Positions 1 through 64,000 of a stretch of 64,000 bases of DNA are shown here, one piece after another; position 1 is the stretch's first letter; every line of letters starts with the position of its first letter. This DNA comes from Candidatus Methanomethylicia archaeon. Lineage in GTDB: Archaea; Thermoproteota; Methanomethylicia; Culexarchaeales; Culexarchaeaceae. The position numbers and the translations under genes are program-made. The DNA lies in contig JAVYVS010000001.1 of NCBI GenBank assembly GCA_038727515.1, positions 416,001 to 480,000 on the forward strand, written 5' to 3'. Under the pieces are notes generated by a model, which was not told where the DNA came from, did no database searches, and saw nothing but the letters and a program-made list of their open reading frames with translations.

Positions 1-1034
1 TATAGTAGTCCAAAGGTTACGCTTCCAGCCCAAGCGATTATCACGTATGTGGCTACAATCTTCCATTTGACTATTCTTGAAACAGCCATAGCGTTGGCAA
101 AATCATAGGGCTGCCCCATAAGCCAACTTAACAAAGCGCCTTTTGACATACCCTTACTCCATAACTCTTGCCCCAATGCAATTTCAACAAGGGTTGGCGT
201 ATACAATGGACCGCCGAGAATCGACGCTATCAAAACGCCAGTAACACCTGTTAAGTATGCTTCAACAATCTCCTCCGAGATGAACGCTGAAAGATAGCCC
301 ACCACTATAAGCCCTATGATGAAGGATGGAAGAATCTGTTTTGCTAAGTACCCCGCAAATTTAAGCGCTGCCCAAAGCCTCTCGTCTAAAGGAGGCTTAA
401 CAATTTCTATCTTCGCCGAAATCACAGCGGAATTGGCTACTTGAAACTCTTTTTCGATGGCTTTGCCCCACGACGTTTGGGAAATGATTAAACCTGCAAT
501 TAAGGCTACAGCCGCGGATACTATTATGCGCACTCCAGCCATTTCCCATGAAATCATTTCGCCAGTCATTAGAATTGTTAAGATGTTTGCCGCTGGCGCC
601 ATCAGAAGGAATGTAATTGCGGGCCCTATTCCGGCCCCAGCGTATAACACTCCGCTGAAAAGTGGAACCATTGTACATGAACAAACGGTTAGGAAAGGCG
701 CCATTCCAAGAGCTAATCCATATCCGACAGCCTTCCCCCTTCCCATATATTTTGTCATCGTTTCCTTTGGTACAAACTCATAGATTAGTCCAGCGACGCT
801 GAACGCGAAGAGGAGGCATATCCAGGCATGGCTGAAATAGTCGGCGATATATAACGCTGGAATAGCTAAGTACACGAGTGGTGTTTCCCATAAGCCCAAC
901 GCGTCCAATTTGTCCTTGAACGTTTCCTTTGTAGGCCTAGCTGTGACTCGACTATAGATTAGTAAGCCTATAACTATGATAAAGAAGGCTAGCAGAATGC
1001 TGGTTCTAATAATCCTCTTTGTTTTTTCTTCCAT
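1..1034 (-). CDS. ArsP/DUF318-family permease (3' end runs off window)
   Basis: Not in ORF track; manual translation from ATG at 1034 gives MEEKTKRIIRTSILLAFF...APFLTVCSCTMVPLFSG...FLLMAPAAN...GGPLYTP, open to window start; CSC motif and multi-TM pattern of DUF318 permeases; next to ArsR and a thioredoxin-like gene. Confidence 0.85.
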   Translation of the reverse strand, partial: MEEKTKRIIRTSILLAFFIIVIGLLIYSRVTARPTKETFKDKLDALGLWETPLVYLAIPALYIADYFSHAWICLLFAFSVAGLIYEFVPKETMTKYMGRGKAVGYGLALGMAPFLTVCSCTMVPLFSGVLYAGAGIGPAITFLLMAPAANILTILMTGEMISWEMAGVRIIVSAAVALIAGLIISQTSWGKAIEKEFQVANSAVISAKIEIVKPPLDERLWAALKFAGYLAKQILPSFIIGLIVVGYLSAFISEEIVEAYLTGVTGVLIASILGGPLYTPTLVEIALGQELWSKGMSKGALLSWLMGQPYDFANAMAVSRIVKWKIVATYVIIAWAGSVTFGLL

Positions 1035-1052
1035 AATATTTTTTTCGCCCCT

Positions 1053-1325
1053 TTACTTGACTGCTTCCCTTATCAGCTTTTCAACTTCTTCCGAGCTTGG
1101 AACCCGCCCTATGATTTTTACTGTGTTGTTTATGGCTATGGCTGGCGAAACTAATACGCCGTATTTTTGAACTATTTCCTTTGACATTATGTTGGCTTTT
1201 TCAATACTCACTATAACGCCAGCCTGCCTAAGCTTTTCAGCAGCTTTTTCCACGGCTTTTTTTGCTGCTTGGCACCGCATGCATGACGGTTCCGGTCCGA
1301 TGACTTCTACTTTGACTTCTTTCAT
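1053..1325 (-). CDS. Small thioredoxin-like redox protein (MTH895-like)
   Basis: CMRC CxxC motif, YGVLVSPAIAIN cis-Pro segment, GRVPS..E C-terminus; typical partner of DUF318 permeases. Confidence 0.85.
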   Translation of the reverse strand: MKEVKVEVIGPEPSCMRCQAAKKAVEKAAEKLRQAGVIVSIEKANIMSKEIVQKYGVLVSPAIAINNTVKIIGRVPSSEEVEKLIREAVK

Positions 1326-1353
1326 GCCTTTTCATCTCGTAGATTAGTGAGAG

Positions 1354-1379
1354 TATAGCAATATTTAAATATTGTTATA
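1354..1379. promoter_or_regulatory. Probable ArsR/SmtB operator (26-bp palindrome, one mismatch)
   Basis: TATAGCAATATTT-AAATATTGTTATA between the divergent thioredoxin and ArsR genes. Confidence 0.7.
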
Positions 1380-1393
1380 GAGTTGTTTTAAAC

Positions 1394-1717
1394 GTGCATC
1401 CAATAATGAAAAACATTGACAAGTTTAGGGCTAAGGTCTTCAACGCACTTGCTGACCCTGTTAGACTTAAGATTCTCGAGTTCTTACGTGGTGGCGAGCG
1501 GTGTGTATGCGAAATCGTTCTCTATGTAGGTGTAGCTCAGCCGCTGGTTTCTAGGCACTTGGCAATCTTAAAGCGATGCGGACTTGTAAAGGACAGAAAA
1601 GAGGGAAACAAGCGTTTCTACTCGGTGACTAGTCCGGCTGTTTTCAGATTGATTGATGCTGTTGACGCAGATTTTGTGAATGCACTTGTGAGGCACGTTG
1701 TTGAGCAAATAGTTTAG
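1394..1717 (+). CDS. arsR: ArsR/SmtB family metalloregulator
   Basis: FNALADPVRLKIL, ERCVCEI alpha3 metal site, SRHLAILKRCGLV HTH. Confidence 0.92.
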   Translation: MHPIMKNIDKFRAKVFNALADPVRLKILEFLRGGERCVCEIVLYVGVAQPLVSRHLAILKRCGLVKDRKEGNKRFYSVTSPAVFRLIDAVDADFVNALVRHVVEQIV

Positions 1718-1822
1718 GGAAAAGTGAAACCCGAGATGGTTATGAAGGTTGAACTTTCACGGCTAAACCGCCACGTGCGGGTTGCCTAAAACTGCTGGAA
1801 TATGCGGATTTAATTACGGTGT

Positions 1823-4800
1823 TTACCATAATTTAAAAAATACTTTTTCCATATATTGATTTAAAGATATTATTTTCGGTTTGTTTAATATACTCCAACT
1901 TATCACCTTTAGTAATGCATATGCACCTTCTAATGTTGTCATTATTGGAATTCCAAGTTCTACAGCCTTCCTCCTTATAACGTATTCATCTTGAAGCATT
2001 TCAAAATATTTGTTTAAAGTTAGAGATGATGGTATATTTACGATTAAATCTATTTCATGATTTAATAATGCATCCATAATGTTCGGCTTTCTACTGGGCT
2101 CTTTAACTTTATATAGGATTTTAACATCTTTGAATCCTTTCTCCATTAAGAATTCCGCTGTATGTTCTGTAGCATAAATGTTGAAACCTAAATTCTTAAA
2201 TGCTTTTGCTATTGGTAGAATCTTTTCCTTCAATTCTAAACCACCAACAGTTATCAATATGTTACTCCCATTTCTCGGTATTTTGAAGCCAGCTGAAAGT
2301 AAAGCTTTGTAAAGTGCTTCTGGAAGTGATTCACCTAAACATGCAACTTCACCAGTAGATCTCATTTCAACCCCAAGTATTGGATCTGCACCTTCAAGCT
2401 GCATAAAGGAGAACTGTGGAACCTTTACTCCAACAATCATAGTGGAAGTTTCATTTGGAATATCCAAAGGTATCTTTTCACCCATAATTGGATATGATGC
2501 AATTTTCATTAAGTTTATAGCTTTTACCTTTGATGTAAAAGGCATAGACCTTGATGCTCTAAGATTACATTCTATGACATATACAATTCCATTTTTAACT
2601 AAGAATTGAATGTTAAAGGGACCTTTAATCCTAAGATTTTTCGCTATGAGCTTTGTATATTCAATTATTTTCCTAATGGTTTCTTGATCTATGCTTTGTG
2701 GAGGTATAACCATCATAGCATCTCCAGAATGTATTCCAGCATGTTCTATGTGCTCTATTACTGCTCCTATAATAGTGTTTTCACCATCAGATACTGCATC
2801 AACTTCAACTTCAATTGCTTCTTCAATAAATTTACTTATGACAACGGGATGCTCTGGACTTACATTTGTAGCATTCATGAGGAAATCCCTCAATTGATTT
2901 GTAGTCCAAGCAATCCTCATCGCAGCACCACTTAAAACATATGATGGTCTAACTAAAACTGGATAACCTATTTCTCTAGCAAATTTTTCAGCTTCTTCAA
3001 TAGATTCAAATTTAGCCCATGGAGGTTGAGGTATACCCAGTTCATCTAATAATTTACTAAACTTCTCTCTATCTTCAGCTCTATCCACATCAACCCCCGA
3101 AGTGCCTAAAATCCTTATACCAAGTTTTTCAAGTTTTAGTGCAAGATTATTTGGTATCTGACCACCAACACATGTTACAACACCAATGGGATTCTCCTTT
3201 AAACATATATCCATAACCCTCTCCACAGTGAGCTCCTCAAAATATAGTTTGTCACTCATATCATAATCTGTAGATACAGTTTCAGGATTACAATTCACCA
3301 CTATAACTTCATCAACCCCCCTCTCCTTTAAAGACCAAACCATATTCATAGTACACCAATCAAATTCTACAGAACTACCGATCCTATAAGTTCCAGATCC
3401 TAAAACCACAACTTTACTAATATTACGTTTAAAATCAATATCATCTTCATCACCACCATAAGTAACATACAAATAATTTGTTTGAGCAGGCCATTCAGCA
3501 GCTAAAGTATCTATTTGTTTAACTACTGGAATAATCCCCTTCCTATACCTAAAATTCCTAATATCATCTTCACTTAATCCAAGAAGTGATGCAATTTGCT
3601 TATCGGAAAAACCAAGTTTCTTTGCCTCCCTTATAACATTTATACAATCATCTAAAGGTTTACCCCTAAGAGATTTTAAACGATCCTCCATAACCACAAT
3701 ATTCCTAATCTTTTCAATAAACCAAGCATCAATATAAGTTAACTTAGATATTTCATCAACAGTAAAACCAGCTTTTAAGGCTGCAGCTATATCAAAGAAT
3801 ATTTCATCAGTAGGTTCCCTAAGTCTATTTTCAAGGAGACTTCTATCAGTAATATTACTTGAAGTTAAACCATATCTACCAATATCAAGCATTCTAATAG
3901 CCTTCTGAAGAACTTCTTCAAAACATCTACCTATAGCCATAACTTCACCAACAGATTTCATTTGAGTACCAAGCCTCCTATCAATACCATCAAACTTCTG
4001 GAAATCCCATCTTGGAAACTTCAATACAATATAATCTAATGCAGGTTCAAAACATGCAGTTGTCTTATTAGTGACCTTATTTATAAGTTCATGAAGCCTA
4101 TAACCAAGAGCTAATTTAGCAGCCATATAAGCAAGTGGATAACCAGTAGCTTTAGAAGCTAATGCTGAACTCCTAGACATTCTAGGATTCATCTCTATAA
4201 TATAGAAAGCTTCAGATTTTGGATCTAAAGCCAATTGAACATTACATTCACCAATTATTTGAAGTGTATCAGCAGCTTTAATAGATGCAGATCTCAAAAT
4301 ATGGTACTCCCTATTGCTCAATGTTTGTGAAGGTGCAACAACAATATTATCACCAGTATGAACCCTCATACCCAAAATATTCTCCATATTACAAACAGTT
4401 ACACTATTACCATAGTAATCCCTCATAACTTCATACTCAATTTGCTTCCAAGATGATATACATTCCTCAATTAATACTTGACCAATCATACTGTGTGCAA
4501 GACCCCTCCTAACGATCTCCTCAAGTTCATTTCTATTCCTAGCAACACCAGAAGCTTTACCACCAAGGGTATATGCCACTCTAACCATAACTGGAAATCC
4601 AATTTCCCTAGCATATTCAATAGCTTCATCAACAGTATAAGCAGCTTTACTATTAGGCATAGGTAAACCAGCAGATTCCATAGCCTTCTTAAATAGAAGT
4701 CTATCAGAACACTTCTTTATACTTTCAATAGGAGTTCCAAGAATTTTAACTCCATATTTATCCAGTATACCCATATCATATAATTTAACACCACAATTAA

Positions 4801-5083
4801 GAGCTGTTTGACCACCAAAACCAAGCATTATACCATCAGGTCTCTCTTCCTCAATAACTTCAGCAACAAACTCTGGTAAAACAGGCAAAAGATAAACTCT
4901 ACCAGAAAGCTTAGGATCAGTTTGAATAGTAGCAACATTGGGATTAACAAGAATAGTTTCAATACCCTCCTCTCTAATAGCTTTAAGAGCCTGAGAACCA
5001 CTATAATCAAATTCTCCAGCTTCACCAATCTTAATAGCACCAGAACCAAGAACTAAAACTTTCCTAATATTCTCCTTAATCAT
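1823..5083 (-). CDS. carB: Carbamoyl-phosphate synthase large subunit
   Basis: GSGAIKIGEAGEFDYSG, duplicated ATP-grasp halves, C-terminal MGS domain, 1086 aa. Confidence 0.98.
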   Translation of the reverse strand: MIKENIRKVLVLGSGAIKIGEAGEFDYSGSQALKAIREEGIETILVNPNVATIQTDPKLSGRVYLLPVLPEFVAEVIEEERPDGIMLGFGGQTALNCGVKLYDMGILDKYGVKILGTPIESIKKCSDRLLFKKAMESAGLPMPNSKAAYTVDEAIEYAREIGFPVMVRVAYTLGGKASGVARNRNELEEIVRRGLAHSMIGQVLIEECISSWKQIEYEVMRDYYGNSVTVCNMENILGMRVHTGDNIVVAPSQTLSNREYHILRSASIKAADTLQIIGECNVQLALDPKSEAFYIIEMNPRMSRSSALASKATGYPLAYMAAKLALGYRLHELINKVTNKTTACFEPALDYIVLKFPRWDFQKFDGIDRRLGTQMKSVGEVMAIGRCFEEVLQKAIRMLDIGRYGLTSSNITDRSLLENRLREPTDEIFFDIAAALKAGFTVDEISKLTYIDAWFIEKIRNIVVMEDRLKSLRGKPLDDCINVIREAKKLGFSDKQIASLLGLSEDDIRNFRYRKGIIPVVKQIDTLAAEWPAQTNYLYVTYGGDEDDIDFKRNISKVVVLGSGTYRIGSSVEFDWCTMNMVWSLKERGVDEVIVVNCNPETVSTDYDMSDKLYFEELTVERVMDICLKENPIGVVTCVGGQIPNNLALKLEKLGIRILGTSGVDVDRAEDREKFSKLLDELGIPQPPWAKFESIEEAEKFAREIGYPVLVRPSYVLSGAAMRIAWTTNQLRDFLMNATNVSPEHPVVISKFIEEAIEVEVDAVSDGENTIIGAVIEHIEHAGIHSGDAMMVIPPQSIDQETIRKIIEYTKLIAKNLRIKGPFNIQFLVKNGIVYVIECNLRASRSMPFTSKVKAINLMKIASYPIMGEKIPLDIPNETSTMIVGVKVPQFSFMQLEGADPILGVEMRSTGEVACLGESLPEALYKALLSAGFKIPRNGSNILITVGGLELKEKILPIAKAFKNLGFNIYATEHTAEFLMEKGFKDVKILYKVKEPSRKPNIMDALLNHEIDLIVNIPSSLTLNKYFEMLQDEYVIRRKAVELGIPIMTTLEGAYALLKVISWSILNKPKIISLNQYMEKVFFKLW

Positions 5084-6210
5084 ACCCTATTCAACTCCAT
5101 CAATTCAATAAACATATCAAAAACAAAACTAGCATCATAAGGTCCGGGAGAAGCTTCAGGATGAAATTGAACTGAAATCAAAGGCTTCTTAGAATGCTTC
5201 AAACCTTCAATAGTTTTATCATCAGCATTCAACCACCAAACAATTAAACCAGAACCATCAAGTGAATCTTCTCTAATAGCAAAACCATGATTTTGACTAG
5301 TAACATAACATCTATTAAAATCGAGATTTATACATGGCTTATTCTGACCTCTATGACCATATTTAAGTTTAAATGTTGAAGCTCCAAGAGCAAGACCAAT
5401 CATTTGATTCCCAAGGCAAATACCAAGTATTGGAATACCAATTTCAATAAGCCCATGAATACATTTAATAGTTTCAACATTAACCTCAGGATTCCCAGGA
5501 CCATTACTAATAACAACACCCTTAGGATCAAAACTAAGTATTTTATCAACACCATAATCCCTAGGAACTCTAACAACTCTTAAACCCCTATATAATAGAC
5601 TTCTAATAATACCATATTTAACACCACAATCGATAACCACAACCGTAGGACCATTATTCTCATAAACCACTGGCTTTTCAATTGTAACTTCACCCACGAG
5701 ATCCAGCATATCATATCTCGGAGCCTTTTCAATTAATGAGAAAAGTGATTCAACATCTATGTCACCCTCTGAAACTTGAAGTACACCAAGCATAACACCC
5801 TTGGATCTAAGCTTCTTAGTAAGCATTCTAGTATCAATACCATAAATACCGGGAATACCTTCATTAAAAAGCCATTCATGAAGACTCATACCACAAGACC
5901 AATGACTAGGTCTTTCACATAATTCATGAACAATAACTCCAAGTACATGAGGTTTATCAGATTCAAAATTTATAGGAATACCCCAACTATCCTTTAAATC
6001 AAATCTTGGAACACCATAATTACCAATTAATGGATAAGTAAAACATAAAATCTGACCACGATAAGATGGATCAGTTATAGATTCAGGGTAACCAACCATA
6101 CCAGTAGTAAAAACAACTTCACCAACAACAGTCTTAGGAAAACCAAAACCCCTACCATAGAAGATAGAACCATCCTCTAAAACTAGAACAGCATTAAGAC
6201 TACCCACCAT
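5080..6210 (-). CDS. carA: Carbamoyl-phosphate synthase small subunit
   Basis: GEVVFTTGMVGY, SNGPG, GICLG, QFHPE glutamine amidotransferase motifs; 4-nt overlap with carB. Confidence 0.98.
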   Translation of the reverse strand: MVGSLNAVLVLEDGSIFYGRGFGFPKTVVGEVVFTTGMVGYPESITDPSYRGQILCFTYPLIGNYGVPRFDLKDSWGIPINFESDKPHVLGVIVHELCERPSHWSCGMSLHEWLFNEGIPGIYGIDTRMLTKKLRSKGVMLGVLQVSEGDIDVESLFSLIEKAPRYDMLDLVGEVTIEKPVVYENNGPTVVVIDCGVKYGIIRSLLYRGLRVVRVPRDYGVDKILSFDPKGVVISNGPGNPEVNVETIKCIHGLIEIGIPILGICLGNQMIGLALGASTFKLKYGHRGQNKPCINLDFNRCYVTSQNHGFAIREDSLDGSGLIVWWLNADDKTIEGLKHSKKPLISVQFHPEASPGPYDASFVFDMFIELMELNRV

Positions 6211-6530
6211 AATACCTACAAAAACCCTTCACACCATTTATGTAAGGGATATATAAGATTTTTGAGAAATATGATATATAAAACCATGAGAAATGTTACA
6301 ATTAAAACAGACAATCTAAATAGAATGCAAAATATTGATATGGAGAGGTATATAAGTACCATTAAAAATCGAATACGGAAATATAAAGTATCCAATACTA
6401 GAATTTAAAATCTCCAACTAAACACGTAAATCCACCCTTTACTCAATACGCTTCCAGATACAAAACATCTTATAACGTAGTGGAATTATTGAAGGAGTTA
6501 TAGTCCTATAGAAAAGGTAATCTATAGTCT

Positions 6531-7112
6531 TTATCTCGAAATCCTTGAAGCATCAATTAACCTTCTTATGGTGATAGACGTTAATCTAGTTATGATCTCT
6601 ACCGTTGGAAGATAGTTTATTATGGTTTCATCAAACATAACATTACTTGATGGAGATACCTCCTCATCTCCACCCCAAACAATCAACACTATTGGAACCC
6701 TTGGGAGAGAATATATTTTTATTGAAGCATCACCTAAATCTAATACTTCATGTTTAAAGAATCTCGCTGCTGAAAACAATAAACTCAAATTATAACCGAA
6801 GGTTGATTCAAAATTCTTAAGAACCTCCCTCCCAAGCGTAGGGCAGGGTCCAATAATCTTAGATAAATCCATGAATGTTATGAGCCTACCAGATAAACCA
6901 ATATCATTGGATGTTAAAGAATAATTATGTAAAATAAAGTATAGTGGCAATCGCTCCTTAAACTCCAATTTCCTATTCAAAATCTCATCAAAAACCTCTC
7001 CATTTGAAAGGGATAATCTAAAACCTAGAAAATGAAGTTCATCAACATCTTCAAAACCCAATCTTCCACGGAGAGATCTAATACTATCCTTAACCCTATC
7101 CCAATTCCACAA
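6531..7112 (-). CDS. DUF3786-domain protein
   Basis: C-terminal LPRVPIVLIVWGGDEEVSPSSNVMFD signature; start uncertain. Confidence 0.7.
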   Translation of the reverse strand: MWNWDRVKDSIRSLRGRLGFEDVDELHFLGFRLSLSNGEVFDEILNRKLEFKERLPLYFILHNYSLTSNDIGLSGRLITFMDLSKIIGPCPTLGREVLKNFESTFGYNLSLLFSAARFFKHEVLDLGDASIKIYSLPRVPIVLIVWGGDEEVSPSSNVMFDETIINYLPTVEIITRLTSITIRRLIDASRISR

Positions 7113-7265
7113 TTCCTCAGGACCCTTAGTCCAAATAATTATTCACCATAAAACTATATACATAAAAAACACCTATAAACATTATCAGGATAAAGAAGCT
7201 GAACAAATCAAATAAATATTTGACAAGAAATTTATACAAAAAAGAGTAAAGTATAATTCATAATA

Positions 7266-7973
7266 TTGGTGTTTAAGTTGGAAGAGTTTTGGCAAGGTAG
7301 AGATTGGAAGATGAAAGTTTTATATTCTAAAGCTGGAGTTGCAACGCAAATACTAGTATCCACAATTAAATATGATTTACTCATAGATGTAGGGGATGGT
7401 ATTTTAAGAGATTTACTTGAGGAAAACTACGATTTCAATAAATTAGAAGCTATAATCATAACCCATGGACACTACGATCACATGGGAGGCTTATGGACAT
7501 TACTGGGATTCCTCAGAATGCTTGGAAGGAAGAAGAATCTAAAGATAATTGCACCAAAGAATTGTATTGAAGTTAAAAGTTTAATTGAAAATTTCATAAA
7601 AATATATGGGAAAACAATACCATATGAGATTATTTTAATCGAAGTTTCAGATGGAGAAGAGATAATTATTGGAGAAACAGTCATTCAAGCATTCTCAGTT
7701 ATACATAGAGGATCAATTAGACATTTAGGGGTATTGGAACCCATACCAGCACTTGGATACTCAATAAGGTATGGAGATCAAAGAATAGTTGTGAGTGGCG
7801 ATACAGGGTTATGTGAAAATCTAATAAAATACGTTGAAAATGCAGATCTCGCATTAATTGAAGCTACAATCAAAGAAAAAAGTTTGGAAACCTCAGAAGT
7901 ACATCTATCCATAGATGAAGCTATAAGTATTGGAAGCAAAGCTAAAAAGTTCATTCTAATACATAAAAGATGA
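7266..7973 (+). CDS. MBL-fold metallo-hydrolase (RNase Z-like)
   Basis: THGHYDH, VSGDT, EAT and H motifs. Confidence 0.85.
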   Translation: MVFKLEEFWQGRDWKMKVLYSKAGVATQILVSTIKYDLLIDVGDGILRDLLEENYDFNKLEAIIITHGHYDHMGGLWTLLGFLRMLGRKKNLKIIAPKNCIEVKSLIENFIKIYGKTIPYEIILIEVSDGEEIIIGETVIQAFSVIHRGSIRHLGVLEPIPALGYSIRYGDQRIVVSGDTGLCENLIKYVENADLALIEATIKEKSLETSEVHLSIDEAISIGSKAKKFILIHKR

Positions 7974-8390
7974 TATAATGAAAATCAACCAGATGAATTC
8001 CATCAACCACATAAAAATAAATTCCCAAAATATATGAGTAAACCCTTTTCATTCCATAACATTAAAGTAAGCATATGAATAATATTATCTCCCAACAATA
8101 CTGCCTCCAACCATATAAAAGAGTAGAAGAACTTTACACTCAAAAATCTTGTAATGATGACATAAAATGCAAATTGAAGTAAAGACTAGTAGGATCATAT
8201 TTAATATCGATATGAAGAAATCCTCCTTAACATCCATGTTTACTCCATTGAATAAATATTAGCGTATTTTATGATCTAGTTAGAATTTCAATATTGTTTT
8301 TCACATACTTTTAAATCCTCTGAAGATAATTTTAATTATATAAATTCACAAATATGTGTTTAGAAAAATAAAGAAGTGGGGATGTAATTA

Positions 8391-9320
8391 ATGGATTACA
8401 TTGTACTATTGGATAAGGTCTCTAAATATTATAATGGTTTTAAGGCGCTGGATGATGTTTCTTTAAGTATTAAACGTGGTGAGATCTATGTGGTTTTAGG
8501 TCCTAATGGTGCTGGCAAAACTACATTATTCAATATAATCGCAGGAGTTTTAAAACCATCTTCTGGATTCATGAAAGTGTTTGGTGTTGATCCATCAGAC
8601 CCTAAAATCCATCATAAGATTTCATATCTACCATCAACATCAATACTATATCCATGGCTTACGTCAATGGAGAATATTGAATATTATGCTTCAATCTATG
8701 GATTAGAGAAAGATGTTTTAAAGGAGAGATCCAATGAGTTATTTGATTATTTTGGTATTAATGATTTAAAGTTTAAATTAGCTTCAAAACTTTCCACTGG
8801 TCAGAGCAAATTAATTTCAATTATTATTACTTTGATCGTTAAACCAGAATTAATTATTTTAGATGAACCTACCACTGGACTTGACCCTAATATGAGGAGG
8901 AAAATCTTAGATTTAATACGTAAATTATCAATTGAAAACGCCACAGTAATGTTTGCAACACATATAGTAAATGAAGCTGAAGAACTTATGGGTAGAGTAG
9001 CAATAATGGATAGAGGTAAGATAATAGTTGAGGGAGGTGTAGAAGAATTAAAGAAATCTTATGCTCCACCCTCAGTTATAACAATAAAAACTTTTGAAGA
9101 ATATATTGATAAAGCAAGTACCATTTTAAAGCATTATTGTAATGATGTTTTCACTATAAATGATGAATTGAGAATACATAGTAATGACCCAGATATGGAT
9201 ATGCCTAAATACATTTTAAAATTAAGTGAATCAGGAGTGAAAATTTCAAGTGTAAAAATAGATAATCCAACACTTGAAGATGTATTTTTAAAATTGACTG
9301 GGAGGGGTTTGAGAGAATGA
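8391..9320 (+). CDS. ABC-2 type exporter ATP-binding protein
   Basis: GPNGAGKTT, LSTGQ, LDEPT, C-terminal PTLEDVFLKLTG. Confidence 0.93.
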   Translation: MDYIVLLDKVSKYYNGFKALDDVSLSIKRGEIYVVLGPNGAGKTTLFNIIAGVLKPSSGFMKVFGVDPSDPKIHHKISYLPSTSILYPWLTSMENIEYYASIYGLEKDVLKERSNELFDYFGINDLKFKLASKLSTGQSKLISIIITLIVKPELIILDEPTTGLDPNMRRKILDLIRKLSIENATVMFATHIVNEAEELMGRVAIMDRGKIIVEGGVEELKKSYAPPSVITIKTFEEYIDKASTILKHYCNDVFTINDELRIHSNDPDMDMPKYILKLSESGVKISSVKIDNPTLEDVFLKLTGRGLRE

Positions 9321-10573
9321 AATTAAAGACGATAATTGCATTCATTAAATGTGAAATTAAACGATACTATAGGGAGAAGATCTTATTGTTTTGGCTTTTA
9401 ATTTGGCCATTAATATGGATACTCATGACAGCATACGTATTTGTACCACCAACAACCACTAATCAATTTATAAACTTAAATATTGGAGTAATAAATTACG
9501 ATAAATCTAATACACCATTTAATGGTACAACATTCATTAAAATTCTAAGAGAAATAGAGTATAATGGTACAAGGATATTCAGTATAAGTGAATATAAAAC
9601 TGTAGAGGAAGCTGTTCAAAGTCTAAAGAGGGGGATTCTTGATGCATTAATAATAATACCAGAGGATTTTGGATTTGAAATATTTAATGTGATAAGTTCA
9701 GTGGAGATAAAGGTGTATGTGGGTGCTAAAACCCCACAAACAAAGCAAATAACTGAAACAATAATTACCAGTGTTATAAGAGGATTTTCAGAGGAAATTT
9801 CATCGGAGAGAGTTAAATATATTCTTAGCTATATTCCAGAAGAGTATAGGTATTGGTCTAAGATAGTCTTAAAGAATTTAGTAAACCCAGTTAACATGAG
9901 TATAGGATATATTTTACCAGAGGTATTTCAAGAACGTTCAAGGATAATTGGATGGTATACTATTGGAGCTATTGGAATGCTATTCCTATACACTGGATTT
10001 TCATCAGGATCCACAATGATAATATCTGAAAAAGAAAGAGGAACCTTAAAGAAGCTTTTATCAACACCTTTAACAGCAAGTGAATTCATAATTGGAAGAA
10101 TGATATCATTAATGATACCAATGTTAATATCAACAATAATACTCATATTGATAAGTATTTCACCAATAATAGGAGCACATATAACATTCAATCCTACAAA
10201 TCCAATACATATACTATCAGCAATATTCATAGTGTGTGGTGCGTTAATGAGTATAAGTATAGGAGCAATAATATCCATGATAGCAAAAACAAGAGAAGGA
10301 GCATCAAGTATGGGGGTTATTCTAGGACTACTACTCTCATTTACAACTGGAATATGGTTTCCAATAGAATGGATGCCTCAACCCATAAGAATACTAGCAA
10401 AAATATTTCCACCAGCATGGAGCATTGAAATAAGTAGGAGAATAATAGTATTTGAACCACCATATGAAACACTACTAATAGACACAATAAAAATCATAAC
10501 ATCAACAATAATACTCTTAACCATAGCCATAACCATATATAAGAAAACAATACAAAAACAAATGGAAATATAA
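9317..10573 (+). CDS. ABC-2 type exporter permease
   Basis: N-terminal TM, extracellular loop, EKERGTLKKLLSTP motif, C-terminal TMs; overlaps the ATPase gene. Confidence 0.9.
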   Translation: MKLKTIIAFIKCEIKRYYREKILLFWLLIWPLIWILMTAYVFVPPTTTNQFINLNIGVINYDKSNTPFNGTTFIKILREIEYNGTRIFSISEYKTVEEAVQSLKRGILDALIIIPEDFGFEIFNVISSVEIKVYVGAKTPQTKQITETIITSVIRGFSEEISSERVKYILSYIPEEYRYWSKIVLKNLVNPVNMSIGYILPEVFQERSRIIGWYTIGAIGMLFLYTGFSSGSTMIISEKERGTLKKLLSTPLTASEFIIGRMISLMIPMLISTIILILISISPIIGAHITFNPTNPIHILSAIFIVCGALMSISIGAIISMIAKTREGASSMGVILGLLLSFTTGIWFPIEWMPQPIRILAKIFPPAWSIEISRRIIVFEPPYETLLIDTIKIITSTIILLTIAITIYKKTIQKQMEI

Positions 10574-10734
10574 TTAACAAATAAATAATAATAAGTTTTA
10601 ATCGAGAGCATAATTGGAAATTTTTTAAAGTAATGGGGAAGACTATGTTAAGCTTGAAGAAGTAGTTACGAAGCATCGTATAAATTAAATAATCTAAAAT
10701 TTATTGATAGAAAATCTTTTCAATAGATCGTTCA

Positions 10735-11514
10735 ATGGATTATTTGACGATTATGGTTAATAAGTTGAAGGAGAAATTACTTCGTAATGAAATTGCTTAT
10801 GGTGTTTGGATTACAATGAATTGTCCTGATATTGTTGAAGCTTTATCTATGTTGGATTTTGATTGGATGCTTATTGATATGGAGCATGCACCATTAACAA
10901 TTAGTGATGTTCAAAGATTACTGCAAGTAATAGATGAAGAAAAGATTACTCCAATAGTTAGAGTTTGGTGGAATGATTTTGTACAAATAAAACTTGCTTT
11001 AGATGTAGGAGCTATGGGCATTATGATTCCATGGATTAATAATGCTAAACAAGCTGAAGAAGCAGTTAAAGCCATAAGATATCCACCAAGGGGTATAAGA
11101 GGTTATGGTCCAAGGAGAGCTGCAAAATATGGATTAAAGTTAAAGGAGTATCTTGAAAGAGTTGATGAAGATATAATATTAATATCACAAATAGAAACTT
11201 TAGAAGCTGTAAAGAATTTAGATGAGATAATTAGTGTTGAAGGTGTAGATGCACTCTTCATAGGACCTTACGATTTAGCAACATCATTAGGATATCTTGG
11301 AAATCCACAACACTCAGAAGTTCAAAAAATAATAAGTGAAATACTCAATAAATGTTTAGAGAAGAATAAACCTATAGGGATATATAGTTCACTGGAAATG
11401 GCAGAAAAGCATAGAGATATGGGATTTAAAATGATCGCTATTGGAAGTGAAATAAATGCATTAATATCAACATTTAAAAACAAATTAAATGAATTAAAGG
11501 GCTCATCAAAATAA
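10735..11514 (+). CDS. HpcH/HpaI-family aldolase
   Basis: IDMEHAP, LDVGAMGIMIP, QIET, FIGPYDL. Confidence 0.9.
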   Translation: MDYLTIMVNKLKEKLLRNEIAYGVWITMNCPDIVEALSMLDFDWMLIDMEHAPLTISDVQRLLQVIDEEKITPIVRVWWNDFVQIKLALDVGAMGIMIPWINNAKQAEEAVKAIRYPPRGIRGYGPRRAAKYGLKLKEYLERVDEDIILISQIETLEAVKNLDEIISVEGVDALFIGPYDLATSLGYLGNPQHSEVQKIISEILNKCLEKNKPIGIYSSLEMAEKHRDMGFKMIAIGSEINALISTFKNKLNELKGSSK

Positions 11515-11550
11515 TTTTATATAAATTAATTATTTCAATAATTTTTCCAT

Positions 11551-11721
11551 TTACAAACTACGTTTCGGTATTTCATATAGTATTTGATCTTCTGAAAGAA
11601 TTAGTATACTACCACATTTTAAACATCTATAATACTTATTAACTCCATGCTCACCTTTTTGTTCACCTAGAAATTCAACTTCACCATGACTACACTTAAT
11701 CTTCTTCTCCATAGAGACCAT
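11551..11721 (-). CDS. Small putative Zn-binding protein (53-56 aa), below ORF-track cutoff
   Basis: MVSMEKKIKCSHGEVEFLGEQKGEHGVNKYYRCLKCGSILILSEDQILYEIPKRSL*; CxH...CxxC; fills an otherwise empty gap. Confidence 0.65.
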   Translation of the reverse strand: MVSMEKKIKCSHGEVEFLGEQKGEHGVNKYYRCLKCGSILILSEDQILYEIPKRSL

Positions 11722-11863
11722 GATAAAATATGAAAAACAATATTAAAAATATTCATTACTCAAAAGAGAATGTTCAAATTAGGTAAGTAAATATCTCAAA
11801 AATAAAAATGTATGTGGAGGAATTATTGAAGATTATTTACAATATTATTAAATAATTTCAAAT

Positions 11864-13462
11864 TCATTTTCGTATATGCTTCCTTAAAACTCTTCCAGGT
11901 TTTGCACCTGTATGTTTCCCATTAAATACCACTGGTACACCATTTACTATAACATGAATTATACCTGTTGGTAGTTGATGTGGATCTGTAAATATAGCGT
12001 TATCCTTTACAGTTTCTGGATTGAATACCACTATATCTGCATATGCTCCTTCACGTATTATTCCACGATCTCTAAATCCAAGTCTCCATGCTGGTAGATA
12101 AGTCATTTTTCTTATAGCTTGCTCTAAACTTATAATTTTACGTTCACGTGAATATACACCTAAAACCCTTGGGAATGTCCCATAATATCTTGGGTGAGGT
12201 TTACCTTTACCTAAAACTCCCTCCGGAGCTACTGCACTCCCATCAGATCCAACCATAACCCATGGAAGTTTCATGGCAAATTCAACATCTTCTTCACACA
12301 TACCAAAGCTTATATGTGAAACTCTACTCTCTTCATCTAATAAAAGCTTTATAACTGTATCCACGGGATTTAAACCAAGTATTCTAGATATTTCACTAAT
12401 GGTTTTCCCTAGGAATTGTTTATTCTTTTCTAAGTATGATATCATTATCCTATCCCAATAATCAGGTTCTCTCTTAGAATATCCTTCAAGATGAGCTTTG
12501 ATTTTAATTAGATCTTCAGGGTTTTTCAATCTCTCTAATAATTTTTCAGCTCCACCTTCATGAGCCCAATCTGGAAGTAATGCACTTAAACTTGTGCTTG
12601 AAGCGATGTATGGGTATTGATCTGCAGTTACATCTACACCCCTATTTCTAGCTTCTTCAATTAATTTAGCTGCATCTCTAATTTTACCCCAATTTAATTT
12701 TCCACTAGCTTTAAAATGACTAATCTCCACTGGGATTCCAGCTTCCTCCCCTATACGTATAGCTTCTTTAACAGCTTCAAGTAGAGTTGCACCTTCACCT
12801 CTAATGTGACTTGCATATATACCACCATATTGAGCTACAACTTTAGCTAATTCAATTATCTCCTCAGTTTTAGCATAACAACTTGGAGGATAAATTAAAC
12901 CTGTACTTAAACCTACAGCTCCATCCATCATAGCTTCAGCTACAAGCCTTTTCATCTCCTCCAATTCATTCCTTGTGGGTTCTCTATTTACAAAACCCAT
13001 AACATAAGATCTAACCGTAGAATGCCCTACATGGGAAGCCACATTGACAGATATACCACCCTTTTCAAGTTTATTGAAGTATTCACCCATGGTAGACCAA
13101 TCCAATTTAATTTGCCCTTCAAATTCAGGTAAAACAAATTTCTCCATGTAAACTTTCATTAAATCATTAAGTGGAGCTGCAGAACTACCACAATTACCCA
13201 CAACCTCCAATGTAACACCTTGATGAATCTTACTAATAGCTCTACCATCAACAAGCAATTCCAAATCAGAATGACTATGCATATCAATAAACCCTGGAGA
13301 AACAGCTAAACCTCTAGCATCAATAATAATCTTAGCATCCATACCCTTAGCACTACCAATAAAGGATATCTTATCATTTAAAACTCCAATATCACCATAA
13401 AACCATGGATTACCAGTACCATCAAAAATCTTTCCACCAACAATAAGTAAATCAAACTCCAT
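11864..13462 (-). CDS. N-acyl-D-amino-acid deacylase (amidohydrolase)
   Basis: PGFIDMHSHSD, GNCG, HIRGE, HPRYYGTFPRVLG. Confidence 0.92.
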   Translation of the reverse strand: MEFDLLIVGGKIFDGTGNPWFYGDIGVLNDKISFIGSAKGMDAKIIIDARGLAVSPGFIDMHSHSDLELLVDGRAISKIHQGVTLEVVGNCGSSAAPLNDLMKVYMEKFVLPEFEGQIKLDWSTMGEYFNKLEKGGISVNVASHVGHSTVRSYVMGFVNREPTRNELEEMKRLVAEAMMDGAVGLSTGLIYPPSCYAKTEEIIELAKVVAQYGGIYASHIRGEGATLLEAVKEAIRIGEEAGIPVEISHFKASGKLNWGKIRDAAKLIEEARNRGVDVTADQYPYIASSTSLSALLPDWAHEGGAEKLLERLKNPEDLIKIKAHLEGYSKREPDYWDRIMISYLEKNKQFLGKTISEISRILGLNPVDTVIKLLLDEESRVSHISFGMCEEDVEFAMKLPWVMVGSDGSAVAPEGVLGKGKPHPRYYGTFPRVLGVYSRERKIISLEQAIRKMTYLPAWRLGFRDRGIIREGAYADIVVFNPETVKDNAIFTDPHQLPTGIIHVIVNGVPVVFNGKHTGAKPGRVLRKHIRK

Positions 13463-13560
13463 ATAATATCAAACCTATATTTAAATGAGAAATATAAAAA
13501 TGATTCCATAAACAATTAAATCTCAAATATATGAATAGATTAGACCTTTACAATAAACTT

Positions 13561-15012
13561 CTATAATGGTTTACACATGTATGGACTATCCTTAAGTTTT
13601 CTATAACCTAAACGTCTATAATAACTTCTAACACCAATACCAGATAACACTAAAATCTTCTTTGCATCAAATTCCTCCATAGATATTCTTTCAGCTTCAG
13701 ATAGCAACATTGCTCCAAGACCTTTATGTTGCCATTCAATAGTTGATTTAACACCTACTGGAACTTGAGGTCCATAAACATGTAATTCTCTAACTATTGT
13801 TGTTTTAGAATTTATTTGACGTCTATGAGCTAATGGTGATGGATATCTAAGTCTAAGGAAGGCTAGTAATATATCCCTAACACTATCTTCAATAGACAAG
13901 AATACTTCAACACCACCACTAGCTTCAAATCTCTCAATAAACAACTTAATATCCTCCAATTTTGGGTATACATTTTCCTTCAACATTTTATGCCCAACTT
14001 CTCTACATCTAATACAATTACACTTTAAACCCATACTCTTCAATCTCTCATGTACAACCTCCCTTAAATGCCCTATATTAACTCCTGCTTCCACAACATT
14101 TAACGGTATATCCCTTTGAATACGCATAATCCTAACCCACCTTGGAATTCTCGGTAAAACCTTTATTAAAAGTTCAATAGCATCTTCAGTTGTAAATGGC
14201 TTATATAAACCCTTAATCCAAAGATCATAAAGTCCAGTTCCCTTAACAACTATAGTTGGATAAATCTTAAGCATATCAGGCATAAAATTTGGATCACTAA
14301 AAATAGTTTCAAAAACCTTAAGATCCATATCTAAATCACTACCTGGAAGTCCAGGCATAATATGATAACATACTTTGAATCCACAATCCTTCAATATTCT
14401 AGTAGATTCTATTGTATCCTTAACACTATGACCTCTACGAACTTTAACTAGAATATCATCAAAAATGGTTTGTACACCCAATTCAACCCTAGTACCCCCA
14501 AGCATTAACATTCTATCAGCATGTACCTCCTTCCCCCAATCAGGTCTAGTTTCAAAAGTCATCCCCACACATCTAATCTTTGCATACTCATTCCTCCTCT
14601 GAGCATATTCTAAACTAATCCATTTATCAGATCTAGGATTTGGATACCTATTCATAGCTTCTAAACACATGGTTACAAACCATTCTTGATAATCAAGAGG
14701 CATAGCTGGAAATGTTCCACCCATAATTATTAATTCAATTTTAGATGGATTATGACCTAGAGAATAATATTGATTCAATCTAGCCCTAACTTGCTCATAT
14801 GGATCATAATTAAATTCTTGAGCCCTCATTAAAGCTGGCTCCCTACCATAATAGCTCTGTGGAGTACCATATTCAGGTCCACCTGGACAATAAATACATT
14901 TACCATGTGGACATGGATATGGATGAGCCATAACGGCAACTACATTAACACCAGAAATACTCCTAATAGGCTTCTTCAAACCCTTAAAATACTCAATCAA
15001 ACTATCAAGCAT
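13561..15012 (-). CDS. elp3: tRNA U34 carboxymethyltransferase Elp3 (radical SAM + KAT)
   Basis: CPHGKCIYCPGG, MGGTF, ETRPD, RIQRDIP, RELHVYG, QHKGLG, SGIGVRSYY. Confidence 0.96.
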   Translation of the reverse strand: MLDSLIEYFKGLKKPIRSISGVNVVAVMAHPYPCPHGKCIYCPGGPEYGTPQSYYGREPALMRAQEFNYDPYEQVRARLNQYYSLGHNPSKIELIIMGGTFPAMPLDYQEWFVTMCLEAMNRYPNPRSDKWISLEYAQRRNEYAKIRCVGMTFETRPDWGKEVHADRMLMLGGTRVELGVQTIFDDILVKVRRGHSVKDTIESTRILKDCGFKVCYHIMPGLPGSDLDMDLKVFETIFSDPNFMPDMLKIYPTIVVKGTGLYDLWIKGLYKPFTTEDAIELLIKVLPRIPRWVRIMRIQRDIPLNVVEAGVNIGHLREVVHERLKSMGLKCNCIRCREVGHKMLKENVYPKLEDIKLFIERFEASGGVEVFLSIEDSVRDILLAFLRLRYPSPLAHRRQINSKTTIVRELHVYGPQVPVGVKSTIEWQHKGLGAMLLSEAERISMEEFDAKKILVLSGIGVRSYYRRLGYRKLKDSPYMCKPL

Positions 15013-15047
15013 AACAATTAAATAAATGGAATAGTGAGATAAAAGGT

Positions 15048-15767
15048 TTAAGGCTTAAATAATATAGCCACATGATTCTCAGAAAATCTAGTCTTCCTAA
15101 AACTTTTACCATAAAAATATGCTAAATGAAATTTTGAAGATCTACAAAGCCTAAGAAATTCCCTCCTAGAAAATAGATGATGGAAACGTAGATAAACACC
15201 ACCTCGAGATTTCCATGGAATATATACGTCACCATATTCTTTAACACGCCTTAAAAAACGATTAAACAACATTTTAGGAATCAATTTGAAAAATCTATAT
15301 TGATATAAAGCCCAAACACTTAAAACTAATATCCCAAACTTCCTTAAAACCCTAAAAATCTCATTTAAAGCATCAACCCTACACTTAAACAATGGAATAT
15401 GATGGATAGTAGCTAAACATAGAGCATGATCTATAGAACAAGATCTAAATGGTAGAAAGTTAATATCACATACAACTCCATTAATAAACCTATAACTCTC
15501 CCTAAACCTAACCTTAGATAAACATAATTTAACCATAACTGGAGAGATATCAACAGCTAAAACTTCACATCCCTCATTAACTAAAGCTATAGAATGTCTA
15601 CCAGAACCACAACCTAAATCAACAATTAAACCACCAAACCTAGATAAAAGATAAACTTCACTCCAAGGCTTAACCCTAGTAACATCAAATTCATATGCAA
15701 TACTACTAAAAACATCCATAACACTCCTCTTAACATTAAAAGTATAACCCATAGAATCACTCAACAC
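15048..15767 (-). CDS. Trm9/ALKBH8-like class I SAM methyltransferase (cm5U34 to mcm5U34)
   Basis: FSSIAYEFDVTRVKPW, DLGCGSGR, ATIHHI, LSVW, DVYIPW, RFHHLF match the Trm9 motif series; directly upstream of elp3. Confidence 0.75.
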   Translation of the reverse strand: MLSDSMGYTFNVKRSVMDVFSSIAYEFDVTRVKPWSEVYLLSRFGGLIVDLGCGSGRHSIALVNEGCEVLAVDISPVMVKLCLSKVRFRESYRFINGVVCDINFLPFRSCSIDHALCLATIHHIPLFKCRVDALNEIFRVLRKFGILVLSVWALYQYRFFKLIPKMLFNRFLRRVKEYGDVYIPWKSRGGVYLRFHHLFSRREFLRLCRSSKFHLAYFYGKSFRKTRFSENHVAILFKP

Positions 15768-15958
15768 CCCTTAAAAACCTTCTCTTTAAACTTCATAACA
15801 ACATAGGGGACCAATCGTTTATCATCAACCTTATACAATACTAAACCCAAGGAAAAAACAATACGCTTACCACAATTAAAACACTGAAAACTTTTAACAC
15901 CAGCCCTAACAGCCCTAACATCACCACAATAAGGACACTTAACAACTAAATAACTCAT
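15761..15958 (-). CDS. Small Zn-ribbon protein (DUF1922-like)
   Basis: CPYCG...CFNCG; overlaps the methyltransferase ORF. Confidence 0.7.
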   Translation of the reverse strand: MSYLVVKCPYCGDVRAVRAGVKSFQCFNCGKRIVFSLGLVLYKVDDKRLVPYVVMKFKEKVFKGC

Positions 15959-16017
15959 ACATATAATTAAGAAGTGAACATCATATTTAAAGGAAACGTA
16001 AATAAATTAAAAGGTGT

Positions 16018-16872
16018 ATGATGACATTAAGAGAAATAAAAAGACTTTGGCTTAGAAGCCTAGACGTAATAGGAGATATAGCAATAATAGAATTAAAACC
16101 AGAATTTAAAGACAGAAAAATTGAAGTAGCAAAGAAAATACTTGAAGAAGTAAAATACATAAAGGTTGTTGTAGAGAAGAAGAGTCCAATAAGTGGAGAC
16201 TATAGGATTATGGATTTAGAATGGCTTGCAGGAGAAAAAAGATTTACCACAATACATAGAGAATATGGATGCATATTCAAGTTAGATATATCAAAAGTAT
16301 ATTTCACACCAAGACTATCCACAGAGAGAATGAGAATAGCTGAAAAAGTTTTAGCTGGAGAAACTATAGTGAACATGTTTGCTGGAATAGGAACATACTC
16401 AATAGTAATAGCTAGAAAAGCCAAAAATAAACCATCAAAGATATATTCTATAGACATAAACCCAGAAGCACATAAATACGCCATAGAAAACATAAAATTA
16501 AACAAAGTTGAAGACATAGTAATACCATTACTTGGAGATGCAAAAGAAATTATAATGGAAAAACTAGTTGAAATAGCCGATAGAGTTCTAATGCCATACC
16601 CAGAATTAGCATTAAAATACCTACCCTATGCAATAATAGCATTAAAAGAAACTGGAGGAGTAATACATGCCTACGACTTCATAAAATACATGAAAGGAGA
16701 AAACCCAAAGGAAAAAATGAAAAGTAGATATGAAGAAGAACTTACTAAACTTGGAGTAGAATATGAAATAATAGATGTTAGAAGAACTGGAGAAGTTGCA
16801 CCAAGAGAATACAGAATGGCCATAGACATAAAAATAAACAGTAAAACTGGCTTAAGATTTCTTAAGTCATGA
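16018..16872 (+). CDS. Trm5/Taw2-family tRNA position-37 methyltransferase
   Basis: DVIGDIAII, HREYGCIFKLDISKVYFTPRLSTER, MFAGIG, DINP, DRVLMPYP. Confidence 0.85.
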   Translation: MMTLREIKRLWLRSLDVIGDIAIIELKPEFKDRKIEVAKKILEEVKYIKVVVEKKSPISGDYRIMDLEWLAGEKRFTTIHREYGCIFKLDISKVYFTPRLSTERMRIAEKVLAGETIVNMFAGIGTYSIVIARKAKNKPSKIYSIDINPEAHKYAIENIKLNKVEDIVIPLLGDAKEIIMEKLVEIADRVLMPYPELALKYLPYAIIALKETGGVIHAYDFIKYMKGENPKEKMKSRYEEELTKLGVEYEIIDVRRTGEVAPREYRMAIDIKINSKTGLRFLKS

Positions 16873-17908
16873 TTATTTGATTTATAGTTAGATTTAACAC
16901 TATTTCAGCAATATCACTTGCATATTCCCCAAATCTTCTAATACTTTCTAAAATCATCCTTATATTTGAAATCAATACCTTGTCGGTTTTCCCTCCAACA
17001 AGAGTCTTTATTATTTCATTTTCCATTGATGCTATTTTCTTAGTTTCTGATATGGTTTTTTCTGCTAGAAGATAATCCATTTTAAATAGGGATTCCACAG
17101 ATCTTTCAAATATTGATTTAACAAAGTTGCTCATATCTAAAATTTTTTGCAAAATTGATTCATCTAATTTTTCATCAATTAAAAGAACATTTCTAGATAT
17201 CTTAACCGTATGATCAGCTGCCCTTTCAACAAATTTTATCACAACTCTATAACCCAAACAATCCTTTGGATTTGAAAGTCCAATTTCTTTTAGAATTTTA
17301 TTATTTTGTACAGCAAATTTTAATTGTCTAATTATGTAAAAGCTAAAGCGATCAACTTCATCGTCTAGTTCAATTACATTCTTAGCAAGTTCTTTATCTA
17401 AATTGACCAATGCTTTAACAGCATCATTAAACATTGAAGATGTAATTAAACAAACACGTCTAAGAGCACTCTCCACAGAAAGCTCTGGATAACTGACTAA
17501 AACTTTAATTATGATTTCTTGAGATGAATCAAATATGATCTCTGTACCAACTAACTTTCTCTTTACCAATTCCCTTATAGCATTTCTTTGTGATGGAGTT
17601 ATATTATTATCATCTACAGTTTTAATTCTAATAGAGCTGTACCCATTGAGGTATATGGATATTATTGCTCTAGCAATTTTCTCCGGAGTATCATCAACAG
17701 ATATTTTGAGTATAGCTTCAGGGAAACTTATCTTTGGTTTAGCTAAATCCTTTGGAATTAAAATAAGTGATTCTCCTTCCTGAAGTATTACAATAGAACT
17801 ACCAGCTTTAAGACCCATTTCAGAAACCCATTTTTTCGGTAAAGAGACTGTATACGTTGATCCTCCAGTTAATTGAATCCGCCTTATTTCCTCATTCTCC
17901 ATAAACAC
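16862..17908 (-). CDS. AbrB-PhoU phosphate uptake regulator
   Basis: RRIQLTGGSTYTVSLPKKW AbrB-like N-terminus and two PhoU repeats (DDEVDR, ERAADH, SIRRFGEY). Confidence 0.92.
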   Translation of the reverse strand: MFMENEEIRRIQLTGGSTYTVSLPKKWVSEMGLKAGSSIVILQEGESLILIPKDLAKPKISFPEAILKISVDDTPEKIARAIISIYLNGYSSIRIKTVDDNNITPSQRNAIRELVKRKLVGTEIIFDSSQEIIIKVLVSYPELSVESALRRVCLITSSMFNDAVKALVNLDKELAKNVIELDDEVDRFSFYIIRQLKFAVQNNKILKEIGLSNPKDCLGYRVVIKFVERAADHTVKISRNVLLIDEKLDESILQKILDMSNFVKSIFERSVESLFKMDYLLAEKTISETKKIASMENEIIKTLVGGKTDKVLISNIRMILESIRRFGEYASDIAEIVLNLTINQIIMT

Positions 17909-17936
17909 TCAACCTATCTATATAGTTTACTTTCGT

Positions 17937-17966
17937 ATATATATTTTATTTTGATAAAATATATAT
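17937..17966. promoter_or_regulatory. Inverted repeat / back-to-back TATA elements in the regulator-pstS divergent promoter
   Basis: ATATATATTTTAT-tttg-ATAAAATATATAT, perfect 13-bp arms. Confidence 0.55.
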
Positions 17967-18002
17967 TTTTCCCAACAGCATAAATGCCATAGGGATTAAA
18001 AT

Positions 18003-19118
18003 ATGAAGATGATCAATAAAATCGTAATAATGGTTATGATCGCCATAATAGCAACTACAAGCTTCATAGCTTACCAAAAAATCACATTACAACAAGAAAA
18101 AGAGATATCCCTTAATGGTGCAGGTGCAACGTTCCCCTTTCCATTAATTGATAAATGGATTGCTGAATATCGTAAAGTTAATTCAAAAGTTCTAATAAAT
18201 TATCAACCTATTGGTAGTGGTGGTGGGATTAGAGCTCATATGGAAAAAACTGTACACTTTGCAGCTAGCGATGCCCCACTCAGCGATGTCCAATTTAGAA
18301 ATGCCACTGGAACACTACATATACCAATAACTATAGGAGGAGTTGTTCCAATATATAATTTACCGGGAATATCAATTTATTTAAATTTCACAGGCGAAGT
18401 CCTATCTAAGATATTCCTAGGGGAAATAAGAAGATGGAATGACCCAAGCATAAAGGCAATAAATCCTGGAGTAAACCTCCCAGACAAAGAAATAATTGTT
18501 GTCCATAGATCTGATGGTAGTGGAACTACATTTGTCTGGACTAGCTATCTTTCAGCTGTTAGCAATAAATGGAGGGAAACTGTTGGCAAAGGAACTTCCG
18601 TAAATTGGCCTATTGGAATTGGAGCTAAGGGTAATGAGGGGGTCGCCGCTTTTGTTCAGCAAACACCATATTCCATAGGTTATGTGGAATTTGCTTATGC
18701 AAAAAAGAATAACCTACTATATGGCCGTATACAAAATGCTGCTGGAGAATTCATTGAACCAAATATAGAAGCTTTCATGAAAGCTGCAGCAACCTCTGCT
18801 ATCACTCTACCAAAAGGAGATGAAAACTGGTCAAATGTTTCAATAATAGATAGCATAGTAAATAATAAAGAAGCAAAAGGAGCATATCCAATCACGAGCT
18901 TTTCCTATATACTAGTATATAAGGAGCTCAGCATTTTGCCAAACATAAATGAAGATACAGCCAAAGAACTAGTTTATTTCCTCTGGTGGATTATTCATGA
19001 TGGACAAAATTATGCAACCAGTTTATACTATGTTCCATTACCTAAAGAAATTGTTAAACAAAATGAGGAAACCATTAAGATGATGACCTTTAATGGACGG
19101 CAAATTTACAGAGGTTAA
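18003..19118 (+). CDS. pstS: Phosphate ABC transporter substrate-binding protein
   Basis: GAGATFP, GSGGG, HRSDGSGTT, GNEGV, YPI. Confidence 0.96.
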   Translation: MKMINKIVIMVMIAIIATTSFIAYQKITLQQEKEISLNGAGATFPFPLIDKWIAEYRKVNSKVLINYQPIGSGGGIRAHMEKTVHFAASDAPLSDVQFRNATGTLHIPITIGGVVPIYNLPGISIYLNFTGEVLSKIFLGEIRRWNDPSIKAINPGVNLPDKEIIVVHRSDGSGTTFVWTSYLSAVSNKWRETVGKGTSVNWPIGIGAKGNEGVAAFVQQTPYSIGYVEFAYAKKNNLLYGRIQNAAGEFIEPNIEAFMKAAATSAITLPKGDENWSNVSIIDSIVNNKEAKGAYPITSFSYILVYKELSILPNINEDTAKELVYFLWWIIHDGQNYATSLYYVPLPKEIVKQNEETIKMMTFNGRQIYRG

Positions 19119-19129
19119 TTGGTGAGAAA

Positions 19130-20131
19130 ATGAAAAATCTTAAGGAAAAAATTCCTAGTTCTATTTTTTATTACTTAAAATCACGAATATCTTCACTTTT
19201 TAAACTTTCATTAAATGGAGATTACATCTTTAAAATTTTTAGTGGTCTTATTGCATCAAGTACCATTTTGATTCTCGGTTTAATCATATACGAGTTGATT
19301 CTCGGTTCTAGACTCTCAATGGAAACCTTTGGTTTAAGATTTATAGTTGGCGTAGAATGGGATCCAGCAATAAAACGTAGCTTTGGGGCTCTACCATTAA
19401 TACTTGGTACATTAACAACTTCTGCAATAGCATTGTTAATAAGTCTTCCAATAAGCCTTGGTGTAGCTCTAGCACTCTCCGAATATATGCCAAAAAAACT
19501 TAGCTATTTCTTCTCTTTCCTTGTGGAACTTTTAGCAGCCGTTCCAAGCGTAGTTTATGGAATTTGGGGAGTATATGTTTTAATACCATTTTTGCGCGAC
19601 CATGTTTATTCAACTTTACAGATCACATTAGGCTTTATTCCATTATTCTCTGGACCTATATATGGCGGTGGAGTTTTGACTGGTGGAATACTACTTGCCA
19701 TAATGATCATACCAATTATCTCCTCAGTTTTAAGAGATCTATTTTCATTAGTTCCATCATCTATAAAGGAAGCCATTATCTCATTGGGAGCAACGAAATG
19801 GGAAACTGTAAAGATGATGATGAGTTATACACGCTCTGGGATTCTAGGTGCAACCATGCTCGGATTAGGAAGAGCTATTGGTGAAACTATGGCTATAACA
19901 ATGGTTATTGGAAACAAATTTAAGGTTTTTCCATCATCGCTCTTTGATTCTTGGTATACTATGTCAGCAATAATTGCAAACGAATTTCTAGAAGCAACAT
20001 ACGACTTATATATTAGCGCATTGATAAATGTCGGTTTAATACTCTTACTAATAAACTTGACAATAGTAATTTTAGCGAGATTGATTATTTGGCGCTCTCT
20101 TAGAATAGTTAGGGGGATAATGAGAGAATGA
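19130..20131 (+). CDS. pstC: Phosphate ABC transporter permease
   Basis: VELLAAVPSVVYG, GRAIGETMA. Confidence 0.95.
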   Translation: MKNLKEKIPSSIFYYLKSRISSLFKLSLNGDYIFKIFSGLIASSTILILGLIIYELILGSRLSMETFGLRFIVGVEWDPAIKRSFGALPLILGTLTTSAIALLISLPISLGVALALSEYMPKKLSYFFSFLVELLAAVPSVVYGIWGVYVLIPFLRDHVYSTLQITLGFIPLFSGPIYGGGVLTGGILLAIMIIPIISSVLRDLFSLVPSSIKEAIISLGATKWETVKMMMSYTRSGILGATMLGLGRAIGETMAITMVIGNKFKVFPSSLFDSWYTMSAIIANEFLEATYDLYISALINVGLILLLINLTIVILARLIIWRSLRIVRGIMRE

Positions 20132-20964
20132 AAATGACAACCCAAAAAATAAGGAAAATTAAGGATATAGTGATGCACTTCATGATATATTTGACACTTC
20201 TAATTGCTATACTCCCACTTTTTAGCGTAATGTTTGAGGTTATTAAAAGAGGATTTATGGCAATTGACTTAGACTTCTTTATTAAAACAACTCCCACAGT
20301 AGGAGAAGCTAAAGGTGGAATAGCAAATGCCATACAAGGTACGCTCATAACAATTGGGCTAGCATCTTTGATAGGGGTTCCGATAGGAGTTATTTCAGGT
20401 ATATTTCTGAGTGAATATGGAGAAAACAAATTTTCAACAATTATAAGATTCTTTAATGAAGTGCTAAATGGAGTTCCATCAATAATTATTGGAATTTTTA
20501 GCTATACCCTCATATCCCCCATCACAGGTTTTTCACTTATATCGGCATCTTTTGCTCTTGCCATAATAATGATCCCAATAGTTACAAGGACTACTGAAGA
20601 AGCCCTAAAACTCATACCAACAATGATAAGGGAAGCTGCAATAGCACTTGGAATTCCAAGATGGAAAACGATACTACACATAGTGTTGAAAGGAGCTAAG
20701 AAATCCATAATTACAGGAATACTACTTGCAATTGCTAGAATCTCCGGGGAGTCAGCGCCAATTCTTGTTACAATGGGTTATTGGAGATGGTGGTTTCACG
20801 GACTGAATAGACCAGTAGCTAACCTTGCACTAAATATCTTTCTATTTGCTAATTCACCATTTGAGAATTGGGTAACTTTAGCATGGGGATCAGCTTTGAT
20901 ACTCATCCTCATGATCCTTGGAATAAATATTATTACTAGAATGTTAATGAGGGGGAGTTTTTAG
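20128..20964 (+). CDS. pstA: Phosphate ABC transporter permease
   Basis: [25 protein letters not shown]. Confidence 0.95.
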
Positions 20965-20966
20965 TC

Positions 20967-21728
20967 ATGTCTATCTATAAAATTGAAATTGAAAATTTAA
21001 ACGCTTGGTTTGGCTCTAAACAAGTTTTAAAGAATATTAACATTAAGATTAAGGATAGAGTTGTAACAGCAATAATTGGACCTTCAGGCTGTGGTAAAAC
21101 GACACTTTTGCGTTGTATAAATAGGATGCATGAGCTTGTTCCAGGAGCCCGCATTTCTGGAAAAGTATTTTTTAATGGTGTAAATATATATAATAATGGG
21201 GTTGACCCGGTTCAAATAAGAAGGAAAATTGGTATGGTTTTCCAGAAGCCCAATCCATTCCCAATGTTATCAATCTATGATAATGTTGCTATAGGCCCAA
21301 AATTGAATGGTATAAATGATAAAAGGACTCTTGACTCAATTGTTAAGCGAAGTTTGATACTTGTTGGATTGTGGGATGAAGTGAAAGATGAATTAAACAA
21401 ACCAGGAACCAGCCTTTCAGGTGGACAACAACAAAGGCTTTGTATAGCTAGGGCATTAGCCATCGAACCGGAGGTTCTGTTGATGGATGAACCAACTTCA
21501 GCTTTAGACCCGATATCAGCATCAAAGATAGAAACTTTGATAAGGAAACTTGCGGAGGATTATACAGTAATTATTGTGACACATAACATACAACAAGCAG
21601 CAAGAGTATCCGATTATATAGCTTTCCTATATCTTGGTGAATTAGTGGAGTATGGAGCAACAAAAGACATTTTTGAAAAACCAAAGAAGAAGTTAACCGA
21701 AGAATATATAACTGGGAAATTTAGTTGA
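20967..21728 (+). CDS. pstB: Phosphate ABC transporter ATPase
   Basis: [37 protein letters not shown]. Confidence 0.97.
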
Positions 21729-21729
21729 G

Positions 21730-22383
21730 GTGAAATTTATTATTAGAATAATAGATTTAAAGTTAAGAGAAATTTCAGCAGTAATCCATAAGATGGGTGA
21801 TTTAGCATATCAAGCAATATCAATAGCTATTAAAGAAAACTTTTACAATGGAAACTCATATCATAAAATCAAGGAAATATCTGATATATTGCTCACATTA
21901 AATGATCAAATTGAGGATAAAGCTTTTGAGATTATTGCAAGGTTTCAACCAGTAGCCTCAGATTTACGTACAATAAAATCATACATGAAAATATCATATG
22001 ATTTTACTCGTCTTGGGAGATATGCTCTAGATATATCCTATGTTAATAAACACTTTGGAGGATTAAAAGGATGCAATGGATGGATATTCTCATATGCTAT
22101 GGAAATGAGTGAAAAAGTTTTAAACACAATAAAGATAAGCATAGAAGCATTAAAAAAACAGAATATAGAAATTGCTAAAAGCATATCAGAAATAGAGAAA
22201 GATATCGATAAAATCTACTTCGAATTCCTAGACAAAATAATTGAAGAAAAGAATGTTGAAAGTAGAATTATTGTTTCAAGCATACTTACAATAAGACATC
22301 TTGAAAGAATAGCTGATCATGCAACATACATCTGTGAATCAATAATATACGCATTAACTGGAGTAAAAGAATTTCTAAGATAA
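21730..22383 (+). CDS. phoU: Phosphate transport regulator PhoU
   Basis: QPVASDLR, LERIADHATYICE; last gene of pst operon. Confidence 0.92.
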   Translation: MKFIIRIIDLKLREISAVIHKMGDLAYQAISIAIKENFYNGNSYHKIKEISDILLTLNDQIEDKAFEIIARFQPVASDLRTIKSYMKISYDFTRLGRYALDISYVNKHFGGLKGCNGWIFSYAMEMSEKVLNTIKISIEALKKQNIEIAKSISEIEKDIDKIYFEFLDKIIEEKNVESRIIVSSILTIRHLERIADHATYICESIIYALTGVKEFLR

Positions 22384-22524
22384 TAAATAAAATATTTATC
22401 ATTAATATTAAACATATTTCTTTCAGAATAATTTAAGAATTTCAACCATTGTTATTATTTTAAATATTTTAGAAAATTGCAACTATATAATCCTCCTAAA
22501 AGAAGTTTAAACATAAAAAAGGGT

Positions 22525-22710
22525 TTATGATGTTTTTGAAGCTGGTTTGCCGGCTATACCCCAATTACTCTTCTCAATATCATGTAAAATTACAGTTACA
22601 GCTTCTGCTGGCACACCTAAATTTACAAAAACCTCTGTTATCCCTTTAATTATTTTCTCTTTGACTTCAGGGGTTCTACCAGCCCACATGTATACATGGA
22701 CTACAGGCAT
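22525..22710 (-). CDS. 4-oxalocrotonate tautomerase family protein
   Basis: Catalytic Pro-1 (MPVV), GRT..K, NWGIAG, 61 aa. Confidence 0.9.
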   Translation of the reverse strand: MPVVHVYMWAGRTPEVKEKIIKGITEVFVNLGVPAEAVTVILHDIEKSNWGIAGKPASKTS

Positions 22711-22758
22711 CTAAATTCACCTTAAATGATTATCTAATATAAACTATAAAGGGTTTTT

Positions 22759-22814
22759 GGCTCAGCTCTGGTATCACTCTTCACACTTCAGTTTTACCAG
22801 CTATCTTCATCGCC
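22759..22814 (-). ncRNA. Box C/D 2'-O-methylation guide sRNA
   Basis: Minus strand GGCG-AUGAAGA(C)-UAGCUGGUAAAA-CUGA(D')-AGU-GUGAAGA(C')-GUGAUACCAGAG-CUGA(D)-GCC; two 12-nt guides, terminal GGC/GCC stem, GC-richer than flanks. Confidence 0.85.
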
Positions 22815-22870
22815 AAATAAATATTTCTGATAACTAAGATAAATATGTTTATGGAAGTTGATGTTCTGGG

Positions 22871-24175
22871 ATGGTAATAGAAATGTGTGTAAATTTTAGG
22901 AGATACGTTAGTGGAGATGAGAAGGGTATAGTGGATTTATTGAAGATTTGTTTTAGAAGTTTTAATTCTTGGGGTTTAAGTGTTGAAGATTGGCTTGATT
23001 ATTGTGAAGATGATGATGGATTTAAACTGGAAAATGCATTGGTGGCAGAGAATGGTGGTAAAATAGTTGGACATATACAATTGATGCATAGAAAGATTAG
23101 AATTAACAAGAGTATATTAGATTGTGGAGGGATAGCTAATGTATCTACGCATCCAGATTATAGGAGACAGGGGATAGCTACGAAATTATTATCTATGGCC
23201 ATTGAAATATGTAGAGGGAATGGATGGCCGATATCATCATTATTCACTGGATATGGTGGTGAAGGATATAGGGTTTATAGAGCTATGGGTTATGCTGATA
23301 CAACATTTATATGTGAATACATTGGAACTAGGGAGAGGGCTGAAAAGACATTGAAGATTTTACCAGAAGAAGATGTGGAAATTGAAGAAATCAATATGGG
23401 TAATTTAGGGTATGTTATGAAGATGTATGAAGAATGTAGTAGAAGGATTAATGGATCTTGTTATAGATCCATGGATTATTGGGTTAAGAAGATTATAGAG
23501 AAAACATATCATCAAAGCTTCTTTTATGAAGATAAAACTGCGGGAATTAGGATTATGGTTAAGAAAAATGGGAATATTGTTGGATATGCATTAGCATTTA
23601 ATGGTTTAAAGGCTTTAAGAAGTAGATGGTTAAATAAGACGGGTTTAATACTTGAGATTATGGCGAAGAATCCCTTGAATAGAATTATGGTTTTTAGGGA
23701 GATATTGAGTAGATTATTATCAGAGGATGTAAAACTCTTCGTATTAAGGATTCCGAGAAATTATCTTCCTAAAAATGTATTGAAATATTTTGAGGAAATG
23801 AAGGGAGCAATATATATGGATTACATAACTGATCAAAGAAGATTATTTGAAGAATTAAAACCTGAATTGGAAGATAGATTAAAGAATTTCGAAAATGAAA
23901 TTGAAACCGAAATATGTATTAGAACCCCATATGGAAAAACTAAAATGGAGATTGTGGGTGATGAAATTAATTTTTCTGATGATGAAAACGCTGAAAATCA
24001 TATTGAATTCACAAGGGATGGAATTACAAAGTTAATCTATGGGATTAAGAGTTTTAAAGAATTGTTAAAAGAGGATTATATCATTGAGTTTAAGATGAAT
24101 GATTATGTTTTAAGAATGTTTAATGCTATGTTTCCAAAGAAGATGTTTAATATAAGTTCAATTGATGATTGGTAA
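22871..24175 (+). CDS. Eis-like GNAT acetyltransferase
   Basis: GGIANVSTHPDYRRQGIA acetyl-CoA motif, tandem-GNAT length, SCP-like tail. Confidence 0.8.
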   Translation: MVIEMCVNFRRYVSGDEKGIVDLLKICFRSFNSWGLSVEDWLDYCEDDDGFKLENALVAENGGKIVGHIQLMHRKIRINKSILDCGGIANVSTHPDYRRQGIATKLLSMAIEICRGNGWPISSLFTGYGGEGYRVYRAMGYADTTFICEYIGTRERAEKTLKILPEEDVEIEEINMGNLGYVMKMYEECSRRINGSCYRSMDYWVKKIIEKTYHQSFFYEDKTAGIRIMVKKNGNIVGYALAFNGLKALRSRWLNKTGLILEIMAKNPLNRIMVFREILSRLLSEDVKLFVLRIPRNYLPKNVLKYFEEMKGAIYMDYITDQRRLFEELKPELEDRLKNFENEIETEICIRTPYGKTKMEIVGDEINFSDDENAENHIEFTRDGITKLIYGIKSFKELLKEDYIIEFKMNDYVLRMFNAMFPKKMFNISSIDDW

Positions 24176-24880
24176 TTATTCGAGGATCACTGGAATATTT
24201 CCACCCCAAGTTAAACTCATGGAATCAACCAATAAAAAAGTTTTACAAGCATGAATCTTAACACCAGTTTCATAAGCTTCCAATAAAGACTTTGAGAACC
24301 TTTCATCAACAACCCAATTGGGTTTAAAAACTCTAGCTCCAGGATGTGTTATAAGAAAAATTATCATAGCATCATAACCATTCCTTAAAGCATCAATTAA
24401 ACCGTAAACATGTCTTCTACCTCTAATTGTAGGTGCATCTGGAAACATTGCAACACTATCAACCACAAGTGTACAACCCTTAACCTCCAATAAACACTTT
24501 CCACCCATTGAAGATTTCAAAAGGAAATCATACCTACTATCCATAAACTTATACTCCCTCTTAACAATTTCAAAACCATTTAAATCAGGGATAAAACCGG
24601 AATTTAAAATCCAAATGAAAATATCATTGTGAAGAGCAGAATCCACTAAAACCCATCCATCCATGGAGTGGACAGCAAAAAGATAGTAATCAGTTTTATT
24701 AATGTTTAAATGTGGTCTAACGAGAACTTCAACCCCTGGCTTAAGTAATTCATTAAGTCTCCCAGGATCATGTATATGTGCAGAATAAATCACATCATCA
24801 ACATTAATTAGACACTTAAATCTATTTAATCTCTTTAAGAATACTGCCCTATAAATAAATGGATAATTCAATTTCATCAA
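24176..24880 (-). CDS. sfsA: SfsA DNA/RNA nuclease family protein
   Basis: RLNRF, HIHDPGRL, SRYDF, EVKGCTL, FPDAPTIRG. Confidence 0.93.
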   Translation of the reverse strand: MMKLNYPFIYRAVFLKRLNRFKCLINVDDVIYSAHIHDPGRLNELLKPGVEVLVRPHLNINKTDYYLFAVHSMDGWVLVDSALHNDIFIWILNSGFIPDLNGFEIVKREYKFMDSRYDFLLKSSMGGKCLLEVKGCTLVVDSVAMFPDAPTIRGRRHVYGLIDALRNGYDAMIIFLITHPGARVFKPNWVVDERFSKSLLEAYETGVKIHACKTFLLVDSMSLTWGGNIPVILE

Positions 24881-24902
24881 GTAGAATCAACTCTTAATTA
24901 GA

Positions 24903-26330
24903 TTAATAGGTTATGAAGCCGGGTTTTTTAGAAACGAATTTCGGGAAATATCCAATCCTCTTCGGATAGCCCATAGACTCACTATCAAGTTTAGATAGAA
25001 ATTCATTAAGGGAAATCTCATATTGCTCACCAGTCTTCCTATACCTAACATTAACAGTACCCTCAGCTTCTTCTCTATCTCCAACAACCACTATATATGG
25101 AATCCATTCTCTCTCAGCATCCACAATCTTCCTAGAAACAGATCTATCAGTATCATCAATGTCAACTCTAAATCCATGCGAATTCAATTCATCACAAACC
25201 TTAATAGCATAATTAAGATTCCTCTTATCTACAGGTACTACTCTAACCTGTACTGGAGAAATCCAAAATGGAAGCATAGGTTTCTCCATCTTAAGCGCTG
25301 TATCAAAAAGCATGTATATATAACGTTCAATACTCCCAAGTATAGCTGTATGTAAAATTATTGGATTATGCTCTAAACCATCTTCACCCATATACTTTAT
25401 ACCAAATCTCTTAGCATTTCCAATATCTATTTGTACAGTAGCTATCTCCCTAGGCCTCTTAGCAATATCAACAATCATATACTCAACGTTAACAGTCCAA
25501 TAATAATTCAATCCAGTAGCCGGATAAATACAAACCAAAATAGGTTTACCAACATCTTTAGCCAAATCCAATATCAACCCCTTATTCAAAGCATATTCAT
25601 CTGGATTAACAACATTAACTAGAATTTCATAAGTTCTACCAACTTTAGATGCTTCTTCCATAATTTTCCTATGAATCTTCATAAACCAATTCATAGCTTC
25701 ACGAATATCTTTAGTGAAGACATGTAAATCAGGCATGAAAAATCTTCTAAGCCTAAAACATAATTCTACTTCACCACTTTGCTCAAACCTATAGGAATCA
25801 GCTATTTCAAGAGCGCCAAATGGAAGATTCCTATATGAAAAATGCCAATCTTTAATCATAGAAAATTGTTGATGACATGCAGCATACCTCAAAACCAATT
25901 TACCCTTATCACTCTCCACAATGTAAAGTCTATCACCATAAAGTTTTGCATGCTCAGAAACAGCACTTACATTTAAATCAAAGAATGCAGTACCTCTAAC
26001 TTCAACTATAGGTAAATCTAAATCTCTTGCGGCTTTACGAGCAGCCTCAGCAACAAGATCAAATATCAAAGTTGCATATGGGCCAAAACGCATATGACCA
26101 TAATCAGAATTTTCCTCCCATTCAAAACCAAACCTCTTAAGATAACCATGAATTTTAGAAGCTCCTCTACCAACCTCTTCCTTTAAAGCCTCTTTTCTAA
26201 CTATAACCCTAAAATCTTCATTAAATTCTTTAAGAGAAACTTTAAATGGATCAAGCTCTCTACCATCAGGAGTTAAAATCAAATATTTACGGATGCTCAT
26301 AAAATCAACCTTAACATAGAAATAAATCAT
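24903..26330 (-). CDS. thrS: Threonyl-tRNA synthetase, archaeal type, without N-terminal editing domain
   Basis: LRYAAC, SYRFEQSGE, RLRRFFMPDLH, HTAILGSIER, C-terminal anticodon-binding domain; ~465-475 aa. Confidence 0.9.
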   Translation of the reverse strand: MIYFYVKVDFMSIRKYLILTPDGRELDPFKVSLKEFNEDFRVIVRKEALKEEVGRGASKIHGYLKRFGFEWEENSDYGHMRFGPYATLIFDLVAEAARKAARDLDLPIVEVRGTAFFDLNVSAVSEHAKLYGDRLYIVESDKGKLVLRYAACHQQFSMIKDWHFSYRNLPFGALEIADSYRFEQSGEVELCFRLRRFFMPDLHVFTKDIREAMNWFMKIHRKIMEEASKVGRTYEILVNVVNPDEYALNKGLILDLAKDVGKPILVCIYPATGLNYYWTVNVEYMIVDIAKRPREIATVQIDIGNAKRFGIKYMGEDGLEHNPIILHTAILGSIERYIYMLFDTALKMEKPMLPFWISPVQVRVVPVDKRNLNYAIKVCDELNSHGFRVDIDDTDRSVSRKIVDAEREWIPYIVVVGDREEAEGTVNVRYRKTGEQYEISLNEFLSKLDSESMGYPKRIGYFPKFVSKKPGFITY

Positions 26331-26360
26331 TTAAGTAACCTTTAACTTTTACTATGATAA

Positions 26361-27086
26361 GTGGTAAATGTGAGGATTATAGTTGGGGTTAGTGCAGCAT
26401 ACGATTGGACTAGAAATACATATAGTATTAGTGAAGCATATATTAAATCCATTGAAATTGCAGGTGGAACACCAATAATAATACCACCAACATATAATAT
26501 GAGCATTGAAGAGATACTTGATAGAATTGATGCAGTAATATTGAGTGGTGGACCAGACATAGACCCATACCTATATGGAGAAATACCAATACCAAAAATG
26601 GGGCAGATAAATCCATTAAGAGATAAATTTGAAATAGAATTAGCAAGGAAAACTGTGGAGAAGGGGAAACCACTACTAGCGATTTGTAGAGGCATCCAAG
26701 TTTTAAATGTAGCTTTCAATGGAACATTATATCAAGATATAAATACACAAATACCAAATTCCATTAGACATGCATGGCATACGACCACTGGAACAGAAGT
26801 ACCACCCAATTATCCAACACATACAGTAAAATTAAAGAGGGATTCAAAAATCTACAGAATATTCAATAAAGAAGTTTTAAGAGTAAATAGTTTTCATCAT
26901 CAAGCAGTAAAAGATGTTGCTAAAGGTTTTGAAGCTACAGCATGGGCAGATGATGGAGTAATAGAAGCAATAGAATATATTGGAGATAAATTTGTAATTG
27001 GAGTGCAATGGCATCCAGAATGGATGTGGGATAGTGAAATGATAAAAATATTTAAAGCATTAATAGAAGCAGCAAAAACTAAATAA
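26361..27086 (+). CDS. Peptidase C26 / gamma-glutamyl-gamma-aminobutyrate hydrolase family
   Basis: SGGPDIDP, AICRGIQ, VNSFHHQ, GVQWHPE. Confidence 0.9.
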   Translation: MVNVRIIVGVSAAYDWTRNTYSISEAYIKSIEIAGGTPIIIPPTYNMSIEEILDRIDAVILSGGPDIDPYLYGEIPIPKMGQINPLRDKFEIELARKTVEKGKPLLAICRGIQVLNVAFNGTLYQDINTQIPNSIRHAWHTTTGTEVPPNYPTHTVKLKRDSKIYRIFNKEVLRVNSFHHQAVKDVAKGFEATAWADDGVIEAIEYIGDKFVIGVQWHPEWMWDSEMIKIFKALIEAAKTK

Positions 27087-27125
27087 TCAAACCCTCTTTT
27101 TACAAGTTTTTACAAGTGAATTAAA

Positions 27126-27389
27126 ATGTCAAATATATACATATCCATTATAATAGGGGTATTGATAGGATATCTAATTAGTAAAAAAGGCTATTATAAA
27201 AGAAAGGAGATTATTGAAAAGAGTACAACAATAACACTGTTAATACTAGTGTTTATAATAGGCGTTGGAATAGGTGTAGAATCAACCTCCATAAAAATTG
27301 AAGCAATAACCATAATAATAGTAATAACAATTCTAAACATAATTATCCCAATAATAATTGAAGTAATGAAAAGCATATGGAGAAAATAG
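27126..27389 (+). CDS. LysO/DUF340 exporter N-terminal half
   Basis: Three-TM small protein with LVFIIGVGIG, abutting a LysO-like gene. Confidence 0.65.
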   Translation: MSNIYISIIIGVLIGYLISKKGYYKRKEIIEKSTTITLLILVFIIGVGIGVESTSIKIEAITIIIVITILNIIIPIIIEVMKSIWRK

Positions 27390-27390
27390 T

Positions 27391-27972
27391 ATGAGGGCAA
27401 TACACATAATACTAACATTAATAAGCGGTATAGTAATTGGAGTATTAAATCAGAGAATTGGCATATTAATACAAGCATTAGATTCAATACTCTTCATATT
27501 AATATTGCAAATAGGGATAGAAGTTGGATTAAAGTATAAAGATATAATGCGATCAATTAAGAAATTAAAGAATCAATTACATCTACCAATAATAACAATA
27601 ATCTCATCAATAATAGCAGGAATAATATCTTCAAAAATACTAAACATAGACACTAGAATTGTATTGGCAATATCACTTGGAATGGGATGGTATAGTTTTA
27701 CAGGAGCATACCTAACATTAAAATTAAATCCATATTATGGAGCTATAGCATTTGCAAGTAATATGCTTAGAGAGGCAGCAACCATCATAATAACACCAAT
27801 ACTACCAAGAAAATTCAAAAGAGCTGGAGTAATTATAGGTGGCGCTACAACAATGGATACAACACTACCAATAATTGTAAAAGAATTTGGAGAAGAAGAA
27901 ATGATATTGGCATTATACCATGGTTTAATAATAACATTAATAATACCAATAATTCTATCAACAATAATATAA
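27391..27972 (+). CDS. LysO/DUF340 lysine exporter family
   Basis: GMGWYSFTG, SNMLRE, GGATTMDTTLP. Confidence 0.88.
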   Translation: MRAIHIILTLISGIVIGVLNQRIGILIQALDSILFILILQIGIEVGLKYKDIMRSIKKLKNQLHLPIITIISSIIAGIISSKILNIDTRIVLAISLGMGWYSFTGAYLTLKLNPYYGAIAFASNMLREAATIIITPILPRKFKRAGVIIGGATTMDTTLPIIVKEFGEEEMILALYHGLIITLIIPIILSTII

Positions 27973-28016
27973 AATCATTAAAATATTAAGTGATATAATA
28001 TTATTGGTGATTTCAA

Positions 28017-28997
28017 ATGGTTTTAGTAATAAGTAGGGAAGAAGTAGAGAAGATATTGACAATGGAAGAAACAATAGAAGAAGTGGAAAAAGCCTTCAAA
28101 AACTTATCATTAAAGAAAGTGATAATGCCAATTAGAAGCAATATTCCACTTAAAAAATACAATGGAATCATATACTATATGCCAGCATACATAGAAGAAA
28201 CAGATGCATTAGCAGTCAAAATAGTATCGGTACACTCAGAAAACTATAAATATGGATTACCAACAACACAAGCAACAATACTATTAAATGAAGCAAAAAC
28301 TGGAAGACTATTAGCAATAATGGATGGAGGATATATAACAGCTATGCGAACTGGAGCAGCAAGTGGAGTAGCCACAAAATATCTAGCAAAGAAAAAGGCT
28401 AAAACTGCTGGAATATTTGGTGCAGGAGTACAGGCCAGAACACAATTAATAGCGGTATGCAAAGTTAGACCAATAGAAATAGCATATGTATACGATATAA
28501 GAATGGAGGTAGCTAAGAAGTATGCTGATGAAATGTCTAAAATTCTTGGGATAAATGTGAAAGTTGTAGATGATCCAAAGAAGCTCGTGGAAGAAAGTGA
28601 AGTAATCTGTGCAGCTACAATATCGAAAACACCAATATTCAATGGAGAATGGTTAAAGAATGGAACACATATAAATGGTATAGGTGCACACACTCCAGAT
28701 GCTAGAGAATTAGATACTACCACTATAAAGAGGAGTAAGGTAGTTGTAGATTCCTATGAAGCATGCTTAAAAGAGGCTGGAGAAATAATAATACCATTAA
28801 ATGAGGGGGAAATAACAAAAGAACACATATATGCAGAATTAGGGGAAATAGTGGCTGGAATAAAACCTGGAAGGGAAAGTGATGATGAAATAACATTATT
28901 TAAATCAGTGGGATTAGCAATACAAGATGCAGCAACAGCACTAAGAGTATATCAAAAAGCATTAGAAAGCAATATTGGAAGGGAAATAAAGATATAA
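28017..28997 (+). CDS. Ornithine cyclodeaminase / archaeal alanine dehydrogenase family
   Basis: ITAMRTGAASG, GAGVQA, FKSVGLAIQD. Confidence 0.9.
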   Translation: MVLVISREEVEKILTMEETIEEVEKAFKNLSLKKVIMPIRSNIPLKKYNGIIYYMPAYIEETDALAVKIVSVHSENYKYGLPTTQATILLNEAKTGRLLAIMDGGYITAMRTGAASGVATKYLAKKKAKTAGIFGAGVQARTQLIAVCKVRPIEIAYVYDIRMEVAKKYADEMSKILGINVKVVDDPKKLVEESEVICAATISKTPIFNGEWLKNGTHINGIGAHTPDARELDTTTIKRSKVVVDSYEACLKEAGEIIIPLNEGEITKEHIYAELGEIVAGIKPGRESDDEITLFKSVGLAIQDAATALRVYQKALESNIGREIKI

Positions 28998-29063
28998 TCA
29001 TCAATAAATAAACCACTATTTTTATAATTTAATATTAAACCCAAAAAAGATTAAATGAATTAT

Positions 29064-29927
29064 TTAACCAGCATCTCTCTGCAATATGTTGGCAACAGCA
29101 GAACCAGCTAGAATTAAAAGTTCAAATAGTTTATATGCGGAAAGCATATCTTCACAAACATACTCTACAGTTAATCCATTAATCCTCTTAACATTTGGAG
29201 CTAAAGCTGCAACATCAGCAAAATGACTTGCAAGAAAAGTTACTTCAAATCTCACGGGATGTTTGGGTTTCAAAGGTTTAACTTCACCATTATTAAATTT
29301 ATCCACAGCCTTCTTAACAGCAGATCTCAATTCCAATTCAATTTTAGACATACTTGGACTTTTAGCTGAAACACGACTTAAGGAATTCTTCAAAACCACA
29401 GCTTCAGCCCAAGGTGTAAAAATCTTAACATCATCTTCAATTAATTTAGCTTCACCAGCCACGAGAATTAATGGTATATTAAATTCACCTAAAACATATC
29501 CATTCAATAAGAATTCACTAGCTGGAATTCCATTAACTTTAACTTCCCTGATAGTTCCACCACTATATGTATGGTCAAAAGTGGAAAGTGGAGTACCATA
29601 TTTTGCATGATAACCTAAAAATAATGCTGCATTACAACCTTCAGAACCAGCTATCATACTCAATGGTCTTGGAAATCCTCTAATAATTTCAACATATTCT
29701 GGTATAGATTCCACAAGTAGATTAACCATAGGCCCATGACTATCAGCTACAATAATTTCATCAAATCCACATTTATGGAGTTCATCACAAACAATATTTG
29801 TCACTTTTGTAGCTATATCTCTAGCTTCCTTATACAATGATCCTCTAATACTTAATTGTGCTGGTGTAACTATGTATGGCATACCCTCTAAATCCACAGA
29901 GATAAATGCCTTCAAAATCTTCACCAA
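29064..29927 (-). CDS. dppA: D-aminopeptidase DppA (peptidase M55)
   Basis: ISVDLEG, DSHG, GYHA, HTY motifs; true start probably the TTG before KAFISVD. Confidence 0.9.
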   Translation of the reverse strand: MVKILKAFISVDLEGMPYIVTPAQLSIRGSLYKEARDIATKVTNIVCDELHKCGFDEIIVADSHGPMVNLLVESIPEYVEIIRGFPRPLSMIAGSEGCNAALFLGYHAKYGTPLSTFDHTYSGGTIREVKVNGIPASEFLLNGYVLGEFNIPLILVAGEAKLIEDDVKIFTPWAEAVVLKNSLSRVSAKSPSMSKIELELRSAVKKAVDKFNNGEVKPLKPKHPVRFEVTFLASHFADVAALAPNVKRINGLTVEYVCEDMLSAYKLFELLILAGSAVANILQRDAG

Positions 29928-29961
29928 AAAATTATATGTATAATGTTGTATTAATGGTTAT

Positions 29962-30129
29962 TTATTTAGGTTCAAACATATTGCAATTATGGCTATCTCT
30001 GCCAATCCTCATGAACTTCCATTTTCCATTGAAATTCCCTTTATTACACCTTACAAACAAATTGTTCGGCGATATTTCACTTCTATTTAACTCTGCATAC
30101 TTACAATTTAAACAAGCAATTTCAGGCAT
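29962..30129 (-). CDS. Small 4-Cys protein (55 aa), below ORF-track cutoff
   Basis: GGTG RBS then MPEIACLNCKYAELNRSEISPNNLFVRCNKGNFNGKWKFMRIGRDSHNCNMFEPK*. Confidence 0.65.
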   Translation of the reverse strand: MPEIACLNCKYAELNRSEISPNNLFVRCNKGNFNGKWKFMRIGRDSHNCNMFEPK

Positions 30130-30220
30130 AAAAGCACCTAAACTATAATATTGGATAATAGGATTTATTTAAACTTTCCCATAGAAAGTGATAAATATAT
30201 TAAAATTTATGTTAAAAATA

Positions 30221-31177
30221 CTATTTCACATAATTTTTTATGAATCCTATACCTTCAATATTAACTTCAACAATATCGCCACTTTTAAGGAATACTGGTG
30301 GATTCCTTCTAAAACCAACACCACTAGGTGTACCAGTCAATATAACATCACCAGGCATTAAAGTCATATCCTGCGATAAATGATTAATTAAATCTTCAAC
30401 TCCAAAAATCATATCATCCACATATGAATCTTGCATAACAACATTATTTAAAATAGTTTTAATCCTAAACTTCCTCCAATCATTGACAAAGTCACCTAGC
30501 AATATTCCAGGACCCATTGGGCAAAATGTATCAAGAGATTTACTTCTAAAGAATTGATGAATTGAATCCATAAATTCTATATCTCTAGCTGTAACATCAT
30601 TTGCAATCGTGTAACCTAAAACATAATTTAAAGCTTCACTTCGAGATACATATTTACATTTCTTACCAATAACTATTACGAGTTCACCTTCAAAATCAAT
30701 TTGATTAGAGATTTTAGGAAGAATTATATCATCATAAGGACCAATAATTGAAGTTACAGCCTTAGTAAATACAATAGGCGCTTTAGGAATCTTAGATCCT
30801 GTTTCCTCTACGTGACGTCTATAATTCAATCCTATACCCATAAGTTTACCTGGATTGGGGACTGGAGCATGAAGTTTAACTTCATTCAAATTATATGTAA
30901 CACCCTTAACACCAATAAAATTCTTTAAATAATCACGGATTTCATATAGCAATGGCACTATATCTAAACCCCTATTTATAAGAGACATAATGTTTCTAGG
31001 CATAATTTTATATGATCTACGTTTAGCCTCAATAGCGCTAAAACCTTTATCTAAGAGAAGCCTCTGATAAGCAGCATTCAAATCTACAATAATATCATCC
31101 ATTAAAAGTCCTGAAGAAGCCCTATTTAAATCAGGTGTGGAGAAGGATACTATTAACATTTTAACACCAATAAACAT
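30221..31177 (-). CDS. Fumarylacetoacetate hydrolase family protein
   Basis: GLNYRRH, DFEGEL, ANDVTARD, SKSLDTFCPMGP, TGTPSGVG. Confidence 0.92.
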   Translation of the reverse strand: MFIGVKMLIVSFSTPDLNRASSGLLMDDIIVDLNAAYQRLLLDKGFSAIEAKRRSYKIMPRNIMSLINRGLDIVPLLYEIRDYLKNFIGVKGVTYNLNEVKLHAPVPNPGKLMGIGLNYRRHVEETGSKIPKAPIVFTKAVTSIIGPYDDIILPKISNQIDFEGELVIVIGKKCKYVSRSEALNYVLGYTIANDVTARDIEFMDSIHQFFRSKSLDTFCPMGPGILLGDFVNDWRKFRIKTILNNVVMQDSYVDDMIFGVEDLINHLSQDMTLMPGDVILTGTPSGVGFRRNPPVFLKSGDIVEVNIEGIGFIKNYVK

Positions 31178-31223
31178 AGCATACTAAAATTAATAACCAT
31201 TACCATTCTAAATCAAAATATAA

Positions 31224-32366
31224 TTAATTACCATACAATTTTGAATACTCAAAGAACATAACGAAGATGATTAATAATGATATGAAAACGAAAATTGATA
31301 AACACATATATGAGAAATCTAAACCATAAATATTTGCGAGAAAACTTGTTAAAACTGATGAAGCAGAACCTAAAGAGAAATTTATGCAAAAGAATAATCC
31401 ATAAACATATCCCCTAGCTTCTAAATCCACAAGTTCACTTTGAAGTTTTGTGGATGGGGGTTGATGCGCATAGAATGAAAAACCATAAAGTAAAACTCCA
31501 ATTAATGTAAATATATTGTTTACACCACCAAATACTATAAACATTAAACTTATGAAAACCATTATAAAACTTGTTAAAAGAGCTTTAATAGAGTTGGAAT
31601 AATCAGCAATATAACCTCCAAAAATCTGTCCTAAAACTCCAGCAAGAAGAGATAGAGACATTATTAAAGCAGCATTGGAAGTATCAAAACCTCTAAATAT
31701 AAGTAGTGAAGGTAGGTATAGTTCTAAACCACGGGAAGATAAACCTAGAAAAATTGAGAAGAGAATTATCCATTTAATTCTACCATAAGGAATATGTATT
31801 TTCGATTTAAAATTAACATTTATAGAGCCACCACCATAAAATGCCAATGAAATAATCATGGAAGCAATACCTAAAGTAACGAGAGAAAACCTCCAATTAA
31901 GAATATTAGAAATATAAACAGATATGATTGGTATAAAAGCAGAACAAAAACTTCCACCTAAACCATGTAAACCCATAATTTTACCCATATCTTCAGGATA
32001 ATCTTCAGAAATCAATTTATTAGCTATTGGATGATAAAGACTAGCCCAAAGAGAATTTAAAGCTAGAAATAATGCAAAAAGATAAACATTTAAATTAAAT
32101 AGTAGAGGTATCATGAAAACCCCAGAAAGAAATAAACTAAGGAAAATTATCTGCCCACTTTTAAACTTCATGGATAGAGGTCCAGCAAATATAGATCCAA
32201 AACCATAAAGGAAATAGGATAAAGAAATCACATAACCCATATCATAAATCTCAATTCCAAGTGATTTAGAAATATCATTAAGTAGTACAGGTATAGCTAA
32301 TAGAAAGCTATGATTAAGTGCATGAGCTAAACCAAGTAATATAATCTTCATCCAAATCATATACAT
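31224..32366 (-). CDS. MFS transporter
   Basis: ~12 hydrophobic segments, YHP motif, GGYIAD. Confidence 0.8.
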   Translation of the reverse strand: MYMIWMKIILLGLAHALNHSFLLAIPVLLNDISKSLGIEIYDMGYVISLSYFLYGFGSIFAGPLSMKFKSGQIIFLSLFLSGVFMIPLLFNLNVYLFALFLALNSLWASLYHPIANKLISEDYPEDMGKIMGLHGLGGSFCSAFIPIISVYISNILNWRFSLVTLGIASMIISLAFYGGGSINVNFKSKIHIPYGRIKWIILFSIFLGLSSRGLELYLPSLLIFRGFDTSNAALIMSLSLLAGVLGQIFGGYIADYSNSIKALLTSFIMVFISLMFIVFGGVNNIFTLIGVLLYGFSFYAHQPPSTKLQSELVDLEARGYVYGLFFCINFSLGSASSVLTSFLANIYGLDFSYMCLSIFVFISLLIIFVMFFEYSKLYGN

Positions 32367-32427
32367 CGCTTAAACAATGATGATTAGATACTAAATATAA
32401 AGATTTAAATTTATCTAAAATTGGAAA

Positions 32428-33378
32428 TTATATTCCGATTTTACCAATAAATTTCATAACATCCAATAACTCTTTACTTAAACTCTCATCCCTCTCAGAT
32501 TTACCAAAAACATTTAAAGAATATGTTTGAACTTTATATGCACTCTTCATAAATAATGGAATAGCACCAGCGAAGGATGGAATTAAACCACCAATAAACC
32601 CTAATATGGGCATTGAGAAAATTAAACCAGAAATTAACCCTATAAAACCGCCAGCAAATATTAATCCAATACCAAGGAAAAATGAGAACGTCCTATGGAA
32701 AGTTGAAACAATATATTGCCCATATAGAACTTCACCATTAACTGCATCAACAAATCCATTAAAGGAGTAATCCCTATAGCTATATTTAAATTCCCATATT
32801 GGATAGTGTACAAGTCCATCACATCTACTATCAATCTTAGCTTCAATACTTCTACCAGAAAGATCAAGCTCCCTAGAAAATCTAAGATAAAGTTTTGATT
32901 TAGCAATATTTTCAAGTTCATCCCTAGAGATTGTTGGCGAATAAAATACAGCATCTCTAATTATTTGAGGTTTAAAGTAAACTTTACCTCTAACTGGAAA
33001 CATATATTCTTGTGGTATTGGTATTGGAGAAATCTTAAATGCAGGTAGAGCTAGATAATCAACTTCTAAAACATCTATTCCACTACCATGAGCTTTACCT
33101 TCAACATAAAATACATATAAAGGAATATAATGTAAAACTCTATTAACCAAATTCAATTGTAAACTAAAATCCTTAGGAACACCAAACTGTCTAGATAAAA
33201 TATATTTTAATCGTTCATAAGCTCTTTGAGCATCATAAATTGCTGGATAAAAATAGTGTTCAACATCAAGCCTTCCAATACCAATATTCACTGTAAAACC
33301 ACAATATGGACATGTAACTATAGTTACACCTTCAGGAACATTAAAATTTCCCCCACAATTATTACACGTGTAATTCAA
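32428..33378 (-). CDS. Zn-ribbon membrane protein (YdjG-like), paralog 2
   Basis: CNNCGG...CPYCG, YIPLY, HYPIW, VDAVNGE, two C-terminal TMs. Confidence 0.7.
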   Translation of the reverse strand: MNYTCNNCGGNFNVPEGVTIVTCPYCGFTVNIGIGRLDVEHYFYPAIYDAQRAYERLKYILSRQFGVPKDFSLQLNLVNRVLHYIPLYVFYVEGKAHGSGIDVLEVDYLALPAFKISPIPIPQEYMFPVRGKVYFKPQIIRDAVFYSPTISRDELENIAKSKLYLRFSRELDLSGRSIEAKIDSRCDGLVHYPIWEFKYSYRDYSFNGFVDAVNGEVLYGQYIVSTFHRTFSFFLGIGLIFAGGFIGLISGLIFSMPILGFIGGLIPSFAGAIPLFMKSAYKVQTYSLNVFGKSERDESLSKELLDVMKFIGKIGI

Positions 33379-34367
33379 AGTTTAACCCCCTCAATTCTAA
33401 CATCACTAACAAGTTTTTTACCAAAAAACCAACTAACAATGCATCCAGCAATTAACCCAAGAATGCTAAAAATGGGATCTACACCCCAACTGAATAATGA
33501 AGTAAATCCAAAAGCAGAAATTAAACATCCAGATAATACTCCAGCGAAATATTGTAGTCTATGATATATCATAACAGGTTCTTGAGCTAAAAGCATATGT
33601 TTATCCCAACCAGCATAAGCAACTCTATATATTGAATCACCATAACTATAAATAACATACCAATATGGTAAAAGTATTATTGGTGATTTCTCAAGTATTT
33701 TAGTGCTACAAACAAATTTTGTTAATTCATCAACTTTAGAAGAAATTTTACTACGCATAATATCTCCAGCATCATCTCTAGCAATCATAGAAGCTTCATC
33801 TACACCAATTTCAGAACGTAGAAAAGTCATCTTAAGATCTCTAAAATTCTTAAAATCACTAATGGGCACAGCCTTAGGATTACTATACTTGTAATGTGAA
33901 GCTAATTCATTTAATGAAAAATCTTCTGCACTACGTCTACCTAAAATTGGAACTTTCAAAATTGATGAGAATCTTTCAGAAACCTTTCTCCTCCTAGTTC
34001 TAGTTTGAACACTTCTACCACGGGATTCCACAACCCTCTCAGTTTTCCAACCTTCATAAAATCCTTCAACTTTAATGGAGAAGAAATAAAATGGAATATA
34101 AAAGCCAGCTACCTCTACAATTTGAATTTTATTTGCAATTCGTTTTAAATCAAAATCTTCAGAAACTCTAGTTAGGAAACTCTTTAAAATCTCATCTCTA
34201 CTTACTGATGGAACAATCATTATCTCTTCACTAGATTCTACAAACCAATTTGGAGTGCCACAATAACTACATATAGCTACTAAAGTTTCAGGTGTAACAT
34301 CTAGTTTTCCACCACAATTCTTACATTTAAATTCTATAGCAATATTAGATGACATAATATTTCCCAA
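33375..34367 (-). CDS. Zn-ribbon membrane protein (YdjG-like), paralog 1
   Basis: CKNCGG...CSYCG, YIPFY, LLPYW, two C-terminal TMs. Confidence 0.7.
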   Translation of the reverse strand: MGNIMSSNIAIEFKCKNCGGKLDVTPETLVAICSYCGTPNWFVESSEEIMIVPSVSRDEILKSFLTRVSEDFDLKRIANKIQIVEVAGFYIPFYFFSIKVEGFYEGWKTERVVESRGRSVQTRTRRRKVSERFSSILKVPILGRRSAEDFSLNELASHYKYSNPKAVPISDFKNFRDLKMTFLRSEIGVDEASMIARDDAGDIMRSKISSKVDELTKFVCSTKILEKSPIILLPYWYVIYSYGDSIYRVAYAGWDKHMLLAQEPVMIYHRLQYFAGVLSGCLISAFGFTSLFSWGVDPIFSILGLIAGCIVSWFFGKKLVSDVRIEGVKL

Positions 34368-34374
34368 GCTTTAT

Positions 34375-35403
34375 CTACTTTAATTCTTCACCACATATTG
34401 TACAAAACTTTGCATCTTCAGTGGATATATGAGATTTTGAACACCATTTAACCTTTCTACCACAATATGGACAGAAATTAGCTCCCAATGGAACTTGCTT
34501 ACCACAATATGGACATACTGCAAATGCTGCTGGAGCAATAGGTGCAGTTGTAGGTGTTGGTTGTGCTGTAGGAACTTGAACTGGCGGTGGAGGCTGCATT
34601 AATGGTGGAATAATAACCATTCCAGTTCCAATACCAGCACCAGGACTTTTACCAATTTCCTTAGCAACCTCCTTTACAGTTTCCATTTGTAAAACATAGC
34701 CTGTTTGAACTCCACCACGCATCATCCAGAATAATCTATCACGCCAAGGACCTTCAGTATCAATACCCTCAAAAACAATGCTTTCAAGGGAAACACCAAT
34801 TTCTTTAAAATCTCTACGTAGAATCATGGTTGCACGTTCAGTAACTTCTGTTTGCTTCATATAAACATCTTGAATACTTGTGGAGCTTAGAAAAGCCATT
34901 ATTTTACTATTAAAGTATCCCCTCAAATAATCATTTAATTCATCAGTTGTAAAAACAGATTGTGGACCAACAACCTTATTTACAAATAAACTTGGATCTT
35001 CAATTCTAAAATAGAAGCTTCCATGGAAGAGTAATGGTGCAAGTTCAATAGTTTGAGTTCTACCACCAAATTTACCTTGAAAACGTCTTAATGAAATATA
35101 TATTATCATGCATCTGAATATGTTTTCACCATATAATCCCTCTACTAATCCACCAAGGAATGGGACATTCTGAGTATCCAATACATGTCTACCAGCACCC
35201 AAAACACCATAAAGCTTTCCATCACGATAGAATAATGCATTCTCAAATTCTTTAACAACCACTACACTACCCCAAGGTATAACTTCATCAGGATACTTCC
35301 AAACTATCTCAGTATCACCTGGATTAACCCATTCAATCAACTTAGGCTTCAAACCAGAAGCTCTAGCAATCTTACCAACACCCTTACCGAAAATATTCGC
35401 CAT
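34375..35403 (-). CDS. SPFH/band-7 protein with C-terminal double zinc ribbon (YdjI-like)
   Basis: IVWKYP, VVKEFENALFYRDGK, GRHVLDTQNVP; Pro-rich linker; CPYCG..FCPYCG..FCTICG. Confidence 0.85.
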   Translation of the reverse strand: MANIFGKGVGKIARASGLKPKLIEWVNPGDTEIVWKYPDEVIPWGSVVVVKEFENALFYRDGKLYGVLGAGRHVLDTQNVPFLGGLVEGLYGENIFRCMIIYISLRRFQGKFGGRTQTIELAPLLFHGSFYFRIEDPSLFVNKVVGPQSVFTTDELNDYLRGYFNSKIMAFLSSTSIQDVYMKQTEVTERATMILRRDFKEIGVSLESIVFEGIDTEGPWRDRLFWMMRGGVQTGYVLQMETVKEVAKEIGKSPGAGIGTGMVIIPPLMQPPPPVQVPTAQPTPTTAPIAPAAFAVCPYCGKQVPLGANFCPYCGRKVKWCSKSHISTEDAKFCTICGEELK

Positions 35404-35414
35404 TAAAACACCTC

Positions 35415-35921
35415 CTACATACCCCTCAAAATTTTAAACCTCTTATCTAAAACATCATTAACCTTAGCTATATTATCGTTTATCTTACTAATCAATTCAG
35501 ATTTAATAGTTGAAGTAGAAGCTGAATCTCTAATACTCTTAGATAAATCCAGTATATCATTAACTATAGATACAAGTTCTTCATCACAACTCTTCATCCT
35601 CTCTAAATCGGGAATATCAACTTTAACAATATTATAATGTGGAGCATAACCAGATTCTGCAAACTTTAATTTATCACAAATCAACCTAACATTGGAAGCC
35701 AAAACATTAATTTTCCTCGCTAAGGTAAAATCAAATTCACTTATAATAGATGCAGCATCCTCCAAATAATTTTTAGCATCAGTAAGAAGCTTAACTAAAT
35801 AATTTCTTAGAAGTCTATCATCTTCACGTATAAGCTCCCTCTTCTTATAACCACTAAAGCCAGGAACATAAAGCTCCAATTTCTCAAGCCAAGTAAACTT
35901 CTTAGACAAAATGTACACCAA
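35415..35921 (-). CDS. Hypothetical all-helical protein
   Basis: VPGFSGYKKRELIREDDRLLR, GYAP; first gene of the SPFH operon. Confidence 0.75.
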   Translation of the reverse strand: MVYILSKKFTWLEKLELYVPGFSGYKKRELIREDDRLLRNYLVKLLTDAKNYLEDAASIISEFDFTLARKINVLASNVRLICDKLKFAESGYAPHYNIVKVDIPDLERMKSCDEELVSIVNDILDLSKSIRDSASTSTIKSELISKINDNIAKVNDVLDKRFKILRGM

Positions 35922-36000
35922 AAATAAAATATGTTGTATAAATAAAAATGTTTCATAAATTTGATAAAATCACAGTAATCTCATCTACAATCAAAATAAT

Positions 36001-36843
36001 TTAATCATACTTAAATAATGTCCCTAATAGAAAGAGTAATCCAATTATAGAAATAATTACATTAACATGATTATCCAAAATGCTTTTAATCAAACGATTC
36101 TGAACATAAATATCCATTATTGGATAATGCAGTGCATAATGATAACACTCTATCCTCAGAGAATTATAATCGATAGTCAAATCCCAAAAGGATATTTCTT
36201 CAGATTCAACATAATATTCATTAACAATAGTTGAAACATCATATCTAATCCCCCCTTTACAGATCAAAGTGTAGGGGGGTGTAATATTCATTTTATTTTC
36301 GATCTGCATCAAATCAAAACTTAAATATCTAAATTCTAAATTATCACCGGATGTACTAAGTTCAAGCCTATATACTTCTGCTTCCATGCCATCTTTTATC
36401 AAAATAATTTTAAACATGTATGAAAGTGATTCAATATTGATTTCAGATAACTTAACTAAACCTATAGAGTCAGGGTTAATGCTGAAAAGATAACTCACAT
36501 GTATATACAACTTAACACTGCTCCTATTTAGATGATGAAGTAGAAGGACTGCTGATGGATTACCATAAACTACATTTGAAAAATTTTTAGAAGAATCAAT
36601 ATAACAAGAAATATATGCTCCTCTATCAATATATGGACTAAGACTAACACAAGACGTACGAAATGAGTAAAAATTTTCCTCTATAATTTTGCCATTAATT
36701 TCAAGTTCAGGGCGTACCTGTAAACTAAATTTTATGTTATAAGGAAAAAATGATGATGGTATTAAGTAGAAGAAAAGACCACCAAATATCAATGAAAAAC
36801 TTAATATAAACTTACAATTCCTCTTTTTAACTTTAGAATTCAT
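36001..36843 (-). CDS. Hypothetical membrane-anchored protein
   Basis: 280-aa ORF with hydrophobic N- and C-terminal segments; no recognised motif. Confidence 0.55.
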   Translation of the reverse strand: MNSKVKKRNCKFILSFSLIFGGLFFYLIPSSFFPYNIKFSLQVRPELEINGKIIEENFYSFRTSCVSLSPYIDRGAYISCYIDSSKNFSNVVYGNPSAVLLLHHLNRSSVKLYIHVSYLFSINPDSIGLVKLSEINIESLSYMFKIILIKDGMEAEVYRLELSTSGDNLEFRYLSFDLMQIENKMNITPPYTLICKGGIRYDVSTIVNEYYVESEEISFWDLTIDYNSLRIECYHYALHYPIMDIYVQNRLIKSILDNHVNVIISIIGLLFLLGTLFKYD

Positions 36844-36883
36844 ACTAAAAAGTAAGAAATAGATAAATAATAAACTTTCTCAA

Positions 36884-37114
36884 TTAACCTCCACCTATGA
36901 TTGGCATTAATGCTACAGTATCATCATCATCTACTATGGAATCCAAACTTCCAGCAACATTATTAATCAATATTATTATTTTATTCTGAATATCAGAGGG
37001 TATATTAATGATGTCTTTAAGCTTCTTTGGAGAATCTAATTTGAATTCGATTACACCACCACTTATATATTTCGTTAAAAATCCAATTGCAATCAATTTT
37101 ATCATATTCTTCAC
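36884..37114 (-). CDS. MoaD/ThiS ubiquitin-like sulfur carrier
   Basis: C-terminal PIIGGG, 76 aa, overlaps AOR stop. Confidence 0.85.
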   Translation of the reverse strand: MKNMIKLIAIGFLTKYISGGVIEFKLDSPKKLKDIINIPSDIQNKIIILINNVAGSLDSIVDDDDTVALMPIIGGG

Positions 37115-38943
37115 TCTGAAAGTTTTACAATTCCTTCCAACGTTTTTATAGTGAAGTCTAATTTAAGTTCTTTCAAAGTAGACTTCTTTGGTATCCCATT
37201 TAGATCCCAGCCACGTTTAGCATAATAAAGATCAAGCATGGAATTCCATTTATCCCAATCCAATTTACTTCCAGCTAGCGGACCCTTAGTTAATGGTTCT
37301 TTAAACCATCTTTTTGGTGGAGTATCCATTTTCCTACTCCAATTTAAACCATACTCTCTAATCCAGAAAGCTCTAATTAAAGTGTAAATTCTATCAGCAA
37401 CTGTGAATATATCATTTAGAGTCATGGAAACTCCGGTGGCAGCTTCAAGAAACTTTGGGTACCAATTAACATCTAATCCAAGTTCAATCCATGGAAATCT
37501 ACACGTCACAAGACTTTCAAACATTCCACCTCTAATCCTCTGTAATTCAATGAGTTTATCCACTTTACCCTCACTATAATCAAACCTACCAGTTTTAACT
37601 TCCCATGAAATAATCCAAGCATCTTTATGATGAGCACCAATAGGTGAAGTTCCATAGGCAAGAGCCATACCAGGAGCTGCATGACAATCATATGCAGAAA
37701 CCTCTAAACCTTTAATATGCATAGCCCAATCTTCAGATTCAAAGCCAATCTTCATAGACATTCTATAAACACCTTCAGCAATGAAATCTCCTAAACCACG
37801 TCTATAAGCAGTATCAGTAATCAAAGATTTTGAAATATCAAAATCACCCCATTCAACCTTCTCCTTTATAAGCTTCTTTTCAGAAGCTTCCATAATAAAG
37901 CCTAGAGCATTACCCATAGATATAGTGTCCAATCCAAGTTCATCACACATCCTATTTAATACTCCAACCTTCTGTATATCCCCTAAACCAATATTAGAAC
38001 TAAGCATTGTAACATTCTCATAATCTAATTCTGATAATTTACCTTCGTAATCTCCAATAACATTTCCACAAGTCATAACGCAATTTGGACAACCACGCCT
38101 AAGCTTCTTAAATTTCTCCATAGCATATCCATCAACACTCTTAGCATAATCAAAAACTCCCTCCCTAAAGTTATATGTAGGTAGAGTACTATTCATTTGA
38201 CACCATTCAACAGTAGCCATAGTCCCCTGCCTAATCCAAAAATCATAACCTTCAGATTTAATTAGGAAATTGGAAGCTTCTCTACCAAGTTCATTCAACT
38301 TCTTTTCATCATGAACAGGTATATTACCAGTACCCTTTAAAACCACAGCTTTAAGTTTCTTTGAACCCATAACTGCACCCATACCAGGCCTACCACCAGA
38401 CCTACCCTCTTGAGAAACTACAGTTGCAAATTTAACCAAATTTTCCCCTGCAGGTCCAATACTTAAAATTCCACATTCATCACCATGAATAGACTTCAAC
38501 TTTTCTTCAACATCAAAAGTTTTTAAACCCCATAGATCCGTAGCATCATTAAATTCTACACGTCCATCCTCAATGTATAGATATACAGGTTTATCGGCTA
38601 AACCCTCAATTACAATAGCATCAATACCACAACGTCTAAGGTGTATAGCAGCTTTAGAGCCGAGATTTCCATCACCATAACCTCCAGTCAATGGACTTTT
38701 AGCTGCAACAACAAGTTTCCCAGTACTAACGACAGTAAGACCAGTTAATGGTCCTGCAGCAAAAATCAATTTATTCATTGGTGATAAAGGATCTAAACCT
38801 ACTGGGAGTTCATCCCAAAGAATTTTTATTGCAAATCCACGTCCACCAAGGAAATTTAATGCTAGATCTACATCATAACTCTCCGTAACAGCTTTACGTT
38901 TACTTAAATCAATTCTAAGAATTCGACCATTCCAACCCTTCAA
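37111..38943 (-). CDS. aor: Tungsten aldehyde:ferredoxin oxidoreductase family
   Basis: GWNGRILRIDL, KSPLTG, GPAGE, GAVMGSKKLK, CPNCVMTC, DELGLDTIS, YYAKRGWD; start set at TTG 38943 after a GGTGA RBS rather than 39024. Confidence 0.93.
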   Translation of the reverse strand: MKGWNGRILRIDLSKRKAVTESYDVDLALNFLGGRGFAIKILWDELPVGLDPLSPMNKLIFAAGPLTGLTVVSTGKLVVAAKSPLTGGYGDGNLGSKAAIHLRRCGIDAIVIEGLADKPVYLYIEDGRVEFNDATDLWGLKTFDVEEKLKSIHGDECGILSIGPAGENLVKFATVVSQEGRSGGRPGMGAVMGSKKLKAVVLKGTGNIPVHDEKKLNELGREASNFLIKSEGYDFWIRQGTMATVEWCQMNSTLPTYNFREGVFDYAKSVDGYAMEKFKKLRRGCPNCVMTCGNVIGDYEGKLSELDYENVTMLSSNIGLGDIQKVGVLNRMCDELGLDTISMGNALGFIMEASEKKLIKEKVEWGDFDISKSLITDTAYRRGLGDFIAEGVYRMSMKIGFESEDWAMHIKGLEVSAYDCHAAPGMALAYGTSPIGAHHKDAWIISWEVKTGRFDYSEGKVDKLIELQRIRGGMFESLVTCRFPWIELGLDVNWYPKFLEAATGVSMTLNDIFTVADRIYTLIRAFWIREYGLNWSRKMDTPPKRWFKEPLTKGPLAGSKLDWDKWNSMLDLYYAKRGWDLNGIPKKSTLKELKLDFTIKTLEGIVKLSE

Positions 38944-39033
38944 AGGATTCACCAAAATATAATATCGAAATATATTTAAAGAGATTACGCATCTTAAACA
39001 ACCTATATAAACGATATAATGCATAGATAAATT

Positions 39034-40338
39034 ATGATCTTAATGAGCAATAATAAGATTTTAAGGATAGCGGCAACTGGAGATTCATTCATAGCCACAA
39101 GACTCTCATCATATGCAAATCCAAGATTCCTAAAACTAGTGGAAATAATAAGGTCTGCAGATGTTAGATTTACTAATTGTGAAGTATTGATAAATGATTT
39201 TAAGGGATATCCAGCAGTACAAAGTGGGGGAACTTATGCTGGAAATGAAAGTTATATTGCAGATGAATTAAAATGGATGGGCTTTAACATGGTTAGTAGA
39301 GCAAATAATCATGCCATGGATTATAGAGAAATTGGACTTATAGAGACATCTAAAAATCTTGATAGGGTAGGCATAGTCCATGCAGGTGTAGGTATGAATT
39401 TAGGGGAGGCTAGAGAACCAAAATACCTTGAAACACCTAGTGGTAGAGTGGCATTAATCTCGACTGCATCATCATTCCCCATGGAGGCGAGGGCAGGAGA
39501 GGCGAGACCCGATATTCAAGGTAGACCTGGATTAAATCCACTAAGATATACTGTAACCATAGAAGTGCCAGAAGATGCCTTTAAAAATCTAATAAACATA
39601 GCGAAAGTAATGGGATTGGAGGTAAAAGAAGATTCTGAAGAAATAAGGATCTTAGGGCAGAAATTTAAGAAATCCACAAAATACGAAGTGAAATATGAAA
39701 TAAACAAATTAGATTTAGAGGGAAATTTAAAGGCAATAAGAGATGCTAGGAGAATGGCTGATTACGTGATATTCTCAATGCATAGTCATGAAAGGGGTAG
39801 AACACTAGAAGAACCGGCACCATTCATAGAAGAATTCGCTAGAAAATGTATAGATGAAGGTGTAGATGTTTTCATTGGACATGGACCACATATATTGAGG
39901 GGTATAGAGATATACAAGGGTAAACCCATATTCTATAGCTTAGGAAACTTCATATTCCAAAACGATCTAATAAGAAAGCAGCCAGCAGATCTATATGAGA
40001 GATATGAGTTAAAGTGGGATGCAACACCAGCAGATCTATATGATGCAAGAGAAAGAGGTACTCCAGAGTCAATGGTTATGGGATTTAAATGGTTTACAGA
40101 TAAACAAGAATATTGGGAAAGTATATTGGCATACATAACTATAGAAGACACTAGATTAAGAGAGATAAAGATATATCCAGTAGACCTATGTCAATCTATG
40201 AATAGAGCTAATAGAGGTAAACCAATACTAGCTACTGGAGAAAAGGCAAAGAAGATATTAACTGACATGGAAAAGCTCTCGCAAAAATATGGAACAAAGA
40301 TAAAGATTATTGATGAAGTAGGCTATGTAGAACTATGA
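39034..40338 (+). CDS. CapA/PGA_cap family metallophosphoesterase-fold protein
   Basis: TGD, ANNHAMDY, HSHE, GHGPH, YSLGNF. Confidence 0.88.
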   Translation: MILMSNNKILRIAATGDSFIATRLSSYANPRFLKLVEIIRSADVRFTNCEVLINDFKGYPAVQSGGTYAGNESYIADELKWMGFNMVSRANNHAMDYREIGLIETSKNLDRVGIVHAGVGMNLGEAREPKYLETPSGRVALISTASSFPMEARAGEARPDIQGRPGLNPLRYTVTIEVPEDAFKNLINIAKVMGLEVKEDSEEIRILGQKFKKSTKYEVKYEINKLDLEGNLKAIRDARRMADYVIFSMHSHERGRTLEEPAPFIEEFARKCIDEGVDVFIGHGPHILRGIEIYKGKPIFYSLGNFIFQNDLIRKQPADLYERYELKWDATPADLYDARERGTPESMVMGFKWFTDKQEYWESILAYITIEDTRLREIKIYPVDLCQSMNRANRGKPILATGEKAKKILTDMEKLSQKYGTKIKIIDEVGYVEL

Positions 40339-41688
40339 AATTCGCTCTTTAAATTCCATAATCAATTTCTCCACATTATTTCTCCAATATAAAAATTCAC
40401 TGGGATTATTTGGATATGATTTATAGAGGTTTTTAATCTTATTCATATAATCAACGACAATCTTCAATCTATATAATAGAGATGGTCTAGAAATCATTCT
40501 TAAAGCTCTACCAACCTTATCTAATACACTCAAATTCAATTCACCAGTTCTACCAATAACATCAACGTCAACACCAGAAATAACATTATGTTTAAATGAG
40601 AAATTGAGATCCTCATCCGAAAGTTTTTGCAAGAACATTCTAAAAATGTCTAAGGAAGCTTGTTTTAAACCGTAATCAAAAATATATTTAGAACAAAAAC
40701 TCCATAAAGCTTCCATAGAAGGATTACCTAAAGCTAAAGCATCTAAAACAACTTCAGCAGCATACTTAGCACTTATAAGTGAAGGCCCTATACCACCACC
40801 ATGAATAGGATTACATGCAGCAAGAGCATCTCCAATAGCTATAACACCATTACCCACGGGGCAATATATAGGTCTCCTAGTTGGAACGATACCTCCACCG
40901 GAATCAAGAATTCTAGAACCTTTAAATTCAGGTTTAGAAGCTATGAACTTATAGTAATTTACCCTTGGATTAAGATTTCTATCAATTGGTTGTACACCTA
41001 AACCAACATTTACAATATTCCTCTTCTTTGGGAAAGCCCACCAATATCCTCCTGGAGCAATCCTCTTAGATAGATATATATTTGCATATTTCGTATCAAG
41101 ATCAACATTAACCTCAAGGATTTCACGATAACAAATATTTATATCTTCATTTTTAATGGGTTCATTAATCCACCAATCCATGGGAAGCCTAGACCTAACA
41201 ATAGATGAAAAACCAGATGCATCTATAACCACACTAGAACTCATTGAAACCTTTTCTCCATTATGATTAATCCCTTCAACTCCAATAACAAAATTATCTT
41301 TAACAATTGGATTAGAAACATGGAAAGAATGATATAATTCAACACCAGAATCTAAAGCCATCTTCAAAAGCCTTCTACCAAAAATCTTACGATTAACACC
41401 AAAACCTTCGCCGGGAACAATCAATGAAAATTCTTCATTGGGAGAGAAGATTCTAACACCATTAAAAACACAATCTAATTCTTCACCACTAGGATAACTT
41501 AAACCTAAATGATCAAAATGATGTTTACCAATAGCATCACCACAAACTTTATAACCAATATCATTAAATCCCTTTCTCTCAAGTAATGCCACCTTCAAAC
41601 CCTTCTTAGCCAATAAATGAGAAACATAGCAACCAGCAGTACCAGCTCCTACAACAATAACATCATATTTAAACATAGACAACACCAA
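40333..41688 (-). CDS. Geranylgeranyl reductase family (digeranylgeranylglycerophospholipid reductase)
   Basis: VGAGTAG, KVCGDA, PGGYWWAFPK, IGDA..NPIHGGGI. Confidence 0.9.
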   Translation of the reverse strand: MVLSMFKYDVIVVGAGTAGCYVSHLLAKKGLKVALLERKGFNDIGYKVCGDAIGKHHFDHLGLSYPSGEELDCVFNGVRIFSPNEEFSLIVPGEGFGVNRKIFGRRLLKMALDSGVELYHSFHVSNPIVKDNFVIGVEGINHNGEKVSMSSSVVIDASGFSSIVRSRLPMDWWINEPIKNEDINICYREILEVNVDLDTKYANIYLSKRIAPGGYWWAFPKKRNIVNVGLGVQPIDRNLNPRVNYYKFIASKPEFKGSRILDSGGGIVPTRRPIYCPVGNGVIAIGDALAACNPIHGGGIGPSLISAKYAAEVVLDALALGNPSMEALWSFCSKYIFDYGLKQASLDIFRMFLQKLSDEDLNFSFKHNVISGVDVDVIGRTGELNLSVLDKVGRALRMISRPSLLYRLKIVVDYMNKIKNLYKSYPNNPSEFLYWRNNVEKLIMEFKERIS

Positions 41689-41720
41689 ATAACCCTAAAT
41701 ACAAATTCATAATTCAATTT

Positions 41721-43235
41721 TTAAACTAAACCCTTTAAAAACAATAGTATATTAACGAGATAAGGCTCTAAAACTATTAGTAATATAAGTCTAATAATGT
41801 CAGAGATCATGCCAACTTTAAACATATTCCATAATTTAACATAACCAGAACCATAAACGATAGCCATGGGTGGGGTGGTGCTTGGAAGTGCACTAGAAAT
41901 GGAGGAGGCTAAGGCAGCAGAAATAACAGCAGCCATTGGATTAACACCAACACTCTTAGCTAAAGAAACAGCTAGAGGACATGCTATAAGTGCAGCAGCA
42001 GTATTTGAAGCAGGATAAGTTATTATAAAAGCTAATAATGCACTTAAAGCGGAAATAACCCAAATATTCCCAATCCAATTAGAACTAAAATTGGACATTA
42101 ACAAAGCAACCCACTCAGAAAATCCACTTCCAATTAAAGCTTTACTCATAGATATCCCACCACCGAAAAGGAAGACAACATTCCAATCTATACCAGTTTC
42201 AAAATCATCCCAAGTCAATAAAGGTCTATCATCAACTTTAATGAAGCAAAGGAGGAAAATGGCGAGAACAGCTGGAAAAGCTTCTGGAATCAGATTTTTA
42301 AAAGATTCAGCAATAAAACTTAATTGTGGATAAATATTTGATAAAATTATAAATATCCCGGGAAAAAGCCATAAAGATATCGTTATGAAAAACACCATTA
42401 AAACAAGTTTCTCACCACGAGACATAGGTTCAAGAGATTTAACTCTTTCCTCTATTAATTTATAATCGAATTTCACTTCCACAGAGGAAACACCAATCAA
42501 TTTAAAAGCTAAAATCCAACTAACAATTAAACCAATGATGGCATGAATACCACCTACAATAAACCAATCTAGAAATGTTAGAGTAACTCCAGGTATACTA
42601 TTCTCAATAACTCTCTTAGCAATAAGATTTGGAGGTGTACTAATTAAGAATAACATAGCACCTGCAGTAGAAGCTTGAGCAAGAGATAACATTGTAGCTT
42701 CAGCAAAAGAACTTCCTATAACAAATCCCATGGATGAAAGATAAGCCACAACTATCGGATAAACAATAGTTGTAGAAGCAGTAATAGATCCAGTAACAGT
42801 TAATAAGAAGGCTGGTAAACAAGCAATGAAAAATGCGGAGAAAATAGGATTTTCACCCTTATAAATCGTAGACGCTTTAAAAGCAATCCTCCTATCTAAA
42901 CCCCAAACTTGAAAAGCTCTAGCCAAAGCAAAACCACCCATAAAAACCCAAATAATACTATCCATAAAGGATGTGAGAGAATCCTGCCAAGAAACAAACC
43001 CTAGTAGTGAAAAGATTAATGGAGAGAGAAGAGAAGCAACACCCAGTGGAACAACTTCAAAAATCCACCAAGAAGCAATCCAAATCATACCGCCAAGAGC
43101 AATCTGAGGAGCTTTAAGCATAGACGCACCAACAATTAAACTAGCATCATAAACCATAGGTAAAGGGGGAACTAGAAATAAGAGTAAGAAAACCACAGGC
43201 CCAAATAAAAATTTAAATAAATCCCTAAACCTCAA
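41721..43235 (-). CDS. DASS/SLC13 family anion symporter
   Basis: STPPN, DWNVVFLFGGG, SNTA, TTPPMAIVYGSG. Confidence 0.88.
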   Translation of the reverse strand: MRFRDLFKFLFGPVVFLLLFLVPPLPMVYDASLIVGASMLKAPQIALGGMIWIASWWIFEVVPLGVASLLSPLIFSLLGFVSWQDSLTSFMDSIIWVFMGGFALARAFQVWGLDRRIAFKASTIYKGENPIFSAFFIACLPAFLLTVTGSITASTTIVYPIVVAYLSSMGFVIGSSFAEATMLSLAQASTAGAMLFLISTPPNLIAKRVIENSIPGVTLTFLDWFIVGGIHAIIGLIVSWILAFKLIGVSSVEVKFDYKLIEERVKSLEPMSRGEKLVLMVFFITISLWLFPGIFIILSNIYPQLSFIAESFKNLIPEAFPAVLAIFLLCFIKVDDRPLLTWDDFETGIDWNVVFLFGGGISMSKALIGSGFSEWVALLMSNFSSNWIGNIWVISALSALLAFIITYPASNTAAALIACPLAVSLAKSVGVNPMAAVISAALASSISSALPSTTPPMAIVYGSGYVKLWNMFKVGMISDIIRLILLIVLEPYLVNILLFLKGLV

Positions 43236-43504
43236 ATATGATCCCCAAAATCCAAAGTAAAATCGTGAATAAATAATTTCCCATTATAAAAAGTTGCAAG
43301 TAAAATGTTGATAATATAAAAATGATTACTCAAAGTGGATAAATAAGTTGAAAAATATTTTACAAATATAAAATAATATTATGATATATGACAAAATAAA
43401 AACGTAAACCCCAAAGGCATAATAGACCTCTATCCACTTTTGGTAAAGCTTATTTACTTTATGATGCATAAAGTATATAATAATTACATTAAGGTGGGAA
43501 AAAG

Positions 43505-44947
43505 GTGGAGGAGGTTATTAATAAAGCTTTAGAAACAGCATTAGCAAATGGAGCTACATATGCTGATGTAAGAATTGTAGAAATAATCACTGAAAACATA
43601 GTTACAAGAAATGCAAAAATAAGAAATCTAGTTTTAGGGAGAAGTAAGGGTATAGGTGTTAGAGCTTTAGTAAAAGGTGCTTGGGGATTCCATAGCACCT
43701 ATGAAGTAACACCTACAGAAGCTGAAAAAGTTGCAAAGGAAGCTGTAAAAATAGCCAGAGCAAGTGCCATGGTAAAGAAGAAGGATGTAAAACTTGCACC
43801 AGTAAAACCAGTAAAAGATAGTTACAAAACTCCATATATTAAAGATCCATTTCAAGTACCATTGGAGGAAAAGATAAAACTATTGATTGAAAGTGATAAA
43901 AGAGCTATGGCTGTAGGCGGAGAAATAAAGGTTGCATCTTCAACAATGCAAGCTCGAAGAGAGAAAAAGATTTTTGCAAGTAGTGAAGGTGCATATATAA
44001 CACAAGAAATAACATGGTGTGGAGCATCTCAAACAGCTGTAGCAATAGGCTATGGAGATATGCAAGATAGATCTTTTGATGGAAGAAATTATAATACTGG
44101 AGGATATGAAATAATAGAAGCAGTAAATCTACCGGAAAAAGCTGAAGAAAGTGGTAAAGAAGCAATTCAATTGTTAAAGGCAAGGAATTGCCCACAAATG
44201 GTAACAAATGTGATAATTGGTGGAAGTCAATTAGCATTACAAATACATGAATCATGTGGGCATCCCACAGAACTTGATAGAGCTTTAGGAGCAGAAGCAG
44301 CATATGCTGGAACAAGCTTCCTAACCCCAGATAAACTGGGTAAATTTAGATATGGAAGTGAAATAGTAAATCTAGTTGCAGATGCAACAGCTCCAGGAGG
44401 TCTTGGAACCTTTGGATATGATGATGAAGGAGTACCAGCACAAAGAGTTTACTTAGTGAGGGAGGGTATATTTGTAAACTATTTAAGTGATAGAACTTCA
44501 GCTGGAGAATTAGGTTTAGAAAGTACTGGAGCTGCAAGAGCATCTGGATGGAATAGGATACCAATAGTTAGAATGACAAATATAAATCTTGAACCAGGAG
44601 ATTGGGATTTTGAAGAATTAATAAGAGAAACTAAACAAGGAATATACATGGAGACAAATAGAAGCTGGAGCATAGATGATAAGAGGCTGAATTTCCAATT
44701 TGGAACACAAATAGCATATTTGATAGAGAATGGAGAAATGAAGGAATTAGTTAAAAACGCTGTTTACACTGGAATAACATATGAATTCTGGAGGAATTGT
44801 GATGCCATATGCAATTCCAAATATTGGAGAATGTATGGAACTCCAAATTGTGGTAAAGGTCAACCTGGACAAATGATGTATGTGGGGCATGGAACAGCTC
44901 CAGCAAGATTTAAGAATATAAGGGTATTTGGAGGTGTGAGAAGATGA
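43505..44947 (+). CDS. tldD: TldD family metalloprotease
   Basis: HESCGH zinc motif, YDDEGV, RMTN, CGKGQP. Confidence 0.93.
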   Translation: MEEVINKALETALANGATYADVRIVEIITENIVTRNAKIRNLVLGRSKGIGVRALVKGAWGFHSTYEVTPTEAEKVAKEAVKIARASAMVKKKDVKLAPVKPVKDSYKTPYIKDPFQVPLEEKIKLLIESDKRAMAVGGEIKVASSTMQARREKKIFASSEGAYITQEITWCGASQTAVAIGYGDMQDRSFDGRNYNTGGYEIIEAVNLPEKAEESGKEAIQLLKARNCPQMVTNVIIGGSQLALQIHESCGHPTELDRALGAEAAYAGTSFLTPDKLGKFRYGSEIVNLVADATAPGGLGTFGYDDEGVPAQRVYLVREGIFVNYLSDRTSAGELGLESTGAARASGWNRIPIVRMTNINLEPGDWDFEELIRETKQGIYMETNRSWSIDDKRLNFQFGTQIAYLIENGEMKELVKNAVYTGITYEFWRNCDAICNSKYWRMYGTPNCGKGQPGQMMYVGHGTAPARFKNIRVFGGVRR

Positions 44948-46302
44948 TTCTAGGTAAAGAAACATGTTTAGAAATAGCTAACAAAATTGTTAAGGGAGCA
45001 TTAAATGCTGGGGCTACACAAGTTGAAGTAGCAATTATGAATAATAGAAGCTATCTAACAAGATTTGCTAATTCAGTTATACATCAAAATGTTGGTGAAA
45101 GAACGATAAATGTAATGTTGAGAACAGTTTTAGGTAAAAAGATTAGTAGCGTTATGGCTAATGATATAAGTGAAGAAACAATTCAAAATCTTATTCAAAC
45201 AGGCTTAAAATTAGCAAAAATAGCGGAAGAAAACCCCGATTTTGTAAGTCTACCAGAACCTGAACCCATACCTAGAATAACTGGATTATACGTTAGAGAT
45301 ACAGCTGAATGTACAGCTAAAAGAAGAGCTGAAATGGTTAAGGAAATTATAGATTCAGCACACTCAATATCGAAAAATGTGGATTCAGTCTCTGGAGCAT
45401 TAACAACATCAACTAGTGAATACTGTATTGTAAACTCTTTAGGAATAAATGCATATACAAAGTTGACAGCTGCAGATGTAAATGTAACAGTAATAGCTAA
45501 AGATGGAGATTCAGAGGGATTTGGATATAGTGAGGGTATTTCAAGAAATGTAAAAACTCTAGATCCAAAAGCTCTTGGTATTGAAGCAGCTGAAAGAGCT
45601 GTAAAAAGTTTACATCCAGTTTTAATAGAGCCAGGAGAATATGAAGTAATATTAGAGCCATATGCTGTACAAACAGCATTAGCATATACAGCACAGGGAT
45701 TTAGTGCTGAAGCATATCAAAATGGTATGAGTTTCATGAATGACGTTATGGGTAAAAAAGTTATGAGTGAAAACTTCAATTTATGGGATGATGGAACAGA
45801 TAAAACTGGAATGGCCGTACCATTTGATGCAGAAGGAGTACCAAAGAAAAAGGTGGTTCTAATAGAGAATGGTGTACCAAAGGGGCTAGTATACGATAGT
45901 TTCACAGCACATAAAGAAGGAAAGAAGTCAACTGGTCATTCAGGTAGATTTGCACCCATGCCTTCACACATCTTCATAAAACCTGGAGATGCAACAAAAG
46001 ATGAAATGATAAGAGAAACAAGGAGGGGAATATTAGTTACATACTTCCACTACGTTAGAACAGTACATGCAAAAACAATAACAATAACTGGAATGACTAG
46101 AAATGGAACATGGTATATTGAAAATGGAGAAATAAAGTATCCAGTAAAGAACCTAAGATTTACAGATAGTTTATTAAAGGCTTATGGAACAATAGATATG
46201 ATAGGCAAGGAATTAAAGGTTCTTGGAGGAATAAGTAATAGTGTAGTAGTTCCACCATTAAAGATAGGCAAATTCCTATTTACTGGGGTAACAGAATTCT
46301 AA
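44944..46302 (+). CDS. pmbA: TldE/PmbA family protein
   Basis: TRFANSVIHQN, PFDAEG, TGMTRNG, lacks HExxH; overlaps tldD. Confidence 0.9.
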   Translation: MILGKETCLEIANKIVKGALNAGATQVEVAIMNNRSYLTRFANSVIHQNVGERTINVMLRTVLGKKISSVMANDISEETIQNLIQTGLKLAKIAEENPDFVSLPEPEPIPRITGLYVRDTAECTAKRRAEMVKEIIDSAHSISKNVDSVSGALTTSTSEYCIVNSLGINAYTKLTAADVNVTVIAKDGDSEGFGYSEGISRNVKTLDPKALGIEAAERAVKSLHPVLIEPGEYEVILEPYAVQTALAYTAQGFSAEAYQNGMSFMNDVMGKKVMSENFNLWDDGTDKTGMAVPFDAEGVPKKKVVLIENGVPKGLVYDSFTAHKEGKKSTGHSGRFAPMPSHIFIKPGDATKDEMIRETRRGILVTYFHYVRTVHAKTITITGMTRNGTWYIENGEIKYPVKNLRFTDSLLKAYGTIDMIGKELKVLGGISNSVVVPPLKIGKFLFTGVTEF

Positions 46303-46447
46303 ATTAAATTAAAAATAATTTTCCCCTTTTTTCCCTCTCCCATATGTTTAGAGTAAATCCATATTGTATATAGTAAGTGATATATTGTACATGAATTAAA
46401 TAATTTTCAACTTTGTAATTATGGAGTACTTTGGGTAAGGTGTCTCG

Positions 46448-47635
46448 ATGACCTTAAAAAGCAATGCAGAAAGTAGAAAGCTAATGTTGTATAGTTTGTT
46501 CGGTAGGGGAATAATGAGTATAGGAATGAATTATAGTGGTATTTATGCAGCGGAAATTATAGGTTTAGGTGCTGGAGAATTTGGAATTTCAAGTGCACTA
46601 TCAACAATAGCAACACAATTGACACAACCATTATGGGGTTACATAAGTGATTTAAAGGGTGTTAGAAAGTATTTTATTGCATTAGGTGAAATTATATTTG
46701 GAATTACAACTGCCCTAGTTTTCACATTAAAAACATTTCAACAATACATGTTATCATCAATAATAATATGGGTATTCTGGAGTGGTGCCTTCGTATGTTG
46801 GCAGGCATTAATGGGGGATTTAACAACAAAAGATCATAGAGGTAGAACTATTGGAATAATTGAATTTGCTGGTATAGGAGGAGCATTAATTGCAAATATT
46901 ATAGTTGGACCATTGATAGATGTACATGGCTATGGTATAGCCACTATAACAACAATAATATTTACACTACTAGCAGTAATACCAGTACTAATAATACATG
47001 AAGAAGGGGATATATTAGATGAAAATAAAGTTAAATATAGATTCTCATGGAAAATAGATGCAACAAATGAGTATAAGAAATACTTGATTTTAAGCACTTT
47101 ATGGTGGGGTGTAATGTCTATTTCATGGCCAATATTCTCATTAACACAAGTTAAAATATTTTGTTTAACAAAAACAGAAGTAGCAATACTATCTATAACT
47201 GGGAGTATAGGGCAGATGATTATGATGCCATTATGGGGGAATATAGCAGATAAATTTGGAAGGAGAAACTTATTGGTTATATCATGCATGTTAACATCCA
47301 TATGGCCATTAGCATATGCTATAAGTCAAAACTACATACAATTATTAGTATTAAATACCATTGGAAGTGCACTTGGATCTTCAATAAACATTATTCCAGG
47401 AATATATCTATTGGATACAATACCATTAAAAGAGAATAGAGCTACTCTTGTATCAATATATAACACGATTACAGGAGGAGCTCAAGCCATTGGACAGTAT
47501 ATTGGAGGAGAAATAGCATCCAACAATGGTTTAAGGGAGACTATGATGTTAAGTGCAATATTGAGAATTATGTTTGCAATACCAATGTTTACTTTACCAG
47601 AAACATTAACTAAAAGTTCAAAGAAAGTTGAGTAA
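46448..47635 (+). CDS. MFS transporter
   Basis: WGYISDLKGVRK and WGNIADKFGRR motif A repeats. Confidence 0.88.
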   Translation: MTLKSNAESRKLMLYSLFGRGIMSIGMNYSGIYAAEIIGLGAGEFGISSALSTIATQLTQPLWGYISDLKGVRKYFIALGEIIFGITTALVFTLKTFQQYMLSSIIIWVFWSGAFVCWQALMGDLTTKDHRGRTIGIIEFAGIGGALIANIIVGPLIDVHGYGIATITTIIFTLLAVIPVLIIHEEGDILDENKVKYRFSWKIDATNEYKKYLILSTLWWGVMSISWPIFSLTQVKIFCLTKTEVAILSITGSIGQMIMMPLWGNIADKFGRRNLLVISCMLTSIWPLAYAISQNYIQLLVLNTIGSALGSSINIIPGIYLLDTIPLKENRATLVSIYNTITGGAQAIGQYIGGEIASNNGLRETMMLSAILRIMFAIPMFTLPETLTKSSKKVE

Positions 47636-48343
47636 TCAACTAATTTTTAAGATAATATCCAAAACATTTTCTAAACTATTAGTTTTAAAGGGATAGTTAA
47701 TGGATGAATCATTGGTAAACCATATGGCTTTCATACCTAAATTCAATGCTCCAATAATATCAGTATTATAATCATCTCCAACCATAATGGATTTTGAAGG
47801 ATCTGAAGATAAGGAATTCAATGCACATTTAAATATTTCAGGTCTAGGCTTCCTAAAACCAACTATACATGAAAGAGTTAATGAATCTAGGAAATCATAT
47901 AAATCATAAATCTTTAAAACTTCAATAACCTCAAGATCAATATAAACATTTGATATTAATCCAATTTTAAATCCATAACTCTTAAGATCCTCAAGAAATT
48001 TATTTGCACCTTTAATTGGAGAAGTTAAATTAAAAAGTGGAAGCATATATGCAGTTCTAAGCCTATCCATAAATTCAGGTTCACGATTAAAGATATTCAA
48101 TAAAGATAGAAAGATTCTAAGTTCAAGATTTAATGGTATTTCAATGAAGAATGATTCTCTAATATTATCACAAATCCTCCTAGAAGAAGTATGAGCCAAT
48201 AAAGTCTTATCCATATCAAAAGAATACCCAAAATCACGAAGTACATCATTTAAACATTTAGCTCTAAATCTAAAATACTCTTGTTCATCAACTATTGGAG
48301 CTATAAGAGTCTTCCAAAAGTCAACAAACACAACTTTAAACAT
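47636..48343 (-). CDS. HAD-family hydrolase
   Basis: DFWKTL, ISN, KP, MVGDDYNTDI. Confidence 0.85.
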   Translation of the reverse strand: MFKVVFVDFWKTLIAPIVDEQEYFRFRAKCLNDVLRDFGYSFDMDKTLLAHTSSRRICDNIRESFFIEIPLNLELRIFLSLLNIFNREPEFMDRLRTAYMLPLFNLTSPIKGANKFLEDLKSYGFKIGLISNVYIDLEVIEVLKIYDLYDFLDSLTLSCIVGFRKPRPEIFKCALNSLSSDPSKSIMVGDDYNTDIIGALNLGMKAIWFTNDSSINYPFKTNSLENVLDIILKIS

Positions 48344-48426
48344 AAAACAACATAAACAAACTAAAATAAAAAGATAATGTGAATCATTTATAAATTCAGA
48401 GTAGAATATAGTAGTATTAGGGGAGA

Positions 48427-50835
48427 ATGGAGTTAAAACCAGTAGAAAAATTAAGGAGAGAATTACGTGGAGAAGAATTAAAGGTGAATTTAACCTTTGA
48501 AAAGATAAAATGTGAATCTACAGAAGAAGCTAAACCATTAGAAGGAATAATAGGTCAAGAAAAAGCTGTAAAAGCAATAAGATTTGGTTTAGAAATGAAG
48601 GAAAAGGGATTCAACATATATTTATCTGGTAAACCTGGAACTGGGAGAACAACAGCAATAAAAGAATTCCTACAAGAAATCGCAAAAGGAAAACCAACAC
48701 CAAATGATTGGTGCTACGTATATAACTTTAAAGATCCATACAGACCAATAAGTATAAGATTACCGCCAGGTAAAGGTATAGAATTTAAAAGAGATGTGGA
48801 AAATCTAATAGAATATGCAAAGATAAATATTCCAAGAGCATTCCAAAGTGAAGAATATACAAGTAAGAGGGAGGCAATAATTAGGAGGGTTGAAGAAAAA
48901 CAGCGAAAAATATTGGAGGAACTGGATTTAAAAGCTAGGAGAGAAGGATTTATTATAAGAAGTAGTCCAGCAGGGATAATTTTAACTCCAATAATTGATG
49001 GAAAGCCTTTAAGTGATGAAACATTAATGAAAATGAAAGAAGAAGAAAGGAGAAGGATATTAGAGAAACAATCAAAAATATTAGAAGAATTTAGAGAGAC
49101 AATTAAGCAAGTTAGAATGTTAGAGTTTAAAGTTAATGAAGAATTAAAGGAATTAGATAAAGAGGTAGCGGCATACTCCATTGAACATGTTTATATGGTT
49201 TTAAAGGAGAAGTATAAGGGTAATGAAGATGTAGAATCCTATTTAAATGAACTACATAATGACATCATAAAAAATTATACGAGGTTTTTAGGGAAAAAGA
49301 TGGAGAAAGAAGAGGAGGAATACGAGGAATATACATTCTTAAGAAGATATGAAGTAAACGTTATCGTAGATAATTCTAATTTAAATGGTGCACCAGTAGT
49401 TGTTGAATACAATCCAACATATGTTAATTTAATTGGTAAAATAGAGAAGGAAACTAGATATGGATTACTATATACTGATCATACAATGATACGTGCAGGT
49501 GCACTACATAAAGCTAATGGTGGATATCTAGTGATTCAAGTGGAAGATGTTTTGAGAAATCCATTTGCATGGGATGGATTAAAACTTGCATTAAGATATG
49601 GGTATATATCAATTGAAGAACCATCTGAAGTTTCAGGATTAACGACGGTAAAGGGTTTAAGACCAACTCCAATACCATTGGATATAAAGGTGATATTAAT
49701 AGGAACACCGTTAATATACGAATTATTAATGCTATATGATCCAGATTTCAAAGAACTATTTAAAGTAAAAGCTGAATTTGATACTGTAATGGAATTAAAT
49801 GATGAAAACATTGAGAAATATATTTCCTTCATATGTACATTATGTAAAAAGGAGAATCTAAAACACTTAGATGCAAAAGCAGTTAAAAGGTTAATTGAAT
49901 ATAGTTCAAGGCTTGCTGGAAGTCAGGATAAGATATCTACAATATTCTCAGAAATCTCTGATATAATTAGGGAAGCAAGCTTTTATGCAAAAATGGAAAA
50001 CTCAAAATTCATAATGGAATCACATATTAAAAGAGCATTAGAAGAAAAGGTTTATAGAACAAATTTAATAGAAGAGAAAATACTGGAACTTATAAAACGT
50101 GGAATAATACTTATAGATGTCCATGGTAAAGCCATTGGACAAGTAAATGGACTTTCAATAATACAAATAGGAGAACTCACCTTTGGAAAACCAGTAAGGA
50201 TAACAGCCACAGTAGGATTGGGGAGAGAGGGTATAATAAATATTGAGAGAGAAGCTGAATTAAGTGGGCCAATACATACAAAGGGTGTAATGATAATAAG
50301 TGGATATTTAACGGAGAAATATGCATATGATAAACCATTAACTCTCTCAGCAAGATTGGTATTTGAACAAAGTTATGAAGGGGTTGAAGGTGATAGTGCA
50401 TCAAGTGCAGAGCTATATGCATTGCTATCAGCATTATCAGGAATTCCAATAAAACAATCTATCGCAGTAACGGGATCAGTAAATCAAAAGGGTGAAATTC
50501 AAGCCGTTGGAGGAATAAATGAAAAGATTGAAGGATTCTACAAGGTATGTAAAATAAAGGGATTAAATGGAGAACAAGGAGTAATAATACCTGAAAGCAA
50601 TATTAAAGATTTAAATCTCCATGATGAAGTTATAGAAGCTGTAGAAAAGGGGTTATTCCATATATATCCAATAAAAACCATAGATGAAGGAATAGAAATA
50701 TTAACTGGAATTAAAGCTGGAGAAAGAAAGCCAGATGGAGGATTTGAAGAAGGTACAATAAACTACCTTGTAGATAAGAAATTGAGGGAATTTGCAGAGA
50801 AAACAAAAGAATTTTATAGAGAAGTAATCAGATAG
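48427..50835 (+). CDS. LonC-type (AAA_32 + Lon_C) protease
   Basis: GKPGTGRTT, DWCYVYNF, GALHKANGG, EGDSASSAE Ser and INEKIEG Lys dyad; no TM insert. Confidence 0.9.
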   Translation: MELKPVEKLRRELRGEELKVNLTFEKIKCESTEEAKPLEGIIGQEKAVKAIRFGLEMKEKGFNIYLSGKPGTGRTTAIKEFLQEIAKGKPTPNDWCYVYNFKDPYRPISIRLPPGKGIEFKRDVENLIEYAKINIPRAFQSEEYTSKREAIIRRVEEKQRKILEELDLKARREGFIIRSSPAGIILTPIIDGKPLSDETLMKMKEEERRRILEKQSKILEEFRETIKQVRMLEFKVNEELKELDKEVAAYSIEHVYMVLKEKYKGNEDVESYLNELHNDIIKNYTRFLGKKMEKEEEEYEEYTFLRRYEVNVIVDNSNLNGAPVVVEYNPTYVNLIGKIEKETRYGLLYTDHTMIRAGALHKANGGYLVIQVEDVLRNPFAWDGLKLALRYGYISIEEPSEVSGLTTVKGLRPTPIPLDIKVILIGTPLIYELLMLYDPDFKELFKVKAEFDTVMELNDENIEKYISFICTLCKKENLKHLDAKAVKRLIEYSSRLAGSQDKISTIFSEISDIIREASFYAKMENSKFIMESHIKRALEEKVYRTNLIEEKILELIKRGIILIDVHGKAIGQVNGLSIIQIGELTFGKPVRITATVGLGREGIINIEREAELSGPIHTKGVMIISGYLTEKYAYDKPLTLSARLVFEQSYEGVEGDSASSAELYALLSALSGIPIKQSIAVTGSVNQKGEIQAVGGINEKIEGFYKVCKIKGLNGEQGVIIPESNIKDLNLHDEVIEAVEKGLFHIYPIKTIDEGIEILTGIKAGERKPDGGFEEGTINYLVDKKLREFAEKTKEFYREVIR

Positions 50836-50862
50836 GTTTCTAATAAATTTAAGTTGGAAAAT

Positions 50863-51462
50863 TTATTTTAAATCAATCTTTAATTTGAATGAGACAATAG
50901 CTTTAATATCATTGAAGACCTCCTCAATACTTCTCTCACCATCTACAATAAACCAGCCAAATTTTTTAGCAAGAAATTTATATCCCTCTCTAACCCTACT
51001 TAGAAAATTTAGATCTGCTTCATATCTATCAACATTACCACGAGACCTCTTAATAGAGGTTTCAGGCGAGATATCAATTACTATAACTAGATTAGGCTCT
51101 GGAAGACCTTTCTCAATGCATATCATCCAATCCAATGGTAGATTGTTGGCATAACCATAAGCTAAACCTGATGGTATATATCTATCAGCTATAACAATCT
51201 TACCCTTCCTTAACCAATCTTCTATTAAATCCTTTCTCTCCCATCTATTTGCAGCATACAATAATTGTCTAACCTCAGGAGTAAAGTATTTCCCACGATT
51301 AAGGAAGGATTTAATTTCCCTACCAATATCAGTTGTATAATCTGGGAAAGATATTATTTCAACATTAAATCCTCTACTCATTAACCAACTTCTTAACATT
51401 AATGCTTGTGTAGCTTTACCAGATTTATCTATACCCTCCAAAGCTATTAGCAAGTAAAACAC
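50863..51462 (-). CDS. tmk: Thymidylate kinase
   Basis: EGIDKSGKAT, LLYAANR, DRY. Confidence 0.93.
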   Translation of the reverse strand: MFYLLIALEGIDKSGKATQALMLRSWLMSRGFNVEIISFPDYTTDIGREIKSFLNRGKYFTPEVRQLLYAANRWERKDLIEDWLRKGKIVIADRYIPSGLAYGYANNLPLDWMICIEKGLPEPNLVIVIDISPETSIKRSRGNVDRYEADLNFLSRVREGYKFLAKKFGWFIVDGERSIEEVFNDIKAIVSFKLKIDLK

Positions 51463-51527
51463 CTTATATTATCAACGCTTCAAATATATATTACAAATTA
51501 TTTAAAATATTTGGAGAAGAATGAGAC

Positions 51528-52823
51528 ATGAGTAAAATGATTGAAATTAGAGATCCAATACATGGATACATATTTGCAAATGAATTAGAGAAAGAGGTAA
51601 TAGATACAAGAGTTTTCCAAAGACTTAGAAGAATAAATCAGCTTGGAATGGCATATCTCACATATCCAGGTGCAGAACATAAGAGATTTATACATAGTAT
51701 TGGAGCTATGCATTTAGCGGGTGAAGTTGGAGAACATCTATTTAAAATGGGGGAAATAAATAGAGAAGAAGAACAATACATAAGATTAGCAGCATTACTA
51801 CATGATCTAGGTCATGGACCATTTTCACATACATTTGAAGATGTAATGGTGAAATACCTTAATAAAACACATGAAGACATTACAATATGGTTGATAAAAA
51901 ATACGGAAATAAAGGATATAATTGAGAAAAACGGTTATGACCCAGAAGACTTATCACAACTCTCAGTAGGTAGGAGAAAACATAAACTTAAACCATTCAT
52001 AGATGACATTATATCAAGCCCTTTCGACGTAGATAAAATGGATTTCTTAGTTAGAGATTCACATTTCACGGGAGTTCAATATGGTCTAGTGGATATTAAG
52101 AGATTAATATTTTCCATGAATGTTATAGAAGACCATTTAGCAATAGAAGTTCCAGGAGCATTATATGCATTAGAATCATTCATAATGGCACGTTATGAAA
52201 TGTTTAAAGCAGTATACTATCATAGGACTGTTAGAAGTGCAAATGTAATGATGAGTAGAGCAATGGATTTAGCTGCAGAATACTTAGGGATACCAAACAT
52301 AAAGAATCCAGAGGACTACATAATAATGGATGATGCATACATAATAATGAGAATAAGAGAATTAAAGAATGAAAAAGATGAAAATATGCGATTAGCATAT
52401 GAAATGATAGATATGCTTGAGAGAAGACAATTATTAAAATGTGCATATGAAGCAACAATACATACAAGAGACAAGTATGTCTCAAGTATACTATCAAAAG
52501 AACATGTTAGAAGAGAACTTGAGAGAGAAATAGCTAGAGAAGCAAATGTACCAGAGGAACGTGTATTCATAGATCTACCAACACTACCATCAATACCATA
52601 CAGCCCAAAGCAAATAGATCCAATGGAAGTATATACATTTGAAGAAATTGATAATACAAAGGTTTTGAGGAGATTAAGTGAAATATCAAATATAGCAAGT
52701 GTATTAAAGGGATATGTAGATGTACTTAGAGTATACACATTCCCAGAATATAGAGAAGAAGTGAAAAAAGCTTCAACAAAAATATTTGGAGAAAGTTCAA
52801 TAACCATGAGAATATCAGTATAA
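51528..52823 (+). CDS. HD-domain phosphohydrolase (SAMHD1-like dNTPase family)
   Basis: RDPIHG, QRLRRINQLG, RFIHSIG, LHDLGHGPFSH, DVDKMDFLVRD. Confidence 0.9.
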   Translation: MSKMIEIRDPIHGYIFANELEKEVIDTRVFQRLRRINQLGMAYLTYPGAEHKRFIHSIGAMHLAGEVGEHLFKMGEINREEEQYIRLAALLHDLGHGPFSHTFEDVMVKYLNKTHEDITIWLIKNTEIKDIIEKNGYDPEDLSQLSVGRRKHKLKPFIDDIISSPFDVDKMDFLVRDSHFTGVQYGLVDIKRLIFSMNVIEDHLAIEVPGALYALESFIMARYEMFKAVYYHRTVRSANVMMSRAMDLAAEYLGIPNIKNPEDYIIMDDAYIIMRIRELKNEKDENMRLAYEMIDMLERRQLLKCAYEATIHTRDKYVSSILSKEHVRRELEREIAREANVPEERVFIDLPTLPSIPYSPKQIDPMEVYTFEEIDNTKVLRRLSEISNIASVLKGYVDVLRVYTFPEYREEVKKASTKIFGESSITMRISV

Positions 52824-52848
52824 ATTTAAGTGTAGATAATTTGGAATT

Positions 52849-53796
52849 CTATCCAGTTATCCTCCAATAATCCTTTATTCTATCCTTTTCAACATCTACA
52901 ATATATAGTCTCAAAGTACCCTCCATATATCCAGAACCTGGATTTACACATAGAGTTTTACCAATTTTCCTAGCAGCAGAAGATTCATGTATGTGACCAT
53001 GTAAACCAAGTTTTGGTTGATATTTCTCAATAAATGTTCTAACAGCTTTACTTCCCACTGGAATAATACTTAAACCTTTAATTCCATGTTTAGGTCTAAG
53101 ATCCTTATCCAATTCTGGGGCATTATCTAAACCACTATTATATGGTGGAGCATGGAAATTACATATTAAATGATTCATATCCACAGAAACCTTATCTAAT
53201 TTACTTTCCAATAATTTTAACAATTCATCTTCAGGTAATTCTCTAGGGGTCTTCCATGGAGTTGGATTAACATATTCACAACTTATCAATTCATGATGAT
53301 CATCTAAACTAACAACTTTATCCAATGGATATATTACCCTATCACTCTTCTTTATTATTTCATCTACAACAGGTGAATCATCATTACCTGGATTCATAAT
53401 TATTTTAATATCCTTCGGGACATTTTCATCAGCCATCCTAATCCACCTTTCCAAAGTCTCCCTCATCTGTTCCTCCATAATTCTATCTCTCTCATCATGT
53501 GTAAGAGTTTTCCACTCATCATCAGTAGTTATATAAGGATAACCACCACTAAACCTTATGGTATTAAATAAATCGTTAAGCTCCTTTTCACTCTTTATAT
53601 GGTAATCAACATTAAAATGACAAATATAACTTCCATCACTCTGCTTAAATATTGGCACAAGCATTTTACCAGTTAAATCCCCACCCATTATCAATACATT
53701 TATTCCCTTAACATACTTATGAACATTAATAAACTTCCTCCATGTTGTTTCATTACCATGAACATCAGCAGCAAAAGCGATCCTCATAAATTTCAC
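52849..53796 (-). CDS. Calcineurin-like metallophosphoesterase (Icc-related)
   Basis: DVHG, GGDLTGK, PGNDD, HAPP, GHIHES, NPGS. Confidence 0.88.
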   Translation of the reverse strand: MKFMRIAFAADVHGNETTWRKFINVHKYVKGINVLIMGGDLTGKMLVPIFKQSDGSYICHFNVDYHIKSEKELNDLFNTIRFSGGYPYITTDDEWKTLTHDERDRIMEEQMRETLERWIRMADENVPKDIKIIMNPGNDDSPVVDEIIKKSDRVIYPLDKVVSLDDHHELISCEYVNPTPWKTPRELPEDELLKLLESKLDKVSVDMNHLICNFHAPPYNSGLDNAPELDKDLRPKHGIKGLSIIPVGSKAVRTFIEKYQPKLGLHGHIHESSAARKIGKTLCVNPGSGYMEGTLRLYIVDVEKDRIKDYWRITG

Positions 53797-53881
53797 AAGT
53801 ACAATTTAAATATAATAAATATAAAAAGTTTAAGTTTACAAAATTATGGATTAACATATCATTTCGTAAGTTTATATAAAA

Positions 53882-53915
53882 TTATATATAAAATTATAGC
53901 AAATTTTATATATAA
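53882..53915. promoter_or_regulatory. Perfect 14-bp inverted repeat in divergent promoter
   Basis: TTATATATAAAATT-atagca-AATTTTATATATAA. Confidence 0.55.
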
Positions 53916-53949
53916 TAAAATAAAGGTTATGAATTGAGGAGGTAATTAA

Positions 53950-55536
53950 ATGGGAGAAATTATTAGAGAAACAGTATATGTTAGAAGAGCTTCAGGCCTC
54001 GTTAGAGAACTTGGAATGTTGGAATCATTATCAGTTGCATTATCTGGAGCTATTGGTGCAGGAATAAATGTACTTGTACTACAAGGAGCAAACTTATATC
54101 CAGGGGCAAATGTCCCGTTGGGATATGTTTTAGTTGGTATAATGACGATACCATTAAGCTTTGTAATAGCCCACATAGCTGGAGACCTCCCAAGAAGCTC
54201 AGCACTTTACGTATTTGTATCAAGAACTCTACATCCATTATTAGGATTCTTAGGGGCTTGGGGGGTTATAGTAAGTTCAGCATTTGTAATTGGAACGTTA
54301 AGTAGAAGTTTTGCTGTAAATCTTGGTCCATTCCTAGTATTAGCTGGTAGAGCAGCTAAATCGGATAGTTTAATAGGTGCTGGGCAATTTCTAATGACAG
54401 ATGCAGGTATACTGTTAACATCGTTTATAATGATCGTAGCATTCCTACTGATATTTACTTTTGGAGCTAGAGTTTATGGTAAATTCATGGATATAATATT
54501 CATAATACCATTAATTGGATTTGCAATTAGTTTAATATTGTTTGCAACAACACCCTCTGGAAGTATAAGAGCATTATATGATGCTACCTGGGGTTCTGGA
54601 GCATATGATGAAATCGTTCGTTTAGGAACAAAATATGGATATACTCCAGAAGCATTTGCATTCAGTTGGGGTGCTACATTCTCCATAATGAGCGCAGCTG
54701 TATTCGCATATCAAGGTTTTGAGAGAGCAGCATATGTAGCTGGAGAAGTGAAAAGCCCAAAGAAGACAATAATGTACAGCATGTTCGGTGGAACCATACT
54801 ACTATTCATATTATACTCATTAACTGCAATTTTAAGTTGGGGACTTTATGGAGATTGGATAATAATGTATAATATAGCTATTACAAAGGGTGTTAAGGAA
54901 TTATTAATAAATCCGCCAGCTAGATCTCCATTTGTAGCACATTTAGCAGCTTCACTAATACCAGCCATACCAGCTCTACAGATATTTCTATATATTGCAG
55001 GATTACTATGGTTATTCAATACTCCACCCACAAGATTCCTAGTGGCTTCAAGAACAATGTTTGCAATGTCCTTTGATAGATTCCTACCAGAAAAAGTAGC
55101 ATATGTACATCCAAAAACTGGCAGCCCACTTGTAGCTGATTTCATAACATTCATTCTTGGAGTTGTAGGTATAATATTTGCCCATTACTTGGGTATTTAT
55201 GCAGCTGCAATAAGTGCAACGCTCTTTGATCAATTCCTACTATTGCTAGTGATGATAGGAGCCATCGTATATCCATTTGTGAAGGAAGAAGCTTGGAAAG
55301 CAGGATATAGATATGAATATAAAGGATTTCCAGTAATAACCATTGTTGGAGTAGTCACAGTCGCCATACAATTTATAATCTACTATCTATGTGTTTCAAC
55401 AACTGCAAGAGAAGCATTAACCTTCGGAGCAATATGGTATGCTCTAGGAGTAATAGTATTCGTGTATTACTACTGGAAGAATAAACAAAGGGGTATTGAT
55501 CCAAACTTAATATTTGGAGAAATCCCACCAACATAA
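53950..55536 (+). CDS. APC-superfamily amino acid/amine permease
   Basis: RRASGLVRE, PRS, YVAGEVK, SRTMFAMSFDR, C-terminal FGEIPP; ~12 TMs. Confidence 0.9.
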   Translation: MGEIIRETVYVRRASGLVRELGMLESLSVALSGAIGAGINVLVLQGANLYPGANVPLGYVLVGIMTIPLSFVIAHIAGDLPRSSALYVFVSRTLHPLLGFLGAWGVIVSSAFVIGTLSRSFAVNLGPFLVLAGRAAKSDSLIGAGQFLMTDAGILLTSFIMIVAFLLIFTFGARVYGKFMDIIFIIPLIGFAISLILFATTPSGSIRALYDATWGSGAYDEIVRLGTKYGYTPEAFAFSWGATFSIMSAAVFAYQGFERAAYVAGEVKSPKKTIMYSMFGGTILLFILYSLTAILSWGLYGDWIIMYNIAITKGVKELLINPPARSPFVAHLAASLIPAIPALQIFLYIAGLLWLFNTPPTRFLVASRTMFAMSFDRFLPEKVAYVHPKTGSPLVADFITFILGVVGIIFAHYLGIYAAAISATLFDQFLLLLVMIGAIVYPFVKEEAWKAGYRYEYKGFPVITIVGVVTVAIQFIIYYLCVSTTAREALTFGAIWYALGVIVFVYYYWKNKQRGIDPNLIFGEIPPT

Positions 55537-55619
55537 ACATAAATACATTTTTTATAATGTGAAATCATGATTAGTGTTAAGTATAAGTCTATGTATATAA
55601 TTTGTTGAGGTAGATAAAT

Positions 55620-56486
55620 TTGGGTTTAACAAAAATTAAATTGCCAACAGAAATACCGCTTGAAATATATCCAAAACCCATGGAATTTGTAGAAGAAGCA
55701 AAATCCATAGTTGAAGAAGCAGAGAAAAGAGGTATTATAATGAGGGTTATGGGTGGATTAGCAATATACCTTTTGATAAGTGGAACTATATATGAAGAAT
55801 TATGGGGTAAAATGGAGAGACTTGGAGAAAGAGTTTTCACAGATATAGATTTAGCAGCATATGGTAGAGATAGAGATAAAATATTGAGATACTTTATGGA
55901 GAGGGAGAAAGGGGTATATATTATCTGGCAACCATCATTAGCATTTTACGCTGGTAAGAGGTATATCTTCTATGGTTCACCGGAAAAACAAGAATATAAA
56001 GGTAAAATTGTTGGTAGAATACCAATGATAGAAGTATTCTTTGATAAGCTTCAAATGAATCATGAAGTACCATTTAAAGGTAGATTGGAAAAGGGGAAAT
56101 ATACACTTCCACCCACAGAACTCCTATTAACAAAATTACAAATAGTTAAGATAAATGAGAAGGATATTAAAGATAGCATAATACTGTTATCAGCATTCGA
56201 CGTATTAAACTCAGATAACGAAATAAATGGTGATTATATAGCTAAATTATTGAGTAATGATTGGGGATTCTACTATACATTTACAACAAATCTAAATAAG
56301 GTTAAGGAAGCTGTAATGAATAAATACAATGATAGAATTAATGAAGAACTCAGAATTAAAATTACTGAGAGAATTGAAAAATTAATTAAAAGGATAGAAG
56401 AAGAACCTAAAAGCATGAGTTGGAAGATGAGAGCAAAAATAGGAACTAGTAAGAAGTGGTATAATGAAGTGGAAGAATGGAGTTAA
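55620..56486 (+). CDS. Uncharacterised Pol-beta-superfamily nucleotidyltransferase-like protein
   Basis: hhGGhA (RVMGGLA) then DxD (TDIDL), third acid IEVF, LLLTKLQ, NEKDIKD, C-terminal WKMRAKIG..KWY. Confidence 0.65.
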   Translation: MGLTKIKLPTEIPLEIYPKPMEFVEEAKSIVEEAEKRGIIMRVMGGLAIYLLISGTIYEELWGKMERLGERVFTDIDLAAYGRDRDKILRYFMEREKGVYIIWQPSLAFYAGKRYIFYGSPEKQEYKGKIVGRIPMIEVFFDKLQMNHEVPFKGRLEKGKYTLPPTELLLTKLQIVKINEKDIKDSIILLSAFDVLNSDNEINGDYIAKLLSNDWGFYYTFTTNLNKVKEAVMNKYNDRINEELRIKITERIEKLIKRIEEEPKSMSWKMRAKIGTSKKWYNEVEEWS

Positions 56487-56491
56487 ATTAG

Positions 56492-57370
56492 CTACGTAAA
56501 TATTGACTTAGCTAATTCAACTATTTGCATTGGAGTAGAAGCTACAGGAATATTTGCAGAACTTAAAGCTTTAACTTTAGATTCAGCTGAACCCATACCC
56601 ATCGTTATTATTGCACCTGCATGCCCCATCCTCTTACCTGGAGGAGCAGTTTTACCAGCTATAAAAGCAATAATAGGCTTCTTTAAACCAATAAACTTAA
56701 TGTATGAAGCCAATCTTTCTTCAGCATCACCACCAATTTCACCTACAACAACCACACCTTTAGTTTCATGATCTTCAAAGAACATTTTTACAACTTCAAT
56801 AAAATCTAATCCAACTATAGGGTCACCACCAATACCAATAACAGTGCTTTGACCAAAACCAGCATTACTAAGAGCTTCAGAAATTTCATAGGTTAATGTT
56901 CCACTTCTAGATACAATACCAATACTCCCAGGTTTAAAGGATCTCTCCGGCATAATTCCAACTTTAACTCTTTCACCTGGAGAAATAACTCCAGGACAAT
57001 TTGGACCTACAATTATTACATCCTTAAGTTTAGCGTAACGAATCAATTTAAGTTCATCATGAACTGGAATACCCTCAGTTATAATAACTATCTTTCTTAT
57101 ACCAGCATCAATAGCTTCATAAGCAGCATCACAAGCAAAGGGTGCTGGAACAAAGATTATTGAAGCATTAATATTGGGGTGATTATTTAAAGCATCCATA
57201 ACACTATTATATACTGGGACACCTGAAACTTTCATTCCACCTCTACCTGGAGTAACACCAGCAGCAATATTAGTCCCATATTTAAGCATAGCTTCAGTAT
57301 GATAGCTACCCTCTCTACCGGTAATCCCTTGAACTAAGAGTACAGTATTTCTATCAAAGATTATTGGCAT
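56492..57370 (-). CDS. sucD: Succinyl-CoA synthetase alpha subunit
   Basis: [31 protein letters not shown]. Confidence 0.95.
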
Positions 57371-57372
57371 AA

Positions 57373-58515
57373 TTATACACCTCCATATGCAAGTTTAACA
57401 ACATATTTAGCAGCTTCATCATCATTTACAAAATAATTTATTCCAGCTTCTTCCAAAATCCTTCTACCCTCCTCCTCCCTATTTCCAACTAACCTAACGG
57501 AAATAGGCTTTTTAACACCGGTTTCATTTAAAGCTTCAACAATACCTTTAGCGACATCATCACATCTAGTTATTCCACCATAAACGTTAATAAGAATAGC
57601 TTTAATCCTCTCATCAAGAAGTAGTAATTTTAATGCAGCTTTAACCCTCTCAACCCTTGCACCACCACCAATATCTAGGAAATTAGCAGGTTTACCACCG
57701 AAAAAGGCAACTAAATCCAATGAAGCCATAGTTAAACCTGCACCATTACCAATAATTCCAATATCCCCATCCAACTTAACATAACTAAAACCATACTCTC
57801 TAGCAACAATCTCTTCAGAAGTTAAATCTCTACCACCCATCTTTAAAATTTCAATAAACTGTGGATGTCTATAAAGTGAATTATCATCAATAGTTATCTT
57901 AGAATCTAAAGCTACAAAACCTCTATCAGTTAAAGCCAATGGATTTATCTCCACAAGATCAGCATCATATCGAAGCATAATACCATACAAAGCTCTAATT
58001 ATAGTATCAAGTTGCCTAGATAATTCACCTTCAACACCGAAAGAAGAGATAATAGTTCTAACATGATAATCCCTAAGTCCAATTATTGGATCCACATAAA
58101 CTTTAATTATTGATTCAGGTTTAGTTGCAGCAATTTCCTCAATATCTACACCACCCTCAGAAGAAGCTAAATATACATAGCTCTTCATAGACCTATCAAT
58201 AGTTAGAGATAAATAGAATTCTCTAATTATTTTCACAGCTTCCTCCACTAGAATACATTTAACAGGAACGCCTTTAACACCTTCAGAAAACATTTTTAGA
58301 GAAAAGCTTTTAACTTCATCCAATGAATTAACAATCTTTATTCCACCAGCTTTACCCCTACCACCAACTAAAACTTGAGCTTTCAAAACACATGGAAATC
58401 CAATATCCAAAACCCTTGAAATAATTTCATCAAGATTAAAAGCTGCAAACCCCCTTGGAATTGGAATATTAAACTCTGAGAAGACCCTTTTACCCTCAAA
58501 CTCATACAACCTCAT
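57373..58515 (-). CDS. sucC: Succinyl-CoA synthetase beta subunit
   Basis: [40 protein letters not shown]. Confidence 0.95.
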
Positions 58516-58582
58516 ACAAATTCAAAAACTATAAACTATAAACGTATATATATCACTTACCAAAAATGGTTTAGAGATTGAA

Positions 58583-59587
58583 ATGAAAATGAGAGAGTTA
58601 ATCAATAAAATTAGAAGTTCAGCTCAATTAGCTTCAATACTTGAAGTCAGTGGTTGGCCTAAACCTGGAAATGTTCATAGAACTAGAAATCAAATAGATG
58701 CACGCTATGAACACTTCTTAGCGGGAGCAATAGCATTAGCACCATCAATAGAATTAGCAGCATTAAAGGGGATAATGGCAGCAAAGGGGAAAATTGAATT
58801 GCAGGATATAGGGATAGGTAGAATAATAAAAAGGGCGGTTATAGATGTCTCAAAATCACATAGCGATGGAAATACACATTTAGGTATATGCCTACTCTTC
58901 ATTCCATTATCAATAGCATCATCAAAAAGCTATATAGAAGAAGAATGTTTTACACCATCAAAAATAATGCAGAACATTAAATCAATAATTAAATCAACAA
59001 AACCAATAGATACAATTAGAGTTTATGAAGCTATTAAAATGGTTAGTTCAGAAAATGAATTAGGTAGAAAATCAAATGGTAGATCACCAGACATATATGA
59101 TAAAAACTTTAGAAGGAAAATTCAAAAAGAAAATATCACATTATTTGATGCAATGATGGAATCATCAACATATGATACAGTGGCAAAAGAGCTTACCACT
59201 GGAATGGAGATATCCTTTAACATTGGATTTAAAGAATTAATGAAGACATTTGAGGAAACTAGAGATATAAACATATCAATTGTACACACATACCTAACAA
59301 TACTATCAAAATACCCAGATACATTCATAGCAAGGAAAATTGGGTTAAAAAGGGAAAACGACATAAAAAGAGCTGTTGAAATAGGAATAAAAGAAACTAT
59401 TTGGATTTCAAAAGAAGCAGAAGAAATCCTAAAACTAGGTGGATTAAAAACTGAAGAGGGAAGGAAAGCCTTATGGGAATTAGATGAAAAATTGTATAGG
59501 CTAGGTAAAGAATACAATCCAGGAACAACAGCAGATTTAACAGCATCATCAATAATGATATCATTATTAATGGGATTAAAATTCTAA
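58583..59587 (+). CDS. CitG-family triphosphoribosyl transferase (archaeal type)
   Basis: LEVSGWPKPGNVHR, NTHLG, PDTFIARK, NPGTTADL. Confidence 0.85.
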   Translation: MKMRELINKIRSSAQLASILEVSGWPKPGNVHRTRNQIDARYEHFLAGAIALAPSIELAALKGIMAAKGKIELQDIGIGRIIKRAVIDVSKSHSDGNTHLGICLLFIPLSIASSKSYIEEECFTPSKIMQNIKSIIKSTKPIDTIRVYEAIKMVSSENELGRKSNGRSPDIYDKNFRRKIQKENITLFDAMMESSTYDTVAKELTTGMEISFNIGFKELMKTFEETRDINISIVHTYLTILSKYPDTFIARKIGLKRENDIKRAVEIGIKETIWISKEAEEILKLGGLKTEEGRKALWELDEKLYRLGKEYNPGTTADLTASSIMISLLMGLKF

Positions 59588-59605
59588 AATTCAGAGTGGA
59601 AATTA

Positions 59606-60628
59606 ATGAAGGCACGTGAAGGAGATTTCATAGAAACAATTGAAGGATTAATATTTGATGTAAAAGGACTTATACACCCAAAAGATAGAGTAATAGCATA
59701 CCTCAGATATTTTGAAGATCCATTTGGAAATAGAATTAAAAATGGAAAGAAATATTCAAAGGTATACTCTCTAATGGATAGAGATAATATTCTAAAAAGA
59801 AAATATCCACAGTACATATATTATGATCAAATATTTGGAGAATGGTTGGAGGGAGTTCCAAAGGATAGAATAATAAAACACTATAAACCACAAGAAAAAA
59901 TACAAATACTACAGAAAAAGCATAGATTAGATGAAATCGAAGAAAAAGCTTTGGAATTAGTACAAGTAATACATGATTCCACAAAAATACCCATAGAAAA
60001 ATTTGGTATATCTGGATCAATCTTAATAGACCTTTACACTATCGATTCAGATATAGATGTAATCGTATATGGGAAGAAGAATTGTAAAGCAGTATATGAA
60101 GAATTAAAAGCATTATTAAAAAATGATGAAAGACGATTTTCACCATACAAACTTGAGGATTTAAAGAAATTATATGAATTTAGATCAAAAGATACATATA
60201 TGGACTTTAAAGACTTCTGTAAGATTGAAAGTAGGAAGGTTTCACAAGGGAAATTTATGGGTAAAGATTTCTTCATAAGATTCATATTAGATTGGGATGA
60301 AGTAAATGAAGATTATGGTGATTACATCTATAGAGGATTGGGGAGGATTAGGATTAAAGCTATAGTTGAAGATGATGAATATTCAATATTTACACCATGC
60401 AAATATGTAATATCAAATGTAGAGATTTTAGAGGGGGAGAGGAGTGTTACTCCACCAATAGAGATAGTATCATTTAGAGGTAGATTCTGTGAACAAGCAA
60501 GGAGAGGTGAAGAAATAATAGCTGAAGGAAAAATTGAAAAAGTAATTTCAAAATATGGAGATGAATATAACAGGCTTCTAATAGGCAATAAACCATTAGA
60601 TTTCATGATAGTAAAAAATTTTATTTAA
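59606..60628 (+). CDS. Predicted nucleotidyltransferase (COG1665-like) with C-terminal OB-like region
   Basis: GISGSIL...SDIDVIVYG (GS + DxD), FDVKGLIHP, SFRGRFCEQA. Confidence 0.75.
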   Translation: MKAREGDFIETIEGLIFDVKGLIHPKDRVIAYLRYFEDPFGNRIKNGKKYSKVYSLMDRDNILKRKYPQYIYYDQIFGEWLEGVPKDRIIKHYKPQEKIQILQKKHRLDEIEEKALELVQVIHDSTKIPIEKFGISGSILIDLYTIDSDIDVIVYGKKNCKAVYEELKALLKNDERRFSPYKLEDLKKLYEFRSKDTYMDFKDFCKIESRKVSQGKFMGKDFFIRFILDWDEVNEDYGDYIYRGLGRIRIKAIVEDDEYSIFTPCKYVISNVEILEGERSVTPPIEIVSFRGRFCEQARRGEEIIAEGKIEKVISKYGDEYNRLLIGNKPLDFMIVKNFI

Positions 60629-60633
60629 TTTAT

Positions 60634-60897
60634 TTAAGTCAATCTCTTCTTAACAGCTCTATCATAAACAATCCAATTTTCATATGCTTTAACATTATTC
60701 TCCTTTAATAACTCAAGAACTCTAGTTCTAAGCTCCTCAGTTTTAACCTCCTCTCTACCAGTAAATTCTCCTTCAATTCTACCAGTCAATTCACGAGCAG
60801 TAGTTAAATCAACTCCAGCCTTCAATAATGAAGTAACCAATTTCTCACGAGCAAATTCCTCTATTCTCCCATCTCTTTTAACAACTTTCAAAACCAT
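60634..60897 (-). CDS. Stand-alone ATP-cone domain protein
   Basis: VVKRDGRIEEFAREKL ATP-cone signature, 87 aa. Confidence 0.85.
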   Translation of the reverse strand: MVLKVVKRDGRIEEFAREKLVTSLLKAGVDLTTARELTGRIEGEFTGREEVKTEELRTRVLELLKENNVKAYENWIVYDRAVKKRLT

Positions 60898-61052
60898 AAA
60901 ATCACCAATAAAAAATACAAATTTAAAACATATAAACTTATATGTACATTAAAAAACAAATTTTACAAATTTAAAATAAGAAAATTACAATAATCGAAAA
61001 TGCTTGAAATAACATTTATTTCCCACAAATAAAATAAATAAATTGAACTCTA

Positions 61053-61646
61053 ATGAAGATTCAAGACATCATTTGGGAGTATTTTAGATGTATATATAAT
61101 CCATGGCTTTCAGATAATTGGTATAGATTTAGTAAATCATTAAGAGAAGATTTACTAATGTTTAGAGATAAACTCTATGGATGTAAAAGTATGGAAGAAT
61201 TAAAGGAAACTATATACACATTAACAAGATTATACATGATATCTCCAAATGAAATAAAGGATCAATTCATGGAAATGCTTAGGAAAACTGAAGAATATTA
61301 TAGGAAAAAGGGTGTAGAAATAGATTTAAATAAACGATTAAAATTACATAAAGTTCAAATAGTAGTTAAAGATGAAGATAGAAGACCATTGAAATCAGTA
61401 CAAATCACAGTTATGTATGATGGAAGAGAAATATGGAAGGGTACCACACAAGAAAATGGTAGAATAACATTAAATTTAAATGAGGGGAAATACACCATCT
61501 TTGCATCAATAAATGAAGAAGAATGGTATGGATTAAACATAGTAGAATTAAATGTACCAATGGAAACAGAAGAGAAAACAATAACTATTAAAAGACATCA
61601 AAAATATGAGACTATAAAAGCCACTATTAAAGAGACAGAATCATAA
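61053..61646 (+). CDS. Hypothetical protein with C-terminal carboxypeptidase-regulatory/Ig-like beta domain
   Basis: VKDEDRRPLKSVQITV...GTTQENG...GKYTI. Confidence 0.55.
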   Translation: MKIQDIIWEYFRCIYNPWLSDNWYRFSKSLREDLLMFRDKLYGCKSMEELKETIYTLTRLYMISPNEIKDQFMEMLRKTEEYYRKKGVEIDLNKRLKLHKVQIVVKDEDRRPLKSVQITVMYDGREIWKGTTQENGRITLNLNEGKYTIFASINEEEWYGLNIVELNVPMETEEKTITIKRHQKYETIKATIKETES

Positions 61647-61850
61647 ATGAGCAACATTTCCATACATCCATTTTTATATTTATAACTAATGAAATCATTA
61701 GGATCAACCTTACATTTTATCAGCTAAATTAAACTCATTATGGGAAGTATAATTATAAAACGGGGAAGACCAGAAGTTCATTAACGAAGACTTAAACCAT
61801 GATCCAAACAGTACACAATATATTGAAAACAAAATCTATTAAATCCATAT

Positions 61851-62411
61851 TCACAATCTCCCTAAGCGGGTAAGTATATCATTTGAAGATGTTATTTCAA
61901 CACCATAAATTTCCTTCATATACTTTAAACCCCAATTATGATCTTCCTCATTAAAAGTTGTAACACAATCTGAGGGTATAATAACCTTATAACCACGATA
62001 AAATGCATCAGCAACAGTATTCATAACACATATATGCGTATGAATACCAGTTACAATTAACGTATCAATTTTAAGTTCTCTTAATAGATCATCTAAACTA
62101 GTACCGTAAAATCCACTATACCTTCTCTTCTCAATAATGAAATCTCTTTCACTAGGTTTTAAATCATCAATAATCATAGCGCCCCAAGAACCTTTAATCG
62201 CATGTGAACCCCACTTTTTAAATTCACCATCAATATTAGGTAGATGAGAGTCATTAACATAAATAACTGGAATGCCATGCTCTCTAGCAGTATCAATTAA
62301 AATTTTAACTCTAGGAATAATCTTTAAAGCATTATCACATTTAAGAGAACCATAAACAAAATCATTTAACATATCAATAACTAGAATAGCTACATGCAAG
62401 GTAAATCCCAA
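61851..62411 (-). CDS. Isochorismatase/nicotinamidase-family cysteine hydrolase
   Basis: IDMLNDF, KRRYSGF, GIHTHICV. Confidence 0.9.
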   Translation of the reverse strand: MGFTLHVAILVIDMLNDFVYGSLKCDNALKIIPRVKILIDTAREHGIPVIYVNDSHLPNIDGEFKKWGSHAIKGSWGAMIIDDLKPSERDFIIEKRRYSGFYGTSLDDLLRELKIDTLIVTGIHTHICVMNTVADAFYRGYKVIIPSDCVTTFNEEDHNWGLKYMKEIYGVEITSSNDILTRLGRL

Positions 62412-62446
62412 AATAAAATTGTGAAAAAAGAAGATAAAAATTGCTA

Positions 62447-62890
62447 TTAACCATCTGATTTTCGTTTCGGTATAGCTTCAATACCCTTCTCTCTAATCCT
62501 CTCAATTAAATCAAAAACCTTCGATTTTATTAAATTTCTGATAACTCTGGCTTCCTCAATACTCATTTTTGCTGGATCCGGTAAACCCCATTCCTCAACC
62601 CTATCTACAAATAACAGTGGGCATTCACTACCACTACATACTATCACAGCCATATCAACATCTTCTTGAAGCTCTCTAGTTAAAAGCCTCGGTCTTTTAT
62701 AACTTATATCTATACCCTCTTCAATCATTAACTTTATGGCATCGGGATGTACATTTTCCGCTGGTTTAACACCAGCACTTAAAGCCTTCCAACCCTCAGG
62801 GGCAAATGCATTAAAATATGCTTCAGCTATTTGACTTCTAAAGGTATTTTCTACACATACAAAAAGTATTAAACCCAATTCAACCACCAA
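62447..62890 (-). CDS. LMW-PTP / arsenate reductase ArsC family
   Basis: CVENTFRSQIAE CX5R loop, SAG, C..ECP, LPDP. Confidence 0.85.
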   Translation of the reverse strand: MVVELGLILFVCVENTFRSQIAEAYFNAFAPEGWKALSAGVKPAENVHPDAIKLMIEEGIDISYKRPRLLTRELQEDVDMAVIVCSGSECPLLFVDRVEEWGLPDPAKMSIEEARVIRNLIKSKVFDLIERIREKGIEAIPKRKSDG

Positions 62891-63485
62891 GATAATTCAA
62901 GACATATTCATAACCATACTTAAATGCCTTAATATTTACTTCAAATGCCCTTCCAGAAAAAGTCTTCTTCAAAATATCTTCAACATCACAAGCATTAATA
63001 TATTCAGATAAAATATTTGTTGCAAATAATCCACCTAGTAAAACGATATTTTCAGATATACTACTACCAGCTTCAATTGCAAGCTTTAATGCATCCATCA
63101 AAATATAATTTAATTTAAGCCTATTTAACTCAGAAATAATTTCACTTCTACTTGGAATCCTCTTAGCTCCAGGCGGCCTAATAATCCTATCATTCAATAT
63201 AAGTAATGTCTTTGGATTCGCATAATTTAAAGCTCTTAAAGATTCAATCAATTCTAAACCAATAATTGAATCAGCCATTCCAAAACATATCAATGGAGAA
63301 TCAACATCACCAATACGTACATGAACTACGACGCTTCCACCTCTTTGAGCCATTCCATGGGTTTCAGCAATTAAAGCTTTAACACCCTTAGAAATAGCAG
63401 TTAAACCTAGAATTCTACCCATCGTAAGTATACCTTGACCTCCAACACCAGTTAAAAGGATATTTTTAAACCTCATTTCAATCAA
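62880..63485 (-). CDS. iorB: Indolepyruvate:ferredoxin oxidoreductase beta subunit
   Basis: GVGGQG, ETHGMAQRGGSV. Confidence 0.93.
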   Translation of the reverse strand: MIEMRFKNILLTGVGGQGILTMGRILGLTAISKGVKALIAETHGMAQRGGSVVVHVRIGDVDSPLICFGMADSIIGLELIESLRALNYANPKTLLILNDRIIRPPGAKRIPSRSEIISELNRLKLNYILMDALKLAIEAGSSISENIVLLGGLFATNILSEYINACDVEDILKKTFSGRAFEVNIKAFKYGYEYVLNYLGG

Positions 63486-64000
63486 TCCTCCAAAGATCTT
63501 CCCAATTCTTCGATGATTCTATACGTGGTTTAATAGCATTATACGGGCATATCTGCATACATACTGAACATCCAAAGCATAAAATTGATTCAATGTAGGC
63601 TTTCTTATCATCCATTGGAATTATTGCTGGGCATCCTATTTGATTATAACATAATCCACATGCTCTACAAAGATTATTATCAATAGTGTATGTGGGTATT
63701 GAAATACCTTTACGTATAGCATTTGAAGCAACCATTAATGTACATGCTCTGCGAGAATTAATTAAAGCAACAGTTTTATTATCCAAAACATATTTTATAG
63801 CTTTAATAAATTCTTCAATGGAATCTTTAACATTAAAGGGATCTATAGTCTTAACATAACGTACACCAATTCCAGAAGCTATATCTTCAATCTTCACTTC
63901 ATTAATCCTAATACCCATAGCGGTTCTACCAGTACCAGGATGAGGTTGATGCCCAGTCATAGCGGTAACTCTATTATCTAAAACAAGTACAAGCATTGGA
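63478..64000 (-). CDS. iorA: Indolepyruvate:ferredoxin oxidoreductase alpha subunit (5' part outside window)
   Basis: LDNRVTAMTGHQPHP and C-terminal 2x[4Fe-4S] motifs CRACGLC..GCP and CFGCSVCMQICP. Confidence 0.93.
   Translation of the reverse strand, partial: PMLVLVLDNRVTAMTGHQPHPGTGRTAMGIRINEVKIEDIASGIGVRYVKTIDPFNVKDSIEEFIKAIKYVLDNKTVALINSRRACTLMVASNAIRKGISIPTYTIDNNLCRACGLCYNQIGCPAIIPMDDKKAYIESILCFGCSVCMQICPYNAIKPRIESSKNWEDLWRID

Follow-up and report, generated by a model that had tools for sequence, protein, structure and literature searches.

Two adjacent genes in an archaeal genome, encoding a CitG-family protein and a nucleotidyltransferase (NTase) referred to here as NT1, are strongly linked to the synthesis of methanopterin-type cofactors. 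We hold this link with high confidence because of the conserved pairing of the two genes, their co-occurrence, the nesting of their distribution within that of Mch and RFAP synthase, the fusion of NT1 to HPPK, and the location of a paralogue, NT2, in a cluster of genes for H4MPT-dependent enzymes. Both families are part of the gene set for H4MPT-type cofactors, and they occur almost exclusively in genomes that have Mch or RFAP synthase. Methanopterin is a one-carbon carrier in methanogenesis, anaerobic methane oxidation, the archaeal Wood-Ljungdahl pathway and bacterial formaldehyde oxidation. Among the papers covered by full-text searches, none assigned an enzyme to attachment of its α-ribose 5-phosphate or hydroxyglutarate, and the pair provides concrete, expressible candidates for those steps, with a mechanism borrowed from CitG and CitX.

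The CitG–NT1 locus and its proteins

The window, i.e., the whole stretch of 64,000 nucleotides that was analysed, contains the following features at this locus:

58516..58582, + strand: A+T-rich intergenic region of 67 nt, common to the divergent succinyl-CoA ligase beta gene
58583..59587, + strand: CitG-family gene encoding P0001 (334 amino acids), from its PF01874 match
59588..59605, + strand: spacer of 18 nt in which a purine-rich GAGTGG precedes the second start codon, read from the sequence
59606..60628, + strand: NT1 gene encoding P0002 (340 amino acids), a Pol-beta-type nucleotidyltransferase, from its PF01909 match and tree placement

The initial annotation had described a CitG-family gene followed after 18 nt by a nucleotidyltransferase gene, and the open reading frames (58583-59587 and 59606-60628) are exactly as it described them. 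The two genes are probably co-transcribed; in 28 related loci they likewise share a strand, 16-52 nt apart. The intergenic region at 58516..58582, with its TATA-like 'ctataaactataaacgtatatatat', probably serves as the promoter of both genes. Scans of the whole window for tRNAs and Rfam families gave no match.

P0001, the product of the only CitG-family gene in this genome, matched the Pfam CitG profile PF01874 over its full length, with residues 13-326 aligned to positions 3-283 of the 284 in the profile (E = 1.6e-63; score 215 bits, cut-off 27). The motifs KPGNV, GNTxLG, PDTxIxRK and NPGTTAD were invariant across 25 homologues. The protein missed the NCBIfam equivalog cut-offs, matching over partial stretches only (TIGR03125, 44.1 bits versus 272; TIGR03132, 37.6 versus 282; NF002315, 47.8 versus 280). 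Judged from its sequence, P0001 is a candidate ATP-dependent 5-triphospho-α-D-ribosyl transferase.

P0002 passed PF01909 weakly (23.9 bits; cut-off 21), other Pol-beta models scoring lower still, and had no NCBIfam match and no match to CitX (PF03802) in profile searches. It contains a Pol-beta-type motif, GISGS...SDIDVIVYG (hG[GS] followed by DxD), and residues G134, G137, S138, S148, D149 and D151 were invariant across the NT paralogues. A structure model with a pLDDT of 93.5 predicts an N-terminal beta domain (residues ~1-100), a palm bearing the GS...DxD motif (~104-230) and a C-terminal OB fold (~240-340); it matched OB folds with Z scores of 8-9 and PolX, TdT and Trf4 palms with Z scores of ~7. 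By its motif and predicted palm fold, P0002 belongs to the Pol-beta-type nucleotidyltransferase superfamily. Searching its sequence against solved structures yielded nothing at E ≤ 1, and Foldseek and VIA returned only generic OB-fold and palm matches, so that no specific structural relative was identified. CitX and MdcG were absent from the lists, although they may still be related to NT1. An uncontrolled prediction of a complex between the CitG-like protein and NT1 (alignments A3 and A1) scored 0.00, which speaks neither for nor against an interaction.

In a tree, P0002 fell in the NT1 orthogroup. Archaea carry between two and five NTase paralogues, all with an intact GS...DxD motif. The NT1 family comprised 3470 homologues, or 1346 representatives at 50% identity; it is unnamed, and these more than 1300 sequence clusters have no dedicated model. 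No fused forms of at least 596 residues were found, although bacterial fusions of the NTase to HPPK, an enzyme of pterin synthesis, do exist at ~505 residues (P0157, P0350, P0377 and P0380).

Gene neighbourhoods and phyletic distribution

Of 80 related loci, 69 had CitG no more than 3.3 kb upstream of NT1, 28 of them with CitG immediately before NT1 on one strand and 41 with the two genes divergent, an adjacency far beyond chance. A third arrangement, in which the NTase gene precedes and overlaps CitG, occurred in the Sulfolobus-like family f24, whose gene profile is that of the S. acidocaldarius control. In bacteria as well as in several archaeal lineages, the two families cluster with each other and with mch, ftr, mptG, DUF447 and DHPS-like genes. 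The order was paralogue-NT1-CitG-Mch in genome G190, while CitG abutted Mch in G183, G231 and G240; on contig L102, CitG was divergent from NT1-DUF447-MptG-flavoprotein, and contig L103 read ftr-fwdC-RimK-NT1-mch...NT2...CitG. The CitG-family gene of the window does not adjoin mch; only the paralogue of its partner, NT2, does so, lying inside the ftr-mtd-fwd-mch-mer cluster of the genome, where it is flanked by an MptN-like ligase gene and a mer-like (luciferase-family) gene. In many Bathyarchaeia, an ECF S-component-like protein is encoded between CitG and NT1.

Phylogenetic profiles bore out the expectation that the two families would follow one another, and Mch and MptG, across genomes. Among 251 Thermoproteota genomes, 101 carried both NTase and CitG, 10 NTase only, 11 CitG only and 129 neither. 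Mch or MptG was present in 110 of the 112 CitG-positive and 107 of the 111 NTase-positive genomes, and was the best predictor of the pair. The pair does not follow the methanofuran marker MfnB, which was found in only 43 of the 251 genomes; of the pair-bearing families, f15, f21 and f24 had no MfnB and f9 had it in 1 of 10 genomes. Family f18 had CitG and MptG but no NTase (6/6 genomes), and the NTase family was not found in four entire Thermoproteota families (f2, 0/22; f7, 0/34; f12, 0/17; f16, 0/19). In one bacterial order of 41 genomes the distribution was nested, NT1 inside CitG inside Mch: Mch occurred in 20 genomes, CitG in 18 (all with Mch) and NTase in 15 (all with CitG), and the 21 genomes without Mch had neither CitG nor NTase. 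Sampling 101 genomes across the phylum of bacterium G251 returned G251 alone and was uninformative; the order-level sample took its place. For Euryarchaeota, the methanogens proper, results were confined to the controls for CitG, Mch, MptG and MfnB.

In methylotrophic bacteria, the 'archaeal-like' H4MPT-linked C1 islands have the order mch-orf5-orf7-fae (PMC3615186). P0001 is 30.6% identical to the product of the gene in the orf7 position of bacterium G389, and is orthologous to orf7; the family keeps the same genomic company in archaea and bacteria, as PF01874 genes linked to, and co-distributed with, mch, orf5 (RimK) and mptG. No reaction is assigned to orf7 in the literature searched. An Azospirillum plasmid, G251 and G389 were all confirmed to have the order mch-RimK-CitG, and in bacteria the genes for CitG, NTase and Mch were together in one C1 island. 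NT1 immediately precedes the DHPS-like gene of G389, and in G251 it lies two genes from that gene. orf7/CitG was present on 36 proteobacterial replicons, and the one that was opened, plasmid p2 of Azospirillum brasilense, read mch-RimK-CitG-fae. Whereas the CitG gene of the window is translationally linked to NT1, the replicons that carry proteobacterial orf7 were without an NT1 partner for it (0/36 with NTase matches, even at E ≤ 1). Since proteobacterial islands contain a DHPS-like gene, DUF447, MptG and CitG without NT1, the latter is dispensable for the dH4MPT core. The presence of CitG without an NTase fits a dephospho-H4MPT cofactor, which in M. extorquens lacks phosphate and hydroxyglutarate (PMC8141765). 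The methylotroph gene 'orf19' was considered as a possible member of this NTase family and dropped; the Azospirillum gene beside DUF6513 (DHPS-like) was apparently DUF447, and an NTase was absent.

Proposed reactions and their alternatives

The reading that we prefer, with a roughly even chance of being correct, is that the two enzymes may act late in the pathway to make or remake the side-chain tail, adding a triphosphoribosyl group to ribitol and then forming the hydroxyglutarate phosphodiester. The product of CitG and methanopterin both contain an α-ribofuranosyl 5-phosphate unit. The CitG-like enzyme would release adenine from ATP and transfer the 5-triphospho-α-D-ribosyl group to the 5-OH of the aminophenyl-ribitol moiety, with the same chemistry and the same α-glycoside as when CitG acts on dephospho-CoA. 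With NT1, an alcohol, (S)-2-hydroxyglutarate in methanopterin proper, would then attack the α-phosphate and displace PPi, as with serine in CitX and MdcG; in a variant of this second step, NT1 would adenylylate ribose 5-phosphate and the AMP would then be displaced. Bacteria making dephospho-H4MPT would need the CitG step alone. If correct, this scheme would provide a function for bacterial orf7 and a name for the NT1 family.

In bringing together a PF01874 enzyme and an NTase-fold enzyme, the pair resembles CitG and CitX of citrate lyase and MdcB and MdcG of malonate decarboxylase, and the chemistry proposed would be identical in form (ATP → α-5-triphosphoribosyl-O-acceptor + adenine, an alcohol then displacing PPi). 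In contrast with those systems, the genome lacks a carrier protein, a CitX/MdcG-family partner and a lyase, P0001 scores far below the equivalog cut-offs, NT1 is a different NTase of greater size that carries an OB fold and an N-terminal beta domain, and the acceptors predicted are small molecules rather than dephospho-CoA and serine. A looser analogy may be drawn with CofC and CofD of F420 synthesis, where tail assembly passes through a nucleotide-activated intermediate and yields a phosphodiester with a 2-hydroxy acid. Those enzymes, however, activate the hydroxy acid side, not a ribose triphosphate, and belong to protein families unrelated to those of the pair.

Several observations count against the pair as tail enzymes. 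A single coupling step leaves the two to five intact archaeal NTase paralogues unexplained, which strains the simple picture; the 10 NTase-only genomes and the six of family f18, with CitG and MptG but no NTase, also weigh against it, as does the predicted C-terminal OB fold, which is commonest in nucleic-acid binders. Cell-extract work by R. H. White reportedly suggested that PRPP donates the second ribosyl group and that hydroxyglutarate is added in a separate, ATP-requiring step. In bacteria, the HPPK fusion of NT1 and its adjacency to a DHPS-like gene could indicate a pterin-proximal step. This leads to a rather less probable alternative, that the pair serves other steps of the same H4MPT-type pathway and that NT1 does not couple hydroxyglutarate: NT1 might work near the HPPK/DHPS-like step, converting a phosphate derived from a pterin or from RFAP into an activated nucleotide adduct, or the NTase paralogues might attach other lineage-specific tail groups. 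The recurrence of HPPK–NT1 fusions, the DHPS-like neighbours in G389 and G251, the L102 operon with DUF447 and MptG headed by NT1, and the number of paralogues per archaeal genome with motifs indicating intact catalysis all favour it. Against it, proteobacterial islands have DHPS-like, DUF447, MptG and CitG genes without NT1; CitG, not a pterin gene, is the most conserved partner of NT1; and the present genome keeps NT1, NT2, CitG and an MptN-like ligase without any of the early genes searched for.

Explanations outside the pathway fared worse. The pair is very unlikely to serve another C1 cofactor of the same clusters, i.e., methanofuran, F420 or molybdopterin. Its neighbours do include fwd genes, a MobA-like gene and an F420_ligase-like gene, and several bacterial genes once regarded as 'H4MPT-linked' proved to be methylofuran genes (PMC8141765). 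However, MfnB is missing from three pair-bearing families and from nine of the 10 genomes of f9, and it is MptG or Mch that best predicts the pair; moreover, ribose is not known to be part of methanofuran or methylofuran. It is highly improbable that NT1 is an RNA (e.g., tRNA) nucleotidyltransferase only incidentally linked to CitG, as the OB fold and poly(A)-polymerase/PolX-like palm of its model might suggest: the family is missing from whole families (f2, f7, f12 and f16), unlike a housekeeping RNA enzyme, its linkage to CitG and mch is kept in three arrangements, and it occurs fused to HPPK. We also attach almost no probability to the classical role, in which 2'-(5''-phosphoribosyl)-3'-dephospho-CoA would be made and attached to an unrecognised carrier protein. 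The full-length PF01874 match of P0001, with the family motifs, and the NTase fold that NT1 shares with MdcG are compatible with that role, but the equivalog scores are only 37.6-47.8 bits against cut-offs of 272-282, the distribution tracks Mch and MptG rather than lyases, and in bacteria it is the C1-island gene orf7 that is orthologous to P0001. Furthermore, the absence of a CitD/MdcC carrier or lyase, noted by the initial annotation for the window, extends to the whole genome (1.59 Mb, 93.6% complete), in which searches with PF03802, TIGR01608, TIGR03130 and PF04223 found no CitX, CitD, MdcC-type ACP or CitF.

Cofactor genes of the genome and possible salvage

The genome encodes the H4MPT-dependent enzymes Mch, Ftr, Mtd, Fwd and a Mer-like protein, and their absence would have spoken against a role in methanopterin synthesis. 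RFAP synthase was not found, however (best TIGR00144 score, 18 bits), and neither were matches to PF00809, PF02649, DUF6513 or DUF447, or genes for DHPS-like, GCHY-1 or MfnB proteins. The proposal of the initial annotation, that the pair catalyses late steps of methanopterin side-chain synthesis, gains from the co-distribution, the HPPK fusion and the proteobacterial islands with CitG but no NTase, and is weakened by this lack of RFAP synthase and pterin-branch genes, because of which the presumed acceptor would have to be imported.

The missing genes suggest salvage. A reading that we consider unlikely is that the CitG-like enzyme, NT1/NT2 and the MptN-like ligase make up a salvage-and-retail module in archaea that, like this one, have lost the pterin branch and RFAP synthase. 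A tail-less methanopterin core would be imported, in many Bathyarchaeia via the ECF S-component-like protein, and its anionic ribose-phosphate-hydroxyacid tail would be rebuilt inside the cell, both activating and trapping the cofactor. The tail acceptor would be set by the NTase paralogues, a possible reason for the diversity known among methanopterin-like tails, and some uncultured archaea would depend on neighbours for the cofactor core.

MptN (tetrahydromethanopterin:α-L-glutamate ligase) is a tail-tailoring enzyme, as the pair would be; unlike the pair, it is an ATP-grasp ligase that acts once hydroxyglutarate is in place. Its bacterial homologue orf5/MyfB acts on methylofuran (PMC8141765). 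The MptN-like RimK gene of the present genome, which adjoins NT2 and mch, scored 252.8 bits to NF040720, below the cut-off of 350.

The gene pair and its neighbourhoods

The initial annotation had described a CitG-family gene followed 18 nt later by a nucleotidyltransferase gene, an arrangement borne out by the open reading frames and their Pfam matches. The two genes, and the one that comes after them, are as follows:

58583-59587, + strand: CitG-like protein, 334 aa; Pfam CitG (PF01874)
59606-60628, + strand: nucleotidyltransferase NT1, 340 aa; PF01909, motif GISGS...SDIDVIVYG
60634-60897, - strand: stand-alone ATP-cone protein, 87 aa; PF03477, E 1.5e-12

The pair stands alone, the succinyl-CoA ligase genes upstream being divergently transcribed and the ATP-cone gene converging on NT1, 5 nt from its stop codon. 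PF01874 covers the CitG-like protein end to end (E 1.6e-63), and the conserved CitG-family motifs are intact in it and in 24 homologues; against the NCBIfam CitG/MdcB equivalogs it reaches only 38-48 bits, versus cut-offs of 272-282. NT1 barely passes the PF01909 threshold, no NCBIfam model matches it, and a sequence search of solved structures found no relative. Elsewhere in the window, a 288-aa open reading frame downstream of an amino-acid permease gene (55620-56486, + strand) has no Pfam match; it was not among the only two matches to an NT1-family profile in the whole genome.

We compared 80 loci from other species, each encoding an NT1 relative. CitG lay directly upstream on the same strand at 28 of them (gaps of 16-52 nt) and was divergent at 41, mostly 0.8-1.3 kb away; no CitG was nearby at the other 11, of which three run off the end of their contig. 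Family f24 matches the S. acidocaldarius control in gene profile, and in three of its genomes the gene immediately before CitG, with which it overlaps, codes for a distant member of the family. Match coordinates give the order paralogue-NT1-CitG-Mch in G190, and place Mch next to CitG (G183, G231, G240) or to a nucleotidyltransferase paralogue (G130, G231). On one metagenome contig CitG is divergent from NT1-DUF447-MptG-flavoprotein, and a second reads ftr-fwdC-RimK-NT1-mch...NT2...CitG.

Distribution in Thermoproteota and in bacteria

Genomes with a match among 251 Thermoproteota genomes; since related genomes are non-independent, the counts are descriptive rather than a statistical test
CitG: 112
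Nucleotidyltransferase: 111
RFAP synthase (MptG; TIGR00144): 89
Mch: 62
MfnB: 43

The idea that the pair acts late in methanopterin side-chain synthesis led to profiling against MptG and Mch, and the two families do co-distribute: 101 genomes have both, 10 the nucleotidyltransferase only, 11 CitG only and 129 neither. Mch or RFAP synthase is present in 110 of the 112 genomes with CitG and in 107 of the 111 with the nucleotidyltransferase, and all four are missing from whole families, 22 genomes from the same class as the window among them. The exceptions to co-occurrence are f18 (CitG and RFAP synthase without the nucleotidyltransferase, 6/6), f23 (RFAP synthase alone, 3/3) and f27 (nucleotidyltransferase and RFAP synthase without CitG, 2/2). 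Because families f15, f21 and f24, and f9 save for one genome, combine the pair with RFAP synthase yet lack both Mch and MfnB, the pair tracks the methanopterin-type arylamine cofactor, and not methanofuran or the C1 enzymes as such.

In bacteria, the 505-aa protein P0157 (L085:5626-7143) has an N-terminal FolK/HPPK domain (149 bits, cut-off 54) fused to the nucleotidyltransferase; its gene adjoins one for a flavoprotein and one for a DHPS-like protein (DUF6513/pterin-binding), and three further clusters encode such fusions (P0350, P0377, P0380). Its 4.5-Mb host carries MptG-MtdB-ATP-grasp-Ftr-Mch-RimK...CitG, and a complete 6.9-Mb chromosome from the same order has NT1, DHPS-like, DUF447, MptG, fhc, mch, RimK and CitG within one 17-kb string. 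Among 41 genomes of that order the distribution is nested, with Mch in 20, CitG in 18 (all with Mch) and NT1 in 15 (all with CitG); both CitG and NT1 are missing from the 21 that lack Mch. CitG also occurs on 36 proteobacterial megaplasmids or chromids, replicons on which no nucleotidyltransferase was found even at E<=1. The one opened, Azospirillum brasilense plasmid p2, has mch-orf5-orf7-fae, in agreement with the published order (PMC3615186).

The host genome and possible cofactor salvage

The host genome is archaeal (1.59 Mb, 93.6% complete), with Methanomethylicia and Bathyarchaeia as its nearest named relatives. The lack of acyl-carrier genes noticed in the window extends to this whole assembly, in which a search found no CitD, MdcC, CitX or CitF. 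Outside the window it carries:

Contig 2, 62.2-73.1 kb (L083:2236-13078): complete H4MPT/methanofuran C1 cluster, ftr-mtd-fwdDB-fwdA-fwdC-mch, then an MptN-like RimK ligase gene, NT2 (37% identity with NT1), a MobA-like gene and a mer-like gene of the luciferase family

RFAP synthase, DUF447, DHPS-like, GCHY-1 and MfnB were not detectable in this genome or its family relatives, which nevertheless retain CitG, NT1, NT2 and the MptN-like ligase. The organism may be an auxotroph for the cores of both cofactors. More widely, 36 of the 62 genomes with Mch have no RFAP synthase match, and 28 of these 36 keep CitG. Most of the 41 Bathyarchaeia loci with divergent CitG and NT1 encode between them a hydrophobic, membrane-type protein of 230-330 aa that nothing in Pfam matches (for example L052:5212-5961, + strand). 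In searches with the predicted structure of the L052 copy (pLDDT 82.6), vitamin-specific ECF S components (BioY, PanT, ThiT, FolT, RibU) alone topped the list, with weak E-values (best 9e-3). Together, the missing early genes, the retained pair and this S-component-like protein suggest salvage of the cofactor core followed by rebuilding of its tail. Possibly the early steps are instead carried out by enzymes that our models do not recognise, and gaps in the assembly are another possible source of the missing genes.

Proposed chemistry and the NT1 family

CitG moves the ribose 5-triphosphate of ATP onto a hydroxyl, forming an alpha-glycoside, from which serine then displaces PPi in the CitX/MdcG reaction. 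The methanopterin molecule includes ribitol-(5->1)-alpha-ribofuranosyl 5-phosphate in ester linkage to 2-hydroxyglutarate. We consider it very probable that the CitG-like protein and NT1 belong to the methanopterin-type cofactor pathway. The most economical reading, to which we give an even chance, is that the CitG-like enzyme would ribosylate the ribitol and NT1 would then make the phosphodiester. The cofactor of Methylorubrum extorquens is dephospho-H4MPT, with neither phosphate nor hydroxyglutarate (PMC8141765), and bacteria using this form would need the first step alone. The CitG homologue, orf7, has figured for years among the H4MPT-linked genes without known function (PMC3615186); in the searchable literature we found no paper giving it a reaction, and none mentioning the NT1 family.

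The HPPK fusions, the number of nucleotidyltransferase paralogues and the OB fold of NT1 keep open a different step for this enzyme. In the predicted structure (pLDDT 93.5) a Pol-beta-type palm stands between a beta domain at the N terminus and an OB fold at the C terminus, and structure searches returned generic matches only (OB fold, Z 8-9; PolX/TdT/Trf4 palm, Z about 7). In a tree, the window's NT1 falls in the CitG-linked orthogroup, with NT2 and a third paralogue in separate clades, and the catalytic GS...DxD is kept in all paralogues. The large, well-conserved family comprises 3470 homologues (1346 representatives at 50% identity), with a mean column identity of 64% among 22 of them. Distant relatives, annotated as hypothetical, are also encoded on 20 Streptomyces plasmids (22-27% identity over 76-90% of length, best E 5e-7; for example NZ_CP108475.1:105012-105914).
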